A stretch of 64,000 nt of DNA from NCBI GenBank assembly GCA_963814375.1, contig CAWFCQ010000005.1, positions 32,001 to 96,000 on the forward strand. The letters are read 5' to 3'. The DNA is from an uncultured Chloroflexia bacterium (GTDB taxonomy: Bacteria; Chloroflexota; Limnocylindria; QHBO01). The notes beneath the pieces were generated by a model, which made no database searches, was not told where the DNA came from, and saw only the letters and a list, made by a program, of their open reading frames with translations. Numbering within the stretch: position 1 is the stretch's first letter; each line of letters begins with the position of its first letter. The translations under genes and the position numbers were made by a program. Below, one piece after another: positions 1-64,000 of the stretch.

Positions 1-1
1 A

Positions 2-181
2 TGCCATGCGGCGCTGAACGGGACCGTCCCGCTCCGTTGGGGTCTGGACGAGGTCTGGGAGTGGCAGGTGAGGGGCATCGTCATCGGGCTGATCGGAGTT
101 GTCATTCTCGTGCTCGTCAGGAACGGGCCGGTTGGCCCGGCCGGACCGGCCAACTCGTACGACTCAGCATCTGCTGAGTGA
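2..181 (+). CDS. C-terminal end of probable CPBP (CAAX/Abi) intramembrane protease, truncated by window edge
   Basis: Frame 2 reads CHAALNGTVPL...GIVIGLIGVVILVLV...TGA; HxxxN motif followed by a TM helix, as in the next gene. Confidence 0.6.
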   Translation, partial: CHAALNGTVPLRWGLDEVWEWQVRGIVIGLIGVVILVLVRNGPVGPAGPANSYDSASAE

Positions 182-207
182 TCAACTCTCTCGGACGGGA
201 GGATCAG

Positions 208-972
208 ATGGGATCCGTGCTTCGCCGATGGCCACTCGCCAGCTATTTCATCCTTGCCTTCGCGTTCGCGTGGATCCTGATCCCGTTGGTCGCGAACGTC
301 TCGGTGGCGTTTGCTCTCATCGCTCTCTTCGCGCCGGCGCTGGCGGCCATCGTTGTGACCGCTGCCCTCGATGGCTGGAGCGCGGCGCGTCGGCTGATGC
401 GTGATGCTTTCCGGCCGCGCGGATCGCTGATCTGGTACGTGGTGGCGATCCTGCTCCCGTTCGTCCTGGCCGGCATCACGAACCTGGTGAGCCGGACGAT
501 GGGCGCCACGCCTCCGCCGTTCGACGCCTCGGTGCTGCCCATCTCGATAGTGCTGGCCATGCTGGCCATCGGTGAGGAGCTCGGCTGGCGGGGGTTCGCC
601 CTGCCGCGGCTCCAGGCAATTACCCATCCGCTCGTGGCCGCCATCGCGCTGGGGGTGATCTGGGCCGCGTGGCACCTCCCGAACGCCATGATCCCCGGCC
701 TGGAGTATTACGTCACCGCCTTCCCCGTCTTCGCGGCGTATGTGGTGGCCATAACGGTGCTGTTCAGCTGGCTCTACAACAGCGCTCGGAACTCGATCCT
801 CGTGGCGTGGGTCTTCCACGGCGCGATTAACACCGCTCTCGCCGTATTCGCCCTGGAGGACATCGTCGACCAGTTCACGCTCAATGCCCTCGTGTTCGGC
901 GCCGCCGCCGCCGTTGTGGTGATCGCAACCCGCGGTTCGCTCGGACGGACCGGGAGCAGCGGAGTGACTTGA
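208..972 (+). CDS. CPBP family intramembrane glutamic endopeptidase (CAAX protease-like)
   Basis: EELGWRG, WAAWHLP and FHGAIN motifs; multiple TM helices; GGAGG RBS before ATG 208. Confidence 0.9.
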   Translation: MGSVLRRWPLASYFILAFAFAWILIPLVANVSVAFALIALFAPALAAIVVTAALDGWSAARRLMRDAFRPRGSLIWYVVAILLPFVLAGITNLVSRTMGATPPPFDASVLPISIVLAMLAIGEELGWRGFALPRLQAITHPLVAAIALGVIWAAWHLPNAMIPGLEYYVTAFPVFAAYVVAITVLFSWLYNSARNSILVAWVFHGAINTALAVFALEDIVDQFTLNALVFGAAAAVVVIATRGSLGRTGSSGVT

Positions 973-1226
973 GAGCCCGAGGCGCGGCGCACGCCAGCCC
1001 GCCGCGATTTCTAGGTAATCGCGCGAAAGGCAAACTCCGACACTGAAGCAGCCGCGAGCCCGGCCATACCCGCCTCGTGAGCTGGTAGGGAGGATCGGTG
1101 CTTGGGATAGCGGCGGCTTCCGTATGCTGCGCTGGGTCCGCCCGGTCTGCGTCCACAAGAGAGCAGATAACTCGACCGTCTACGCTCCCCTCCACGCTCG
1201 GTGCCACAGCGCATCTGCCGAGATAG

Positions 1227-1265
1227 TCCGAAGTCAGCTGCTCTGATCCACTGAGCTACGGGCGC
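1227..1265 (-). tRNA. 5' half only of tRNA-Arg(TCG), interrupted at the 3' end of the anticodon loop
   Basis: Minus strand GCGCCCG-TA-GCTC-AGTGGATCA-GAGC-A-GCTGA-CT-TCG-GA gives acceptor 5' strand, D arm, anticodon stem 5' strand and loop; the expected TCAGC, T arm and CCA do not follow. Confidence 0.8.
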
Positions 1266-1326
1266 ACGTTCACGCTCGGAGAGAGCGGAAAAATCGATTC
1301 CGCATCAGCTACAGCTAGCGGAACCG

Positions 1327-2418
1327 TCAGTCGGTTGGGCCTTCCGGTGATCCCATAAGGTCCAGCGCGGTCACGGTCTCTTTGGCCATCTCCCTCACGA
1401 GCTCTGCGGCTGGCAGCCGGCGGGACAGGCGCACTCCTTGGCCCGCCCACAGGGACAGGTAGTCGGCACGATCCTGGGTTGCCGCGGCGGCCCGTGCCGG
1501 ACGAGTCAGCGCGTTCTGGAGCGGGAAGGGAAGGATCGCCTCGGCATCGGCGTCGATGCCGGCCATCAGATCGTTGACGATCCCGCGCGCAGGGCGTCCA
1601 GAAAACGCACGCGTGACCCTCGTCTGATCCTCGCGGGCGTCGACGATCGCTTGCTTGTATGACGCGGGGATCCCGGCCTCGTCGCAGGTGAGAAAGGCGG
1701 TGCCAAGCTGGGCGGCCTCGGCTCCGAGAGCCAATGCCGCTGCGATCCCTCTGCCGTCCATGATGCCGCCTGAGGCGATCACCGGGACGCTGACGGCGTC
1801 GACCACCTGAGGAATGAGTGCCATCGTCCCGATCATGGCGGCCTCGAAGCTCAGACCGAACGTACCGCGATGGGCACCGGCCTCGCTGCCTTGCGCCACG
1901 ATGGCGTCGACGCCGGCCGCCTCCAGGGCGCTCGCTTCGTCGACCGTCGTGGCCGTGCCGATGACGAAGAGGCCGCGCGCCTTGACCTCCTCGACCGCAC
2001 CCGGCGGGAGCAACCCGAAGGTGAAGCTGAAGACCGACGCTTCGGTCTCCAGGACCGCCTGGAGTTGATCAGCGAAGGCGAGATCGCTGGGTGCGGAAAG
2101 TGACGGCGGCGCGATGCCGAGCTCGGCATGGACGCCCTTCAGGACCTCGACCATACGCCCCGCGTCTCCGGATGAGTCGGGCATCGGCTGCGGCGCGAAG
2201 AGGTTGAGGCCGAACGGGCGATCGGTGCGCGTTCTGACTGCGGCCGCGGTCTCACGGATCGCGTCGGGGGATGAATAGGCGCAACCGAGAAAGCCCAGCG
2301 CTCCGGCGCGGCATACGGCCGTGACGAGGTCGACCGTAGTCGCGCCGCCCGCCATCGGAGCCTGAATAATGGGATGCTCGATGCCGAGACGTCGCACCAG
2401 CGCGGATTCACGCAGCAT
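1327..2418 (-). CDS. Nitronate monooxygenase family flavoprotein
   Basis: PIIQAPMAGG, QGSEAGAHRG, ASGGIMDGRG, TRAFSGRPARG and SLWAGQ motifs. Confidence 0.93.
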   Translation of the reverse strand: MLRESALVRRLGIEHPIIQAPMAGGATTVDLVTAVCRAGALGFLGCAYSSPDAIRETAAAVRTRTDRPFGLNLFAPQPMPDSSGDAGRMVEVLKGVHAELGIAPPSLSAPSDLAFADQLQAVLETEASVFSFTFGLLPPGAVEEVKARGLFVIGTATTVDEASALEAAGVDAIVAQGSEAGAHRGTFGLSFEAAMIGTMALIPQVVDAVSVPVIASGGIMDGRGIAAALALGAEAAQLGTAFLTCDEAGIPASYKQAIVDAREDQTRVTRAFSGRPARGIVNDLMAGIDADAEAILPFPLQNALTRPARAAAATQDRADYLSLWAGQGVRLSRRLPAAELVREMAKETVTALDLMGSPEGPTD

Positions 2419-2599
2419 GACCGCTCCCCTTGTTGTTGCAGAAAGGCGTCGCCTACGCCCCTGTCAAGTTTCTCCCAGGCGACAAGGGAGCCGCCGCTAG
2501 TCCATTCGTGCCAGGAGGGCTTCGCAGCGGCTCCGGGCGACCGGCACAGGTGATGCGGTAGACGCCGGGTCGTCTGCAAACCCGAAAGGGAGTGCTCCT

Positions 2600-3151
2600 A
2601 TGCGCCGCATCGTCGTCGCTCTACCATTGGCAGCCCTGCTCGTCATGCTGACTGCGACCGCGGTCCTCGCCCAGAACGCGAGTGTGACCATCACCAATCT
2701 GATCTGTCCCACGGGCTACAGCGGAACCAACCACGCTGCCGATTGCATGGGCGTCGCTGATCCGCCGCTTCCGTTCGAGATCACCGGCCCGGCAAGCGCG
2801 GATGGACAGACGGACGCCACAGGGACTGTCGTGTTCGAGGGCCTGCCAGCGGGCACGTATACGGTCACCGGTGGCGCCCCAGGCGACTTCGCCGCGGCAG
2901 TCATCGAGTGCGAAGGACAGGAGTCCATATCCCAGGACGGGGTCATCCTGACCCTGGAGATCGCCGCGGACGCGGCCGTGGCGTGCAGCTGGTGGAATGT
3001 CCCCGAGGACACGTCCGGCATGCCGCCCACCACGGCGATGGCGGTGGACCCGCCAGCTGGCTCTGCGCTCCTGGGCATGCTGATGGTGCTGCTGTCCATC
3101 TCGATGCTCGCCCGAGCTGCGCGCTCTCGCCGGTCCGTCGCCCGGTCCTGA
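2600..3151 (+). CDS. Secreted/membrane-anchored protein with beta-sandwich (prealbumin/Cna-B-like) domain
   Basis: Signal peptide, TDATG..F.GL.AGTYTV motif, Cys pairs, C-terminal TM plus basic tail. Confidence 0.6.
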   Translation: MRRIVVALPLAALLVMLTATAVLAQNASVTITNLICPTGYSGTNHAADCMGVADPPLPFEITGPASADGQTDATGTVVFEGLPAGTYTVTGGAPGDFAAAVIECEGQESISQDGVILTLEIAADAAVACSWWNVPEDTSGMPPTTAMAVDPPAGSALLGMLMVLLSISMLARAARSRRSVARS

Positions 3152-3456
3152 GACATCGCTCGGCTCCACGGCTACTTGCTTCCCTTCCGGCGGCCCCGTT
3201 CGCAGTTGGCGACGTGCGCTAGGTCCGGTTTTACCCGACCCTTGCCGTAGAGTTGCGAACGAGCCGCCGGTTCAACTGGGTTCCCCCCGCAGTCTGTCCG
3301 GCGGCTCATTCCCCCCTGCCGGTGTCTCTTTGCACCGGTCCTGCCATCGGCATGCCGGTTGCATGACGCACTTGCGCGTCGCGATCCGTTCGCGACTGCG
3401 CGCGCCGAGCGCTGAGGGTGTCGCGGGAGAGTTGGCGGCCCTCGTAGGATCCCCGC

Positions 3457-4677
3457 ATGGGCCTCACCCGGCGTGCCGTGCAGCGGCTGGTCTCCATTGG
3501 CGATGAGCCCTCGGACGATGACGATCTGCGGCTGCGCAAGCGGGTCGGGGTCCTGGCGGGAATCGCAACGATCTTCGCGCCGCTGACGTTGCCGATCCAG
3601 ACCCAGGGTCAGCCCGTCAGCTACGTGCTCGGGATCGGGCTGGCCCTCTTCAGCGTCGTCAATCTCGGGGTGCTGGCGGCGACGCACCGATTCGACAGGT
3701 ACCTCATCGGCCTGATCGCCGCTGGCACGGTGTTCGTGCCAGCAGCCCACCTGGTCGGGGGCGGCATCACCGGGACCAGCCCGGGGCTGGTGTGGGCGTT
3801 CCTCGTGCCCGCCTACGCGATCATGGCCCTGGGCCCCCGTCGAGCCCTTCCCTGGTTCGCAGCATTTCTGGTCAGCGTGTTGTTCATGGTTGTGCTCGAC
3901 CCATGGGCACGCGACACCTTCGGCGAAGGCCCGTACCCCTTCCGAGTGCTCGGCTGGACAACGAATGTCGTCCTTCCGCTCACGATCGTGTTCGTACTGT
4001 TGCGGTTCACCGATCTCCGTCGCCGGGCGGCGGAGGCCCGTGCGGACGAGCTCCTCGTGAATGCGATCCCGGCCTCAATCGCGGCTCGGCTCAAGCACGG
4101 CGAGGAGCGGATAGCTGAGCATTATCCGGAGACGACCGTCCTGTTCGCCGACGTCGCCGGCTTCACGCCATGGGCGAATCGAACGGATGCTGTTCGGGTT
4201 GTCGGCCTGCTCGAGGACCTCTTCACGCGCTTCGACGGCGTGGCGTTCGAGACCGGGATTGAGAAGCTCAAGACGATGGGCGATGCGTACATGGCGGTCG
4301 CCGGAGCCCCGCAAAAGGTTGAGGACCATGCCGCTGCCGCCCTCCGAGCGGCGCGAGGCATGCTGGCGGCGGCCGCGACCTGGCGGGAAGTGCACCGGGA
4401 GGAGCTGGAATTGCGCATCGGCATCGCCAGCGGGCCAGTGGTTGGTGGCGTCATCGGGGGCCAGCGGATCCTGTTCGATCTTTGGGGCGACACGGTCAAC
4501 ACGGCGGCCCGGATGCAGACGAGCGGCATCCCGGGCCGCATCCAAGTCGCGGCGTCGACGATGCAGCTGACAGCAGGGCCGTTCCAGTTCGAGGAGCGCG
4601 TGGTTGACGTGAAGGGCCTCGGGCGGCTCAGCGTCTATCTCCTCGAGGATCACGTCCGCGGGAAGGGCGAGAGGTAG
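3457..4677 (+). CDS. Membrane-bound class III adenylate cyclase
   Basis: About 6 TM helices, then FADVAGFT, KLKTMGDAYM, RIGIASG, FDLWGDTVNTAARM; K/D pair indicates ATP specificity. Confidence 0.92.
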   Translation: MGLTRRAVQRLVSIGDEPSDDDDLRLRKRVGVLAGIATIFAPLTLPIQTQGQPVSYVLGIGLALFSVVNLGVLAATHRFDRYLIGLIAAGTVFVPAAHLVGGGITGTSPGLVWAFLVPAYAIMALGPRRALPWFAAFLVSVLFMVVLDPWARDTFGEGPYPFRVLGWTTNVVLPLTIVFVLLRFTDLRRRAAEARADELLVNAIPASIAARLKHGEERIAEHYPETTVLFADVAGFTPWANRTDAVRVVGLLEDLFTRFDGVAFETGIEKLKTMGDAYMAVAGAPQKVEDHAAAALRAARGMLAAAATWREVHREELELRIGIASGPVVGGVIGGQRILFDLWGDTVNTAARMQTSGIPGRIQVAASTMQLTAGPFQFEERVVDVKGLGRLSVYLLEDHVRGKGER

Positions 4678-4808
4678 AGCGAAACGACGTCGCGGTAGGC
4701 CGTGTACTCAGGGCCTAATCGATGGCTCTGAAGGTATCTCAAGGCCCGCTTGAGCTGTGCCACAGCGTTGGGACCGGTCTGAGTCCGCAGACTGCGATCG
4801 GGTTCCGG

Positions 4809-5345
4809 CTAGCGGGGGTCGACATTCTCCTCCCCCACCGGAGCCTGGAAGGTGAAGCGCGTCGCCGATGTGTTGAACCGCCGCACGTCGAAGGCGATCA
4901 GCTTCGTCGGGCGCGCCCGGAAAATTGGTCCATTCACGTATTGCGCCACGGGTGGCCGATAGTCGAAGTCCGCCCCGTACTTCGCCGCGTATTGGCGCGC
5001 GATCCTGGCAGCGACGTCGCGCTCGAGACCTCCGGCGACGTCCACCACCGCCTGGCCGTACGCGGCCCGATCGCCGACCTGCACTCCGAAGGCGAGCCGC
5101 GGGTCACGCGCGAGGTTGCGTGCCCACCGGGTCCGGTCGCTTCCCTCGAAGTAGAGAGTGTCGTCGACCCAGGCGCACCACTGCTCGACGAGATGAGGCG
5201 CTCCATCCGCGCCGGTGGTCGAGATCCAGAGGTATCGCGCGGTGCGCAACATGCGCTGCACGGCGGCCCAGGTCAGCATCCCCTTCGGTGCACGGGTGAT
5301 GTACCCCGGCGGAAGTTGTGGCCGATCGCGTTTCGGGGTGGTCAT
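4809..5345 (-). CDS. Pyridoxamine 5'-phosphate oxidase-like (split-barrel flavin/F420-binding) protein
   Basis: WISTT..DG.PH and RWARNLARDPR motifs; start placed from TACGAT-N7-ATG. Confidence 0.8.
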   Translation of the reverse strand: MTTPKRDRPQLPPGYITRAPKGMLTWAAVQRMLRTARYLWISTTGADGAPHLVEQWCAWVDDTLYFEGSDRTRWARNLARDPRLAFGVQVGDRAAYGQAVVDVAGGLERDVAARIARQYAAKYGADFDYRPPVAQYVNGPIFRARPTKLIAFDVRRFNTSATRFTFQAPVGEENVDPR

Positions 5346-5402
5346 GCCTGACATCGTATCGGCCAAGGCCTGTCCAGGACGATCGCTGCCGGCCGCGTCC
5401 CG

Positions 5403-6515
5403 TCATGACGCGCGTGTCATCGCCAGGACATGCTCGCCGATCGCCAAGGACGCGGTGAGGCCCGGCGACTCGATGCCGAAGAGATGAATCAGGCCCGGGA
5501 TGCGGTGCCTCTCGGGACCGTGGAAGGTGAAGTCCTGCGCCGGCGCACCTGGCGGCACGATCTTCGGCCGGATGCCGGCAAAGTCGGGGTGCAGTGCGCC
5601 GTCCTTCAGGCCCGGCCAGTATCGGCGCACCGCAGCGTAGAATCCGTCGCCGCGCGAGGGGTCGACGGCGTAGTCGATCTCGTCGATCCATTCGACGTCG
5701 GGGCCGAACCGCGCCTGGCCACCCAGATCGACCGTGATGTGGACCCCCAGTCCGCCAGGCACCGGCACCGGGTAGATCAGCCTCGAGAAGGGCGATGGAC
5801 CGCTCAAGCGGAAGTAGTTGCCCTTGGCGTAGTAGGCGGTCGGGAGCGTGTCGTACATCGCGCCGTCAATCCGACGTGCCAAATCGGGCGCGCGCAGCCC
5901 TGCGCTGTTCACCAGCAGGCGCGCGCGCAAAGTGATCGGAGGCCCGCCGCCGACGTCGATCTCGAGGCCCCCGTCGGCGACGCGACCGCGCTCCATCGGG
6001 CTGTGAAAGGCGATGATCGTGCCGGCGGCCTCGGCGTCGCTGCGCAGCGCTGCCATGAGGCGGTGGCTGTCGACGATGCCGGTGGCCGGCGAGAGCAACG
6101 CGCCCGTGCAACTGAGCTCCGGCTCGATCGCCGTCGCTTCGGCAGCGTCGAGGAGGCGCATGCCCTCGACGCCATTGGCCTCGGCGCGTGCTTTGATCGA
6201 GACGAGGGTCTCGGTCTCGGGCACCGTCGTGGCGACGATCAGCTTGCCGCACCTGTTGTAGGGCACGCCGCGGTCGTCGCAGTACCGATACAGCATGCGC
6301 CGACCTTGAACGCAGAGCCGCGCCATGTTGCTGCCCTTGGGATAGTAGATGCCGGCGTGCACTATTTCGCTGTTGCGGGATGACGTCTCGGTGCCGATGG
6401 TCTCGTGGGCTTCAAGTACGATCACCTCCCGCCCGGCCATCGCCAGCGCACGCGCCACCGCCAGGCCGACGACTCCAGCACCGACCACGACGGAGTCAAC
6501 CGTCTCGTACGCCAC
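5403..6515 (-). CDS. FAD-dependent oxidoreductase, L-2-hydroxyglutarate oxidase-like
   Basis: [38 protein letters not shown]; start GTG 6515 (TACAGT-N7). Confidence 0.88.
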
Positions 6516-6626
6516 GGCGCGCACTGTAGCGGCAATGCCGACGTCTGAGCGGTTCGAGCGGTTGGCTCGCCAACGCCTGGGCTCGGCCGGCTTGTGCTCC
6601 CATCCTGGACGTGTCACGTTTCGCGG

Positions 6627-7679
6627 ATGCTCTCTGCCGATGCTCTGACCGCTCTCGACACCCAGCTTGAGCGATGGAGCCGAGAACGGGATTACTCCGG
6701 CACGGTCCTCTTGACGCGGGCGGGCTCCACCATCTTCGAGCGCTGCTATGGGCTGGCCGATCGGGCTGCGGGTATCCCGATCACAGCGGAGACTCGGTTC
6801 GGGTTGGCGTCGGTGACGAAGCTGTTCACAGCCGTTGCGATCGCCGATTGCGTTTCGGCCGGGCTGCTGCGATTCGATGATGCGGTGGCGGACCTGCTGC
6901 CGGCCGGACGCCGCCCGACGACCCTGCGCTCCGACGTGACGGTGCATCACCTCCTCACGCATACGTCGGGAATCGCCGACTACTGCGAGGAGGACGAGGA
7001 CTCGCCGGGCTACGTCGAGGACTACGGCGCGCTCTGGGACGACCTGCCGAACTACAGCATGCTGCGGCCGGTCGACTTCCTGCCGCTCTTCGGGGATCGT
7101 CCGCCCTACCGACCTCCCGGCCAGAAGTGGCAGTACTCGAACGCCGGGTATGTCGTGCTCGGCCTCGTCATCGAGGAGGTGTCGGGGCAGCCGTACACGG
7201 ACTTCGTCCAGAAGCGCGTCTTCGACCGTGCGGGGATGACGTCATCCGGGTTCTTCCGCCTGGACGAGGCTCGTCCGAGCGTCGCGATCGGCTATCTGCC
7301 GCGACCATCGCCGGACGCGCCCTGCAGATCGAACATCTACCGGACGCCGGTGATCGGCGGCGCCGATGGCGGCGCATTCAGCACGAGCCGTGATCTCGAC
7401 CTCTTCCTTCATCGGATCGCCGATGGAACGCTGCTGGGACCGCTGCAGGACGTCGTTCTCGCACGGCACGCTGACGCCGGCGAGGGCTTCCATAGCGGCT
7501 ACGGCTTCCTCCACCATCCGGACGGCCGGTACGGCCACGAAGGTGGCGACCCCGGCGTCGAGGCATTCGCCGAGCGCTTCCCGGACGACGAGGTCAACCT
7601 GGTCGTCCTCTGCAATATGGAGGGGCTCTCCGACGATGTGCGAGATGCCCTCGTGGAAGCGTGGCGAGGGACCGCCTAA
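6627..7679 (+). CDS. Serine hydrolase, beta-lactamase class C-like family
   Basis: SVTK (SxxK), [11 protein letters not shown] and GHEGG motifs. Confidence 0.9.
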
Positions 7680-7775
7680 GCGAGCGGGATACGGGGAGAG
7701 CAGCTGACCTCGGAGCTGGCACACCGATTGCTTCGCGGGCGGCGGCGGTGACAACCAGTGGAGGGGGTTGACAGC

Positions 7776-8003
7776 ATGGCTCTTCTACCTGCCGCGGCGG
7801 CCACTGGCCTGCCCGGAAGGGCGCTGCTCCGGCGGCTGATGATCATCTGCCCGATCACGGGGCTGGCGACGGACACTGGATTCGAACTGTATGAAATCCC
7901 CCGAGCTGCCCGAAGCCCCCAGACCTTGATCGATTGCCTCGAATGCGGCCAGGACCATTCCTGGCGCATCGAGGACGCAGTGGTCGACCGCTCGTTTGAG
8001 TGA
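7776..8003 (+). CDS. Small Cys-rich (zinc-ribbon-like) hypothetical protein
   Basis: CPITG...CLECGQDHSW pattern; GGAGGG RBS. Confidence 0.6.
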   Translation: MALLPAAAATGLPGRALLRRLMIICPITGLATDTGFELYEIPRAARSPQTLIDCLECGQDHSWRIEDAVVDRSFE

Positions 8004-8027
8004 CGTAACTGGCGAGGACGGGTACCG

Positions 8028-8387
8028 ATGAGCGTTCGGAAGGTTTGGCAAAACTATGGACTCAGCATCACCCTCGCCGCCCTGTTTCTGGTGAGCCTTG
8101 CACTCCAGACGTGGATGGGCTGGGAAGACTTTGCCGCCGAGCAACAAGCGCATGGACAAGCGCCGGCGGCTTTCGGAGAAGGCGGCTACTTTTGGCGATG
8201 GGGCGAGGCGACGTTCGAGAATTGGCAGTCCGAGTTCCTGCAGCTGTTCACGTTCGTGGTGCTGACCGCGTTCCTCGTGCACCGCAGGAGCCACGAATCG
8301 CCCGATACCGACTACGACACCGAAGCATCCTTGCGTCGCATCGAGGCCAAGATCGACCAGCTTGAGAGGCGGAGCGCGGATCAATGA
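8028..8387 (+). CDS. Small membrane protein (DUF6766-like)
   Basis: TFENWQSEFLQL motif, two TM segments. Confidence 0.75.
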   Translation: MSVRKVWQNYGLSITLAALFLVSLALQTWMGWEDFAAEQQAHGQAPAAFGEGGYFWRWGEATFENWQSEFLQLFTFVVLTAFLVHRRSHESPDTDYDTEASLRRIEAKIDQLERRSADQ

Positions 8388-8539
8388 GCGACGAGAAGAT
8401 CACTGACCTTAGGGTCCGGAGCGAGCATTTGGCTGAGGTAAACCCGCCCGCTCATTGGGCCTATCTCTTCGGTGTCTTGCTGGGCGGCCTCGCGCTGATG
8501 GTGCTGCTCATGGCATGGCTAGGAGCTGGATCAGCGTAG
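8384..8539 (+). CDS. 51-aa single-TM protein (not in ORF track)
   Basis: ATGA overlap with upstream stop; MSDEKITDLRVRSEHLAEVNPPAHWAYLFGVLLGGLALMVLLMAWLGAGSA. Confidence 0.6.
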   Translation: MSDEKITDLRVRSEHLAEVNPPAHWAYLFGVLLGGLALMVLLMAWLGAGSA

Positions 8540-8773
8540 TCCATCTCGGCGGCGCGGCCATCCCTGGTCAACAGGAGATTGAGCAGGCAGGCCGACGGCG
8601 CGTGGCTCGGTCGCTATCAGCGCAGCAGCCGGCGCCAGGCGCCCACAAGCCCACCCGCGAGGAGCGCGCTTCGTAGCGGGTGACGGACGAAGCTGCGCCC
8701 GAATGCCCGCCAGTCCGCGCCATCACCACGAACCATTCCAGCCGGCCTGGCGCAAGGTCGTCCTGATACCCAA

Positions 8774-9244
8774 CTAGGGTTCTGCTGCCTGAGGTCTCGA
8801 GATCAGAACGACCGCGGCGATGATCATCAACGCTCCCCAAGCCATGAAGCCAACGTCGTAGGCGAACTGGTCCGGACCCGGTCGAACGTGATGTACGCCG
8901 AGGATGTGATGGTCGATGGCGCCCTCAACGACGTTGAAGGTGCCCCAACCGGCGAGGAGACCGCCGACGAGGTGGGACCAGCCGAACGAGGTGCCGCCCC
9001 GGAGGAGGCCCCAGAGAAGGAACACGCCTACGCACGTGAAGAACCAGGCGGAAGCGTGGAATACGCCGTCGGCAACCGTGTTGACCTCGAGGTTCGCCAA
9101 CGAGTCCGGCGGTGTGTGAGCGGAAAGCATGTGGTGCCACTGCAGAATCTGGTGCAGGACGATGCCGTCGAAGAGGCCACCCAGTCCGAGCCCCAACACG
9201 AACGGGGCGATCAGGGTTCGCCTGGATGACTCGGAGGTCGACAC
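8774..9244 (-). CDS. DUF2243 family membrane protein
   Basis: GGLFDGIVLHQILQWHHM, DGVFH and DHHILGVHHVR motifs. Confidence 0.88.
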   Translation of the reverse strand: MSTSESSRRTLIAPFVLGLGLGGLFDGIVLHQILQWHHMLSAHTPPDSLANLEVNTVADGVFHASAWFFTCVGVFLLWGLLRGGTSFGWSHLVGGLLAGWGTFNVVEGAIDHHILGVHHVRPGPDQFAYDVGFMAWGALMIIAAVVLISRPQAAEP

Positions 9245-9299
9245 GAATTCGGGCTGTTGCAGAAACGGTACCGCCTCATCTCAAGCGCTTGACGCCTCA

Positions 9300-10400
9300 T
9301 CAATCGGTGACGGTCGGCGGCATCAGCTCCGCGTACGCCGCCAGGCAGCGCTCTGCGCAGCGAGACCAGGTCCACTCGGCGACCACGTCCTCGCGGGCCT
9401 GCCGGCCCATTCGGGCGGCGAGCGCTGGTTGACGCACCAATCGCTCGATGGAGCGCCGAAGGCCATCCACGTCGCCGGGGTCGACAATTAGCCCGGTGAC
9501 ACCATCGCGGACCAATTCCGGCAGTCCGCCGACCCGGCTGGCAATGACCGGAGTGCCACTCGCCATGGCCTCGATGGCCACCAGGCCAAGCAGCTCGGAC
9601 ACCCGGATCCTTCGCCCGTAGCAGGTGCGTTCCACCGAGGGCATGACGACGGCCATTGCCTGCCGGTAGAGCCGCGGGAGCTCCATGTCATCGACGGGGC
9701 CCGCGAAGCGCACCTGACGTCCCGACGCCAGGGATCGCAGAAGGACTGGGTACTCTCGCTCCGGAAGATCCAGGTCGTGACCGTCGCTGCCCACGATGGT
9801 CAGCGGCACGTCAGGCGGGAGAGCGCGGATCAAAGTGTCGGTGCCCTTATGGGGGGTGAGCCGTCCGACGAACAGAAGGCCCCTCCGCGCTACCGCCGCA
9901 TCCGGCGCGTATCGGGCCGGGTCGGCGCCGCCGTAGATGATGCGGGTCCTGGATCCCGGCGATCCGAGCTCGTTGGCCGAGTAGCGGGACACCGTCAGGA
10001 ACCTGTCGTAGAGCCGCGGCACGAGGCCGAACCAGTCGCTGCCCTGCAGCCCGTGATCCGTCACCACCACTCGCGTGCCCCTGGCACGCGCGGTTATCGC
10101 TGCCAGGATGCTCGCGGGGCTGCGCATCTGATGCACGTGGACGACGTCGGCCCTGCTGAGCGCTCGCGGTAATGAGGGGGCGATCGGACGTGCGGGGTGG
10201 CCGCCCAGATAACGGATCGGGCGGAGAACCCGGACGCGGAGCGGCCCTTCGTCCCACTGACCGGCCACCTGGCCGAAGGTGATCAGCTCGGAAGGGATAT
10301 GCTCGGCCAACTCCCGGGCCAGCTCGTGTGGATATCGTTCACCGCCGCCGAACAGGCCCCCCGAACCGAACGACGTCGGAGCCACATGGATGACTCGCAC
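9300..10400 (-). CDS. Glycosyltransferase family 4
   Basis: GGGERY, FVGRLTPHKG and ELLGLVAIEAMASGTPVI (EX7E). Confidence 0.9.
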   Translation of the reverse strand: MRVIHVAPTSFGSGGLFGGGERYPHELARELAEHIPSELITFGQVAGQWDEGPLRVRVLRPIRYLGGHPARPIAPSLPRALSRADVVHVHQMRSPASILAAITARARGTRVVVTDHGLQGSDWFGLVPRLYDRFLTVSRYSANELGSPGSRTRIIYGGADPARYAPDAAVARRGLLFVGRLTPHKGTDTLIRALPPDVPLTIVGSDGHDLDLPEREYPVLLRSLASGRQVRFAGPVDDMELPRLYRQAMAVVMPSVERTCYGRRIRVSELLGLVAIEAMASGTPVIASRVGGLPELVRDGVTGLIVDPGDVDGLRRSIERLVRQPALAARMGRQAREDVVAEWTWSRCAERCLAAYAELMPPTVTD

Positions 10401-11508
10401 GCGGGTAGTGCTCCTGACCCTAGGTGACCCGGATCGGGTGACGGGCGGCTATCTCTTTCACCGCCGGCTCGCCGACCGGGCTGCCGAATTCGACATGGCG
10501 ATCACCTTCGTCTCGATCCCGGATGGTCCACTCCCCTACGGAGTGGTCTCCGGACCCGGCTGGCTTCGGGACCGCGCGGTACGAGAAGCCCACGTGGTCG
10601 TCGTCGACAGCATTGCCGCGGCGGCTGCGGCTCCGTGGCTTGGCCGCGTTCGCGTGCCTGTGATGGCAATGATTCACCAACCCGTCGGAGGCATGGACTC
10701 GGGCCGTCTCGGCCGCTGGGCGAGGATTCCACTCGACCGCTGGGCGTACCGTCGAGCCAATCCGCTCATGGTGGCAAGCGAGTGGCTGGTCGAGCAGCTC
10801 GTGGCGGCGAGAATTCCTCGGCGAAAGCTGCGCGTCGTCCCGCCCGGTAAGGACCCTGAAGCCGATAGTGTCTCGGCTCAGCCGGGCGTCCCAAGCATCA
10901 CCAGCTCGGAGCTGCGCCAGGGCCGTCAGATGGCCGCCGTGTGCGTCGCCAACTGGCTCCCCCGCAAGGGTATCGTGGAGCTGCTCGACGCGGTTGCCGC
11001 GCTTCCGGACGACCTCGTTACCCTGCATCTCGTCGGCGATGCGAGCCAGGACAGCTCGTACGGGCCCGCAGTTCACAAGCGGCTCGGCCGAGAGGACCTC
11101 CGGAGCCGGGTCGTGGTCCATGGGCTGGTCTCCGCGAGAGTCGTGGCTCAGATGTATCTCGCCGTCGACGCCTTCGCGCTGCCGAGCTTCGTGGAACCCT
11201 ATGGGACCGTGTGGGGGGAGGCCATGGCCGCGGGGCTTCCGGTCATCGGATGGCGAGCCGGCAACCTTCCGTTCCTGGTCGATCACGAGCGCGAGGGCCT
11301 GCTTGTCCCGGTGGGCGACATAAATGCCCTGAGCGAGGCATTGGCGCGAGCGGCGCGGGACCCTGCGATGCGGGAACGCATGGGCAGCGCGGCACGCACT
11401 CGCGCGGCATCACGGCCGACGTGGGACGAGACGGCAAGCCTCTTCTTCACTGAGATTCGCCAAGTCCTCGGGCGCCCACGAGATCGGCGGCCTGGCCGAG
11501 ATCGGTGA
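10390..11508 (+). CDS. Glycosyltransferase family 4 (TGGY-type)
   Basis: GDPDRVTGGYLFHRR, PRKG and EPYGTVWGEAMAAGLPV; start estimated. Confidence 0.88.
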   Translation: MTRTRVVLLTLGDPDRVTGGYLFHRRLADRAAEFDMAITFVSIPDGPLPYGVVSGPGWLRDRAVREAHVVVVDSIAAAAAAPWLGRVRVPVMAMIHQPVGGMDSGRLGRWARIPLDRWAYRRANPLMVASEWLVEQLVAARIPRRKLRVVPPGKDPEADSVSAQPGVPSITSSELRQGRQMAAVCVANWLPRKGIVELLDAVAALPDDLVTLHLVGDASQDSSYGPAVHKRLGREDLRSRVVVHGLVSARVVAQMYLAVDAFALPSFVEPYGTVWGEAMAAGLPVIGWRAGNLPFLVDHEREGLLVPVGDINALSEALARAARDPAMRERMGSAARTRAASRPTWDETASLFFTEIRQVLGRPRDRRPGRDR

Positions 11509-12142
11509 CCACCTTGTGACTGCTCGCGTGCCCGCCGGCTGAACCACGCCCACCTCGGCGCACGAGAATGGTGTCCATGCCCAACGCGGCTGCGCCGTCC
11601 AGCTGCGCCGGCTCATCATCGACGGCGGTCACCGCGTTCGCCTCGGCATCGAGCGAACCGAGGGCCACTGTTAGCAGCTCCGGCTTGAGGAGGCCAACGT
11701 CGCACGAGGCGAACACTGCGTCGACCATCGGCTGAAGCCCAAGCTCTCCCACCACATTCGCGGCTTCGGCCGACGCATTGGTCACGATGACGAGCCGGAG
11801 CCCCACCCCGCGCATTCGGCGGAGCGCCGGGACAACGTCCGAGTACAACGAAACCCCTCGCTTCCAGTTCGTCCGCTCGCGCTCGGCCAACGCCTGCAGC
11901 GAGCGATGCGAAAGGTCCGATCCGGTGGCGACCCCGGCAGCGGTGAACACTGCGGCGAGGTCGCCGGCAAGAGATCCGTACGCGCCCGTCATTCGCGCCC
12001 TGTGGGTCCCATCCCAGGCCCGACGGGCGGTGTCGGACCGGATGCCGACCATCGCAGCCAGGGCCGCCCGCCCACGCAGCAACGCCGGCCAGTCTGGCTC
12101 GACCAAGGTTCCATACAGGTCAAGGAATACCGTGCCCGTCAC
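11447..12142 (-). CDS. HAD-family hydrolase/phosphatase
   Basis: DLYGTL motif I, TN motif II, KP and VDD motifs; start GTG estimated. Confidence 0.8.
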   Translation of the reverse strand: MTGTVFLDLYGTLVEPDWPALLRGRAALAAMVGIRSDTARRAWDGTHRARMTGAYGSLAGDLAAVFTAAGVATGSDLSHRSLQALAERERTNWKRGVSLYSDVVPALRRMRGVGLRLVIVTNASAEAANVVGELGLQPMVDAVFASCDVGLLKPELLTVALGSLDAEANAVTAVDDEPAQLDGAAALGMDTILVRRGGRGSAGGHASSHKVVTDLGQAADLVGARGLGESQ

Positions 12143-12149
12143 AGGACGG

Positions 12150-12524
12150 CTAGAGCTCCATGTCCACGGTGGCCCATGCAATCGGCGACTCGTGGACCGT
12201 CACCCGAAGCGATTCCAGCGGCGAGGACGGCGTGAGAGTCAGACGGACGTGATCCCACACGTGCTGCGCAACCATCTCCACCGTCGTGCTTTCGCCCGCG
12301 AAGTCCGAGAGGGAATCAAGTCGGGCCGATTCCAGATGGGCCAGGCATGCATCCAATGCCGATCCGAGATGGTCCAGGTCCAGCACCATCCCGCTCTCAT
12401 TGAGCGCCTGCCCCCGAACCACCACTTCCACCCGGTAGTCGTGTTCGTGATCCTCGGCGGCCGACGGCGTTTCCTCCAGCTGGTGCGCTGCGTGAAATGT
12501 CCGGGCAACTCCGACCTCATACAT
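12150..12524 (-). CDS. 6-pyruvoyl-tetrahydropterin synthase/QueD-fold (COG0720) protein
   Basis: FHAAH, HEHDY, TTVE and VHES motifs; no catalytic Cys. Confidence 0.85.
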   Translation of the reverse strand: MYEVGVARTFHAAHQLEETPSAAEDHEHDYRVEVVVRGQALNESGMVLDLDHLGSALDACLAHLESARLDSLSDFAGESTTVEMVAQHVWDHVRLTLTPSSPLESLRVTVHESPIAWATVDMEL

Positions 12525-13521
12525 AGCTCAAGACCACTTGCAAGCACTCCTGTGGGTTCGTGTCCAGCAGCTCGTACGCGGACGCAGCAGCAGGGAACGG
12601 GAAGCGGTGGGTGATCAGGTCCTCCAGGGGCAGCTCCGTCAGCAGGTCCGTAACGAGTCGCGTGCGCCGCTCGCGATCCCACCGAGGCGATATGGCAGGG
12701 TCGAGGGTTGAGACCTGGGAGCTGACCAGCCGAAGCCGTCGCCGATGGAACGCACCGCCCAGCGCCACCGTCACCCCGCGCGTCCCGTACCACGAGGCGA
12801 CCACGATCGTGGCTCCGAACGCCGCCGCGTCGACGCACGACTGGAGCGCAGACGGTACGCCGCTCGATTCGATGGCGACGTCCACCCCGCGCCCACCAGT
12901 CAGATCTCGGATGGCGGCAGCCAGCTCGTCCCCGGGCGGAAGGGCGTGGTGGGCGCCGGCCAGCCGCGAGGCCTCCCTGCGTTTCTCGTGGAGATCCACC
13001 CCGATCACCAGCCCGGCACCGGTCCGACGCAACAGCATCGTGGTCAGCAATCCGACGACCCCCTGACCGATCACCACGACGGCATCACCCAGCCTCGGGT
13101 GTGCGTCGAGCGCCACCGTCGCTGCCGTCTCGAGATTCGCCGTGAACACGCCACGCTCCCAGTTCATCCCCCGCGGCAGTGCAATCGGGAAGTCGGCCGA
13201 CACGACGTACTCGGTCTGGTGCGGATGGTGGACGAAGACCACGTCGTCGGGGGCGAGCAGGTCGACGTCCTTACCGACCTCGATTACCCGGCCGACGCTG
13301 GCGTATCCGAACTTGATGGGGAACCCGAAGCTTCCCGTCACGGTCGGAAGATCCGGCGGAAGGTCGTCCGGAGCTTCGCCGCGGTACACAAGGAGCTCGC
13401 TCCCTGCGCTGATGCCGGAGACGAGTGCCCTCACCCTCACCTCGCTCGGTCCGGTTAGCTGAGAAGCCTCGCTGCGCAGCTCCGCGATGCGCGGAGCAGG
13501 AAACCAGACGGCCTCAGGCAT
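12517..13521 (-). CDS. MDR-superfamily (zinc-binding ADH-like) oxidoreductase
   Basis: SGISAGSE, GYASVG, GQGVVG and SSQV motifs; overlaps both neighbours. Confidence 0.85.
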   Translation of the reverse strand: MPEAVWFPAPRIAELRSEASQLTGPSEVRVRALVSGISAGSELLVYRGEAPDDLPPDLPTVTGSFGFPIKFGYASVGRVIEVGKDVDLLAPDDVVFVHHPHQTEYVVSADFPIALPRGMNWERGVFTANLETAATVALDAHPRLGDAVVVIGQGVVGLLTTMLLRRTGAGLVIGVDLHEKRREASRLAGAHHALPPGDELAAAIRDLTGGRGVDVAIESSGVPSALQSCVDAAAFGATIVVASWYGTRGVTVALGGAFHRRRLRLVSSQVSTLDPAISPRWDRERRTRLVTDLLTELPLEDLITHRFPFPAAASAYELLDTNPQECLQVVLSYV

Positions 13522-14803
13522 CCGTCGCGCTTCCGGGCTCGAGCTCTCCGTCAAATACAACGTCGGGTCCAACCTGGGAGAAAGCGGCGCGCCGAAATGA
13601 GATTGCGTCGGCAAGGCGCCTGATGTCGAGGTCACCCACGGCCTCGATGCCGGCCCCAAGGATGGTCGGGGCGATCGAGACGACCAGGCGTCGAACCCTC
13701 CTCTCCCGGAGCAATGAGGTGATCACCCCGGCCCCTCCCTCTACCAAGACCGATGCGAGACGGCGCCGTCCAAGCTCATCCAGTAGCTCGCCCAGATCGA
13801 GGTGCCCGTTCGGCGTGCTCGGCAACACCAGCACCTCTGCGCCCGCTGCCGCGAAGGCGCGTCGCCTGCTTCGCGGTGCGCGAGCGGTGGTGGCCAGCAG
13901 TGTTGGTGCCGCGCAATCGGTGACGACCCTTGCCGTCAGAGGGATGCGCAGCGTGCTGTCAATGACGATGCGCGTGGGCGAGGGCCCTTCGACCAGGCGA
14001 ACCGTCAGCCTCGGATCGTCGGCCATGACGGTGCCAGCACCGACCATCACGGCCGAATGAGAAGCACGCAGTTCGTGGGCGAATCGTGTCGATGCTTCAC
14101 CACTGATCCACTGGGACTCGCCTGACCGCGTGGCGAGCCGTCCATCGAGGGTCTGTGCGTAGTGGATGGTCACAGGAGGCCGAGGCAGTTGCAGCGGGGC
14201 TTCGTGGCCGAGGCGGGCGATCTTCGTGGCGAGGTAGGTCGAGTTCACGCCGTTGGGCAGAGCGGGGAGCTGCACGCGCTCGACCACCTGAATGCCCGCC
14301 GCTTCGAGCGCCGCGAGCTTGTCGGGGTTGTTGGTCATCAGCCGCATGCGCGTGAGACCCAGCTCGGACAGGATCGCCGCTGCTCCACGGTAGTCGCGAG
14401 CGTCGACCGGCAGGCCCAGGGCACTGTTCGCATCGACGGTGTCCAGACCGGCATCCTGCAGCCCGTACGCTCGCAACTTGTTCGCCAGGCCGATGCCCCT
14501 TCCCTCCTGTCTCAGGTAGAGGAGGACGCCGACGCCCTCTGACGTGATGGCGGTTAGCGCGCGGCCCAGCTGCTCGCCGCAGTCACACCGAAGCGAGCCG
14601 ACGACGTCGCCCGTCCAGCATTCAGAATGCAGCCTGACCAACGGAGCGGTCGCGGATCCGAGGTCGCCGTGTACCAGCGCGATCGGCTCCGTCCCGTCCA
14701 CGCGGTCTGCGAAGACGATCGCCTCGAACGGCCCCAGGCGCGTGGGCAGACACGCGGTCGACAGGCGCTCGACTCGGGCCTCGATGTCACGGGCAGAGTC
14801 CAT
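13514..14803 (-). CDS. ribA: GTP cyclohydrolase II fused to RibD-type pyrimidine reductase domain
   Basis: RLHSECWTGD..SLRCDCG, QEGRGIGL and TNNPDK, then AQTLDGR..SQWIS, GTVMADDPRLTVR and VEGG. Confidence 0.9.
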   Translation of the reverse strand: MDSARDIEARVERLSTACLPTRLGPFEAIVFADRVDGTEPIALVHGDLGSATAPLVRLHSECWTGDVVGSLRCDCGEQLGRALTAITSEGVGVLLYLRQEGRGIGLANKLRAYGLQDAGLDTVDANSALGLPVDARDYRGAAAILSELGLTRMRLMTNNPDKLAALEAAGIQVVERVQLPALPNGVNSTYLATKIARLGHEAPLQLPRPPVTIHYAQTLDGRLATRSGESQWISGEASTRFAHELRASHSAVMVGAGTVMADDPRLTVRLVEGPSPTRIVIDSTLRIPLTARVVTDCAAPTLLATTARAPRSRRRAFAAAGAEVLVLPSTPNGHLDLGELLDELGRRRLASVLVEGGAGVITSLLRERRVRRLVVSIAPTILGAGIEAVGDLDIRRLADAISFRRAAFSQVGPDVVFDGELEPGSATDA

Positions 14804-14957
14804 CGACGAGGTCCATTGCACGCCGCGCGCCACCGGGCGCGCGTGCGAACCGAGGGCGGCACCTTGCCTGCGGCAGACGCGCCCGTTGCCGTCACAGTCG
14901 ATGTGCGATTGGCGGACGCAGCGGGACGACGATTGCTATTGGCCGCGCCAGTGGGAG

Positions 14958-15215
14958 ACGGAAGCCGATGCGGTCGATTTCGTCCGCGATGCCTTCAAGC
15001 ACTGCAAGGCCGTCATGGCAACGGGCGAGGCCGTCAGCCTGCTCGAGGCCGCTCACATTCCCACTGATAAGCCCGACGGGCCCGATCCCTCGGACGATGC
15101 CACGATCGTCGCACCCAAGATGACCCAGGCGGTTGCGAAACGGTTCGTGGCTGCCCTTGCCCGACCCCTTTCAGCGCCGGCGCACCGCCGCTTCGGCGAG
15201 TGCCGTAGGAAATGA
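14958..15215 (+). pseudogene. Fragment of large catalase (HPII/KatE) C-terminal DJ-1-like domain
   Basis: AVDFVRDAFKHCKAV..GEAVSLL...FVAALA; no start codon and no heme domain. Confidence 0.65.
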
Positions 15216-15259
15216 ATTCGAGGGGATGAGGCGACCTCGGGCTTCGGAACCGCGACCCG

Positions 15260-15640
15260 TTAGTCCTCTACCGGACGAGCGTACGAGCTGGCGGCCGTCA
15301 GCCCGTATACGTTGCCATCAGGAGCTCGGAAGTGCAGCCAGCCCTCAGCGCCACGGACCTCGGGCTCACCGACGATCTCGACGCCGGCAGACCGCAGCTC
15401 CGTCATGGCGGCAGGCAGGTCGTCGACCAGGAACTCAGGCACCGGACCGGTGGTGAAATGGTGATGATCGGTGTCCGAAGGTCCAAAGATTTCGATCTGG
15501 GAGGAATCCGGCATCCGAGCCCAGCCGAAGTCAGGTTCGGATTCCTTCAGTGCCACCCCGAGCACATCGCGGAAGAAGGCCATCGTTTCCGGGAACGCCT
15601 TGGTCCGGGTTCCCACCCACACGACTCCCAGCACTCGCAT
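15260..15640 (-). CDS. VOC/glyoxalase family protein
   Basis: FFRDVLG, FLVDDL and FRAPDGNVY motifs. Confidence 0.88.
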   Translation of the reverse strand: MRVLGVVWVGTRTKAFPETMAFFRDVLGVALKESEPDFGWARMPDSSQIEIFGPSDTDHHHFTTGPVPEFLVDDLPAAMTELRSAGVEIVGEPEVRGAEGWLHFRAPDGNVYGLTAASSYARPVED

Positions 15641-15689
15641 GACCCGATGATCGCAGGGGTGCGCAAGATGGCAGTACGGGCGCCGTCGC

Positions 15690-16214
15690 TCATTCTGCGG
15701 ATCGGTCTGAGTCGGCGATCGGCGAACCGCTTGTTCCATTCCACGGCGTGAGCCGCGGCCACCACGCGGGCACGGCGCGGCAGTAGTCATCGTATGAGGC
15801 GCCATAGGTTCTGCGCAGAGTGGGTTGCTCGTACGCCGCCACGAACGACACGACAGCGACGGAGAACAGCGCAAACCAGACGAGCACCCAGATACTGGCG
15901 AAGGCGACCGCCTGGCCGAGGATCATCGCGCCTACCGCCAGGTACATCGGGTTCCGCACCCAGCGGTAGAGCCCGCCGACGACCAGCTCGTCCGTGGGCG
16001 CGATTGGCGCCGGCGTCCCACGGCCCTCACGGACGAACTGCACGAAGCACGCGACCAGCGCCGCAAGCCCGAGCGCGACGACGACCAGTCCGAGTACTGC
16101 GACCGGCGATTCGACCAGGCCGGTGTACCGCGTGATTGACCAGGGCACCACGCCGGCCACCACCCCGGGCGCGACGATGAAGAAGAGCACGCTTCCCCAT
16201 GCCGCTCGCGTCAC
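15690..16214 (-). CDS. Isoprenylcysteine carboxyl methyltransferase/PEMT family membrane protein
   Basis: GRGTPAP, GLYRWVRNPMY and EQPTL..YG..Y..Y...VP.W. Confidence 0.88.
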   Translation of the reverse strand: MTRAAWGSVLFFIVAPGVVAGVVPWSITRYTGLVESPVAVLGLVVVALGLAALVACFVQFVREGRGTPAPIAPTDELVVGGLYRWVRNPMYLAVGAMILGQAVAFASIWVLVWFALFSVAVVSFVAAYEQPTLRRTYGASYDDYCRAVPAWWPRLTPWNGTSGSPIADSDRSAE

Positions 16215-16274
16215 GCCGAGAATACTAGGCTCGACAGACGATGGCGCCCAGCGACGGGCCCAGTGAGCCGAAGC

Positions 16275-16385
16275 GTCCAGCTTCTCGGCGATCCGCTCCG
16301 GGCGCGCGGACTTCGGAATCACTGAGCGCCCGCGGTCGATGTGCCAACGACGACCTGGGCGGGACTCTTCCCGTACGTCGCGCGG
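16275..16385 (-). pseudogene. Short remnant of an aldo/keto reductase C-terminus
   Basis: YGKSPAQVV/RWHIDRGRSVIPKSARPERIAE with a small internal deletion. Confidence 0.7.
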
Positions 16386-16439
16386 TCCTAGCCGCCACCA
16401 TGAATGCGTCCGAACGAGCCAACGCCGCCGGCTACGTAG

Positions 16440-16652
16440 TCAGCTCTCGCTCATGTACGTCCCGGTGTCGATCTCGCCGCCCCGTTCGTACCGGACGAAG
16501 ATCGGGCCTGTCGCGGTCTCCCTCGTCTCGATCAAGCGAAGGCCACGTGGGGCGGTCCCGTTGGCGAGAGCCGCTTGCCCTCGCCGATGAGCACGGGATA
16601 GATCCATGACGCCATCCAGGGTCAGGAACGTATGGACCGCGAGTTTGCGCAT
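16440..16652 (-). pseudogene. Internally deleted dihydrofolate reductase/RibD_C family gene
   Basis: N-terminus MRKLAVHTFLTLDGVM joined almost directly to C-terminus GTAPRGLRLIETRETATG..FVRYE. Confidence 0.7.
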
Positions 16653-16762
16653 TGCTCGGTCTCCACGCCCGGATGGATTTTCCCGCCGGCACTTCGGGCC
16701 GGATGGCGAGGCAGCGGATGCATCCTTTGTGCCGCGGCGAGCGCACTGGGGACGCTCCGATT

Positions 16763-17164
16763 TCACCCATCGCCAGCGTCAGGGATCTGGCGTGGCTCCA
16801 GGGCGTCGGCCAAAGCTCGCTCCAGCTCCTCGATCGAGAACGGCTTTACGACGATGGGCACGCCCAGGTGATCGAGGCGCGGCCGTACCGATTCGACAAC
16901 GTCGACGGCACCGGTACAAAGGATGATCGGGATGGCGCGCGTGTCTTCGTCGGCTCGCATCTCCTCGATGATGCGCAGTCCGTACTCGTCGTCGTCGGGA
17001 CGCTGCAAGTCAACGAGCAGGGCATCGGCGCCAACGTCTCGCGCAGTCTCTGGCCCGGAAGCTACGGTCTCCTTTGTAACCGGCTCGTGACCAAGAGCGA
17101 CGAGCACAGACTCGTACATGTCGAGCGTTTCATTGTCATCGTTGACGACGAGAACGACGGCCAT
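16763..17164 (-). CDS. Stand-alone response regulator receiver
   Basis: VVNDD, LLVDL, CTG and KPF. Confidence 0.85.
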   Translation of the reverse strand: MAVVLVVNDDNETLDMYESVLVALGHEPVTKETVASGPETARDVGADALLVDLQRPDDDEYGLRIIEEMRADEDTRAIPIILCTGAVDVVESVRPRLDHLGVPIVVKPFSIEELERALADALEPRQIPDAGDG

Positions 17165-17216
17165 GCTCGGCCGGGTAAGCAACCGATGTGCCGACTTAAG
17201 CCCTCGCCCGACTCCC

Positions 17217-17585
17217 CTACCCCGCCTCCCGCTCCATGTAGAACTCGCGGAAGGAGCGGCAGCGACCGTCCGGGCCGAAGTCGAGCAAGAAGGCGTTGTG
17301 ATAGAGCCTCTCGGGGGCGTCGTCCGCCGCGGCGTAGCGGCTCCAGCCGACGGCAACAGCACGGTCGCCATCGACCACCCACGGCTCATACTGGGCGGCC
17401 CAGCTGGCCGGCGCGTCCGGCTCCTCCAGCCAGTGGTCGACGATCACGAGCCGCCCGCGCCAAGTGAAGCGATCTTCGTCCCAAGGCCGATAGCTGTAGA
17501 CGGCGTCCTCGGTAAAGATCTCCTCGATCGGCTTTCGCTCGTTTGCGCGCCAGGCGTCGACGTAGCGATCGAGCCAGGCCTGCAC
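17217..17585 (-). CDS. NTF2/SnoaL-like protein
   Basis: WLDRYVDAW, FTEDAVY, DGRCRSFREFY; start uncertain. Confidence 0.75.
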   Translation of the reverse strand: MQAWLDRYVDAWRANERKPIEEIFTEDAVYSYRPWDEDRFTWRGRLVIVDHWLEEPDAPASWAAQYEPWVVDGDRAVAVGWSRYAAADDAPERLYHNAFLLDFGPDGRCRSFREFYMEREAG

Positions 17586-17595
17586 ACGGCTCGGT

Positions 17596-18060
17596 TCATC
17601 GCCCGATGCTAAGGAAGGTCTCCTGACTGTCGGGATGGCCGGTGGGGACCATCGCGGGCATGGGCACGGGGCCATGCGACAGCGCCGCCTTGTACAGGGC
17701 CCGCTCCACCACGTCGCTCAGCATGCCAAGCGTAAAGGGCTTCTCCAGCGAATAGACGTTGCCCAAGTCGGAAAACTCGTCGGCTCGTTCCCGCAGCGCT
17801 GCGATGTCGGCAGAGCACACGATCGCCGGCACGCTGAGCGCCGCAGCGACATCGTCATCGAGGGTTGAGTCGATCCCGAACACCAGGTTGGCGGTGTCAA
17901 GGTCGACAATCAGGAGGTCCGGACGCGTTGCGGCAAGCTCATCGACGGTAGCTTCAGACGCGTCGAAGCCCGTGACCTCGTGGTCTGCCATTTCATCCAG
18001 GATGCTCGTCATCAGCGCGATGAAGTCCGGATACTCGTTGACGACGGTTATCCGTGCCAT
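17596..18060 (-). CDS. Stand-alone atypical receiver domain protein
   Basis: VVNEY, PDLLIVDL, CSA and KPF. Confidence 0.8.
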   Translation of the reverse strand: MARITVVNEYPDFIALMTSILDEMADHEVTGFDASEATVDELAATRPDLLIVDLDTANLVFGIDSTLDDDVAAALSVPAIVCSADIAALRERADEFSDLGNVYSLEKPFTLGMLSDVVERALYKAALSHGPVPMPAMVPTGHPDSQETFLSIGR

Positions 18061-18166
18061 GCCATCTCCTCCAGCCACGCGGAATCGGTACCATCGAAAA
18101 GCCTGCTCCTGGCAGAGCTATGTCGTCTGTCGCTCATCTTACTTACGCGGATGATAGCCTTACGGC

Positions 18167-18931
18167 GTGACGGCAACGCAGCCCCAGGCCGATTCGTCGG
18201 CTCCGCGCGCCAATACGATCCTCGGCGCGCTGCCGAACGGCGAATTCCAGCGTGTTGCGGGAGACCTGGAGCCGGTGGACCTGCCACGCGGCACCGTCCT
18301 CGAAGATCCCCACAGCGCGATCGAATGGGTGTACTTCCCTACTTCCGGTGTGGCCTCCATGGTTGCCCTTGGCACCGACGGTGAGTCGGTCGACACGACG
18401 ATGGTCGGCCGCGAGGGCATGACCGGTCTGGCCGTGTTCCTCGGCACGGGTCAGATGCCCGTTCGGACCATCGTCCAGGTGCACCTCACGGGTTACCGCT
18501 TGCCGGCAGGCGCGCTGCGCACCGAGCTCGAACGTGGCGGGCGGCTGGTCAACCTTCTCCAGCGCTACACCCAGGTCGTGATGGTCAGCATGGCGCAGCT
18601 GATCCTGTGCAATCGAGTGCACCGGCTCGATCAGCGCGCTGCTCGCTGGCTGCTCCAGGTTGACGAGCGCGTCGACGAAGCGCCCTTCGATGTGACCCAG
18701 GAATTCCTGGCCGAGATGATCGGCACACAGCGCCCGTCCGTGTCGTTGGCCCTCAGGCAGTTCAAGGACGCCGGACTCATTAAGTACAGCCGTGGGCGGA
18801 TCGTCATCAGTGACCGAGGCGGCCTTCTCGAGCGGTCGTGTGGGTGCATCAACGTCATGCACGACGAGGAGCGGCGACTGCGCGATACGACTGAGGCATT
18901 CGATATTGGCGCCGGCCGCGACAAGCAATGA
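18167..18931 (+). CDS. Crp/Fnr family transcriptional regulator
   Basis: VYFP.SG, VGREG, RAARWLL and HTH TQEFLAEMIGTQRPSVS; TAGCCT-N6-GTG. Confidence 0.92.
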   Translation: MTATQPQADSSAPRANTILGALPNGEFQRVAGDLEPVDLPRGTVLEDPHSAIEWVYFPTSGVASMVALGTDGESVDTTMVGREGMTGLAVFLGTGQMPVRTIVQVHLTGYRLPAGALRTELERGGRLVNLLQRYTQVVMVSMAQLILCNRVHRLDQRAARWLLQVDERVDEAPFDVTQEFLAEMIGTQRPSVSLALRQFKDAGLIKYSRGRIVISDRGGLLERSCGCINVMHDEERRLRDTTEAFDIGAGRDKQ

Positions 18932-18937
18932 GTGGGT

Positions 18938-19471
18938 TCAAACCCCAGTCGCGACCAGGCTCAGCGCCAGATCCTCGTACTCGGGTCTGAGCTCCGGCCA
19001 TCGAGCAGCCCACTGGGCGGGCTTGTCGGCCTCGAGGTGTGAGCACAGATCCTCGATGTGGGCATGCCAGCCCGCCCCGTGTCCCGCGAGCTCGGACAGC
19101 GGGATTCCGCGCTCTTCTAGCACGAGGCGAGTCGAGGAACCCTCGGGCGTGATGGTGGCCTCGATGACGGTCTCCTCCGGCGTGTCAGGATCCATCCTTG
19201 CGACCAGGTGATGCGGCGGGTCGCAGGTATCGATGCGACCCGGTCCCTCCCAGCCGCTGGTGAATCGCGCCTGGACGACGCCGCCGACGCGTAGGTCTCC
19301 ATCGACCTCGGCGATCCAGCGTGCCAATCGCCCCCGATCGGTCACGGCGTCCCACAGGTCGTCGGCATCGGTGTCGAACACGCTTTCCATGCGCACGGCT
19401 CCGCGACGGTCGTCGATGGCGCGCAGCGAGCCGGCCACCTGACCGATGTGCACGGCGTTCGAGTCGGTCAC
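18938..19471 (-). CDS. SRPBCC/Aha1 domain protein
   Basis: LWDAVTD..RLARW and GAGWHAHIE; GTGA overlap with ArsR stop. Confidence 0.85.
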   Translation of the reverse strand: MTDSNAVHIGQVAGSLRAIDDRRGAVRMESVFDTDADDLWDAVTDRGRLARWIAEVDGDLRVGGVVQARFTSGWEGPGRIDTCDPPHHLVARMDPDTPEETVIEATITPEGSSTRLVLEERGIPLSELAGHGAGWHAHIEDLCSHLEADKPAQWAARWPELRPEYEDLALSLVATGV

Positions 19472-19791
19472 TTCTTCTTCCTTTCGTGCTTGCCACGGGC
19501 AATTTCGGTATGAAGCGCATCCAGGCGCTGCTGCCACAGTTCTCGATAGGGCGACAGCCAGCGGTCGATCTCTGCCAGGGGCTCGGGCCGGAGGCTGTAG
19601 ATGCGGAATTGCCCATCGCCCCGCACATCGACCAGGCCGGCATCTCGCAGCACCTTCAAATGGCGGGAGGCGCCGGGACGGGCGATCGGCAGGAGCGATG
19701 CGAGCTCGCCCGCGCTCGAAGGATGGTCGCGCAAGGCCTCCAGCATGACTCGGCGGCTCTCGTCAGAGAGTGCATGCATCGCTTCATCCAT
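19468..19791 (-). CDS. ArsR/SmtB family regulator
   Basis: ALSDESRR, SRHLKVLRDAGLV and RIYSL; usual pairing with SRPBCC gene. Confidence 0.9.
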   Translation of the reverse strand: MDEAMHALSDESRRVMLEALRDHPSSAGELASLLPIARPGASRHLKVLRDAGLVDVRGDGQFRIYSLRPEPLAEIDRWLSPYRELWQQRLDALHTEIARGKHERKKK

Positions 19792-19796
19792 GGCGA

Positions 19797-19834
19797 TATG
19801 TAACCACACCGATACGTACCCGTCAAGGTACATA
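19797..19834. promoter_or_regulatory. Possible ArsR autoregulatory operator
   Basis: Imperfect inverted repeats (ATGTAACC...; ACGTACC-N6-GGTACAT) just upstream of the ArsR start. Confidence 0.35.
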
Positions 19835-19854
19835 CCGCGCCATTGTTGGTGCGG

Positions 19855-20427
19855 CTACCGCTCAGGCTCGGGCAGCACCGGATACTCGGGGATCGGGTAG
19901 ATACCGATTACGAACCCGTAGGCGGTGCTCCCGGATCGGGGAAGCCGGTCGAAGCGTTGCACAAGCTCCAGTGCCTCTTCCCAGAACTCGGCAGCTCGCT
20001 CGCGCGGAATCCGGGCGTGGCGGATGTATGACCACAGCCGATGTGCCTGATACGCCTGCTGTGACTCCTGCGAGGCGACATCGAGGTCATTCGAATCCAG
20101 CGGGAGCGCCTCGTCGCGAGGCCTGGCGCCCACCCCGACGTAGAACATGCGCGCAGTCCGCCCGAAATAGCGCTCCTCGACGGCTCGGATCCTCCGAGTC
20201 CGTATGACACGCACCAGGCCGGCGTCGCTCAGGACGCCCACGTGGTACGCGACGCTGCTCTTTGGACGCCCGACCGCGGCGGCGATCTCCGACACGCTGG
20301 CTGCTCGCTCATGGAGCAAGCCGAGGATGGTGGTCCGAAGCCGATTCCCGACGGCCCGGACCTGGAAGGCCGACGTGAGGGCCATCGTGTCGTCGAGGTC
20401 GTAGTCGGGCACGGAGTTGCTTGCCAT
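19855..20427 (-). CDS. ArsR-like winged-HTH regulator
   Basis: RTTILGLL..ASVSEIA..PKSSVAYHV..L..AGLV..ERYFGRTA. Confidence 0.85.
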   Translation of the reverse strand: MASNSVPDYDLDDTMALTSAFQVRAVGNRLRTTILGLLHERAASVSEIAAAVGRPKSSVAYHVGVLSDAGLVRVIRTRRIRAVEERYFGRTARMFYVGVGARPRDEALPLDSNDLDVASQESQQAYQAHRLWSYIRHARIPRERAAEFWEEALELVQRFDRLPRSGSTAYGFVIGIYPIPEYPVLPEPER

Positions 20428-20452
20428 CGCCGATCAGACTAACATTCCCGAA

Positions 20453-20472
20453 CGATCCAGAAAACTGGATCG
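20453..20472. promoter_or_regulatory. Palindromic operator candidate between divergent regulator and hydrolase
   Basis: Perfect inverted repeat CGATCCAG-AAAA-CTGGATCG. Confidence 0.55.
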
Positions 20473-20496
20473 ATGTGCCAGAAGGGAGACAGACAG

Positions 20497-21078
20497 TTGG
20501 CCAAGATGGTGTTGTTCCACCACGTACAGGGTCTCACCTCCGGGGTCGTCGCCTTCGCCGATGCAGTACGCGCTGACGGCCACACGGTGCACACTCCCGA
20601 TGTCTTCGACGGTCGAACGTTCCCCACCATCGAGGAAGGCATCGGCTACGCCAGGACGATCGGTTTCGACGCCATTCTCGACCGGGCAGTCGACGAGGCC
20701 GAGGCACTGCCGGACGACGTGGTGTATGCCGGCTTCTCGATGGGTGTCATGGCCGCCCAGAAGCTCGCGCAGACCCGCGCGGGCGCACGGGGGGCGGTCT
20801 TGGTCGACGCCTGCTTCCCGATCGCCGAATTCGGTGGTCTGTGGCCGAAGGATGTACCGGTCCAGGTGCACGGTATGGATGCCGATCCGATGTTCGCCGA
20901 AGAGGGTGATTTAGACGCGGCGCGGGCCCTGGTCGACTTTACCGACCACGGAGAGCTCTTCCTCTACCCCGGAAACGTGCACCTGTTCGCGGACTCCTCG
21001 TTGCCCTCCTACGACCCGCAGGCGACGGAGCTCATGACGGGTCGCGTCCTCGAATTCCTGTCCGCGAGCGGGAGCTGA
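20497..21078 (+). CDS. Dienelactone hydrolase family protein
   Basis: GFSMG nucleophile elbow, HG..D, YPG..HLF. Confidence 0.88.
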   Translation: MAKMVLFHHVQGLTSGVVAFADAVRADGHTVHTPDVFDGRTFPTIEEGIGYARTIGFDAILDRAVDEAEALPDDVVYAGFSMGVMAAQKLAQTRAGARGAVLVDACFPIAEFGGLWPKDVPVQVHGMDADPMFAEEGDLDAARALVDFTDHGELFLYPGNVHLFADSSLPSYDPQATELMTGRVLEFLSASGS

Positions 21079-21174
21079 GCGCTCAGACAATTGTCGAGCT
21101 CGGTGTTCGGCCGTGCGTCGTTGGAGCGATACCCCACGCAGGGGACGCAAAGCCGTATCACAGGGACCGAAGCC

Positions 21175-21399
21175 ATGGACATCCACAACTACCCCATCGA
21201 CCTCGCCGTCAAGGTGCACGATAACCGCGCCAGGGCGCTGCTCCGCGAACGAAGTCTGCGACGAGAGCGACGCGCACTGCAGCTGGAGCAGGCCGGCCGC
21301 CGCCACGTGGGATGGTCCCTGCGCGTGTTGCTGGCAGAACCACTCTTCGTCGGCAGCGCCGGGTTCGTGCTCGGTTGGCTGGTGTCCCAGCGCGGATAG
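21175..21399 (+). CDS. Small hypothetical protein with C-terminal TM
   Basis: ORF with a hydrophobic tail, followed by a hairpin. Confidence 0.4.
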   Translation: MDIHNYPIDLAVKVHDNRARALLRERSLRRERRALQLEQAGRRHVGWSLRVLLAEPLFVGSAGFVLGWLVSQRG

Positions 21400-21430
21400 C
21401 CCGCGGCGAGGAGGGCAACATTGGCAGGGC

Positions 21431-21457
21431 GCGGTCAGCCCATGAGAGGCTGACCGC
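21431..21457. terminator. Hairpin between convergent genes
   Basis: GCGGTCAGCC-N7-GGCTGACCGC, 10-bp stem. Confidence 0.6.
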
Positions 21458-21480
21458 CACCAGCGCCCTTGGGCGTTCGC

Positions 21481-22296
21481 TCAGCCCTTCGAAGGCTCCG
21501 TCCGAGGACCCGGTGCAGGTGGTCCGGAGGGAGCGTCCGACGCTCCGGTCGTATCCCCGCCGTCCGAGGATGCTTCGCTCTGGGTCTGGGCATACTCGGC
21601 GATCTTCGCGCCAGCCTCGCGGCCCTTCGTGTACCAGCCCGCCGTGATCTGTGCCGCCGTCTGCTGCCCGCCGAGCCCGAACGCCAGGCCAGCGGCCAGG
21701 ACGACCATGGCGACGAGACCGATGAACAGCGTGTCCACAACCGTCTCGGCGATGCCCAGCTGGTCGATCGCGGCCATGACCGCGAACACCACGATGGCGT
21801 AGTAGGCGACGCTCGCCAGGAGCCCAGGGTTGGTGAACCCCATCTGGGACGTCGAGCCGCGCACCACGCCGCTGACGAACTTGGCGATCAGGGTACCGAT
21901 GACCACGATCACGATGGCCACGACCAGGTTGGGCAGCCACAGCAGGATGGCGTTGACGATCTGGCTGATCTGGGTGAGCCCGAGAATCGATGCCGCGGCC
22001 TGGATCGCCAGAAGCCGGATGAACCACTTCACGATCTCGGCGACGATCTCGCTCGCCGTCCAGCTCGAGCCGGAGCGCTCAATGAAGCCGCTGATGCCGG
22101 TGGACTGCGCCGCGCGCTCGAAGCCGACCGCCTTGAGTCCACGCTCGACGAGCCCGGCGAGCAGGCCGGCGATGAACCAGCCGATCAGGAGAATGAGCAG
22201 AGCGCCGACGAGCGCCGGCAGGAATCCCAGGAAGTTCTGAAGGGCCTCGGTGATGGACACCATCACCGCGTCGCCCCAGGTTTCGACGGTTTCCAT
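21481..22296 (-). CDS. CmpX-like TM-helix-repeat protein (mechanosensitive channel family)
   Basis: Repeated FLP.LVGA.LIL / WLPNLV.A helices and AFGLGG. Confidence 0.85.
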   Translation of the reverse strand: METVETWGDAVMVSITEALQNFLGFLPALVGALLILLIGWFIAGLLAGLVERGLKAVGFERAAQSTGISGFIERSGSSWTASEIVAEIVKWFIRLLAIQAAASILGLTQISQIVNAILLWLPNLVVAIVIVVIGTLIAKFVSGVVRGSTSQMGFTNPGLLASVAYYAIVVFAVMAAIDQLGIAETVVDTLFIGLVAMVVLAAGLAFGLGGQQTAAQITAGWYTKGREAGAKIAEYAQTQSEASSDGGDTTGASDAPSGPPAPGPRTEPSKG

Positions 22297-22410
22297 CGTT
22301 CGAGTCTCCACGTACGAGTGCGGTTGATCCGAACGCCACATGCAGGCGGCGTGCCCTTGAGGAGCTTCCAGGTGCGGGCCAGGGGTGGCGTCCGCGTCGG
22401 GCGTGCCGCC

Positions 22411-22656
22411 TTAGTCCTTCGACTTGCCCTTCAGGACCTTGTCGGCCTTCCGGTTGATCCGGTCGAACTCGCTCTTGGTGAGATTGCCGTCCTTGCGCTG
22501 CTTTCGTGACAGCCGCTTGGCGCTGATCGCGTGCCCCTTGTCCGGGATGGGGTAGTTGCCGGTTTCCTTCTTCGCGTCGGCCGAGCGAGCCTTCTCGGGG
22601 AGACCGAACTCCTTGGGCGGGAGCTTCGCCCGCTCATTCGCGCTGAGCTTCGCCAT
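22411..22656 (-). CDS. Small basic protein (DUF6582-like)
   Basis: R.KLP..EFGLP...YPIPD..HA motif. Confidence 0.6.
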   Translation of the reverse strand: MAKLSANERAKLPPKEFGLPEKARSADAKKETGNYPIPDKGHAISAKRLSRKQRKDGNLTKSEFDRINRKADKVLKGKSKD

Positions 22657-22732
22657 GGCAGAACCCACTCCTTCTCGAGTACCACGCGCGAGCAAGCACG
22701 CCGGGTGCCAGCAGCCAGGCGTTAATCGGCGC

Positions 22733-23206
22733 CTACTGGCTCAGCAGCAGCGCGACGACGGTCCCGACCGCCAGACCGATGAAGATCGCGGCAATCAGGA
22801 AGCTGGGGATACCGACCGGTTCGCGCGCCTCATCGCGGGCCGCCCCGAGACGAACCCGCTCCACGTCGGGCTCGCTCGTCCCTTTCCCGATGAACCGAAG
22901 GACGCCGGATCGCTGGCGAGCCACGGGCACCGCCCGGGTGGCGGGCGCTGGAATCGGCTCGGGCCGATCGGGGTGGAGCTCGCTGGGCCGCGGGATGACG
23001 ACGGAATCGGCAGGCGCCGGTCGAGGGGGCGGCGCGGGGTCGACGACAGCTCCCTGTGCCGATTCAGGTGCCCTGACGCTGGGGGCAACGTCCGCGCGGG
23101 CCTCGCACCTGGGGCAGAAGTCGCCGACGAAGGACGCCGCCAGGAACCGCTTGCATCGCAGGCACCGGCGGGCTGGCTTCGCAGGCTGAGTCGTGATCCA
23201 GCTCAT
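22733..23206 (-). CDS. Hypothetical zinc-ribbon plus C-terminal TM protein
   Basis: CLRC...CPRC, Pro-rich linker, terminal TM. Confidence 0.55.
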   Translation of the reverse strand: MSWITTQPAKPARRCLRCKRFLAASFVGDFCPRCEARADVAPSVRAPESAQGAVVDPAPPPRPAPADSVVIPRPSELHPDRPEPIPAPATRAVPVARQRSGVLRFIGKGTSEPDVERVRLGAARDEAREPVGIPSFLIAAIFIGLAVGTVVALLLSQ

Positions 23207-23212
23207 CGAGCG

Positions 23213-23615
23213 TCACCCGACGTGGACGGATGGTCGCCGGCGCTCAACCTGCTCAACGAGGACGGCGCGCAGCGCGGGACGGTCAACATCCTCGGCAGTA
23301 CGGCACTTGACGTGCCGGATGCGCTTGCCCGTCCCCTCGATCAGGCTCATCGGGGTCGCCGAGAAGGGCGCCGTCGGCGAGCTGAACGTTGACGTGAGCG
23401 GTGTGCGGGATGAGCCCGATCGCGAAGTCGCGCATCCGCACGCCCTCGGATGATGCGAAGCCGAATGCGAGGAGCCGATCCGGCAGATCCAGCTGCTCGG
23501 TGAGGTCCGGCTCGATGTCGCGGACGAGGGCCCGGAGGCGCCGGAAGACATCGGCCACCACCGGCGAGTGTTCGCCGAGAAGCGGGTCGAGCTCGTCGGG
23601 CGACATCGCGGTCAC
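23213..23615 (-). CDS. DUF1801-like protein, frameshifted near 23345
   Basis: HVNVQLADGALL.DP in one frame and LIEGTGKRIRHVK in another. Confidence 0.75.
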
Positions 23616-24040
23616 CAGAGGGCGAGGCCGGTCGACTCGTCGGGCACGCGGACGAGCGAAACTCCGGTGATCTCACGGATCATCACCTCGACCATGAACA
23701 CCTCGCAGCCGCGCACGAGGTGACCGCCGGTGCATGCGCCGGTGGCATCGGCGAAGGTGGCGTGGGCGTGCAGGAAGGGGCGGTCGTCGCGCAGGCTGAT
23801 GTTGCCGGTGAAGCCGACGATCTCGTGGTGCGTGTCGGACCCGAGGTCCACGTACTGCCGCCGCTCCTGGTCGAAGTAGGCGTATCGCGCGCGACGCACT
23901 GCGCCGATGGCCGTGACCTGGCCCGCCAGGATCCCCTGCTCGAGGCAGTGCGCTTCGATCGCCTCGACCAGGTCGGTCCCCGCCTCGAGGCGTCCCACGA
24001 AGCCGCGGCCGGCGCTGAGCTCCTGGAATCCGGGGGGCAT
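23612..24040 (-). CDS. PPC/DUF296 domain protein
   Basis: RLEAG.DL, AIGAV, GNIS..FLHAH and GGHL. Confidence 0.88.
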   Translation of the reverse strand: MPPGFQELSAGRGFVGRLEAGTDLVEAIEAHCLEQGILAGQVTAIGAVRRARYAYFDQERRQYVDLGSDTHHEIVGFTGNISLRDDRPFLHAHATFADATGACTGGHLVRGCEVFMVEVMIREITGVSLVRVPDESTGLALW

Positions 24041-24048
24041 CGGTCCTC

Positions 24049-26589
24049 CTATTCGAACTGCTTGAGGTTGCGAACGATCGGCAGCGACGCCGCAACGCGA
24101 GCAGGATAGATGCCCGCCAGCGCGGCCACTCCAGTCCCGAGGAGCAGCACCGCGACGAGGAGCGGCCACGGCAGGCGCAACCCCGCCGACAGCTCGGGTG
24201 TCGCCGGGCTGCCGCCGACGAGGGCCAGCGCGACGAGCACGCCGATGCCGACGGCCAGGACGCCCGCGATGGCGCCCATGATCGCCGCCTCCGAGACGAC
24301 CATCGCCTGGACCTGGCCGACGGTCATGCCGTGGCTTCGCAGGATCGCGATCTCGCGCTCGCGCTCGTGGACGCCGACGCCGAGCGTGTTCACGATCCCG
24401 AGGGCGCCGATGACGACGGCGATCAGGGCGAGCACGTCGAACAGCCCGACGAGCCGATCGAGCGACATCGACAGCTCCGCGGCGAGGTCGCGCGGCGTGA
24501 GCGGCTCAGCCGCTAGCTGGACGGCCGTGTCACGGACCGAAGCGGCGAAGGCGGACGGCGCGATCTGGGGCTGCGGCACCATCATCCACAGCGACGCCGC
24601 GGTGGCGCCGAATCCGTCGCGGGCGTCCGCTGCGCCGACGATCAGCGCTCCGTCCTCGGTGCGGGCCGGGATGGAGTGCTCGAGCAGGCCGGCGACGACC
24701 AGGTCCCTGGGTTCGCCGGAAGCTGCGGCGAGGGCGATCGTGTCGCCCACGCCGATTCCGGCCCGCTGGGCGAGCGTCGTCGGGACCAGCACCGCCCCAC
24801 CCGCGCGCAGTGCGGCGAAGGCATCGGCTCGGTCGGCGCCCTCGATCAGAAGCGCGCCCGCGTCCTCGTACAGGTTCACGTCGATCCCGGCCAGCGCGGC
24901 CTCCTCGCGCTCGGTGGGGGTGATGCGGATGACCGGCGCCTCGAGCACGGGGCTCGCCATCAGGACCCCAGGCGTGGCCTCGAACGCGGGCCGGAAGGTC
25001 TCCGCCTCGAGCGGGAGGCTGGTGCGTATGGCATGGCCGCCGGGCATGATCGAGGCGATCCGCCCTTCACTGCCGGCCCGCGCCGACTCGGCGACGGTGC
25101 CGAGCGCGACGACGGCGGCCAGCGCGACCATCATGGCGCCCACGGTGAGGCCGGTCCGCGTTCGGTCTCGCGCCAGGCTGACCCGGCCGAGCATGCCCTC
25201 GGCGCCGAATAGCCACTCGAACGGGCGCCCGACGATGCGCCCCAGCGGCTCGAGGACGAAGGCGGCCGCAAGCGCCCCGCCGAGAAGAAGGCCGACCGAG
25301 ATGAGGGCCGGCAGGATGGGGAGGCTCTGCCCGCTCGCGACGACGATGCCGAGACCGATGAGCGTGATGACGAGCTCGGCGAGGACCAGGGGCCGCATGC
25401 GGTCGATCAGGCCGCGGCCCGCGTGATGGGGCGGTCGCAACGCGTCGAGCGGGGTGAGGCCGGCCGCGCGCCGAGCCGGACCGATTGCGCCCACGAGGGT
25501 GACGAGCACGCCGAGCCCGAAGGCCGCGAGCAGACCGCCCACCGGCAGCGGAAGCCCCACCACCAGCACCGCGCGGGTCGACGAGAGGACCCCGATCATG
25601 ACCACCGCCATCAGCACCCCGAGCCCGATGCCCAGCAGGCTGCCGACGATCGCGAGCACGGCTGCCTGGCGCAGGACGATCCCGAGCACCTGGCGCGAGG
25701 TCGTCCCCGCGGCCCGCAGCAGTCCGAGCTCGCGCATCCGCTCCCCGACCGTCGCGGCCAGCGTGTTGCCCACCAGGAACGTGCCCACCGCCACCGCAAC
25801 GAGGCCGAACACGAGCGCAACCCCCACGAACCCGGCCTGGGCTGAAGCGAACTGCGCCGCCGTATCTTCCGGGGTCTCCACCACGTACGGCTCTTCCAGC
25901 CCGCCGACAACTGCCTCGATCCCCTGAGGCGTGGGATCAACGCCGAGGTCGAGATCGATGTAGCGGACCGGCGAGGGAACCTCGAACGAGGCATCGAGGG
26001 TCTCGCGAGGAGCGATGATCAGCTCGCCGCGCTCGAGGGCCGCCAGGCCGCTGTCGGCGGCGAGCCCGACGATGCGCAGCGGCGGCATGCCCTCACGCCG
26101 CCCCGACAGTCGCAGCTCGTCGCCGAGACCGAGCCCGTTCCGCGCCGCCCACGATGCCGCGACCACGGCCTCACTCGCATCATCGGCCGCCAGCCGCCGT
26201 CCGGCGACGAGAGCCAGGTCGCGGATTCGAGCATCCTCCCCCGGATCGATGCCGAGGACGAGCAGGGTGAAGACGCGCTCGTTCGGCCCGGGGGCGGTGG
26301 ACACCGTCAGGCGCCGCTCGCTGACGGGGGCGGCCGCAAGCACCGCGGCGTCGTCGCGCAACGACTGCAGCGTGCGCGGGCCGAACCCCCCGTCCTCGAA
26401 CGCGCGGAGCCGCAGGTCGGCATGGCCGAGGAGCTCTGCGGTCACGCTCTCGAGGGCCTGCTGCGAGGCGGAACCGACGACGATCGTCGCCGCCAGCACC
26501 GCCACCCCGAGCGCGATGCCGATGAGCGTCAGCGCGGTCCGCAGCGGGCGCGCCAGCAGACCGCGCCAGGCGAGGGTCGCCAGGTACAT
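24049..26589 (-). CDS. FtsX/MacB-like ABC transporter permease
   Basis: Duplicated architecture: RTALT..GIALGV, ERMRELGLLRAAG, EREIAILRSHG. Confidence 0.9.
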   Translation of the reverse strand: MYLATLAWRGLLARPLRTALTLIGIALGVAVLAATIVVGSASQQALESVTAELLGHADLRLRAFEDGGFGPRTLQSLRDDAAVLAAAPVSERRLTVSTAPGPNERVFTLLVLGIDPGEDARIRDLALVAGRRLAADDASEAVVAASWAARNGLGLGDELRLSGRREGMPPLRIVGLAADSGLAALERGELIIAPRETLDASFEVPSPVRYIDLDLGVDPTPQGIEAVVGGLEEPYVVETPEDTAAQFASAQAGFVGVALVFGLVAVAVGTFLVGNTLAATVGERMRELGLLRAAGTTSRQVLGIVLRQAAVLAIVGSLLGIGLGVLMAVVMIGVLSSTRAVLVVGLPLPVGGLLAAFGLGVLVTLVGAIGPARRAAGLTPLDALRPPHHAGRGLIDRMRPLVLAELVITLIGLGIVVASGQSLPILPALISVGLLLGGALAAAFVLEPLGRIVGRPFEWLFGAEGMLGRVSLARDRTRTGLTVGAMMVALAAVVALGTVAESARAGSEGRIASIMPGGHAIRTSLPLEAETFRPAFEATPGVLMASPVLEAPVIRITPTEREEAALAGIDVNLYEDAGALLIEGADRADAFAALRAGGAVLVPTTLAQRAGIGVGDTIALAAASGEPRDLVVAGLLEHSIPARTEDGALIVGAADARDGFGATAASLWMMVPQPQIAPSAFAASVRDTAVQLAAEPLTPRDLAAELSMSLDRLVGLFDVLALIAVVIGALGIVNTLGVGVHEREREIAILRSHGMTVGQVQAMVVSEAAIMGAIAGVLAVGIGVLVALALVGGSPATPELSAGLRLPWPLLVAVLLLGTGVAALAGIYPARVAASLPIVRNLKQFE

Positions 26590-26592
26590 GGC

Positions 26593-27339
26593 TTACAGCC
26601 CGTGCTCGACCAGACGGCGAATCAGGCGGCTCGCGTCCGGGTCGGATCGTCTGCCGAGCACGATCTCATCGCGCACCTCGCCATCCCGCACCACGAGCAC
26701 GCGGTCCGCGTAGGCCGCGGCGCGGGCGTCGTGGGTGACCAGCACGATCGTCTGGCCCAAGCGGTCGGCCGAGTCCCACAGGAGGCGGAGGATCTCGGTG
26801 CCGGTGGTGTAGTCCAGGTTCCCGGTCGGCTCATCGGCGAGGAGGATGGCGGGCCCTGTGGCGAGCGCGCGCGCCAGGGCGACTCGCTGCTGCTCGCCGG
26901 CCGAGAGCTGGCCCGGCCGGTGGCGAGCCTTCTTCGTCAGGCCGACCATGGCGAGCAGCTCGTCGATCCGCTCGCGATTGTTGGCGATGGTGTCGCCCGC
27001 GATGAGGAAGGGCAGGGCCACGTTCTCCTCGACATCGAGGAGCGGGATGAGGTTGAAGAACTGGAAGACGAAGCCGGTCTTCGCCCGGCGCGTGAGCGTC
27101 CGCTGCTCCTCGTCGAGACCGGAGATGCTGATGCCGTCGATCACGACCTCACCCGAGCTCGGCAGGTCGAGCCCGCCGAGCAGGTGGAGCATGGTCGACT
27201 TGCCCGAACCGGACTCGCCCATGATCGCCACGAACTCGCCCTTCTCGACGGCGAGCGAGACGCCGCGCAGCGCCTCGACTTCACCCGCCCCTAGGCGGTA
27301 CCGCTTGACGAGGTCACGCGCCTCGAGGATCACGGGCAT
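26593..27339 (-). CDS. LolD/MacB-type ABC ATP-binding protein
   Basis: GESGSGKST, LSAGEQQR and ADEPTGNLD. Confidence 0.95.
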   Translation of the reverse strand: MPVILEARDLVKRYRLGAGEVEALRGVSLAVEKGEFVAIMGESGSGKSTMLHLLGGLDLPSSGEVVIDGISISGLDEEQRTLTRRAKTGFVFQFFNLIPLLDVEENVALPFLIAGDTIANNRERIDELLAMVGLTKKARHRPGQLSAGEQQRVALARALATGPAILLADEPTGNLDYTTGTEILRLLWDSADRLGQTIVLVTHDARAAAYADRVLVVRDGEVRDEIVLGRRSDPDASRLIRRLVEHGL

Positions 27340-27385
27340 TGGCGGAGTCTATCGGCCGGGAAGTTGCTGATGCGGGCGCCTCGGC

Positions 27386-28393
27386 TCAGCCGAAGAGGAA
27401 GCCGAGGACCGCGCCGACGATCCCGTCGAGGAGGCCGGGCTCCGAGCGCGGAGCCGCCGCGACGTTCATTGCCCCCGCGTCGTCTGCGGCGGTCGCCGGG
27501 GCCGACGCGGCGACCCGCATCGCGGCTGCGCGCGCAGCCGCCAGCTCATCGGCGCGCAGCCGGCTGGCGAGGTCAAGCCGCTCCGGGCTCGATACCACCG
27601 TCGCGACGCCATCGATGCCCGCGGTCGAGACCGGCCGCTGGGGCGCCTCGACGGCGACGTGCTTGGCCTTGGGCGGAGCGGGTGCAGCTGCTTGCGGGGC
27701 CGCGGGAGCCGCGCTGCCTCCGCCGCCGCCCGAGCCTCCGCCGGACCCACCACCGCCCGACCCACCACCGCCGGACGGTGGACGTGGGGCCGGAGCCGGA
27801 GGAGGCGCCGGCGGTCGCGGCGCGGGGGCGGGGGCTGCGGCATTCGCCTGGAGGAAGAGCTCGGTGTACATGCGCGTGTTCTGCACGTTGCCGAGGAATG
27901 CCTTTGCGGTCGTAGCGGCGGCGCCGACGGCACCGTGCGTGAATGATCGGTTGAGGACATTGGCTCGGTGGCCGGCGGACGCCATGAACTGCTCGTGGAC
28001 GCTGACCGGCGATGCCGCATCCGAGTGACCGGCGTTCCAGCCGATGTTCTCGCCCGCCCAGGCGTACTGGAGGCCGCTCGAGTCGTAGTAGGCATAGACG
28101 AGGCAGCCGCAGCCTGGGATGGTGTGACTGAAGTAGTTCTTGGCGAGCATGTCCGAGCTTCGCCAGCGGGCGAGGCCCAGAAGGGTCCCGTGCTGCTGGA
28201 GCGGCGCCATGCCGTTGTTCGATCGCGCACCGTTGAGCAGCTGCCAGAGGGTGGCCTCGGCGGCGCCCTGGTTCCAGCCGCTGGTCGCGCTCGGGCTCCA
28301 GGCAAGCGCTCCCGCAGCGAAGACGGCGCTGAAGCCGAAGGCGATCGCGCGCGTGACGACGCGGCGCGGCCGTTGAGCAGAACCCATGAGCAT
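27386..28393 (-). CDS. Secreted CAP (SCP) domain protein with Pro/Gly-rich tail
   Basis: Signal peptide, NYFSH, GENIG and FMASAGHRAN; GGGS repeats. Confidence 0.88.
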   Translation of the reverse strand: MLMGSAQRPRRVVTRAIAFGFSAVFAAGALAWSPSATSGWNQGAAEATLWQLLNGARSNNGMAPLQQHGTLLGLARWRSSDMLAKNYFSHTIPGCGCLVYAYYDSSGLQYAWAGENIGWNAGHSDAASPVSVHEQFMASAGHRANVLNRSFTHGAVGAAATTAKAFLGNVQNTRMYTELFLQANAAAPAPAPRPPAPPPAPAPRPPSGGGGSGGGGSGGGSGGGGGSAAPAAPQAAAPAPPKAKHVAVEAPQRPVSTAGIDGVATVVSSPERLDLASRLRADELAAARAAAMRVAASAPATAADDAGAMNVAAAPRSEPGLLDGIVGAVLGFLFG

Positions 28394-28596
28394 CCCGGAA
28401 CTCCGTGCGGCGGTGTCGGGCGGCTCGGGTCGCCCTGTCGATACGCTACGGACGGGCGGACGAATGTCAGTAGCCGAGTCGTCCCGGTTGGTGGGGTGAC
28501 TCGGCCCGCGCCAGGTACCAGTGGGACCCGGACCATTCGTGCAACTCCCCGGCACGCAACGTGCGGGAAGGATTCCCTGCTGCTCGGGGGAATGGA

Positions 28597-29007
28597 ATGA
28601 AGCGCCACTCGGTCCTCGTCGTCGACGACGAGCAAGCCGTCCGATCCCTCTATGCCGATGCCCTCGAGGAGGCGGGCCACGCGGTGGCGATCGCGATCGA
28701 TGGCACCGATGCCCTGGAGCGGATGCGTCGAGGGTCGCACCCGTGTGTCGTCCTGGCGGACGCGCACATGCCGCGGATGGACGGCTTCGAGCTCGCACGC
28801 GAGGCGGGGAACGATCCGCAGCTGGCGAGCATCCCGATCGTCGTGGTCACCGGCGACCGCATCCTGTCGTTCAGCTCGCCCGCGCGCGACAAGCCCTTCT
28901 CTGTGCCGGAGCTGAACGCGCTCGTCCAGCGCTCATGCAGCCTGCATCGCGAGACCGAGCCTGCTCGCGACGATGGACGGGAGCCGAAGCCCGGCGGCTT
29001 GGCATAG
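28597..29007 (+). CDS. Stand-alone response regulator receiver
   Basis: VLVVDDE, D..MPRMDG, VTG and KPF. Confidence 0.9.
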   Translation: MKRHSVLVVDDEQAVRSLYADALEEAGHAVAIAIDGTDALERMRRGSHPCVVLADAHMPRMDGFELAREAGNDPQLASIPIVVVTGDRILSFSSPARDKPFSVPELNALVQRSCSLHRETEPARDDGREPKPGGLA

Positions 29008-29036
29008 GCGGCACGACAGAGCATCATCGGCGGACG

Positions 29037-29393
29037 ATGACGGAGATCGTGGACGTCGAGCCGCTGTCGGCCCTCGGGCCTGAGCAGGGAGGTGGTCCGC
29101 CGCTCCTTCTGCCGTGGACACTCGTCGTCGCCGACGAGGACTGGTCGGCTGACCTGGAGCACGGCGCTGCCCTTCCGCGGGTTGGCGATCAGATCGAGTT
29201 CATCGCCGATGACGGCTCACAGCGCAAGTTCCGCGTGATTGACATCGTCCACACCGTTCAGAGCTCGGCAACCGGACGCCCGCTCGTGCGCGACGAGACG
29301 GAACCGAATTCGACCGTCGAGGGCGGCGGTGACCGCCAGCCTCAGGTCTTGCGTGCGGGGCTGCCGCGCGTCGTCGTGCGCGCCGAAGTCTGA
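29037..29393 (+). CDS. Hypothetical protein
   Basis: ORF filling the gap; LPRVGDQIEF beta-rich segment. Confidence 0.5.
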   Translation: MTEIVDVEPLSALGPEQGGGPPLLLPWTLVVADEDWSADLEHGAALPRVGDQIEFIADDGSQRKFRVIDIVHTVQSSATGRPLVRDETEPNSTVEGGGDRQPQVLRAGLPRVVVRAEV

Positions 29394-29400
29394 GCTCCCG

Positions 29401-30753
29401 TCAGGCGAGCCCATTGCGCCGAGCGACCTCGGAGTACCACCGCGCCGAGTCCTTCGGGATGCGCCGCTGGGTGGCGTAGTCGACGTACGTGATGCCGAAC
29501 CGCGGCCCATACCCGAGGGCCCACTCGAAGTTATCGAGCAGCGACCACGTGAAGTAGCCGCGCACGTCGACGCCCCGATTGATCGCACGCTCGAGCGCGG
29601 CGATGTGGGTTCGCATGAACTCCACCCTTCGCGCGTCATGGATCTCACCGTCGGCGGACGGCCCATCGTTGACGGCGCAGCCGTTCTCTGTGATCAGGAA
29701 CGGGACCGATCCGTAGTCCTTCGCGAGGCGCAGGAGCAGATCGGTGAAGCAGTCGGGAACCATCTCCCAGCCGACATCGGACCGCGGGATCTCCGGCCTC
29801 GGCTCGATGCTGATGGCAAATGGGAGCTCGCTGGCCTCGTCGGGCGGCGGCGCACGCACGATCTGCCGCGAGTAGTAGTTGACGCCCAGGAAGTCGATCG
29901 GCCGGTTGATGCGACCGAGGTCTCCGTCCCGAATCCAGTCGAGCGAGAAACGGCCGGCGTAATGGTCGAGCAGCTCGGCCGGATAGGCGCCCCGGAAGAT
30001 CGGGTCGAGATACCAGCGGTTGCGATACGCGTCGGCCATCGCGACGGCGGCGTTGTCCGCATCCGTGTCGGACTCGGGATAGGTCGGATACAGGTCGAGC
30101 GTGATGCCGATGGGTGCCGCCACCCCAGCCGCGCGATGCGCGTCGACCGCCGCCCCGTGGCTGAGGAGGAGGTGGTGAGCGACGCGGAGCTCGGCCTCGA
30201 GGTCGGTCACGCCCGGCGCGTGGCGCCCCTGTCGATGCGCGACCGCGGCGAAGACCCACGGCTCGTTGTGGGTGATCCACCACGCGACCCCGTCGCCGAG
30301 CGCCTCGTACACGATGGCGGCGAACTCCCCGAAACGATCGACGATGTCGCGGTTCTGAAATCCGCCGCCGTCGTCCTGGAGCGCCTGCGGCAGGTCCCAG
30401 TGGTACAGCGTCGGCGCCGGCCGGATGCCACGCTCGACGAGCCGATCGACGAGGCGCCGGTAGAAGTCGATCCCCTTCTGGTTGGGTGCGCCGCGACCAT
30501 CGGGCTGGATGCGCGGCCAGTCGACGCTGAACCGATAGGCGTTCAGGCCGTACGAGGCCATCAGCTCGATGTCATCGGCCCAGCGATGGTAGTGATCGCA
30601 GGCGACGTCGCCGGTCTCGCCGTTGGCGACTTTGCCGGGCGTGCGGCAGAAGGTGTCCCAGATCGACGTGCCGCGACCGTCCTCGCCGACCGCCCCCTCG
30701 ATCTGGTAGCTGCTGGTCGCGGTGCCCCAGGCGAAGCCGTCCGGGAATGGCAT
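29401..30753 (-). CDS. GH1 beta-glucosidase
   Basis: FAWGTATSSYQIEG, TLYHWDLP, HNEP, ITENG and DNFEW. Confidence 0.95.
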   Translation of the reverse strand: MPFPDGFAWGTATSSYQIEGAVGEDGRGTSIWDTFCRTPGKVANGETGDVACDHYHRWADDIELMASYGLNAYRFSVDWPRIQPDGRGAPNQKGIDFYRRLVDRLVERGIRPAPTLYHWDLPQALQDDGGGFQNRDIVDRFGEFAAIVYEALGDGVAWWITHNEPWVFAAVAHRQGRHAPGVTDLEAELRVAHHLLLSHGAAVDAHRAAGVAAPIGITLDLYPTYPESDTDADNAAVAMADAYRNRWYLDPIFRGAYPAELLDHYAGRFSLDWIRDGDLGRINRPIDFLGVNYYSRQIVRAPPPDEASELPFAISIEPRPEIPRSDVGWEMVPDCFTDLLLRLAKDYGSVPFLITENGCAVNDGPSADGEIHDARRVEFMRTHIAALERAINRGVDVRGYFTWSLLDNFEWALGYGPRFGITYVDYATQRRIPKDSARWYSEVARRNGLA

Positions 30754-30760
30754 GCTCCGC

Positions 30761-31814
30761 TCAGGCCCAGGGCAGCTGAATCGGGATGAGGGCGTTGAGG
30801 AAGAGGCCGCCGATGAGCAGCGCACCGGCGCGGCGGGTGTGGATGAACGCGGCGCCCACGAACCACAGCGGCCAGCCGACGTAGGCGTGGGGCGCGACCT
30901 CCGGCCTCGGCTTCGGCGAAGACCGCGAGCACCTCGAGGAGGCGCGGCACGCCGAGGAGCACGAGCGCAACCCACGGGCCGATGAAGCCGACGGCCGCGG
31001 CGCCGATGACGATCGGGTAGAAGGCGACCATCATCACCTGCGCCACACGGCGGGCGGTCGCCTCGCCCAGGATGACGGGCAGGGTTCGGATGCGCTTGGC
31101 CGCATCGGCGTCGATCTTGTCGATGTGCTTCCCGAACAGCACGGTGGTGACGAGGATCGCGTATGGCAGCGAGGCGAGCCAGACCCACCCGGGGATCTGG
31201 CCGGTGGCGACGAAGAAGGTGCCGCCCACCATCAGCGGGCCCCAGACGATGAACACCCCCGGCTCCCCGAGCCCGATGTGCTTGAGCCGGATCGGCGGGG
31301 CGACGTAGAAGACGCTCACGAAGAGGCCAGCCAGCGCGAACACGATGACGAGCGGTCCGCGCTGGGTCGCGAGGAACAGCATGATCGCGAGGTCGATCGC
31401 GTTGGCGACAAGGATGGCGATCCCGAGCTGGCGCTTGGTGACCCACCCCGACAGCACCGGGTGCGGGGCGTACAGCGCCCGCACGTAGTCCGCGGTGTCG
31501 ACCCCGCCTTCCAGGTCGAAGTAGTCGTTGATCATGTTGTTGGCGGCGTGCGCGACCACGAGTCCGATGACCGCCAGCGCCAGCAGCCCCCAGTCGACGG
31601 AGACCTCGCCGGTAAGGCGAGCGGCGCCCACTGCCAGCAGGCCGCCGATGAGGCCCGAGGTGGCCGTCATGCTGAAGACCGCCGCCCGCGTGATCACGAG
31701 CCACTTGCTGATCGCATCGGGAGGCGCCGCCATGCCCTCGGGCAGGTTTGCCGTCCGCATCACCGTCCGCCACACGGCCACGCGCTGGGGGAAGGTCATC
31801 GATCTCTCGGCCAT
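30761..31814 (-). CDS. UbiA/MenA-family prenyltransferase, frameshift near 30905
   Basis: ANNMINDYFD..GVD, LKHIGLGE, D..ADAA..RTL; C-terminus in another frame. Confidence 0.82.
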
Positions 31815-31884
31815 AACGTGATACTTACGCGTATCATGTTATTCGCCGGCAGCGGCATGTCAAATGAGCCGCCGTCGGTGGTGG

Positions 31885-31961
31885 TGGGGTGGCCTACGGG
31901 TCTCGAACCCGTAACCTTCGGAGCCACAATCCGATGCTCTGCCTATTGAGCTAAGGCCACC
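31885..31961 (-). tRNA. tRNA-His(GTG)
   Basis: Full cloverleaf with G-1:C73, anticodon GTG, TTCGAGA T loop and encoded CCA. Confidence 0.97.
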
Positions 31962-32040
31962 ACGAAACGTCGCGCGTGGTCGCAGCGCGACGCTGGCCTA
32001 TGGTGGCCGATGGGTGGCGACGGCGCAACCGATCTCGTCC

Positions 32041-32301
32041 TCAGTCGCGAGCAATGGCGCGCAGCACGAAAATCACGAGGATCGAGCCCAGCACGGCCAC
32101 GACGATGGCGCCGAGCAGGCCGCTCGACTCTGCCTGGCCGAGCACGTTCACCCACAGCCAGCCGCCGATGAGGCCGCCGGCGACGCCGATGAGCATCGTG
32201 CCGAGGCAACCGTATCGCTGCCGCCCGGGCACGAAGGCGCCGGCGATCGCGCCGGCGATCAGGCCGACGACGATCCATCCGAAGATCCCAAGGTCAGGCA
32301 C
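32041..32301 (-). CDS. GlsB/YeaQ/YmgE (transglycosylase-associated) membrane protein
   Basis: WIVVGLIAGAIA...G..GGLIGG..AVLGSI. Confidence 0.88.
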   Translation of the reverse strand: MPDLGIFGWIVVGLIAGAIAGAFVPGRQRYGCLGTMLIGVAGGLIGGWLWVNVLGQAESSGLLGAIVVAVLGSILVIFVLRAIARD

Positions 32302-32342
32302 ACGCTCCTCCTGTGCGGTCGCGCGGATGATGCCATCGCATG

Positions 32343-32825
32343 CTAGTCATCGATCGTGCGGGTCAGGTCGACGACGACCGCGCCGCCATCGACCTGCACC
32401 GGGAACCGATCGAGCCGCGGGTCGGCCGGATCGAGCGGCAGCCCGTCCAGGGTCCAGGCGCGACCCTCGCAGTCGGTGAGGCGATCGGCGCCGATCTCGA
32501 GCGGGCAGTCGGCGGTGACCGGGCTGGCCGCGCTGACGGCGGCGATGCTCCCGAACGGCGAGGGCGACACGATGATCGTGATCGCGACGCGGCCGTCACC
32601 CGCGTCGCGCTCGCCGTCCCAGCCGTACGACCGCGACAGCAGCAGCTCGCGCTGGACCGGCCCGCTGGCGACCGCGGCTGCAGTGCCGACGGTGACGATG
32701 CTGTCGTCGCGCGGCTCCGCGAACGTGAAGATCGCCGGACGCACGAGGAGCGCGACGATCAGCCCGGCGACCACGAGCAGGAGGCAACCCACCGCGTAGC
32801 GGCGGATCGGGACGGGCTCATCCAT
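32343..32825 (-). CDS. Membrane-anchored protein with degenerate Rieske-like fold
   Basis: TM, then ...DC...DCEGRAWTLDG...L.RFPVQVDGGAVVVD; CxH/CxxH ligands absent. Confidence 0.5.
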   Translation of the reverse strand: MDEPVPIRRYAVGCLLLVVAGLIVALLVRPAIFTFAEPRDDSIVTVGTAAAVASGPVQRELLLSRSYGWDGERDAGDGRVAITIIVSPSPFGSIAAVSAASPVTADCPLEIGADRLTDCEGRAWTLDGLPLDPADPRLDRFPVQVDGGAVVVDLTRTIDD

Positions 32826-33507
32826 CGGCGGCAGCCGCCGGAACCAGCTCGATGAGCGTCGCGCCGGTGCAGTTGTAGAAGAGCGTGTCGCCCACGAAGG
32901 CGCACCGCGCGTCGATCCCCCGCCGGACAAGGGCCGTGTGCCCGTGCAGCCACAGCGGCGGCGCGAGCCGGCTGTTCAGCCATCGGAAGGAGCGGAAGCC
33001 ACGATGGGCGACATCGGTGTCGTCGTTGATGCCGCGGGGCGGCGCGTGGCTCACCACGATCACCGGTCGCGCGTGCGTGGCGCGCAGCCACCCCATCGCG
33101 ACCTTGCCCCACATCCCTGCCGCCGATACCTGCATCCCCTCCCGGTTGTAGACCGGCGAGCCCGAGAAGCCGATGAGCCGCAGGCCGGCCTCCTCCACGA
33201 GGCGAGCGTCGGGCATCGGCTGCGGCAGCAGTACAGCCTCCGTGTGGGTCCACGCAGACCCCACGTCGTGGTTGCCGCGGACGTAGCGCAGCGGCGCGTG
33301 GAACGCGTCGGTCACGAAGGAGAGGTACTCGGGCTGAAGGTCGCCGGCGCCGACGATGAGGTCGATCGTTCCGAGCCCGTCGCGTGTTGCGGCGGAGTCG
33401 AGCGACGGGTCCGGCTCGTCGGATATGGCGAGGATGCGGATCGGCCGCCCGTCGCGATCGGCGAACGGGGCCGGATCGGGCCAGCGCAGCTGAAGGCGAT
33501 CGGTCAC
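32818..33507 (-). CDS. Calcineurin-like metallophosphoesterase
   Basis: ISD, AGDL, RGNHD, SHAPP and LHGH. Confidence 0.9.
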   Translation of the reverse strand: MTDRLQLRWPDPAPFADRDGRPIRILAISDEPDPSLDSAATRDGLGTIDLIVGAGDLQPEYLSFVTDAFHAPLRYVRGNHDVGSAWTHTEAVLLPQPMPDARLVEEAGLRLIGFSGSPVYNREGMQVSAAGMWGKVAMGWLRATHARPVIVVSHAPPRGINDDTDVAHRGFRSFRWLNSRLAPPLWLHGHTALVRRGIDARCAFVGDTLFYNCTGATLIELVPAAAADG

Positions 33508-34157
33508 GTGCCCGCTTCGTCGTCGCGGAGGAGGTCCTCGCGAGAGACACTGTCCGACGCGCTGCGCTGCTCGACGGTGCGTGAGCTGCGGCCACTGCCT
33601 GCCTGGCGCACCTCGGCATGGCCGATGAGGCTGCTGGCATCGAGCCTTGCCTGCCCGGGCTGCGCGACGCCCGGCAGCACGAGCTGGGTGACGTCGGCGT
33701 CGATCGCGACCGCACGCGCCAGGCGGGCGGCGGCGACCCGGTTGTGGCCGTCCTCCACCCAGTACGTGTCGCCGACCTGGACCAGGTCGACCGGCGGAAG
33801 AACCTCCAGGCGGTCCATGGCGCGGTTGATTCGCTGCCAGCGGGCGCCCCAGTTCGCGCCGCGCAGGCGCGGAAGCGGCAGGAAGTCGGCCATGTTCTGC
33901 GAGGGATGGCGCGTGGTGCCGACGATGCGATCGAGCGGGACCGTCCTGAGACCGTACGGTCGCCGCGGCGCCCTCGTGGCGCCGGGATGCGCGTCATAGA
34001 GCGACGGCAGAACCGTCCGCTCCGCTGCGCGGCGATCGGCCCCGGCATCGGCACGCCGCCGCCACGCCGTCCAGACGCGGCTCGCGAGAGCCGCCACGAT
34101 CAGGACAGCCGAGAGGCGGGCGACGATCCAGCGAAGGCTGGTCAGAACGAGTGGCAT
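33504..34157 (-). CDS. ParB/Sulfiredoxin-like domain protein with N-terminal hydrophobic segment
   Basis: VPLDRIVG..DFLP..RW, LPPVDL..YWVEDGHNRVAAAR. Confidence 0.78.
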   Translation of the reverse strand: MPLVLTSLRWIVARLSAVLIVAALASRVWTAWRRRADAGADRRAAERTVLPSLYDAHPGATRAPRRPYGLRTVPLDRIVGTTRHPSQNMADFLPLPRLRGANWGARWQRINRAMDRLEVLPPVDLVQVGDTYWVEDGHNRVAAARLARAVAIDADVTQLVLPGVAQPGQARLDASSLIGHAEVRQAGSGRSSRTVEQRSASDSVSREDLLRDDEAGT

Positions 34158-34276
34158 GGCATGAGGGCTGCATTAGGGATGCGCGGTTGCAGCCCGTACT
34201 ATGATGCGTTCCCCGAGCGTGGGCCACGTGCCCAGCGCCCTCCGATCGTGCCGTGGCAATTAGGAGCGAGGACTCG

Positions 34277-35368
<1,092 letters not shown>

Positions 35369-35455
35369 CGGCGGCCCTCTCGCAGAGCCGCCGATCCCGG
35401 ATCAACTGGACGAGCGCGGCCAAGCCGCGCCTCTCACGCATGGTGGAGGAACCGA

Positions 35456-36772
35456 ATGAGGAAGTTTCGATACATAGCGCCGATGATCGCGGGCATTCTC
35501 GCCCTGTCGGCATGCACGCCGGGCGACGAGTCCGGGGGCAGCGATGGCGCTAGCGACGGCGGCGAGCTGGCCGCGGGCGACGGGACCATCGAGGTCACCT
35601 CGCTGTGGGGTGGCGCCGAGGCGGAGGCCTTCCAGGCCGTCCTGGACGCCTTCAGTGAGGCAAGCGGAGTCGAGGTCACCTACACCTCGGTCCGCAACGA
35701 ATACGCGACGGTCCTCAACAACCGCATCGCGCAGGACGACGCTCCCGACGTCGCGATCATCCCGGGCATCGGCTTCGTTCGAAGCTTCGCCCGAGACGAC
35801 CTGCTCATCCCGCTCTCCGATCTCGGCATCGATGCCAGTGCGATCGAGGGCAACTACGCGCCGGGCATCCTCGATGTCGGCGTCGTCAACGACGAGCTCG
35901 TCGCCCTGATGGTGAAGTACAACAGCAAGGCGACCATCTGGTTCAAGCCGCCGACCTTCGAGGAGAACGGCTACGAGATCCCAGCGACCTGGGACGACCT
36001 GACGGCGCTCACCGACCAGATGAAGACCGACGGCCTGACGCCGTGGGCGGTCGGGGCAGGCGACTCCTGGAACCTGACCGACATGTTCGAGATGATTTAC
36101 CTGACCACCGCCGGTGAGGAGGCGTACGACACGCTCTTCAGCGCGGAGGGCAACTGGACTGACCAGACCGTCATCGACGCCGCCAACCAGATGACCGACC
36201 TCTACACCGACGAGAACATCGCCGGCGGCATCACCGGCGCGCTTGCGACGCTGTTCGTCGACGGCATCGGCCAGGTGTTCAGCCCGAACGCCGACGCCGA
36301 GCTGTTCTACGAGGGCGGCTTCGTCGGCGGCATCGCCACCGGCGACGTCAATCCGGAGCTCGTGCCGGAGGAGACGATCGACTTCTTCGACTTCCCGCCG
36401 GCCGGCAAGGTCACCATCGGTGGTGACGTCATGGCGGCCTTCCGGGCCGACACCGACGTGGCGGAGTTCATGGAGTACCTGACCACGGTCGAGGCCGGAA
36501 CGGTCTGGGCCGAGGGCGGCACGATCATCTCTCCCATCCTCGGCGTGGAGACGAGCGTCTACGAGGACGTGAGCCCGCTCGCCGTCAAGGAGGCTGACCA
36601 GATCGCAAACGCCGAGGCTGCACGCTTCGACGGATCCGACCTGCTGCCGGCCGGCGCCGATCTCGGCGCGATCCTCCAGGCGATCCTCCAGGATCCGAGC
36701 GCTGCGGCGTCGCAGTTCGAGACGTTCCAGGCCACCGTCGACCAGGCCTGGGCCGACGAGGAGGGCGGCTGA
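35456..36772 (+). CDS. Sugar ABC substrate-binding lipoprotein
   Basis: Lipobox LSAC; family-1 SBP motifs, FDGSDL. Confidence 0.92.
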   Translation: MRKFRYIAPMIAGILALSACTPGDESGGSDGASDGGELAAGDGTIEVTSLWGGAEAEAFQAVLDAFSEASGVEVTYTSVRNEYATVLNNRIAQDDAPDVAIIPGIGFVRSFARDDLLIPLSDLGIDASAIEGNYAPGILDVGVVNDELVALMVKYNSKATIWFKPPTFEENGYEIPATWDDLTALTDQMKTDGLTPWAVGAGDSWNLTDMFEMIYLTTAGEEAYDTLFSAEGNWTDQTVIDAANQMTDLYTDENIAGGITGALATLFVDGIGQVFSPNADAELFYEGGFVGGIATGDVNPELVPEETIDFFDFPPAGKVTIGGDVMAAFRADTDVAEFMEYLTTVEAGTVWAEGGTIISPILGVETSVYEDVSPLAVKEADQIANAEAARFDGSDLLPAGADLGAILQAILQDPSAAASQFETFQATVDQAWADEEGG

Positions 36773-36800
36773 TCCAGAGCCTCAGGGCTCGCACAGACGA

Positions 36801-36828
36801 TCAGGGGCGGCCGCATGGCCGCCCCTGA
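36801..36828 (+). terminator. Intra-operon hairpin after the SBP gene
   Basis: TCAGGGGCGGCC-GCAT-GGCCGCCCCTGA, perfect 12-bp stem. Confidence 0.7.
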
Positions 36829-36852
36829 GTTCATCCGGCAGCGGAGCGAACG

Positions 36853-37773
36853 ATGACCGAGACCACCATCCCGAGGGAGGCGACCCGGCCCGGCGGACCC
36901 GGCTTCCTGCGTGGCTGGAACTGGACGGCCAGCCTCTTCCTGGCGCCGGCGATCCTCCTGCTCGCCGTCCTCATGCTCTATCCGACGATCAGCACGATCA
37001 TCCTCTCCTTCGACGAGGGGCTCGACAACTACGTCCGCCTCTTCACTCGCGACCCGGCATTCCTCGACCTGAGCACGTTCCCACCGTCGGGCGCCCTCTT
37101 CAACAACCTGCTGTGGGTCGTCTTCTACACCGGCGGATGCCTCTTCTTCGGCCTGCTGGTGGCGGTGATGGCGACGCGCGTGCGCTACGAGGCCGGGATC
37201 AAGGCCATCGTCTTCATCCCACAGGCGATCGCCGCGACGGCGCTCGGCGTCATCTGGCGCTTCGTCCTCTTCCCCGACCCCGACACGGGTCTCGCCAATG
37301 CCGTTATCGGCGTGTTCGGGCTCGGGCCGATCGCCTGGCTCGGGGATGTCAACTGGGTGAATACGGCGCTTATCACCGTCGGCGTCTGGGGCTCGGTCGG
37401 CTTCGCGACCGTGATCCTGTCGGCCGCGCTGAAGGGGATCAGCACCGAGATCCTCGAGGCTGCGCGCGTTGACGGCGCGAAGGAGGGCCAGATCTTCTGG
37501 CGGATCATCGTGCCGATGCTGTCGCTGCCGATCAGCGTGGTGGCGGTGACGCTCATCATCAACGTCGTCAAGCTCTTCGACCTGATCTTCGTCATGACCC
37601 GCGGTGGGCCAGGGACGGCGAGCCGGGTCATTGCCTTCAGCATGTACCAGGAGGCGCTGCCGGCCAGGAACTTCGACTACGGCGCGACGATCGCCGTGGT
37701 CATGCTCCTCCTCCTCCTTCCGGTGATGTTCTACAACGTCCGCCGATTCCGCTCCGAGAGGGTGATCCAATGA
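36853..37773 (+). CDS. Carbohydrate ABC permease
   Basis: EAARVDGA loop, TM helices. Confidence 0.95.
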   Translation: MTETTIPREATRPGGPGFLRGWNWTASLFLAPAILLLAVLMLYPTISTIILSFDEGLDNYVRLFTRDPAFLDLSTFPPSGALFNNLLWVVFYTGGCLFFGLLVAVMATRVRYEAGIKAIVFIPQAIAATALGVIWRFVLFPDPDTGLANAVIGVFGLGPIAWLGDVNWVNTALITVGVWGSVGFATVILSAALKGISTEILEAARVDGAKEGQIFWRIIVPMLSLPISVVAVTLIINVVKLFDLIFVMTRGGPGTASRVIAFSMYQEALPARNFDYGATIAVVMLLLLLPVMFYNVRRFRSERVIQ

Positions 37774-38669
37774 CCAGCGCGACACTGGGCGAGCCGCCGG
37801 TCCTGGCGCCGCCGCGCACCCCGGCTGAACGGATCATGCGCACCCTGAACAAGGCTCCGGTCCATATCGCGCTCGGGCTGATCGCCCTCATATGGCTGCT
37901 CCCGACGATCGGCCTGTTCGTCACCTCCTTCCGGCCCCGGAGCGAGATCCAGAACACGGGATGGTGGGAGACCTTCTTCGCAGGCGTCGGCGTCACGCTC
38001 GAGAATTACCAGCTCGTCCTCAACAACCCGCAGGCGGACATGCTGGGCGCGTTCATCAACAGCGTCCTGATCACCGTGCCGTCGACCGTGATCCCGGTGG
38101 TCATCGCGTCGTTCGCGGCCTATGCATTCGCATGGATCGACTTCCCGGGCCGCGACACCCTGTTCCTGGCGGTCATCGCGCTCCTCCTGATCCCGATCCA
38201 GATGGTGCTCATCCCGCTCAGCGCGCTGTACGGGACATTCGACATCTTCAGCACGTTCATCCCCGTCTGGCTGACGCACATCACGTTCGCCCTGCCGTTC
38301 GGGATCTTCCTGCTGCGGAACTTCTTCATCACCCTGCCGAGAGACCTCATCGAGGCGGCACGGATCGACGGCGCAACGAACTTCGGGATCTTCCGCAACG
38401 TGGTGGTCCCGCTCTCCGTGCCGGCGCTGGCGAGCTACGCGATCTTCCAGTTCCTGTGGGTCTGGAACGACCTACTGATCGCCCTCGTCTTCACGCGAGG
38501 CGAGCAGGCGCCGATGACGGTCCAGATCACTTCGCTGCTCGGCACCTACGCGTCGGAGTGGAATCTCCTATCCGCTGCGGCGTTCCTGGTGATGGCCGTC
38601 CCGCTCATCGTCTTCTTCAGCCTCCAGCGCTTCTTCGTTCAGGGCCTGCTGGCGGGCTCGGTCAAGTAG
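37770..38669 (+). CDS. Carbohydrate ABC permease
   Basis: EAARIDGA, WNDLL and QRFFVQG. Confidence 0.95.
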   Translation: MTSATLGEPPVLAPPRTPAERIMRTLNKAPVHIALGLIALIWLLPTIGLFVTSFRPRSEIQNTGWWETFFAGVGVTLENYQLVLNNPQADMLGAFINSVLITVPSTVIPVVIASFAAYAFAWIDFPGRDTLFLAVIALLLIPIQMVLIPLSALYGTFDIFSTFIPVWLTHITFALPFGIFLLRNFFITLPRDLIEAARIDGATNFGIFRNVVVPLSVPALASYAIFQFLWVWNDLLIALVFTRGEQAPMTVQITSLLGTYASEWNLLSAAAFLVMAVPLIVFFSLQRFFVQGLLAGSVK

Positions 38670-38773
38670 TCGCAACGGCGGGGTGCCCGATGAGTCGGGC
38701 GCCCCGCGCAGTCACCGGGGCTACGTCATTCGTCGTAGGCGACGCGCGACCGTGAGCCGCTAGGCTCAGGGCG

Positions 38774-41599
38774 ATGACCGCCGAGCGCGCCGAAGCCCGT
38801 CCCACCACCATCCACCTCGTACCGCACACCCACTGGGACCGGGAGTGGTACCGGCCGTTCCAGAGCTTCCGGATGCAGCTGGTCGACCTCGTCGACCGCG
38901 TGCTCGACATGCTCGAGGCGGACCCGGACTTCGCCTTCACCCTCGACGGCCAGCTGGCGACGGTGGACGACTACCTCGAGATCCGCCCTGAGCAGGAAGA
39001 GCGCCTCAGGGGCCACGTCCAGAGCGGGCGCCTCGCCATCGGCCCGTGGCAGATCCTGATGGACGAGTTCCTCGTCAGCGGCGAGACGCTCGTCCGTAAT
39101 CTCGAGATGGGCTGGGAGCGCGCCGAGGAGTTCGGCGGACCGATGCGCATCGGGTACCTGCCGGACATGTTCGGTCACGTCGCCCAGATGCCGCAGCTGC
39201 TTCGAGCCGCCGGACTGGCCGATGCAGTCGTGTGGCGCGGCATCCCGGGCTCCATCGACCGCCACGCGTTCCGGTGGGAGTCGCCGGATGGCTCGTGGGT
39301 TCGTGCCGAGTACCTGCCATCCGGCTACGGGAACGCCGCAAGCATGTTCGCGGTGCCCGACGGGCTCAAGGCCGCGTCCGAACGATTCCTCGACTGGTCG
39401 CATCCATGGTTCGGCGCCGACCCGGTGCTGGCGATGTACGGGACCGATCACACCGCGCCCGTCCCCGAGCTTGCGGCCCTGGTGAGCCGGCTGAACGAGG
39501 TCCAGGACGCATCGAGCATGCGGATCGGGACGCTGGCGCAGTACGTCGCGGCGGCGGCGCCCCTGACCGAGTCCGACCCATGCTGGCGCGGCGAGATGCG
39601 CTCGGGTGCCCGGGCCAACGTGCTGATGGGCGTGGCCAGCGCTCGGATCGATATCAAGCAGGCCGCCGGACGGGCGGAACGATGGGTCGAGCGCTACGCG
39701 GAGCCGCTCACCGCTCTCCACGTCGCGGTCGATGCCTGGCCGAAAGCCTTCCTGCGCCTCGCGTGGCGGAGGATGATCGAGAACTCGGCGCACGACTCGA
39801 TCTGCGGGTGCAGCATCGACCCGGTCGTCGACCAGGTCCTCGTCCGCTTCGCCGAGGCGGAGCAGATCGGCTCCACGCTGGCACGCCGGGCGGCCGCCAC
39901 GGTCGCCGCCGGAGTCGGGCGCGGGGCGATCGCGGTCCTCAATCCATCGCCGGCGCAGCGTCCGGGAGTCGTCGAGGTCGAGGTGCCGGTTCCCGAGGAG
40001 TGGAGCGAGGTCGCGCTCGAGCTTCCGGACGGGACGCGGCTGGCGACGCAGGAGCTGGCGCGCAAGGATCCCCTTCTCTTCGACCAGTCGCTGCGTGGAG
40101 GCGATGTCGAGGACCTCTTCCGCCGTTTCCATGGGCGGGAGATCTTCGATCACTCGTGGAACGGCTATCGCATCGAGGGTCGCAACATCACCTTCGAGGT
40201 CGACAACGATGCTGATCCTGCGTGGCTGGACGTCGACGGGCTGCGGGCCGAGGTGACGGCGGCGCTGCAGGCCAACGGCAATGAAATCTGGCAGGCGCGG
40301 ATGGTTGCGCGCTCGCGGCGGACGCTCGCCGCGCTGGTGCCGGCCCCGGCCCTCGGATGGACGGCGATCCGCGCGGTCTCCGGCTCGGGCGATGTCGCCA
40401 ACCCGGTGCGCATCGGCTCCGATGAACGGTCGATGACGAACGGGCTGCTTGCGGTCTCCGCCGCGGAGGACGGGACCCTGAGGCTCGAGGCGGCGGACGG
40501 CACCGCGGTGACGGGACTGGGCCGCATCGTCGACGGGGGCGACTTCGGCGACTCCTACAACTACGGGCCGCCGGAGAGGGACCGGATCGTCGAGACGCCG
40601 GACAGCATCAGCGTGACGGTGACCGAACCGGGACCGATCCGCGGGCGCCTCGTCATCCGTCGCTCGTACGGCTGGCCGCGTGGCCTCGACCTCGATGGGT
40701 CGGGCCGAAGCGGCGACACGGAGCCGACCGAGGTCATCGTCGAGGCCGAGCTTCGCGCCGACGAGCCGTTCGTTCGGATCAACGTGTCGTTCGTGAACCA
40801 CGCGGACGACCACCGTGTCCGGTTCCACGCTCCCCTTCCGAGACGGTCGGAGGGCTCGGCAGCCGAAGGCCAGTTCGCGGTCGTGCAGCGCGGGCTAGTG
40901 GCGGAGGGCGGGTATCGCGAAGTGCCGCTCGCCACCTACCCCGCCCATGGCTGGGTCGACTCGGGGGGCCTGGCGGTGCTGCTCGAGCACCTGGCGGAGT
41001 ACGAGGTCATTCCGGATGGTTCGGAGCTCGCGATCACGCTCCTGCGCTCGACGGGTCTCATCAGCCGCAACGCGAACCCGTACCGGCAGGATCCCGCCGG
41101 CCCCGAGATGCGGATCCCGAACGCCCAGATGCGCGGGCCGCGCCGGATGAGCTTCGGCCTGCTTCCCCATCGCGGCGACTGGGCCGCGGGTGACGTGGCG
41201 AAGGCGTCGGAGCGATACCGCCACGGGTTCATCACCTTCCCCGGCTCGGCATCGTCCGAGGCGCCGTGGCCGCCGCCCGGCGCGGGGATCGATGCCCTGG
41301 CCCTCGACGACGGGCACGTGGCGCTGACGGCGCTCCGACGGCGTGACGACGGGTGGCTGGAGGCTCGGATCGTGAACCTCGCGGATCAGGCTGCCACCGC
41401 CACGCTTCGCGGTGACCTCACCGACGCCCGGGAGGCGAACCTTCGCGGTGAGCCCGGAGCGCCGCTTCAGATCGCCGACGGCCGGCTCACGATCAAGCTG
41501 CGGCCGGCCGAGATCCGCACGGTGCAGCTGCGTCGCGTCGAGTCGGCGTCCGGGCGCGCCGAAGTTCTCGACGCCGCCGGCCCGCGCCAGAACGCATGA
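38774..41599 (+). CDS. GH38 alpha-mannosidase family hydrolase
   Basis: HTHWDREWY, LDGQ, PDMFGH and HDSICGCS. Confidence 0.92.
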   Translation: MTAERAEARPTTIHLVPHTHWDREWYRPFQSFRMQLVDLVDRVLDMLEADPDFAFTLDGQLATVDDYLEIRPEQEERLRGHVQSGRLAIGPWQILMDEFLVSGETLVRNLEMGWERAEEFGGPMRIGYLPDMFGHVAQMPQLLRAAGLADAVVWRGIPGSIDRHAFRWESPDGSWVRAEYLPSGYGNAASMFAVPDGLKAASERFLDWSHPWFGADPVLAMYGTDHTAPVPELAALVSRLNEVQDASSMRIGTLAQYVAAAAPLTESDPCWRGEMRSGARANVLMGVASARIDIKQAAGRAERWVERYAEPLTALHVAVDAWPKAFLRLAWRRMIENSAHDSICGCSIDPVVDQVLVRFAEAEQIGSTLARRAAATVAAGVGRGAIAVLNPSPAQRPGVVEVEVPVPEEWSEVALELPDGTRLATQELARKDPLLFDQSLRGGDVEDLFRRFHGREIFDHSWNGYRIEGRNITFEVDNDADPAWLDVDGLRAEVTAALQANGNEIWQARMVARSRRTLAALVPAPALGWTAIRAVSGSGDVANPVRIGSDERSMTNGLLAVSAAEDGTLRLEAADGTAVTGLGRIVDGGDFGDSYNYGPPERDRIVETPDSISVTVTEPGPIRGRLVIRRSYGWPRGLDLDGSGRSGDTEPTEVIVEAELRADEPFVRINVSFVNHADDHRVRFHAPLPRRSEGSAAEGQFAVVQRGLVAEGGYREVPLATYPAHGWVDSGGLAVLLEHLAEYEVIPDGSELAITLLRSTGLISRNANPYRQDPAGPEMRIPNAQMRGPRRMSFGLLPHRGDWAAGDVAKASERYRHGFITFPGSASSEAPWPPPGAGIDALALDDGHVALTALRRRDDGWLEARIVNLADQAATATLRGDLTDAREANLRGEPGAPLQIADGRLTIKLRPAEIRTVQLRRVESASGRAEVLDAAGPRQNA

Positions 41600-41644
41600 G
41601 CGCGCGGTAGCATACGCGCCACCCTATCTCGCAAGGCAACGGAG

Positions 41645-42061
41645 GTGACCGTGGAGCTCGAGCAGCAACTCGCATCGGTGCCGCTCCTGGCAGGGCTCAA
41701 TGAGAAGGTCCGCCGCCGCCTGGCGGAGATCGGCAAGCGGCGCACCTACGCCGCCGATGAGACGATCGTGCGCGAGGGCTCGACCGGAACGGCCCTCTAC
41801 ATCGTTCTCCGCGGACGCGCGCGCGTCGAGCGCGAGGGCACGGCGATCGGCCAGCTGTCGGCCGGCGACTTCTTCGGCGAGCTCGCCCTGATCGAGGAGC
41901 ACCCGCGTTCGGCCACGGTCGTCGCCAACGAGGAGACCGATTGTCTCCTCTTCCCGGCGTGGGAGTTCACCGCGCTGCTCGAGGAGCATCCGGAGATCGC
42001 CGTGCCGATCATGCGCGAGCTGATCGGGCGACTGCACCGCCGCGAGCACCACGGAGCCTGA
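41645..42061 (+). CDS. Stand-alone cyclic-nucleotide-binding domain protein
   Basis: GDFFGELALI..PRSATV; GGAGG RBS. Confidence 0.92.
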   Translation: MTVELEQQLASVPLLAGLNEKVRRRLAEIGKRRTYAADETIVREGSTGTALYIVLRGRARVEREGTAIGQLSAGDFFGELALIEEHPRSATVVANEETDCLLFPAWEFTALLEEHPEIAVPIMRELIGRLHRREHHGA

Positions 42062-42064
42062 CCC

Positions 42065-42724
42065 ATCGGCCTGCGCGTCGTCCTCGAGGTCGCGCCAAAG
42101 AAGGCCTTCGCCAGCGCGCTCGATTGGCCGGGGTGGTCCCGCGGTGCGAAGACGCCCGATGAGGCACTCGAGCAGCTCCTGAGGTATTCCTCCCGCTATC
42201 GCCGTGTCGCGCAGCGCGCGAAGCTCGCCTTCTCACCGCCAAAGACGGCGCGAGGCATCGAGATCGTGGAGCGCCTCAAGGGCAGCGCCGGAACCGAGTT
42301 CGGCGTGCCGAGCGCAGCCGCGTCAGCCGAGGACGACCCGATCTCCTCCGCCGACCTCAAGCGCCTCGTCGGCCTCCTGGAGGCCTCGTGGGCGACGTTC
42401 GACGCCGCGGCATCGAAGGCCAAGGGCGTTCAGCTGCGCCTCGGTCCCCGCGGCGGCGGCCGGCAGGTGCCGAAGATGATCGGTCACGTGCTCGAGGCGG
42501 AGGCCGCCTACGTGCACCAGATCGGGACGCAGAGCCCCGGCGCCACGGCGCCGATGAAGCAGATCCGCCAGGCAATGGTCGACGCCATCGGCGTGCTGGC
42601 GCGCGGTGAGGAGCTCCCGGAGCCGAACAAGGTGCGCCGCCCATGGTCGCCGCGCTACACGGTGCGCCGATCGGCGTGGCATGCCCTCGACCACGCCTGG
42701 GAGATCGAGGACCGCTCGACCTGA
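42065..42724 (+). CDS. Conserved hypothetical protein (DinB-like C-terminus), start unclear
   Basis: Frame is open from 42062: LRVVLEVAPKKAFASALDWPGWSR...HVLEAE..Y...RRSAWHALDHAWEIEDR. Confidence 0.7.
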   Translation: MGLRVVLEVAPKKAFASALDWPGWSRGAKTPDEALEQLLRYSSRYRRVAQRAKLAFSPPKTARGIEIVERLKGSAGTEFGVPSAAASAEDDPISSADLKRLVGLLEASWATFDAAASKAKGVQLRLGPRGGGRQVPKMIGHVLEAEAAYVHQIGTQSPGATAPMKQIRQAMVDAIGVLARGEELPEPNKVRRPWSPRYTVRRSAWHALDHAWEIEDRST

Positions 42725-42727
42725 GGC

Positions 42728-43519
42728 TCAGCCGAGCCGCGTCAGGATCGCCTCGCGCTCGAAGATCCAGTTGCCGGCGACCAGCGCGATCCCGATCAGG
42801 ATCGCGACGACGAGGTCGCCGAGGATGACCTGCTGCATTGTGAACGAAGCCTGTCCCGAGAAGAAGCCGGCCACGGCGATCGCGATGATCGGGATCACGA
42901 TGAACCCGCCGATCTGCTGCGCGGTGCGCGGGTCGTTGACGCGCGAGCTGACGATGATGCCGAGCAGGACGCTGAACATGCAGATGAGCGGGACGAGCGT
43001 CAGCATCGCCACGGTCCAGACGTCGTTGAAGATGAGCCGGGTCAGGATCGGATCGGCGATGGCGCCGTTCACGAACCCGTAGAGCAGGAAGACACCCCAG
43101 GTCGCGAGCACCGCCGGCGTGGCGGCCGAGATGGCCTTGCCGACCAGCAGCTCGCTCACCTCCATCGGCGTCGCCAGCTGGGGCTCGAGAGCCCGCGTCG
43201 TCTTCTCGCCGATGATCGACTGGGTGGCGATCGCCATCGGCACCATGGCCGGAATGAGGAGGAAGTAGGCCATGAAGTTGAGGACGATGAACCCCTGCGC
43301 CGCGAGCTTCGGGTCGAGGTTCGGGAACTGGGCGATGTAGCCCTCGATCTCGCTGAGCTGGTTGGGGTCGAGCTCGTTGGCCTGGATGAAGGCCACGATC
43401 CCGGTCGGGATGGCGGCGAACACGAGGGCGGGGAAGACGACGGCGCCGAGCAGCAGGCGGTTCGCGAGGAGGTCGGTCACCTCCTTCGTGAGCACCGCCC
43501 AGATGTACGACGGTCGCAT
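42728..43519 (-). CDS. ABC-2 type exporter permease
   Basis: IIGEK..RALE..LATP...ELLVGK. Confidence 0.88.
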   Translation of the reverse strand: MRPSYIWAVLTKEVTDLLANRLLLGAVVFPALVFAAIPTGIVAFIQANELDPNQLSEIEGYIAQFPNLDPKLAAQGFIVLNFMAYFLLIPAMVPMAIATQSIIGEKTTRALEPQLATPMEVSELLVGKAISAATPAVLATWGVFLLYGFVNGAIADPILTRLIFNDVWTVAMLTLVPLICMFSVLLGIIVSSRVNDPRTAQQIGGFIVIPIIAIAVAGFFSGQASFTMQQVILGDLVVAILIGIALVAGNWIFEREAILTRLG

Positions 43520-44466
43520 CAGGCCGCCACCCGCTCGTCTCGCGTCGGCGACTCGCCGACGAGGTCGAGATACACCTGCTCGAGCGTGACCGCCTCCTCC
43601 GCAACGCCCACGATCCGGGCTCCCGCACCGACCAGCGCGCGGACGAGCTCGGGGTTGTCACCGCGCGGATCGGTGACTTCCACGAAGAGGCTGCCGTCGA
43701 GCGCACGCGCAGCCTCGACGAAACGCAGGTCGCCGAGCAGATCGAGGAAGGACTCCGGGCGCCGCGCGCCGACGAGGTCGACGCGGACCGATGCCGTCCC
43801 GTTGCGGCGCCGCAGGCGCGCCGGGGTGTCGACCCGGAGGAGCGTGCCACGCATGATCCCCATCCGGTCGCAGAGCCGCTCGGCCTCATCGAGATTGTGC
43901 GTGCAGACCACGATCGAGCGGCCGGCGTCGCGAAGGGTGGCCACGAAGTCGCGGATCGTCTTCGCCGCCGATGGGTCGAGGGCGCTGGTCGGCTCGTCCA
44001 GGTACAGCACCTCGGGCTCGTGCAGGAGGGCGCGCGCGATCGCCACCTTCTGCCGCATCCCCTTGCTGAAGCCCCCCACCCGGCGGTCGCCCTCGTCGGA
44101 GAGGCCGACGATGCCGAGGTATCGGTCCACCGCCCGCCGCAGGGCCGCCCCGCGCAGCCCGTAGAGGCGCCCGTAGTAGCCGAGGTTCTGGCGTGCCGTC
44201 AGCTTGTCGTGGAGCCCGGGCGACTCGGTCAGCACGCCTGTGATGGAGCGGATCGCCTGCGAGTCCGGGCCGAGCTCACGGCCGTTGACCTGCGCGGTCC
44301 CTGTTGACGGCGCGATGAGCCCCGCCAGCATCCGGATCGTGGTCGTCTTGCCCGCGCCGTTCGGGCCGAGCAGCCCGAAGATCTCGCCGTCTCCGACCGT
44401 GAACGACAGGTCGTGAACGGCCGTCAGGTCTCTGAACTGCTTGCCGAGGCCGAGGGCGTTGATCAT
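43519..44466 (-). CDS. ABC exporter ATP-binding protein
   Basis: GPNGAGKTT, FSKGMRQK and LDEPTSALD. Confidence 0.95.
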   Translation of the reverse strand: MINALGLGKQFRDLTAVHDLSFTVGDGEIFGLLGPNGAGKTTTIRMLAGLIAPSTGTAQVNGRELGPDSQAIRSITGVLTESPGLHDKLTARQNLGYYGRLYGLRGAALRRAVDRYLGIVGLSDEGDRRVGGFSKGMRQKVAIARALLHEPEVLYLDEPTSALDPSAAKTIRDFVATLRDAGRSIVVCTHNLDEAERLCDRMGIMRGTLLRVDTPARLRRRNGTASVRVDLVGARRPESFLDLLGDLRFVEAARALDGSLFVEVTDPRGDNPELVRALVGAGARIVGVAEEAVTLEQVYLDLVGESPTRDERVAA

Positions 44467-44538
44467 CGGTGCGGCGCATGCTAGCCGGGTTCCGGTGCGC
44501 CCGCCCACCGTACGATCATCGGGCTTACGATGCGTCGC

Positions 44539-45066
44539 ATGGAGGAACGAACGCTCGACAGCCGCCCCGCGTGGAGCGGGCGCGTGATCTCCGTCCGCGT
44601 CGACGAGGTCGAGCTGTCCGATGGGCGGCGCAGCGCGCGCGAGATCGTCGACCATCCCGGCGCCGTCGCGATCCTCGCCTGGGACGGCGAGCGGCTGGCC
44701 ATGGTGCGCCAGTGGCGTCATGCCACCGGCCAGGAGCTGCTCGAGGTCCCCGCCGGCACCCTCGAGCCCGACGAGGCGCCCGACGCGACCGCTCGACGCG
44801 AGCTGTCCGAGGAGGTCGGCCTGGCGGCCGCGGGCTGGGAGGCCGGCCCGACCTTCTACACGGCACCCGGCTTCTGCACCGAGCTCATGCACCTCTACCT
44901 CGCGACCGACCTGACCGAGGCGCTGGCCGATGGCGACGAGGACGAGGAGCTCGAGGCGAGCTGGATGACGCTGGATGACGCGCTGGCGGCGACCGACGAT
45001 GGCCGCATCGTCGACGCCAAGACGATGGTCGCACTCGCCTGGCTGGCGCGACGCCTGGGGCGCTGA
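44539..45066 (+). CDS. NUDIX hydrolase, ADP-ribose pyrophosphatase-like
   Basis: REIVDHPGAV, PAGTLE..E....ARRELSEEVG and DAKT; TACGAT-N7-ATG. Confidence 0.92.
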   Translation: MEERTLDSRPAWSGRVISVRVDEVELSDGRRSAREIVDHPGAVAILAWDGERLAMVRQWRHATGQELLEVPAGTLEPDEAPDATARRELSEEVGLAAAGWEAGPTFYTAPGFCTELMHLYLATDLTEALADGDEDEELEASWMTLDDALAATDDGRIVDAKTMVALAWLARRLGR

Positions 45067-45103
45067 CGCCGCTGGCACGCGAGTTGCCTCCGCCGCCGTC
45101 CAC

Positions 45104-46186
45104 ATGGCAATCGAGCTCGACAATCCGGTCGCCTCGGCCGAAGACGCCGGCCTGCGGTACCTCCCCGATACGGTCCCTGGCGTTCGGCGCCGCCGCGCCG
45201 GGCGAGGGTTCACGTACGAGGATCCCGACGGCACCCGCATCTCCGAACCTGGTCGCCTCGAATGGATCCGCGGGCTCGCCATTCCGCCGGCCTGGACCGA
45301 TGTCTGGATCAGCCCGATCCGACGCGGTCATCTCCAGGCCACCGGCCGAGATGCGCGGGGGCGCAAGCAGTACCGCTATCACCCGCGCTGGCGTTCGGTC
45401 CGTGACGAGGCCAAGTACGGACGCCTGATCGAGTTCGCGCGGGCGCTGCCGAGGATCCGGCGCCGAACCGACGCCGACCTGCGACGCCGCGGCATGCCGC
45501 GCGAGAAGGTGCTGGCGCTCGTGGTCAAGCTCCTCGAGGCGACCCTGATCCGGGTCGGGAACGAGGAGTACGCGCGGGACAACAAGAGCTTCGGGCTCTC
45601 GACGCTGCGCGAGCGTCACGTGACGATCGACGGCGGCGAAGCGCGCTTCACGTTCAAGGGCAAGTCCGGACGGGAGCACGAGGTCCCGATCCGTGATCGA
45701 CGCCTCGTCCGCCTCATCCGCCAGTCCCTGGAGATCCCGGGCCAGGAGCTGTTCCAGTATCTCGACGAGGAGTGTCAGCGGCGCCCGATCGACTCCGGCG
45801 ACGTCAACGACTACCTGCGTGACATCAGCGGCGAGGCGTTCACGGCCAAGGACTTCAGGACCTGGGCGGGCACCGTCGCCGCATCCCTGGCCCTCCAGGA
45901 GTGGCTCGAGATCGACGACGAGGCAGGCCGCAAGCGCGCGATCGTGCGGGCGATCGAGGAGGTGGCCGAGCAGCTCGGAAACACCCCGGCCGTGTGCCGA
46001 GCCTGCTACGTCCATCCTGACGTCATCGGCTCCTACCTCGACGGAACCCTCGTCGACGCCCTCAGCGAGCGCGCTCGCGGCGCGGGTCGCGGGGCCCACG
46101 CCCTGCGTCCCGAAGAGGCCGCCGTGCTGGGTCTGCTCCAGGCTCGGCTGGCTCGGGAGTCACGTTCGCGGCGGTCCGCCGCCTGA
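45104..46186 (+). CDS. DNA topoisomerase IB
   Basis: IPPAWTDVWI, GRKQYRYH, IRVGN, FKGKSG, AKDFRTW and LGNTPAVCRACY. Confidence 0.95.
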   Translation: MAIELDNPVASAEDAGLRYLPDTVPGVRRRRAGRGFTYEDPDGTRISEPGRLEWIRGLAIPPAWTDVWISPIRRGHLQATGRDARGRKQYRYHPRWRSVRDEAKYGRLIEFARALPRIRRRTDADLRRRGMPREKVLALVVKLLEATLIRVGNEEYARDNKSFGLSTLRERHVTIDGGEARFTFKGKSGREHEVPIRDRRLVRLIRQSLEIPGQELFQYLDEECQRRPIDSGDVNDYLRDISGEAFTAKDFRTWAGTVAASLALQEWLEIDDEAGRKRAIVRAIEEVAEQLGNTPAVCRACYVHPDVIGSYLDGTLVDALSERARGAGRGAHALRPEEAAVLGLLQARLARESRSRRSAA

Positions 46187-46217
46187 GCGTCGCCGATGAC
46201 GCGCTCATGGCGCCGGG

Positions 46218-46589
46218 TCAGGCGGCGTCGCCGATGCGCTCGAGCGCGCGGCGGTAGTCCTCGTTCGTTGGCTTCATGCGCACCGCGAGTCGGAGGTGGC
46301 GGCGCGCCGTCCGAACGTCGCCAAGCCGAGCGCGCGAGAGGCCGAGGCCGAAGTGCGCGTAGTGCGCGAGGGGGTCGGCCTCGACGATCGCGCCGAAGCG
46401 GTCCGCCGCGAGCTCGAGCTCGCCCTGGTTGAAGTACGCCTGCCCGAGGGCCTCGAGGATGGACGCCTTGCCGGGCTCGAGCGCCAGCGCGCGCTCCAGG
46501 AGGACGGCCGATGCGCCGAAGTGCTGCTCGGCGAGCATGCGCGACCCGCGCTGGAAGAGCTCGTAGGCCGATTCGCGCGCGGACTGCAT
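46218..46589 (-). CDS. TPR protein
   Basis: Tandem TPR helices (ALALEP, LGQAYF, AHFGLG). Confidence 0.88.
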   Translation of the reverse strand: MQSARESAYELFQRGSRMLAEQHFGASAVLLERALALEPGKASILEALGQAYFNQGELELAADRFGAIVEADPLAHYAHFGLGLSRARLGDVRTARRHLRLAVRMKPTNEDYRRALERIGDAA

Positions 46590-46598
46590 CGGTCAAGC

Positions 46599-47630
46599 CT
46601 AGCGCTCGAGGTCGACCGGCTCCAGCCTCGGGTTCTCGCTCATGCCGGGGATCCTGCCGCGCTTCGCAACCGGCCGGCCATCGACTTCCTTGAGGTCGCC
46701 GGTAAAGTCGATCGGACTGGCCTTGCTGATCGCGCTGCCCACCGCGAACGAGTCGACCGGCGCTTCTGCGTCCTTGAAGACGCCGATGCGGTCCACGTCC
46801 ATGCCCCCGGAAACCACGATCTTCACGTCCGGGTGCCCGGCGAGGTCGAGGCGAGCGCGCACCTCCTTGACGAGCTCGGGGGTGACCCGGCCGCGCTCGC
46901 TCGGAGTGTCCAGGCGCACGCCCCACAGGTGGTCGCCGAGCGCCTCGGCCACCCGCAGCGACTCCTCGGCTTCGTCCTTGAAGGTGTCAACCAGAATCAC
47001 CCGCGGGATCTCGGGGTCAATGTGGCGGTCGAACGCCTCGGCCGCGCGGACGGTGTCGCCGAAGATGAGGACGAGCGCGTGCGGCATCGTTCCGGTTGGT
47101 GCAAGCCCGGCGAGGCGTGCGCCGGCGGGCGTGGAGGCGCCGATGCAGCCGCCAACGACCGACGCGTAGTCCATCTGGTCGGCGACGCTGGGGTGGACGT
47201 GGCGCGCTCCGAAGCCGATGACGGGGATCGGCGCCGCGGCATCGACCACGCGCCGCGCCGCGGTCGCCCATCCGGAGCTGCTGGCGAGGATGCCGAGGAT
47301 GGCGGTCTCGTACAGGCCGAAGGCCGAGTAGCGAGCCCGGATGCGCATCACCACTTCCTTCGAGCTGAACGTGTCGCCGTCGTGCAGCGACTCGACCAAC
47401 GGGCGCACCTCGCCGTTGGCCTCCGCGAAGATCTCGCGAAGGTAGGCATGCGCCTCCTCGGCGCCGCAGAGGATTCCCTCGCCCCGCGAGAACACCTCCA
47501 TCGTGACGACCGGGTCGAGGCCCTCGGCTGCCAGGATCGTTCGCGCGCGGTCGAAGTACACGTCCGCCGTCTCCCCCGAGAGCACGTCGGCCGCCGTCGG
47601 GAAGCGCGGGGATGGTCGCTCCGCCGTCAT
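46599..47630 (-). CDS. Nicotinate phosphoribosyltransferase (archaeal/QPRT-like type)
   Basis: DVYF, FGARH, GTMPHA, VRLDTP, SGG and AKRG. Confidence 0.9.
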   Translation of the reverse strand: MTAERPSPRFPTAADVLSGETADVYFDRARTILAAEGLDPVVTMEVFSRGEGILCGAEEAHAYLREIFAEANGEVRPLVESLHDGDTFSSKEVVMRIRARYSAFGLYETAILGILASSSGWATAARRVVDAAAPIPVIGFGARHVHPSVADQMDYASVVGGCIGASTPAGARLAGLAPTGTMPHALVLIFGDTVRAAEAFDRHIDPEIPRVILVDTFKDEAEESLRVAEALGDHLWGVRLDTPSERGRVTPELVKEVRARLDLAGHPDVKIVVSGGMDVDRIGVFKDAEAPVDSFAVGSAISKASPIDFTGDLKEVDGRPVAKRGRIPGMSENPRLEPVDLER

Positions 47631-49570
47631 GGCGCAGCAGTGTACGACGCGCGGCGCCGGAAGAGGACCACCGCGATGGCCACGAGCAGCACGACGATGA
47701 GCACCAGGCTCGCCAGGCGCACCACCCCGCCGAGCTCGGAGGCGCTGGTGAGGCGCTCGGCCTCGGCGATGGCCTCGGAGGCGCCACGGAGGTCTCCCTC
47801 GGCGAACCGGCCGTTTGCCATCGCCAGGGCCGCCTGCGGATCGTCGCCGCCGATGAGCCCGACGCGCGACAGGAAGGTCCGGGGAGCGTTGACCAGCTCG
47901 GCCGCGGCGACATAGGCCTCGGCGACCCCGCGCTCGGCACTGAGCTCGGGGGTCGCCTCCGGGCCGCCGCCGGATGTCCGATACGCCTCCTGGAGGCGAT
48001 CGGGCGCCTGGAGTCCCGCTGCCTCGAGCTCGGCGAGGAGGCGGTCGCGCTCCTGCAGCCAGTCGGACGCCGCGGCCATCTCGGTCATGGCCTCGTCAAA
48101 GCTCCATGCCGTCATCGCGGCGAGGACGGGGTCGGGCGCTCCCCATCCGTCGGCCTCGACCAGGAGCGCCTCGAGCGCCGTCCGAGCTTCGGCGCGAGGC
48201 TCGAGCAACGCCACGTCCGCCTCGGTCAGGACCTCCGCCGCGAAGATGTCGGCCACCGGCTCGCCGGACACGTTCTCGAGCTGGTCGAGGAACGACCGGC
48301 TCGTCAACGGCAGGTCCGGCGGCCTTGCCATCTCACCATCGGGATCCGGAGCCAGTTCGCCGGGCTCGTACGGTCCAAGAGACGCCGCAGTGCGGGCGAG
48401 GACAGTCTCGAGCACTCCGTCGCCGACGGCCTCGTCGATGGCGCCGATCACCGCCCAGGAAGCGGCGTAGCCGTATGTCTCTGCCCCGACATCCGCGGTC
48501 GGGCCCCAGGCGTCGAGCGGGAACGCGCTGCCGGCGTTGTCCTCCGCGACCTGGGTCGGGTCGTACGGAATCTCGACGCCGATCTCCGGCGCGACTCTGG
48601 CCGCCACGAAGCTCGCCCAGCCCTCGCGGATCCAGCGCGACTCGACGAGGTCCGGCGAGAGCCAGACATGTGCGACCTGGTGGAGGGCGGTGAAGTCGGG
48701 CTGGTCGTACGAGACGAGGATCTCGGTGCCGCCACCGTCCGCTCCCTCACCGAAGCCGGATCCGTCGCTGCTGACCACCTCGGTCAGGATCAGCTGCCCA
48801 AGCCGCGGATAGGGCAGGCCGACCGCCTCCTCGATGCGCGGCAGCGCCTCCCCCATGAGGGCCAGGAGGCCCTCGCCCCACTCCTCATCGTCGGCGAACG
48901 AGCGAACGCCAACGTCCGCCGTCCCACCGTTCAGCGGGACCGTGGCCTCGAAGGTCGTGAGCTCTCCCGGCTGGACAGCGGTGACGAGGGCGAGCCAGGC
49001 GGTCGGGTCGGTGATCGGCCCGCTGACGAGCAGGTCTCCCTCGGCCGTGAGCGGATCGCCGTCCACGCGGACCTCGTAGCCGGCCGGGACCGCGACGCTG
49101 ACGGACCCGCTCGTGCCGAAGCTCCAGGCCGGGAAGCGGACGACCGATGGCCGCACCCGAAGGGAGCCGTCCGTATCGGGCAGGGTGTAGGTGAGGTCGA
49201 TCGTGACCGAGTCCTCGAAGCGCAGCGGGTCGCGCAGCTCGATCGTCGCCACGTTGACGCCCCCCGTCACCGCCGTCCCGACCGTGACCGGACCCTCCGG
49301 GTCGCGGGCGCTCACCTCGACCGCCTCGTCGTGGATGGCCACCTCCAGCTCGTCGAAGACGCTGAACGCTGTCGCCGTGTCCGGCGTCGTGTTCGTGAAG
49401 GCGAGCTCGACGCTCACCCCGATCGTGCGCTCGTCGGGCTGCACGTCATATGTGGCCTGGCTCGCGAGCGTGTATTCGGCCGCCCGTGCCGGCGTCGCCG
49501 AGCCGGGTGCCAGCAACCAGGCGAGCGAGAGCAGGACCGCGCCGATCACCCCAACCGATCGGTGTCGCAT
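47627..49570 (-). CDS. Secreted, C-terminally anchored gluzincin/M1-like protein with HQxxH motif
   Basis: Signal peptide, LHQVAHVW...WIREGWA, C-terminal TM. Confidence 0.65.
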   Translation of the reverse strand: MRHRSVGVIGAVLLSLAWLLAPGSATPARAAEYTLASQATYDVQPDERTIGVSVELAFTNTTPDTATAFSVFDELEVAIHDEAVEVSARDPEGPVTVGTAVTGGVNVATIELRDPLRFEDSVTIDLTYTLPDTDGSLRVRPSVVRFPAWSFGTSGSVSVAVPAGYEVRVDGDPLTAEGDLLVSGPITDPTAWLALVTAVQPGELTTFEATVPLNGGTADVGVRSFADDEEWGEGLLALMGEALPRIEEAVGLPYPRLGQLILTEVVSSDGSGFGEGADGGGTEILVSYDQPDFTALHQVAHVWLSPDLVESRWIREGWASFVAARVAPEIGVEIPYDPTQVAEDNAGSAFPLDAWGPTADVGAETYGYAASWAVIGAIDEAVGDGVLETVLARTAASLGPYEPGELAPDPDGEMARPPDLPLTSRSFLDQLENVSGEPVADIFAAEVLTEADVALLEPRAEARTALEALLVEADGWGAPDPVLAAMTAWSFDEAMTEMAAASDWLQERDRLLAELEAAGLQAPDRLQEAYRTSGGGPEATPELSAERGVAEAYVAAAELVNAPRTFLSRVGLIGGDDPQAALAMANGRFAEGDLRGASEAIAEAERLTSASELGGVVRLASLVLIVVLLVAIAVVLFRRRASYTAAP

Positions 49571-50142
49571 CACGTCCGCCCCAGGATGCGGGAGAGCAGG
49601 CTTCGACGCCGCGCCGCGGGCAGCGCCGGCTCCCAGGCCGGCATCGCCGCCTCGACTTCCGCCGCGTATGCCTCGAGCAGTGGCGCATTGCGCCCGCTGC
49701 GGCCGGTCCAATCGGGAAGAACGCCCCGGTCCGCGATCGCGTTGGCGGTCTCGTCGAGCAGCCGATCGGCGACGACGGCCAGGCGCGCCAGGCCGCGGCC
49801 GAGCTCGTGCCGATCCATCCCGGCCGTTGGCAGCTCCGTCATCAGCATCGGTCTGTCGTCATCGGTGAGCGCGAATTTCACGAACGGGTAGTCGAAGTTG
49901 GCGCGCAGCATCCGCGCGTAGATGCGCTTCGGAATCTCCATCGACTCGAGCCCGTAGTACGCCCACAGCGAGCAGCCGATGCCGGCCACCCAGGCGATCG
50001 TGACCCGTAGATCGAACCGGCGGCGGCCGTCGATGACGACATCCCGGCTGAGCGTGCCGGTTGCGGGATCGCCGGCCACGGCGACCGGCTCCAGCCCCAG
50101 CTCGCCGAGCCAACGATCGATGGGCGGCGCCGCCTCCGTCAC
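49570..50142 (-). CDS. YbjN/CesT-like chaperone-fold protein
   Basis: YARMLRAN..PFVKFAL..D motif. Confidence 0.55.
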   Translation of the reverse strand: MTEAAPPIDRWLGELGLEPVAVAGDPATGTLSRDVVIDGRRRFDLRVTIAWVAGIGCSLWAYYGLESMEIPKRIYARMLRANFDYPFVKFALTDDDRPMLMTELPTAGMDRHELGRGLARLAVVADRLLDETANAIADRGVLPDWTGRSGRNAPLLEAYAAEVEAAMPAWEPALPAARRRSLLSRILGRT

Positions 50143-51407
50143 GAGGCGGCCGAGGCGGCAAAGATCGTCTCGCCGGACGCGAGCGTGTCGCTCGTGCCGA
50201 AGTCGCGCTCGATGACCCCGGGGTCGATTCGGCAGTTCCGCCCGATGGCGACGCCGCGAGGCACCCGTGCTCGCTTGCCGACAAGGGTGATACCCGAGGC
50301 GAGCCGCTCCGGCTCAGTGCGGTTCGGCTTCATGTCGTCCCCCACCCCGACGCGCGCCCCGGCGCCGATGACCGCCTCCTTGTCGACGATCGCGCGATCG
50401 ATGACGGCCCCCTCGCCGATCGTCGCGTCGAACATGACGATCGAGTCCCGGACGGTCGCGCCGGCCTCCACCCGAACGCCGGGCGACAGGACGCTGTGAT
50501 CGACGCTCCCCTCGACAACGCAGCCGTGGCTGATCATCGACCGCGTCACGACGGCATCCGGCCCGATGCGGGCGGGCGGCCGTTCCTCGCTCTTGGTGTA
50601 CACGAGCCAGCCACGGTCGTTGAGCTCGATGCCCGGCGCGTCGCTGAGCAGGTCGAGGCTGGTCTGCCAGTAGCTCTCGATCGTGCCGACGTCCTGCCAG
50701 TACCCGCCGAACTCGTACGCGAACGCGCGGCGCCCGCCCGCCACCATCCATGGGAGGACGTCGCGTCCGAAGTCGACCCGCTCGGCGCTCAGCAGGTCGC
50801 GCAGGAGAGGCCAGGTGAAGACGTACACGCCCATGCTGACGAGGTTGGAGGGCGGATTCGGCGGCTTCTCGATGAAGTCGGTGATCCGGCCGTCGGTGTC
50901 GGTGGCGATGATGCCGAACCGATGCGCCTCCTCGATCGGGACCCGGCGCACGGCGCAGGTGACGTCCGCGCTGCGATCACGGTGCTGGTCGATGAAGGGG
51001 CGGTAATCCATCTTGTAGACGTGGTCTCCGGCGAGCACGAGCACCAGCTCGGGTGAGCGGTCCTCGATGAAATCGAGGTTCTGCATGACGGCATCCGCCG
51101 TCCCCTGGTACCAGTCCCGCGCTCGGCCGCGCCCGATAAACGGCTGGAGCAGCGCGACGCCGCCCCGGCTGCGGTCGAGGTCCCACGGTCGGCCCACCCC
51201 GATGTGGTCGATGAGGGAGCGGGGCGCGTACTGGGTCAGGATTCCGACGTCGGTCAGTCCGGAGTTCACGGCATTGCTCAGGGCGAAGTCGATGATCCGG
51301 TACTTCCCGCCGAAGGGGACGCCTGGCTTGGCCCGAACCTGCGACAGGATGCTGAGCCGCTCACCTTCGCCTCCGGCGAGAATGAGGGTCAGGACCGAGG
51401 ACGACAC
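50139..51407 (-). CDS. glgC: Glucose-1-phosphate adenylyltransferase
   Basis: LAGGEGERL..RAKP.VPFGGKYRIIDF, GTADAV, GDHVYKMDY and FIEKP. Confidence 0.95.
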   Translation of the reverse strand: MSSSVLTLILAGGEGERLSILSQVRAKPGVPFGGKYRIIDFALSNAVNSGLTDVGILTQYAPRSLIDHIGVGRPWDLDRSRGGVALLQPFIGRGRARDWYQGTADAVMQNLDFIEDRSPELVLVLAGDHVYKMDYRPFIDQHRDRSADVTCAVRRVPIEEAHRFGIIATDTDGRITDFIEKPPNPPSNLVSMGVYVFTWPLLRDLLSAERVDFGRDVLPWMVAGGRRAFAYEFGGYWQDVGTIESYWQTSLDLLSDAPGIELNDRGWLVYTKSEERPPARIGPDAVVTRSMISHGCVVEGSVDHSVLSPGVRVEAGATVRDSIVMFDATIGEGAVIDRAIVDKEAVIGAGARVGVGDDMKPNRTEPERLASGITLVGKRARVPRGVAIGRNCRIDPGVIERDFGTSDTLASGETIFAASAAS

Positions 51408-51441
51408 GCGCCGATTCTAGCGACGGCGCCGATCTCGACGG

Positions 51442-54192
51442 TCAGTCGTCGCCCCCGCCGCCGCCGCCGCCTCCGCCGCCACCGCCGCCTCCGCCGCCGC
51501 CGCCGCCGCCGCCGCCACCGCCGCCTCCGCCGCCACCGTCGTCGTCGGGCGGCGGTGTGGGTGCGGGGCTGCCGCTCGGCCGAGGCGTCGATCGCGGACG
51601 CGCGACGCGCTCTCCGCAGACGGATGGGAAGCCAGACTCGCCGTACAGCGGCGCGATCTGGAACTGGACCCGCAGGTCCTCCTGGTAGTCGGCGGGGTCG
51701 CCTCGCGCCCCGGTCTGGCCGTTGACGACGCGGTCCGACCAGGTGTCGGCGGCAGCGATCCAGCTGTCCGGCCGATCGGTCTGCGCCACGTACTGCTCGA
51801 GGTCGAGGCACCCGCGGCCGTGGACATTGTCGAGGGCCGGCACGGAGCCTTCCAGGAACGGCGCCGTGATGACGTCGCCGCATCCGTTGGTCGCCGCCAT
51901 GCCGGTCCAGCGGCAGACGTTCGCCATCACGATGCCAGCGGGCTGCGGGAAGCTCGTCTGCCCCACCGGGGTCTGGCCGTTCCAGTCCCACGGCTGGTTG
52001 AGGGCGACTTCCATGAACTCGTGCCACAGGAAGAGCGGCCCGTCGGCGCTGAAGAGGCCGCCGGAGAACTCGTTCGACATCGGCTCCTGGTTGTTGTTCC
52101 CCATCCACACGCCGGTGGTGAGGCTGCCGGGCACGTAGCCGAAGCCGGAGACGTCGCGGAAGTCGTTCGTGGTCCCCGTCTTGAAGCCTGCCGGCCGGCG
52201 CTGGCCGTCCGGGGTGTTGAGCTGGGCCCGCTCGCCCCACAGCAGGTTGCGGTCGGGATCCGTGTTGCCCTCGAGGATGTAGTGCGGCAGGTAGGCCTCG
52301 GCCTGGGTCATCGGCTCACTCACCTGCGGCCCGTTGTCCTCGCGCGTGTAGATGACGCGGTTGTCGCGGTCCCGGATCTCGATGATCGTGGTGGCGGGGT
52401 TCAGCCGGCCCTGCATCGCGAAGGTCGAGTACGCCTGGGTCATGTTCGTGAGGTTGACCGGGACCGATCCGAGCGCCAGGGAGAGGCCGGGATCCTGGCC
52501 CATGATGTACTCGGCGCTCGCGATGCCGAGCGACTCGGCGAAGTCCGCGGTCGTCTGCGACCCGACCAGGTACTGCATCTGGACCGAGGGGATGTTGAGC
52601 GAGTAGCGCAGGGCGTCCATCGCCAGCACCGGACCATGCTCCTTGATGTCGGCGTTCGTCGGCCGGTACGACCGCTCCGGCGTGATCGGCGGCAGGCCGA
52701 ACTCGGTCATCGCGTCGACGAGCATGGTCGAGACGGTTGCGTCGCGCGACTTGAAGGCCGACGCGTACGTGATCGGCTTGAAGGCGGAGCCGGGCTGGCG
52801 CCTTCCGAGGCCGGCGACGTCGAACTGGCCCTGCACCTCGGGCGCCTCGCGGTTGAAGTAGTCAACCGAGCCGACGTAGGCGACGATCTCGCCGGTCGCC
52901 GAGTCGATCGAGACCAGCGCGGAGTTGTTGACGTTGAAGCCCTGGAGCGTGTTGACCCACTTCTCGACGAGCGCGTGGGCCTGCTGCTGAAGGTCGTAGT
53001 CGAGGGTGGTGATGATCCGGTAGCCGCCGGTGCGCACCGCCGCCGCCGGATCGTCGACGCCCGGGAGCGATCCGAGGATGCGCTCGGCCTCCTGGCGCAC
53101 CCGGAAGCTGAAGTGCGGCTCCTGAAGCACGCTGACGATCCGGCCGGGATTCATCTGGGCAAACGTCGTCGCGCGAGCCTCGTTGTACTGCGCGCGGGTG
53201 ATGTAGCCCTCCTCGAGCATCGCGCCGAGGACGAGATCCCGCTCGCGCAGCGCGTCGGCGGCGCCGGCCTCCGGATCGTCGGGGTTGAAGTTCGGGTTCT
53301 GGTACGGGTCGAGGAACGACGGCGCCTGCGGCAGCGCCGCCAGGAACGCCGCCTGCGAAACGGTCAGCTGCGAGAGGTCCGGCTGCTGGAAGTAGTTCGC
53401 CGCCGCTGCGCGGATCCCATACGACCCGTTGCCGTAGTAGATGAGGTTGAGGTAGGTCTCGAGGATCTTCTCCTTGCCGGGACGGCCCGGGTAGGCGCCG
53501 GTGACCTGCATGGCCAGGATGTTCTCGCGGATCTTGTCCTCGATCTCGGTTGAGTTCTTGGGCGTCGGCGGCTGGCAGACATCCGTCTCTTCCTCGGCCT
53601 CCTCGCCCTCGGTGGCCGGCGCGTCCGGGTCGGGCACGGCGACGCTCGGCGCGGGGGTGGCGTCGGCGTCGGGCTGGACCGAGATCCCCTCCTCCTTGAG
53701 CACCCGGGCATAGTCGATCACCTGTTGGGTGATGGTCGAGGCGCCCTGCCGAATCTCGCCGGCCTCCAGGTTGACGAGAGCCGCCCGCACGATGGCCTGG
53801 AAGTCGACGCCGTTGTTCTCCCAGAAGGTGCGGTCCTCGCTCGCGACCGTCGCCTGCCAGATGTGGTCGGGCAGGTCGCCGAAAGTGACCGCCTCTCGGT
53901 TCTGGCACTCGAATCGGGCAAGCAGATGCTCACCGGAGCGGTCGTACACGTACGTCGACTCGGCCGGCTCGATCCCGGTCAGGATGTCCGGGTCGGGCAG
54001 ATCGGACGCGAAGTAGGTGTACGCCGCGAACATTCCGCCGGCGGTGCCCATAACCGACCCGACGAAGGTCAGGCCGAAAACGCCGAGGACAACGAGGAGG
54101 AACGTCGCCAGGCCGCGCCGCTGCGAGCCACGGCGCGTCGTGCGGCGCGTCATCATCAGATGACGACGCCGACGCTGGAGAGCCGGATGCAT
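51442..54192 (-). CDS. Class A penicillin-binding protein (transglycosylase/transpeptidase)
   Basis: EDRTF, GASTITQQ, YLN.IYYG; SAFK, SLN and KTGT. Confidence 0.95.
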   Translation of the reverse strand: MHPALQRRRRHLMMTRRTTRRGSQRRGLATFLLVVLGVFGLTFVGSVMGTAGGMFAAYTYFASDLPDPDILTGIEPAESTYVYDRSGEHLLARFECQNREAVTFGDLPDHIWQATVASEDRTFWENNGVDFQAIVRAALVNLEAGEIRQGASTITQQVIDYARVLKEEGISVQPDADATPAPSVAVPDPDAPATEGEEAEEETDVCQPPTPKNSTEIEDKIRENILAMQVTGAYPGRPGKEKILETYLNLIYYGNGSYGIRAAAANYFQQPDLSQLTVSQAAFLAALPQAPSFLDPYQNPNFNPDDPEAGAADALRERDLVLGAMLEEGYITRAQYNEARATTFAQMNPGRIVSVLQEPHFSFRVRQEAERILGSLPGVDDPAAAVRTGGYRIITTLDYDLQQQAHALVEKWVNTLQGFNVNNSALVSIDSATGEIVAYVGSVDYFNREAPEVQGQFDVAGLGRRQPGSAFKPITYASAFKSRDATVSTMLVDAMTEFGLPPITPERSYRPTNADIKEHGPVLAMDALRYSLNIPSVQMQYLVGSQTTADFAESLGIASAEYIMGQDPGLSLALGSVPVNLTNMTQAYSTFAMQGRLNPATTIIEIRDRDNRVIYTREDNGPQVSEPMTQAEAYLPHYILEGNTDPDRNLLWGERAQLNTPDGQRRPAGFKTGTTNDFRDVSGFGYVPGSLTTGVWMGNNNQEPMSNEFSGGLFSADGPLFLWHEFMEVALNQPWDWNGQTPVGQTSFPQPAGIVMANVCRWTGMAATNGCGDVITAPFLEGSVPALDNVHGRGCLDLEQYVAQTDRPDSWIAAADTWSDRVVNGQTGARGDPADYQEDLRVQFQIAPLYGESGFPSVCGERVARPRSTPRPSGSPAPTPPPDDDGGGGGGGGGGGGGGGGGGGGGGGGGGGGGDD
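51451..51537 (-). repeat. (GGN)n triplet repeat encoding a poly-Gly tail of about 29 residues
   Basis: ccg/cca/cct run at the PBP C-terminus. Confidence 0.9.
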
Positions 54193-54235
54193 CGCGCGGA
54201 GGGTAACAGCCAGGCGGGGTTCGGTCGAATCGCCC

Positions 54236-54874
54236 TCAGGGCAAGACGACGAGCAGCCGCGCGTCGAAGACCAGCGCCAGGACTGCGCCGCCCACCAGGA
54301 ACGGTCCGAACGGGATGTAGCTGCGCATGCCGACCCTTCGCGTGGCGAGCAGAATCAGGCTGGTGGCGGCCGCCAGGAATGCCGCGGCGAAGAGGGCGGT
54401 GAAGATCACCGGCCAGCCGAGCATGAGGCCGATCGGCGCCACCAGGTAAAGGTCGCCGGTCGCCAGCCCGCCGCGGATGACGAGTGCCAGCGCACCGAGG
54501 AAGGCGACGGCCGCCGCCGCGCCGATCAGCGCGTCGGTCGGCTTAACGCCCGGGTTGAACGGGACGAAGATCACGGCCAGCAGGATGAGCGGGTCGAGCA
54601 CGAGGTGCGGCAGGCGGCGCTGCTCGAGGTCGGTCGCGGTGAGGACGATGAGGAGCGCGAGCAGGACGAGATAGACCGCCGTCGCCCACCACGGCAGCTG
54701 TGAGCGCGCGACGATCGCCGCGGCCGCCGCCCCGCTGGTGGCGGCGAGGAGGAGCGTTCGGATCCCGATCGAACGGCCCTGAGCCTCCTCGGCGGGCCAC
54801 ACGCTGGCCAGCCGCTCCGCCGCGGCGCCGATGGCGCCGAAGAGAACGCCCGCCGCAGCAGCCTCGATGGTCAC
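54236..54874 (-). CDS. A24 prepilin peptidase family protein
   Basis: TDLEQRRLP, GD motif and IPFGPFL. Confidence 0.88.
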   Translation of the reverse strand: MTIEAAAAGVLFGAIGAAAERLASVWPAEEAQGRSIGIRTLLLAATSGAAAAAIVARSQLPWWATAVYLVLLALLIVLTATDLEQRRLPHLVLDPLILLAVIFVPFNPGVKPTDALIGAAAAVAFLGALALVIRGGLATGDLYLVAPIGLMLGWPVIFTALFAAAFLAAATSLILLATRRVGMRSYIPFGPFLVGGAVLALVFDARLLVVLP

Positions 54875-55042
54875 ATGTCCTCCTGTCGCGGGATGCGGGG
54901 GTGCGTCGCCGCACCACCCATCCTACGGTCGCGAGCCATCGCGACCATGGCCCGATCGTTCATCGGCGTGGCGGGCTGGCATGCGGCGTGCGTTGAGCCG
55001 GCTGCCGGCACCGGCCGGCAAACTGCACCGGGAGGAGAACTG

Positions 55043-55231
55043 ATGGACAGCGATCGCATCGAGGGCCCGCTCAAGGAAGCCGGCGGCAAGGTCAAGGAAG
55101 AGTTCGGCGATCTGACCGACGACGCCTCGACCGAGGCCGAGGGCAAGAAGGAGCAGGTCGAAGGCAACATCCAGAACGAGTGGGGCGAGGCCAAGGACGA
55201 GGTCCGCGACGCGGTCGACGACGACCGCTGA
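55043..55231 (+). CDS. CsbD family stress protein
   Basis: DRIEG..KE..GKVKE.FG.LTDD...AEGK; GGAGGAG RBS. Confidence 0.9.
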   Translation: MDSDRIEGPLKEAGGKVKEEFGDLTDDASTEAEGKKEQVEGNIQNEWGEAKDEVRDAVDDDR

Positions 55232-55248
55232 GCCTCACCCGGTATTAC

Positions 55249-55278
55249 GAGAGCCCCGTCCTCCCGGGCGGGGCTCTC
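55249..55278. terminator. Bidirectional hairpin between convergent genes
   Basis: GAGAGCCCCGTC-N6-GGCGGGGCTCTC. Confidence 0.7.
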
Positions 55279-55301
55279 CGCATGCCCTCGAGCGTCCGCG
55301 C

Positions 55302-56783
55302 TCAGGCCCGACCGGGGCTGCGCCCGAACTCGAGCGCCAGGCGGACGAGCGCCGCCACCGCCGCGCCGGTCGCACCCTTCGGCCCGTACGGCTTCTCCGC
55401 GCTGAGGTATGCGGTGCTCGCGATGTCGACGTGGACCCACGGGACGGTCACGAACTCGCTGAGGAAGATGGCGGACTTGATGAGCGAGCCGTCGCGACCG
55501 CCGGAATTGACGATGTCGGCGTGCGGCGAGTCGTAGGTGGCACGGTACTCGGTGACGAGGGGCATCTCCCAGAACCACTCCCCCGCCGATTCGGCGGCCC
55601 GGCCGACCTCCTCCCCCCACTCGCGCGGACGGGCGAAGTACGCGCTCACCTGGTCGCCGAACGCGATCGCCTGCGCCCCGGTGAGCGTGGCGACGTCGAC
55701 GATGTGGGACGCGCCCTCGCGCTCGGCCCAGGTCATGGCATCGGCGAGGATGAGCCGGCCCTCGGCATCGGTGTTCGTGACCTCGACGGTCATTCCGTTG
55801 AGCGCCTTCACCACGTCGCCGGGTCGCTGCGCGTTCCCGCCCGGCATGTTCTCGACCATGGGCGCGACTGCCATGAGCGGAGTGTCCGGCGCCAGTCGCG
55901 CAACGGTGCGAGCCGCCGCGATGACGGCGGCGGCGCCCGACTTGTCGTGCTTCATGTCGCCCATGTTCTCGGCGGGCTTGATGCTGATGCCGCCGGAGTC
56001 GAAGCAGACTCCCTTCCCGACGATGGCGAGACGACGTTCGCCGCCCTTCTTCCATCCCGGGAGCCGGACGACGACGAGACGCGGCTCGTGGGCAGCGCCC
56101 TGCCCGACGCCGAGCAGGAGGCCCATCCCGAGCTTCTCCATGTCGGACGGCTCGAGCACCTCCACGGTGCACCCATCCGCCTCCAGCTCGCGGGCGACCT
56201 CGGCCATCCGCTCGGGGTACAGGTCGTTCGCGGATCGGTTTGCGAGGTCACGGCCAAAGGCCATCCCCTCGCCGATGACGACGCCCTCGTCGAGCGCAGC
56301 CTGCTCCGCGCCGAGGACGAGCACCTCGTCGACGCTGCGCCCCATCGCATCGGTGTCACGCACCCGCCCGTAGATCGCGGTGGCCCGATACGTGCCCGCG
56401 ACTGCCCCGGCGGCCGCCGCGGCCCATGCATCGCGATCCTCGCCGTCGCGCAGCCACAGCGCCAGGCTGCGGGCGCCTCGACCATTCAGGCGCCGCGTCG
56501 CCGTCGCCGCCATCCGACGGGCGCGCCACGCTCCGCGTCCACGCGTCCCGCCGTTGAGCAGCAGCAGCTTCCCAGCCGGCAGGCTGCCGGCGTCGACGAG
56601 CGCCAGGGGATGCTCGACGGCGTTGAACTCGCCCCATCCGATCGCGTCGCTGATCGCGCCGCCCGAGGCGGAGTCCAGCTCAGCCAGGTCGCCGGTCAGG
56701 TCGGCATCCTCGCGGTAGATCGGCACCGCGAGCACATCGGCTTCGACGGTGGCAGGGGTGGCCATGACGGCGCGCACGCGCAT
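55302..56783 (-). CDS. pepA: M17 leucyl aminopeptidase
   Basis: VGKGVCFDSGG, MKHD, NTDAEGRL and ATLTGA. Confidence 0.93.
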   Translation of the reverse strand: MRVRAVMATPATVEADVLAVPIYREDADLTGDLAELDSASGGAISDAIGWGEFNAVEHPLALVDAGSLPAGKLLLLNGGTRGRGAWRARRMAATATRRLNGRGARSLALWLRDGEDRDAWAAAAAGAVAGTYRATAIYGRVRDTDAMGRSVDEVLVLGAEQAALDEGVVIGEGMAFGRDLANRSANDLYPERMAEVARELEADGCTVEVLEPSDMEKLGMGLLLGVGQGAAHEPRLVVVRLPGWKKGGERRLAIVGKGVCFDSGGISIKPAENMGDMKHDKSGAAAVIAAARTVARLAPDTPLMAVAPMVENMPGGNAQRPGDVVKALNGMTVEVTNTDAEGRLILADAMTWAEREGASHIVDVATLTGAQAIAFGDQVSAYFARPREWGEEVGRAAESAGEWFWEMPLVTEYRATYDSPHADIVNSGGRDGSLIKSAIFLSEFVTVPWVHVDIASTAYLSAEKPYGPKGATGAAVAALVRLALEFGRSPGRA

Positions 56784-56839
56784 GCTGGTTGAAGCTCCTT
56801 CGGATGGCGGATGAAGACCGGCGCGAGTATATCCGGTGG

Positions 56840-58192
56840 CTAGCGACAGTCCTTGATTCGGGCGGAGTACAGGTTCATGCGGGAGCCGCGCACGAGCTCA
56901 GTGCCGGCCGGCGGCTCCTGGTCGATGATCCCCTTCGGCTGGTCCGAGTCCTGCGCGCAGTGGACGACCCAGTCGAGATCCGCCGCGTCGGCGGCCGCGA
57001 TCGCATCGGCCGTGGCCATGCCGACGAAGTCGGGCACCGTCACGACTGGCGCCGGCGCGGGAGGCGACGACGATCGCGGCGTCGGCGACGGGTCGGACCC
57101 TGCCTCGGATCGCCCCAGATCGAGCAGCGGCACGATCACCAGGACGACCACGAGTGCGGCTGCCCCGAGCAGGAGCAACATGCCGATCACGCCCCACGCG
57201 CCGCCTCCCCGGCGTGCAGGAGGTGGAGCCGCGGCCGGCCTCGGTGGCGATGTTGGAGCTTGAGTCGGGACCGCGGGCGGGACATAGCCCTCCTCCGCGC
57301 CGGGCTGGCCCGATCGCGCGTGCGGCGTGGCGATGACCATCGTCTCGTCGGCTCGTGACTCGGCGATGGCCTCTGCCGCGGAGCCGAGCGCCGCGCTCAT
57401 GGCCTCGGCGCTGAGGAAGCGGGCACCCGGGTCGCGGCGCAGCGCCTGGAGGATCGCCGCGTCGAGCCGGCCAGGAACCCCCTCCACCAGGGTCGAGGGC
57501 GGACGGACGGCCCCGGCGGCATGCGCGGCGCTCAGCTCGTCCGGCGTCGCGCCGGCGTAGGGCAGGCGACCGGTCAGCGCCTCGTAGAGGGCGGCGCCGA
57601 GGCTGAAGAGGTCGCTCGCGGGCGTCAGCGCCTCGCCGTGCAGCTGCTCGGGCGACATTGAGCGAAGCGACCCGAGGCTGGTGTCCCCCTCTTCGCCGAG
57701 ATGGGGCGGCGTGGCGATCCCGAAGTCGATCAGCTTCGCCGGCCCGGGGCCGATCATGATGTTCGCGACCTTGACGTCGCAGTGGACGAGGCCGTGCTCG
57801 TGCACCACCCGCAGGCCCCTGAGGAGGTCCTGGCCGATGCTCAGCACCTCGTCGGGCGGGATGACGCCGCGCCGGTCGAGCTCCTCGCGCACGGTTCGGT
57901 ACTGGTCGAGCAGCTCCATCACGATGAAGTGGGCCTCGCCGTCGGTGCCCGAGTCGTAGACGTGGACGAGGCTCGGATGCGACAGCGATGCCGCCAACCT
58001 CCCCTCGTCGAGGAAGCGGGCGGTGAAGCCGTCATCGGCGGCATAGGGCTCCGCGAGGACCTTGATCGCCACGTCCCGTTCGAGGCGCCGATCGTGCGCC
58101 CGGTAGACCAGCGACATCCCCCCACGCGCCAGCAGCGTGTCGATCCGATAGCGATCCGACAGCGTCCTCCCCACCAGCGGTGCGTCCGTCAT
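56840..58192 (-). CDS. Ser/Thr protein kinase with TM and one PASTA domain
   Basis: RGGMS.VY, VAIK, HCDVK..N, DFG, SPE; TM; VPDFVG...DQEP.AG. Confidence 0.92.
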   Translation of the reverse strand: MTDAPLVGRTLSDRYRIDTLLARGGMSLVYRAHDRRLERDVAIKVLAEPYAADDGFTARFLDEGRLAASLSHPSLVHVYDSGTDGEAHFIVMELLDQYRTVREELDRRGVIPPDEVLSIGQDLLRGLRVVHEHGLVHCDVKVANIMIGPGPAKLIDFGIATPPHLGEEGDTSLGSLRSMSPEQLHGEALTPASDLFSLGAALYEALTGRLPYAGATPDELSAAHAAGAVRPPSTLVEGVPGRLDAAILQALRRDPGARFLSAEAMSAALGSAAEAIAESRADETMVIATPHARSGQPGAEEGYVPPAVPTQAPTSPPRPAAAPPPARRGGGAWGVIGMLLLLGAAALVVVLVIVPLLDLGRSEAGSDPSPTPRSSSPPAPAPVVTVPDFVGMATADAIAAADAADLDWVVHCAQDSDQPKGIIDQEPPAGTELVRGSRMNLYSARIKDCR

Positions 58193-59052
58193 GGCATCCC
58201 CTCGGCGGCGATTGCCGCGCGCAGCGTTTCGAGCTGCCTCAGCTCCGACGCCAGCCGGGATAGCGGTGCAGCCGTCACCGCGTTGCCGCCCTCGGCGATG
58301 GCAATGAGCAGCGCGCGATCCGCGCTCACGGCATCCGGGCCGAGCGCGGCGACCGCCCCGGCGGCCGACTCCACCGCCGTCGCGTCGCCCCGCTGCGTCG
58401 CGGTCACGAGGTCGTCCACCGCGGCGATCATCGCATCCGTGGTATCCACCCACACCGGCAGCGTCACGACACCAACCTCCCAGGCGGCGATGGCGTCGTG
58501 GTCCTCGCGTGCGGCCGCCACGTGGTCGGCGGCGGCATCTGGGTCGCCCGACTCGAGGGCGACGAGCGCGTCCTCGAGCGACGCCGTCACCGCTTCGGCC
58601 CGCTCGCGCATCATGACGAACTCGTCGCCGGCGTCAGCCGACGCCGCCAGCTGGCCGGCGATCGAGGCGAGCGCAGCCGGGTCGGGAGCGGACGGGAGTG
58701 GCTCGGCAGCCGGCTGCCGCGCGCGGAGCGCCGACTCGAGGGCATTGCGCGCGTTGCGCGCCGCGACCGCTTCGGGTATCGCCTCGGTCACGAGCCGCGA
58801 CGCCTCGCGCAACGGCGGGCCTGGTTCGGCATCGCCGGCGACGACCCGGGCGGCACCGCGCCGGCCCTCGTCGAGCGCCGCTGCCAGCTCGAGCTCGAGA
58901 GCGTCAAGCGCAACGTCCGCGTCGGCTGTCCGCTCTCGCACGAGCGCGTCGGCGCCGGCGACGACCTCCGGCCGCGTTGCTCCCGGGCCGATCGCAGCGA
59001 TCACCACCACCCCGACGGCGGCGGCGGTGGCAGCCGACCGGGTCCCTATCAT
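58189..59052 (-). CDS. Ala-rich helical hypothetical protein
   Basis: ATGA overlap with kinase start; start uncertain. Confidence 0.55.
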   Translation of the reverse strand: MIGTRSAATAAAVGVVVIAAIGPGATRPEVVAGADALVRERTADADVALDALELELAAALDEGRRGAARVVAGDAEPGPPLREASRLVTEAIPEAVAARNARNALESALRARQPAAEPLPSAPDPAALASIAGQLAASADAGDEFVMMRERAEAVTASLEDALVALESGDPDAAADHVAAAREDHDAIAAWEVGVVTLPVWVDTTDAMIAAVDDLVTATQRGDATAVESAAGAVAALGPDAVSADRALLIAIAEGGNAVTAAPLSRLASELRQLETLRAAIAAEGMP

Positions 59053-59058
59053 GGGCCG

Positions 59059-60087
59059 ATGGACGCCGAGTCGGTGCGGGCGCTGCCGAAGGCGGAGCTC
59101 CACCAGCATCTGGATGGCTCGTTGCGGATCGAGACCGCAGTTGACCTCGCAGCCGAGATCGGCATGTCACTCGACGCGGCGACGGCCAGGGCGCGGATGG
59201 TCGGGCCGCGCCGCTGCGCCAACCAGGCGGAGCTGCTGTCGTTCTTCGACGTCCCGATCGCGCTGCTGCAGACGGGCGGGGCGCTGGAGCGCGCTGCGGC
59301 CGAGCTCGTCGAGGACCTTGCCGGTGACGGGATCCGGTATGCCGAGATCCGTTGGGCGCCCCGGCTGCACCTCGAGCGCGGCCTCTCGGTCACCGACGTG
59401 ATCGGGGCCGTGGCCCGCGGGGTCGCCCGCGCGACCTCGGTCACCGGCGCGCCGATCGTGCGGCTGATCGTGACGGCGATGCGGCAGCATCCGCCCGGTG
59501 CGAACGCCGAGCTGGCGCGTGTGGCCGGCGCGATCGGGCCGCCGGTGATCGGGTTCGACCTGGCCGGGCCCGAGGCCGCCTGGCCGGCGGCGCCGCACGC
59601 GGTCGCCTTCGCGGCGGCGGCCGACGCGGGGCTCTCGCTGACCGCCCACGCCGGGGAGACTCCCGGCAGCGCGCACGTGCGCGAGGTGCTCGACTTCGGC
59701 GTGCGTCGCGTTGCGCACGGCGTGACCGCGGCCGACGATCCGGCGCTGCTCGATCTCCTGCGCGAACGCGACATCACGCTCGATCTGTGCCCGACCTCGA
59801 ACGTCCAGGCGGGGATCGCCGCCTCCCTCGAGGAGCATCCGGTCGCGACGCTCCATCGCGCCGGGGTGAGCGTCACGATCTCGACCGACGATCGGACGGT
59901 CACCGGCACCTCGCTCAGCCAGGAGCTGGCACAGACCGCGGTTGCCCTCGGCCTGGAGCGGCGGGAGCTTGCCGAGATCGCGGTCAACGCATTCCGTCGG
60001 GGTTTCGCCGCCGATGCAGCTCTCGCGGTCGCCACCGCGGACGCCGAGCAGGCGTGGGCTGCATGGAGCTTCCCCATCACCGGCTGA
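59059..60087 (+). CDS. add: Adenosine deaminase
   Basis: PKAELHQHLDGS, HAGE, HGV, CPTSN and STDD; TATCAT-N6-ATG. Confidence 0.92.
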   Translation: MDAESVRALPKAELHQHLDGSLRIETAVDLAAEIGMSLDAATARARMVGPRRCANQAELLSFFDVPIALLQTGGALERAAAELVEDLAGDGIRYAEIRWAPRLHLERGLSVTDVIGAVARGVARATSVTGAPIVRLIVTAMRQHPPGANAELARVAGAIGPPVIGFDLAGPEAAWPAAPHAVAFAAAADAGLSLTAHAGETPGSAHVREVLDFGVRRVAHGVTAADDPALLDLLRERDITLDLCPTSNVQAGIAASLEEHPVATLHRAGVSVTISTDDRTVTGTSLSQELAQTAVALGLERRELAEIAVNAFRRGFAADAALAVATADAEQAWAAWSFPITG

Positions 60088-60928
60088 CGCGATCCAGCAG
60101 CAGATCTCGGACGGCGGCGGGGCCGGCGGCGATCGCCTCGGGTGCTCGCTCACCGACGAGGCCTGCGGCGACGTCGGCATCGGCGACGCCGGTCAGCACG
60201 AGGATCGCGGCGCACCCGGCGCGGTGGGCGGCAACCACGTCCGCATCGGGGTTGTCACCGACCACGATGCTCTCGTCGGCCCCGATGCCGCTCGCCTCGA
60301 GGATGGCCTGGAACATCTGCGGGGCGGGCTTCCCGATCACGAGCGGAGCGACGCCCGTCGCGGTCGAGAGCGCCGCCACGATCGCGCCCGCGCCCGGCAG
60401 GAAGCCCTTCGACGTCGGATAGCGCGCATCCGCGTTCGTGGCGATGAGGCGCGCTCCGTCGGCGACCGCCCGCATGGCGATTCCCAGGCGCCGGTAGTCG
60501 ACATGGGGGTCGAGACCGACGATGACGGCGTCGAAGCGTCGGTCCAGCGCTTCCCCGGCGTGCACAGCGGCCGCCGCATCGGACATCGTCACGTCGAGGC
60601 CGGCGGCGATGAGCTCCTCGCCCATCCCATCGGCGCCGATGGCGAGGACGGTGTTGATCTCGGGTGCGTGGATGCGCAGGTGCTCCACCGTTGCCCAGGT
60701 GGAAGTCACGATCTCGTCGCTGGCTGTCGGAATGCCCATGCCGCCGAGACGCTCGACGTAGCCAGCGCGCGTCACGGTCGAGTTGTTGGTCGCGAAACGG
60801 ACGACGACGCCGCATTCATGGAGCCAGCCGACAAGCTCCGCCGCACCGGGGATCGCATCCGCCCCCCGGTAGATCACGCCGTCGAGATCGAAGATGACGA
60901 GGCGCACGCGAGCGGGCAGGTCGGACAT
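60077..60928 (-). CDS. HAD-IIA (NagD-like) nucleotide phosphatase
   Basis: DLDGVIY, TNNS, TNAD, GKP and GD..D.D. Confidence 0.92.
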   Translation of the reverse strand: MSDLPARVRLVIFDLDGVIYRGADAIPGAAELVGWLHECGVVVRFATNNSTVTRAGYVERLGGMGIPTASDEIVTSTWATVEHLRIHAPEINTVLAIGADGMGEELIAAGLDVTMSDAAAAVHAGEALDRRFDAVIVGLDPHVDYRRLGIAMRAVADGARLIATNADARYPTSKGFLPGAGAIVAALSTATGVAPLVIGKPAPQMFQAILEASGIGADESIVVGDNPDADVVAAHRAGCAAILVLTGVADADVAAGLVGERAPEAIAAGPAAVRDLLLDRVSR

Positions 60929-61109
60929 CCGGCCGATCATAGCGGTGAGGCCCGCCGGCTCGGCATGTGCCCGCTCCCCTTGAGCGCCGAGAGAGCGAGG
61001 CAGTATGATGCCGCAGATTCAGGGGCGGGCGCCCATGCCCCGTGCCCTTCGGAGGCGCCGCGAGCACTCGCGGCTGAGCGCACCCGGATTGCGGTGTGGA
61101 GGAGATTAG

Positions 61110-62335
61110 ATGCGGAAGCAAACCAGCTCGTGGGTGGCGATCATCGCCATCCTGATGCTGATCCTGTCGGCGTGTTCGAGCGACGGCGGGGAGAACCCAG
61201 ATGCGAGTGAGCCCGTCGGCAGCGAGCCGGCCGCCAGCGAGCCCGCCGGCAGCGAGCCGGCCGCCAGCGAGGCGCCGACCGGCTTGGCCGCGTGCGGCGA
61301 GCAGGAGGGCGGCGACGAGTGGCTGATCGGCGGCGTGACCGACGTCGGGCAGCTCGAGGACAAGTCCTTCAACGAGGGCGGCTGGTGCGGCACGATCGCC
61401 GGCGCCACCTCCGTCGGCGGCAGTGCCGAGGTCATCGTGACCGAGGACCCGGCCGACTATGAGCCAGAACATCTCGACGTTCGTCGACCAGGGCTACCAG
61501 ATCGTCGTGACCTACGGCTTCGCACTCGGGAACGCCACCGCCGTCGCGGCCAAGGCGAACCCGGATGTGTGGTTCATCGGCCTCGACCAGCCGGGTGGTC
61601 GAGCCAACGGCGACCCGGACCCGACGTTCACCTGCGAGGGTGACGCGGCGAGCTGCTGCCGAACTACCAGGGTCTGATCTTCTCGGAGGCCCAGGCCGGG
61701 TACCTGGCCGGCATCGTGGCCGCCACCCTCACCGAGACGAACGTCATCGCGAACGATCGGCGGCATCGAGTCGATCCCGGCGGTCGTGAAGCTGTACATC
61801 GGCGGCTACCACAATGGCGCGCGTCGCGTGAACCCGGACGTCGAGGTCGCGATCTCGTACGTCGCGAGGACATCACCACCGCCTTCAACGACCCGGCAAC
61901 GGGCGCGTCGCTGGCGGAGCAGCAGATCGGCCAGGACGTCGACGTCCTCTTCCAGGTCGCCGGCCGTCCGGGCCAGGGCGTGCTGGAGGCTGCGTGCGAC
62001 GCAGGTGGCGTCTACGGCATCGGCGTCGATGTCGACCAGTGCGCTCGCTCTCCGCAGCGCGACTGCATCGTGACCAGCGCCGAGAAGAAGCTGGTCGACG
62101 CGATCGACGAGGCGATCCAGCGCGTGGTCGATGGAGAAGCGGTTGGCGGCTCCGTCGTCCTCGATGCGGCTTCCGAGCCGCCGAAGGTCGGCGTCTCCGC
62201 GTTCCACAACCATCCCGACCTGCTCACGCCGGAGACGCAGACGCGCTCGACGACGCGACGGCCGCGATGGCATCCGGCGAGCTGAATCCCTGCGAGGGCG
62301 AGGGCGCGTACGCCGCGAGGCTATCGCCGGAATAG
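61110..62335 (+). CDS. BMP family (nucleoside) ABC substrate-binding lipoprotein, multiple frameshifts
   Basis: Lipobox LSAC, DKSFNE, GYLAG, GIGVDVDQ and TSAEK spread over several frames. Confidence 0.85.
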
Positions 62336-62367
62336 CGCTCGGATCGGTCTGAGCATCCAGGCAAACT

Positions 62368-62398
62368 GAAGGGCGGGTCCATGCGTGGCCCGCCCTTC
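62368..62398 (+). terminator. Hairpin after the BMP gene
   Basis: GAAGGGCGGG...CCCGCCCTTC. Confidence 0.6.
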
Positions 62399-62425
62399 TT
62401 GCATCACCGCCTCGGCGGGAGTCCG

Positions 62426-64000
<1,575 letters not shown>

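Follow-up and report, generated by a model that had tools for sequence, protein, structure and literature searches.

Split tRNA genes of Nanoarchaeum equitans occur as separate halves: the 5′ half has a counterpart gene for the 3′ half, the two are joined through complementary sequences, and an intact gene is lacking. Cis-mobilizable elements (CIMEs) are att-flanked remnants without an integrase of their own. One integrative element that replaces the 5′ part of a tRNA gene is said to have to bring a promoter with it, and reportedly has an integrase. The Islander report counts 3919 islands, of which 159 carry a 5′ fragment and 3760 a 3′ fragment of the tRNA gene, gives 2083 with anticodon-centred sites, and accepts a 5′ fragment positioned upstream of a tDNA that has the same orientation (PMC4383910). 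Pairs of partial and complete tRNAs that bracket inserts are described as widespread in a second report (PMC9897764).

The locus discussed in the following sections lies near the left edge of a stretch of 64,000 nt from an uncultured Chloroflexia bacterium, and this whole stretch is termed the window. The feature is of an ordinary, known kind, a 5′ tRNA-gene fragment of the less common type.

The tRNA-Arg(UCG) fragment and its surroundings

A clean 5′ half of tRNA-Arg(UCG) is read on the minus strand at 1265-1227, where it covers tRNA positions 1-38 in 39 nt and ends after the anticodon loop. Its sequence is GCGCCCG-TA-GCTC-AGTGGATCA-GAGC-A-GCTGA-CTTCGGA, which comprises the acceptor 5′ strand, the full D arm, the anticodon-stem 5′ strand GCTGA, and the 7-nt loop CTTCGGA with the anticodon TCG. 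The bases after the loop are CTATCTCGGCAGATG... instead of the expected TCAGC. The initial annotation had described this half with the same limits, and the description holds on comparison with a related contig, L001, whose intact tRNA-Arg(tcg) matches the fragment in 38 of 39 columns over its first 38 nt (blastn E 6e-11). An extra C in the D loop is the sole difference. The fragment that L001 itself carries is matched in 38 of 39 columns as well.

It had also been suggested that standard tRNA finders could miss the fragment, which is indeed the case. ARAGORN reports tRNA-His (31885-31960, minus strand) alone in the 64-kb window and makes zero calls on the fragment under relaxed, intron-tolerant or mitochondrial settings, and Rfam at the gathering score returns only the same tRNA-His. 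In E-value mode, the Rfam tRNA model (RF00005) aligns to 1193-1265 with 22.4 bits (E 0.037) against a cut-off of 29; the L001 fragment scores 23.7 bits against this cut-off. A canonical tRNA gene is recognised by a full cloverleaf, with an RF00005 match at the gathering score or an ARAGORN call, and neither the window fragment nor the L001 fragment shows these.

The search for a 3′ half within the window gave a negative result, in agreement with the initial annotation. The 22-nt T-arm/acceptor stretch of the relative has 0 matches in the window at up to 3 mismatches, a generic T-loop pattern gives 7 matches where 7.9 are expected, which is chance level, and the whole-window Rfam scan at E ≤ 1 adds no tRNA match. 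No tRNA-Arg gene is seen in the 64-kb window by ARAGORN or by Rfam at E ≤ 1, and the fragment alone is visible. The switch to non-tRNA sequence after the loop was likewise confirmed: when the sequence past position 38 is aligned with the intact 3′ half, its score is equalled by 986 of 1000 shuffles for the window and by 425 of 1000 for L001, so that the recognisably homologous 3′ half by which a decayed whole-tRNA pseudogene is identified was found in neither. Since homology stops after position 38 and similarity to the 3′ half is absent, the true breakpoint is placed at the 3′ edge of the anticodon loop. The Rfam glocal alignment has to force a 12-nt “anticodon loop”, a stem GCUGA/UCGGC, a T-arm stub and a 6/7 acceptor stem. 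A decayed full-length tRNA, an armless tRNA and a 5-nt intron were considered and rejected on the sub-cut-off Rfam score, the blank ARAGORN result and the lack of homology in the 3′ part. The sequence comparison supports the view that recombination or duplication, not decay of a whole tRNA, produced the junction at the 3′ edge of the anticodon loop.

On the 5′ side of the fragment, the conserved flank is formed by a nitronate monooxygenase (NMO/FabK-like) gene at 1327..2418 (PF03060, E 1.5e-91), which lies on the strand of the fragment, the minus strand, and ends 62 nt upstream of it. The other side, where inserted DNA would be, is visible within the window for 1.2 kb. It holds a CPBP/Rce1-like membrane protease gene at 178..972 on the plus strand (PF02517, E 6.5e-15), convergent with the fragment, and the 3′ end of an ORF at 2..181 (plus strand) that runs off the window and has 59 visible aa and no family match. 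Relatives of the CPBP protein exist elsewhere at 93, 89, 83, 81 and 81% identity, and the gene is not obviously accessory; as candidate island cargo it is uninformative, as these 81-93% relatives come without genomic context. Of the 78 window ORFs of at least 230 aa, 74 were scanned and none matched an integrase, recombinase or transposase family; the other four are antisense to genes with clear Pfam hits.

Three further observations in the window are recorded here. An ORF at 44975-46183 (plus strand), 44 kb from the fragment, contains the domains of a bacterial type IB topoisomerase, a Topoisom_I catalytic core (E 1.5e-37) and Top1B_N_bact, and is the only enzyme with a tyrosine-recombinase-like fold seen in the window. 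Beside tRNA-His, a 790-aa ORF at 29404-31814 (minus strand) contains a GH1 domain in residues 342-788 only, and upstream of this domain it overlaps an ORF for a UbiA prenyltransferase that has the same strand; this is probably an over-extended start call. A weak match to the Rfam Chloroflexi-1 RNA at 10602-10676 (plus strand; 24.9 bits against a cut-off of 80, E 0.92) lies inside a glycosyltransferase ORF and is probably due to chance.

A related locus with an intact tRNA gene

Relatives were sought by a genome-contig search with the NMO protein as query, and the best 80 of 488 relatives' loci were examined. L001, a contig of a Chloroflexia MAG, is the sole close relative among these best 80 of 488, the next locus having 68% NMO identity. 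Its NMO protein is 89% identical to that of the window in the best segment (319/360 aa; 87% at the nucleotide level). The same fragment lies at 11227-11264 of L001, directly after the NMO ortholog and at the position matching that in the window. Zero matches to the fragment query were obtained in the other 79 of the best 80 loci. The same junction is present in an independent assembly, which makes a misassembly at 1227, a possibility raised in the initial annotation, unlikely.

L001 further contains an intact tRNA-Arg(tcg) at 14661-14736 (ARAGORN; Rfam 72.9 bits), on the same strand as the fragment. The fragment is located 3434 nt upstream of the intact gene, both being on the plus strand of the locus, and the intact gene has its own homologous leader. 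Among the 67 of the 80 loci covered by ARAGORN (L001-L067), tRNA-Arg was found in L001 alone. Between the two copies are genes for an ECF sigma factor, a beta-propeller-like protein and a beta-lactamase-family hydrolase. No recombinase family was detected in the 17 ORFs of L001 from 11.5 to 21 kb.

The intact gene bears directly on whether the tRNA is split. A genuinely split tRNA-Arg(UCG), whose 5′ half is expressed at this locus and either is joined to or made whole by a 3′ half far away, or becomes whole only once an element has been excised, would agree with the intact 5′ half and its retained leader. L001, which has the matching fragment, nevertheless has an intact gene 3.4 kb away; a 3′ half is absent from the window; and excision across the L001 repeat would leave one whole gene either way. 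A split tRNA gene is recognised by a separate 3′ half gene together with the lack of an intact gene, whereas no 3′ half is found in the window and an intact gene is found in L001. As a relative with the same fragment possesses the whole gene, we regard the split tRNA as highly improbable. The initial annotation had proposed an element that either splits the tRNA or supplies its own 5′ half; the second option fits L001 and the first does not. The associated proposal that the tRNA would be functional only after excision is not supported, given the intact tRNA-Arg(tcg) 3,434 nt downstream in L001. An empty site, for which the initial annotation suggested looking in relatives, was not seen; the single close relative among the 80 loci is occupied.

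The window and L001 are related over a second region. A block that encodes a MacB/FtsX permease, an ABC ATPase and a CAP-domain protein is common to window 23614-28957 and L001 885-6241 (71% at the nucleotide level), and its order relative to NMO is common to both. The distance from this block to NMO is ~21 kb in the window and ~3.7 kb in L001, and large indels therefore distinguish the two genomes on either side of NMO.

Two features of L001 are noted in passing. Three direct repeats of 25-40 nt, with spacings of 174 and 207 nt, are present at 12769-13184 inside the beta-propeller-like ORF (12139-13302), consistent with repeated blades. Antisense to the intact tRNA-Arg, at 14661-14734 on the minus strand, a match to the Rfam family Plastid-ycf2 5′UTR was obtained with 32.9 bits against a cut-off of 65.7; this family evidently resembles a reverse-complemented tRNA.

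Anatomy of the repeat and origin of the fragment

A repeat search in L001 gives a direct repeat of 70 nt, 87% identical, spaced by 3434 nt. The duplicated unit consists of a leader of ~50-60 nt and tRNA positions 1-38. Between the L001 fragment and the L001 intact gene, tRNA positions 1-38 are identical (38/38) and the leaders (-60 to -1) are 69% identical, whereas after the break the identity is at background, 54% over +1 to +70 and 50% over +71 to +170. In the window, the leader at 1266..1315 (minus strand) is homologous to the leaders of both L001 copies, with identities over -60 to -1 of 65% to that of the L001 fragment and 61% to that of the intact gene. Blastn aligns window 1305-1227 with L001 14621-14698 at 82% and window 1296-1157 with L001 11196-11334 at 84%. 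The local alignments of the window leader with the L001 leaders numbered leader3 and leader1 are matched by 1 and 2 of 2000 shuffles, respectively, and that between the fragment leader and the intact-gene leader of L001 by 0 of 2000. The search for a sigma-70-type promoter or a terminator around the fragment or the L001 leader returned 0 sites.

With moderate confidence, we favour the reading that window 1315-1227 (minus strand) is the displaced copy of a direct repeat, left by an insertion that supplied its own leader and 5′ half. This reading is drawn from L001, which has the same leftover and a whole gene 3.4 kb away. A circular element carrying its own leader and the 5′ half of the tRNA-Arg gene would have recombined with the chromosomal gene, presumably through the action of an integrase, and strand exchange would have taken place within the 7-nt anticodon loop, that is, at an att site of the anticodon-centred type, of the less frequent variety with a leftover 5′ fragment. 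The promoter and 5′ half present beforehand would then end up joined to foreign DNA, as the fragment beside NMO, while the element-borne leader and 5′ half would join the original 3′ half, so that a functional gene is formed where the insert ends, away from NMO. A displaced 5′ fragment upstream of a regenerated gene is the known minority layout of tRNA-gene insertions in which the incoming DNA brings the 5′ portion, and, with identity ending at the anticodon loop, it is their accepted signature. In the genome of the window, the intact copy would be located to the left of base 1, and the inserted DNA may include the CPBP genes. Read in this way, the fragment is a scar, or an attL site at the very most, rather than a tRNA, and a split tRNA is not involved.

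In favour of the insertion reading, the L001 fragment and intact gene are identical over tRNA 1-38 and at background from position 39. The two L001 copies differ at 0 of 38 columns in the 5′ half and at 19 of 61 in the leader (Fisher p = 3.6e-5), and the combination of 38/38 with a 69% leader fits a second copy that came from elsewhere and was kept functional, while equal-age neutral duplicates fit it less well. Against it, a recombinase is absent from the ORFs scanned in L001 and the window, the genes are ordinary-looking, and the GC content is unremarkable: 0.665 in the L001 interval against 0.63-0.70 in its flanks, and 0.659 in window 1-1226, with no deviation. Similarity between window and L001 also continues past the junction, at 83% over 70 nt. 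Under the insertion model this post-junction stretch would be element DNA, which implies related elements or a shared insertion.

The post-junction stretch (1157..1226, minus strand) is not tRNA-derived and agrees with L001 in 60 of 72 columns (83%). Gapped alignments with the three leaders are matched by 0-79 of 2000 shuffles, which suggests that the whole stretch is loosely leader-like. A 16-nt leader motif, AGTTATCTGCTCTCTT, is present in exact copy at 1157..1172 (minus strand), and its match to L001 leader3 is reached by 0 of 1000 shuffles; a degenerate copy (12/15) at 1279..1293 (minus strand) is inside the fragment's own leader. In its 16-17-nt form, AGTTATCYGCTCTCTT(T), the motif repeats 54-70 nt past the junction in both the window (1157-1172) and L001 (11319-11335). 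It is also found upstream of the L001 intact gene (14632-14648), and degenerate copies occur in the leaders of both fragments. The window and L001 can be aligned for 70-85 nt past the junction, ending just beyond this motif; over +71 to +170 the identity is 55%, at background. Beyond ~85 nt the content differs, with the ECF sigma factor, beta-propeller-like and hydrolase genes in L001 and the CPBP gene in the window. As a general tRNA-upstream signal the motif was rejected, as it is absent upstream of tRNA-His. We also note a short direct repeat, CCGAGCGTG (GAGCGTG in L001), at 1193-1201 and 1270-1278 of the window (minus strand) and at the equivalent places in L001. In both genomes, one copy is 5 nt from the fragment on its upstream side and another begins 26 nt beyond the break, and a third copy, GAGCGTAG, comes after the CCGAGCGTG pair.

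The leader-like character of the post-junction stretch gives the locus the order leader, 5′ half, leader-like stretch, insert, leader, tRNA, and this order is what would be left if a partial duplication without an integrase, either a tandem copy of ~100-120 nt containing the leader and tRNA 1-38 or a truncated second gene copy, had produced a pseudo-tRNA and unrelated DNA had later entered at the downstream leader motif. The motif and leader alignments described above agree with such a history, as do the 17-nt motif copies of L001 at 11319-11335 and 14632-14648 (94%), which bracket a 3.3-kb interval, the end of alignability just after the motif, and the lack of a recombinase in the 17 L001 ORFs and 74 of 78 window ORFs scanned. 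It would, on the other hand, require two separate events, duplication and insertion; a break falling precisely on the 3′ edge of the anticodon loop, the hallmark of anticodon-centred att sites (PMC4383910), would have to be a coincidence; and the 38/38 tRNA part against the 69% leader misfits neutral copies of equal age. We therefore consider partial duplication an unlikely origin, though one that retains some weight.

Insertion, as the favoured reading, has also to accommodate an uneven conservation. At the 4-fold synonymous sites of NMO, the window and L001 are 71.5% identical (153/214), so that 1 difference in 39 columns of the 5′ half has P = 3e-5 at this divergence of 28.5%; an old scar common to both genomes would be expected to have diverged more. 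The fragment (38/39) and the following 70 nt (83%) are conserved above the 4-fold sites (71.5%), and these above the leader (65%). This pattern could be due to related elements that inserted independently and recently, to conversion of the fragment by the intact copy, or to selection. The third of these would make the fragment, together with the leader that it keeps and the 70 conserved nt, a selected element in this clade, which may be a transcribed small RNA resembling a tRNA half, or a live attL of an integrase-less element moved in trans, retained for excision by an integrase encoded elsewhere. Apart from the conservation itself, 10 of the 12 columns that differ are unpaired in an RNAalifold consensus fitted to the same two sequences. 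Opposed to this, folding is no more stable than that of shuffles (z = +0.8, +0.8, +0.6 and -0.3), the two minimum-energy structures differ, complementarity between the motif and the 5′ half is at chance (124-367 of 1000 shuffles), and no Rfam family is reached at the cut-off. The two sequences in all are too few for covariation, and gene conversion or recent independent insertions would also account for the conservation. A selected element is accordingly judged improbable, less so than a split tRNA. A stable or conserved RNA structure was rejected as evidence on the z values of +0.8 to -0.3, on the two-sequence basis of the consensus, and because the apparent pairing between the motif and tRNA 21-32 is at chance level. 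An origin of the junction from a phage or plasmid was also rejected: matches are confined to tRNA-Arg 5′ parts, in one phage and two plasmid records, and none extends past the tRNA part.

Of the integration junction first proposed, what remains is a junction made by recombination or duplication where the anticodon loop ends, while its failure to restore the tRNA is not upheld, the tRNA being restored in L001. The proposed element extending to the left with the CPBP genes lacks backing: no recombinase was found in 74 of 78 window ORFs or in the 17 L001 ORFs, and 70-85 nt are alignable past the junction. The initial annotation had held out a plain pseudo-tRNA in case relatives carried the same truncation between collinear flanks with no recombinase nearby; L001 does agree with the window in the truncation and in the right flank, and a recombinase was not found in it, but its left flank is collinear for ~85 nt only.

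Comparison with known systems

The value of the locus is mostly one of annotation: a tRNA gene fragment marks a site of DNA insertion beside tRNA-Arg(UCG) in an uncultured Chloroflexia lineage, and the insertion is of the less common type in which the 5′ part of the gene, together with its promoter region, comes from the incoming DNA. It also illustrates that a “split tRNA” call made from one window can be settled by one relative. If the selected element were true, the leader, the 5′ half and the 70-nt tail would be more than a dead scar, and the uneven conservation would matter only if selection is shown to act on the fragment.

The split tRNAs of Nanoarchaeum equitans resemble the fragment in having a stand-alone 5′ half that ends near the anticodon loop; they differ in that here no 3′ half is found in the window and an intact gene is present in L001. 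CIMEs are similar in that att-like direct repeats flank a short interval without a recombinase in L001, which would putatively be mobilised in trans. The integrative element that replaces the 5′ part of a tRNA gene is comparable in that the repeat here includes the leader, as the promoter that such an element reportedly brings would require, and different in that the integrase which it is said to have was not found among the ORFs scanned here. PYG1 of Pyrococcus yayanosii, with similar pairs, shares with this locus a partial tRNA copy that confuses or escapes tRNA finders (PMC9897764). Those archaeal inserts are of viral or mobile nature, 9-23 kb long and with 44-bp repeats, in contrast to the 3.4-kb interval of L001, which is from a Chloroflexia genome and in which no integrase was found (PMC9897764).

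The 5′-fragment islands of Islander (PMC4383910) are compared feature by feature. The L001 interval is 3.4 kb long, lacks an integrase, and has a repeat that includes a diverged leader of ~50-60 nt, in all of which it differs from those islands. A PF00589-type integrase, which Islander looks for inside the island, was found in 0 of 17 L001 ORFs and 0 of 74 window ORFs; as no recombinase was found, the L001 interval would not pass the Islander integrase filter. A tDNA with its cognate fragment is present in L001 (14661-14736 and 11227-11264), whereas the window shows the fragment only. The crossover sublocation is the anticodon loop, with identity over tRNA 1-38 and background from position 39. 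As in the 5′-fragment islands, the 5′ fragment of L001 precedes the intact tDNA on one and the same strand, at a distance of 3434 nt, the block of identity reaches no further than the anticodon loop, and variable genes separate the copies, as seen from L001 and the window (PMC4383910).
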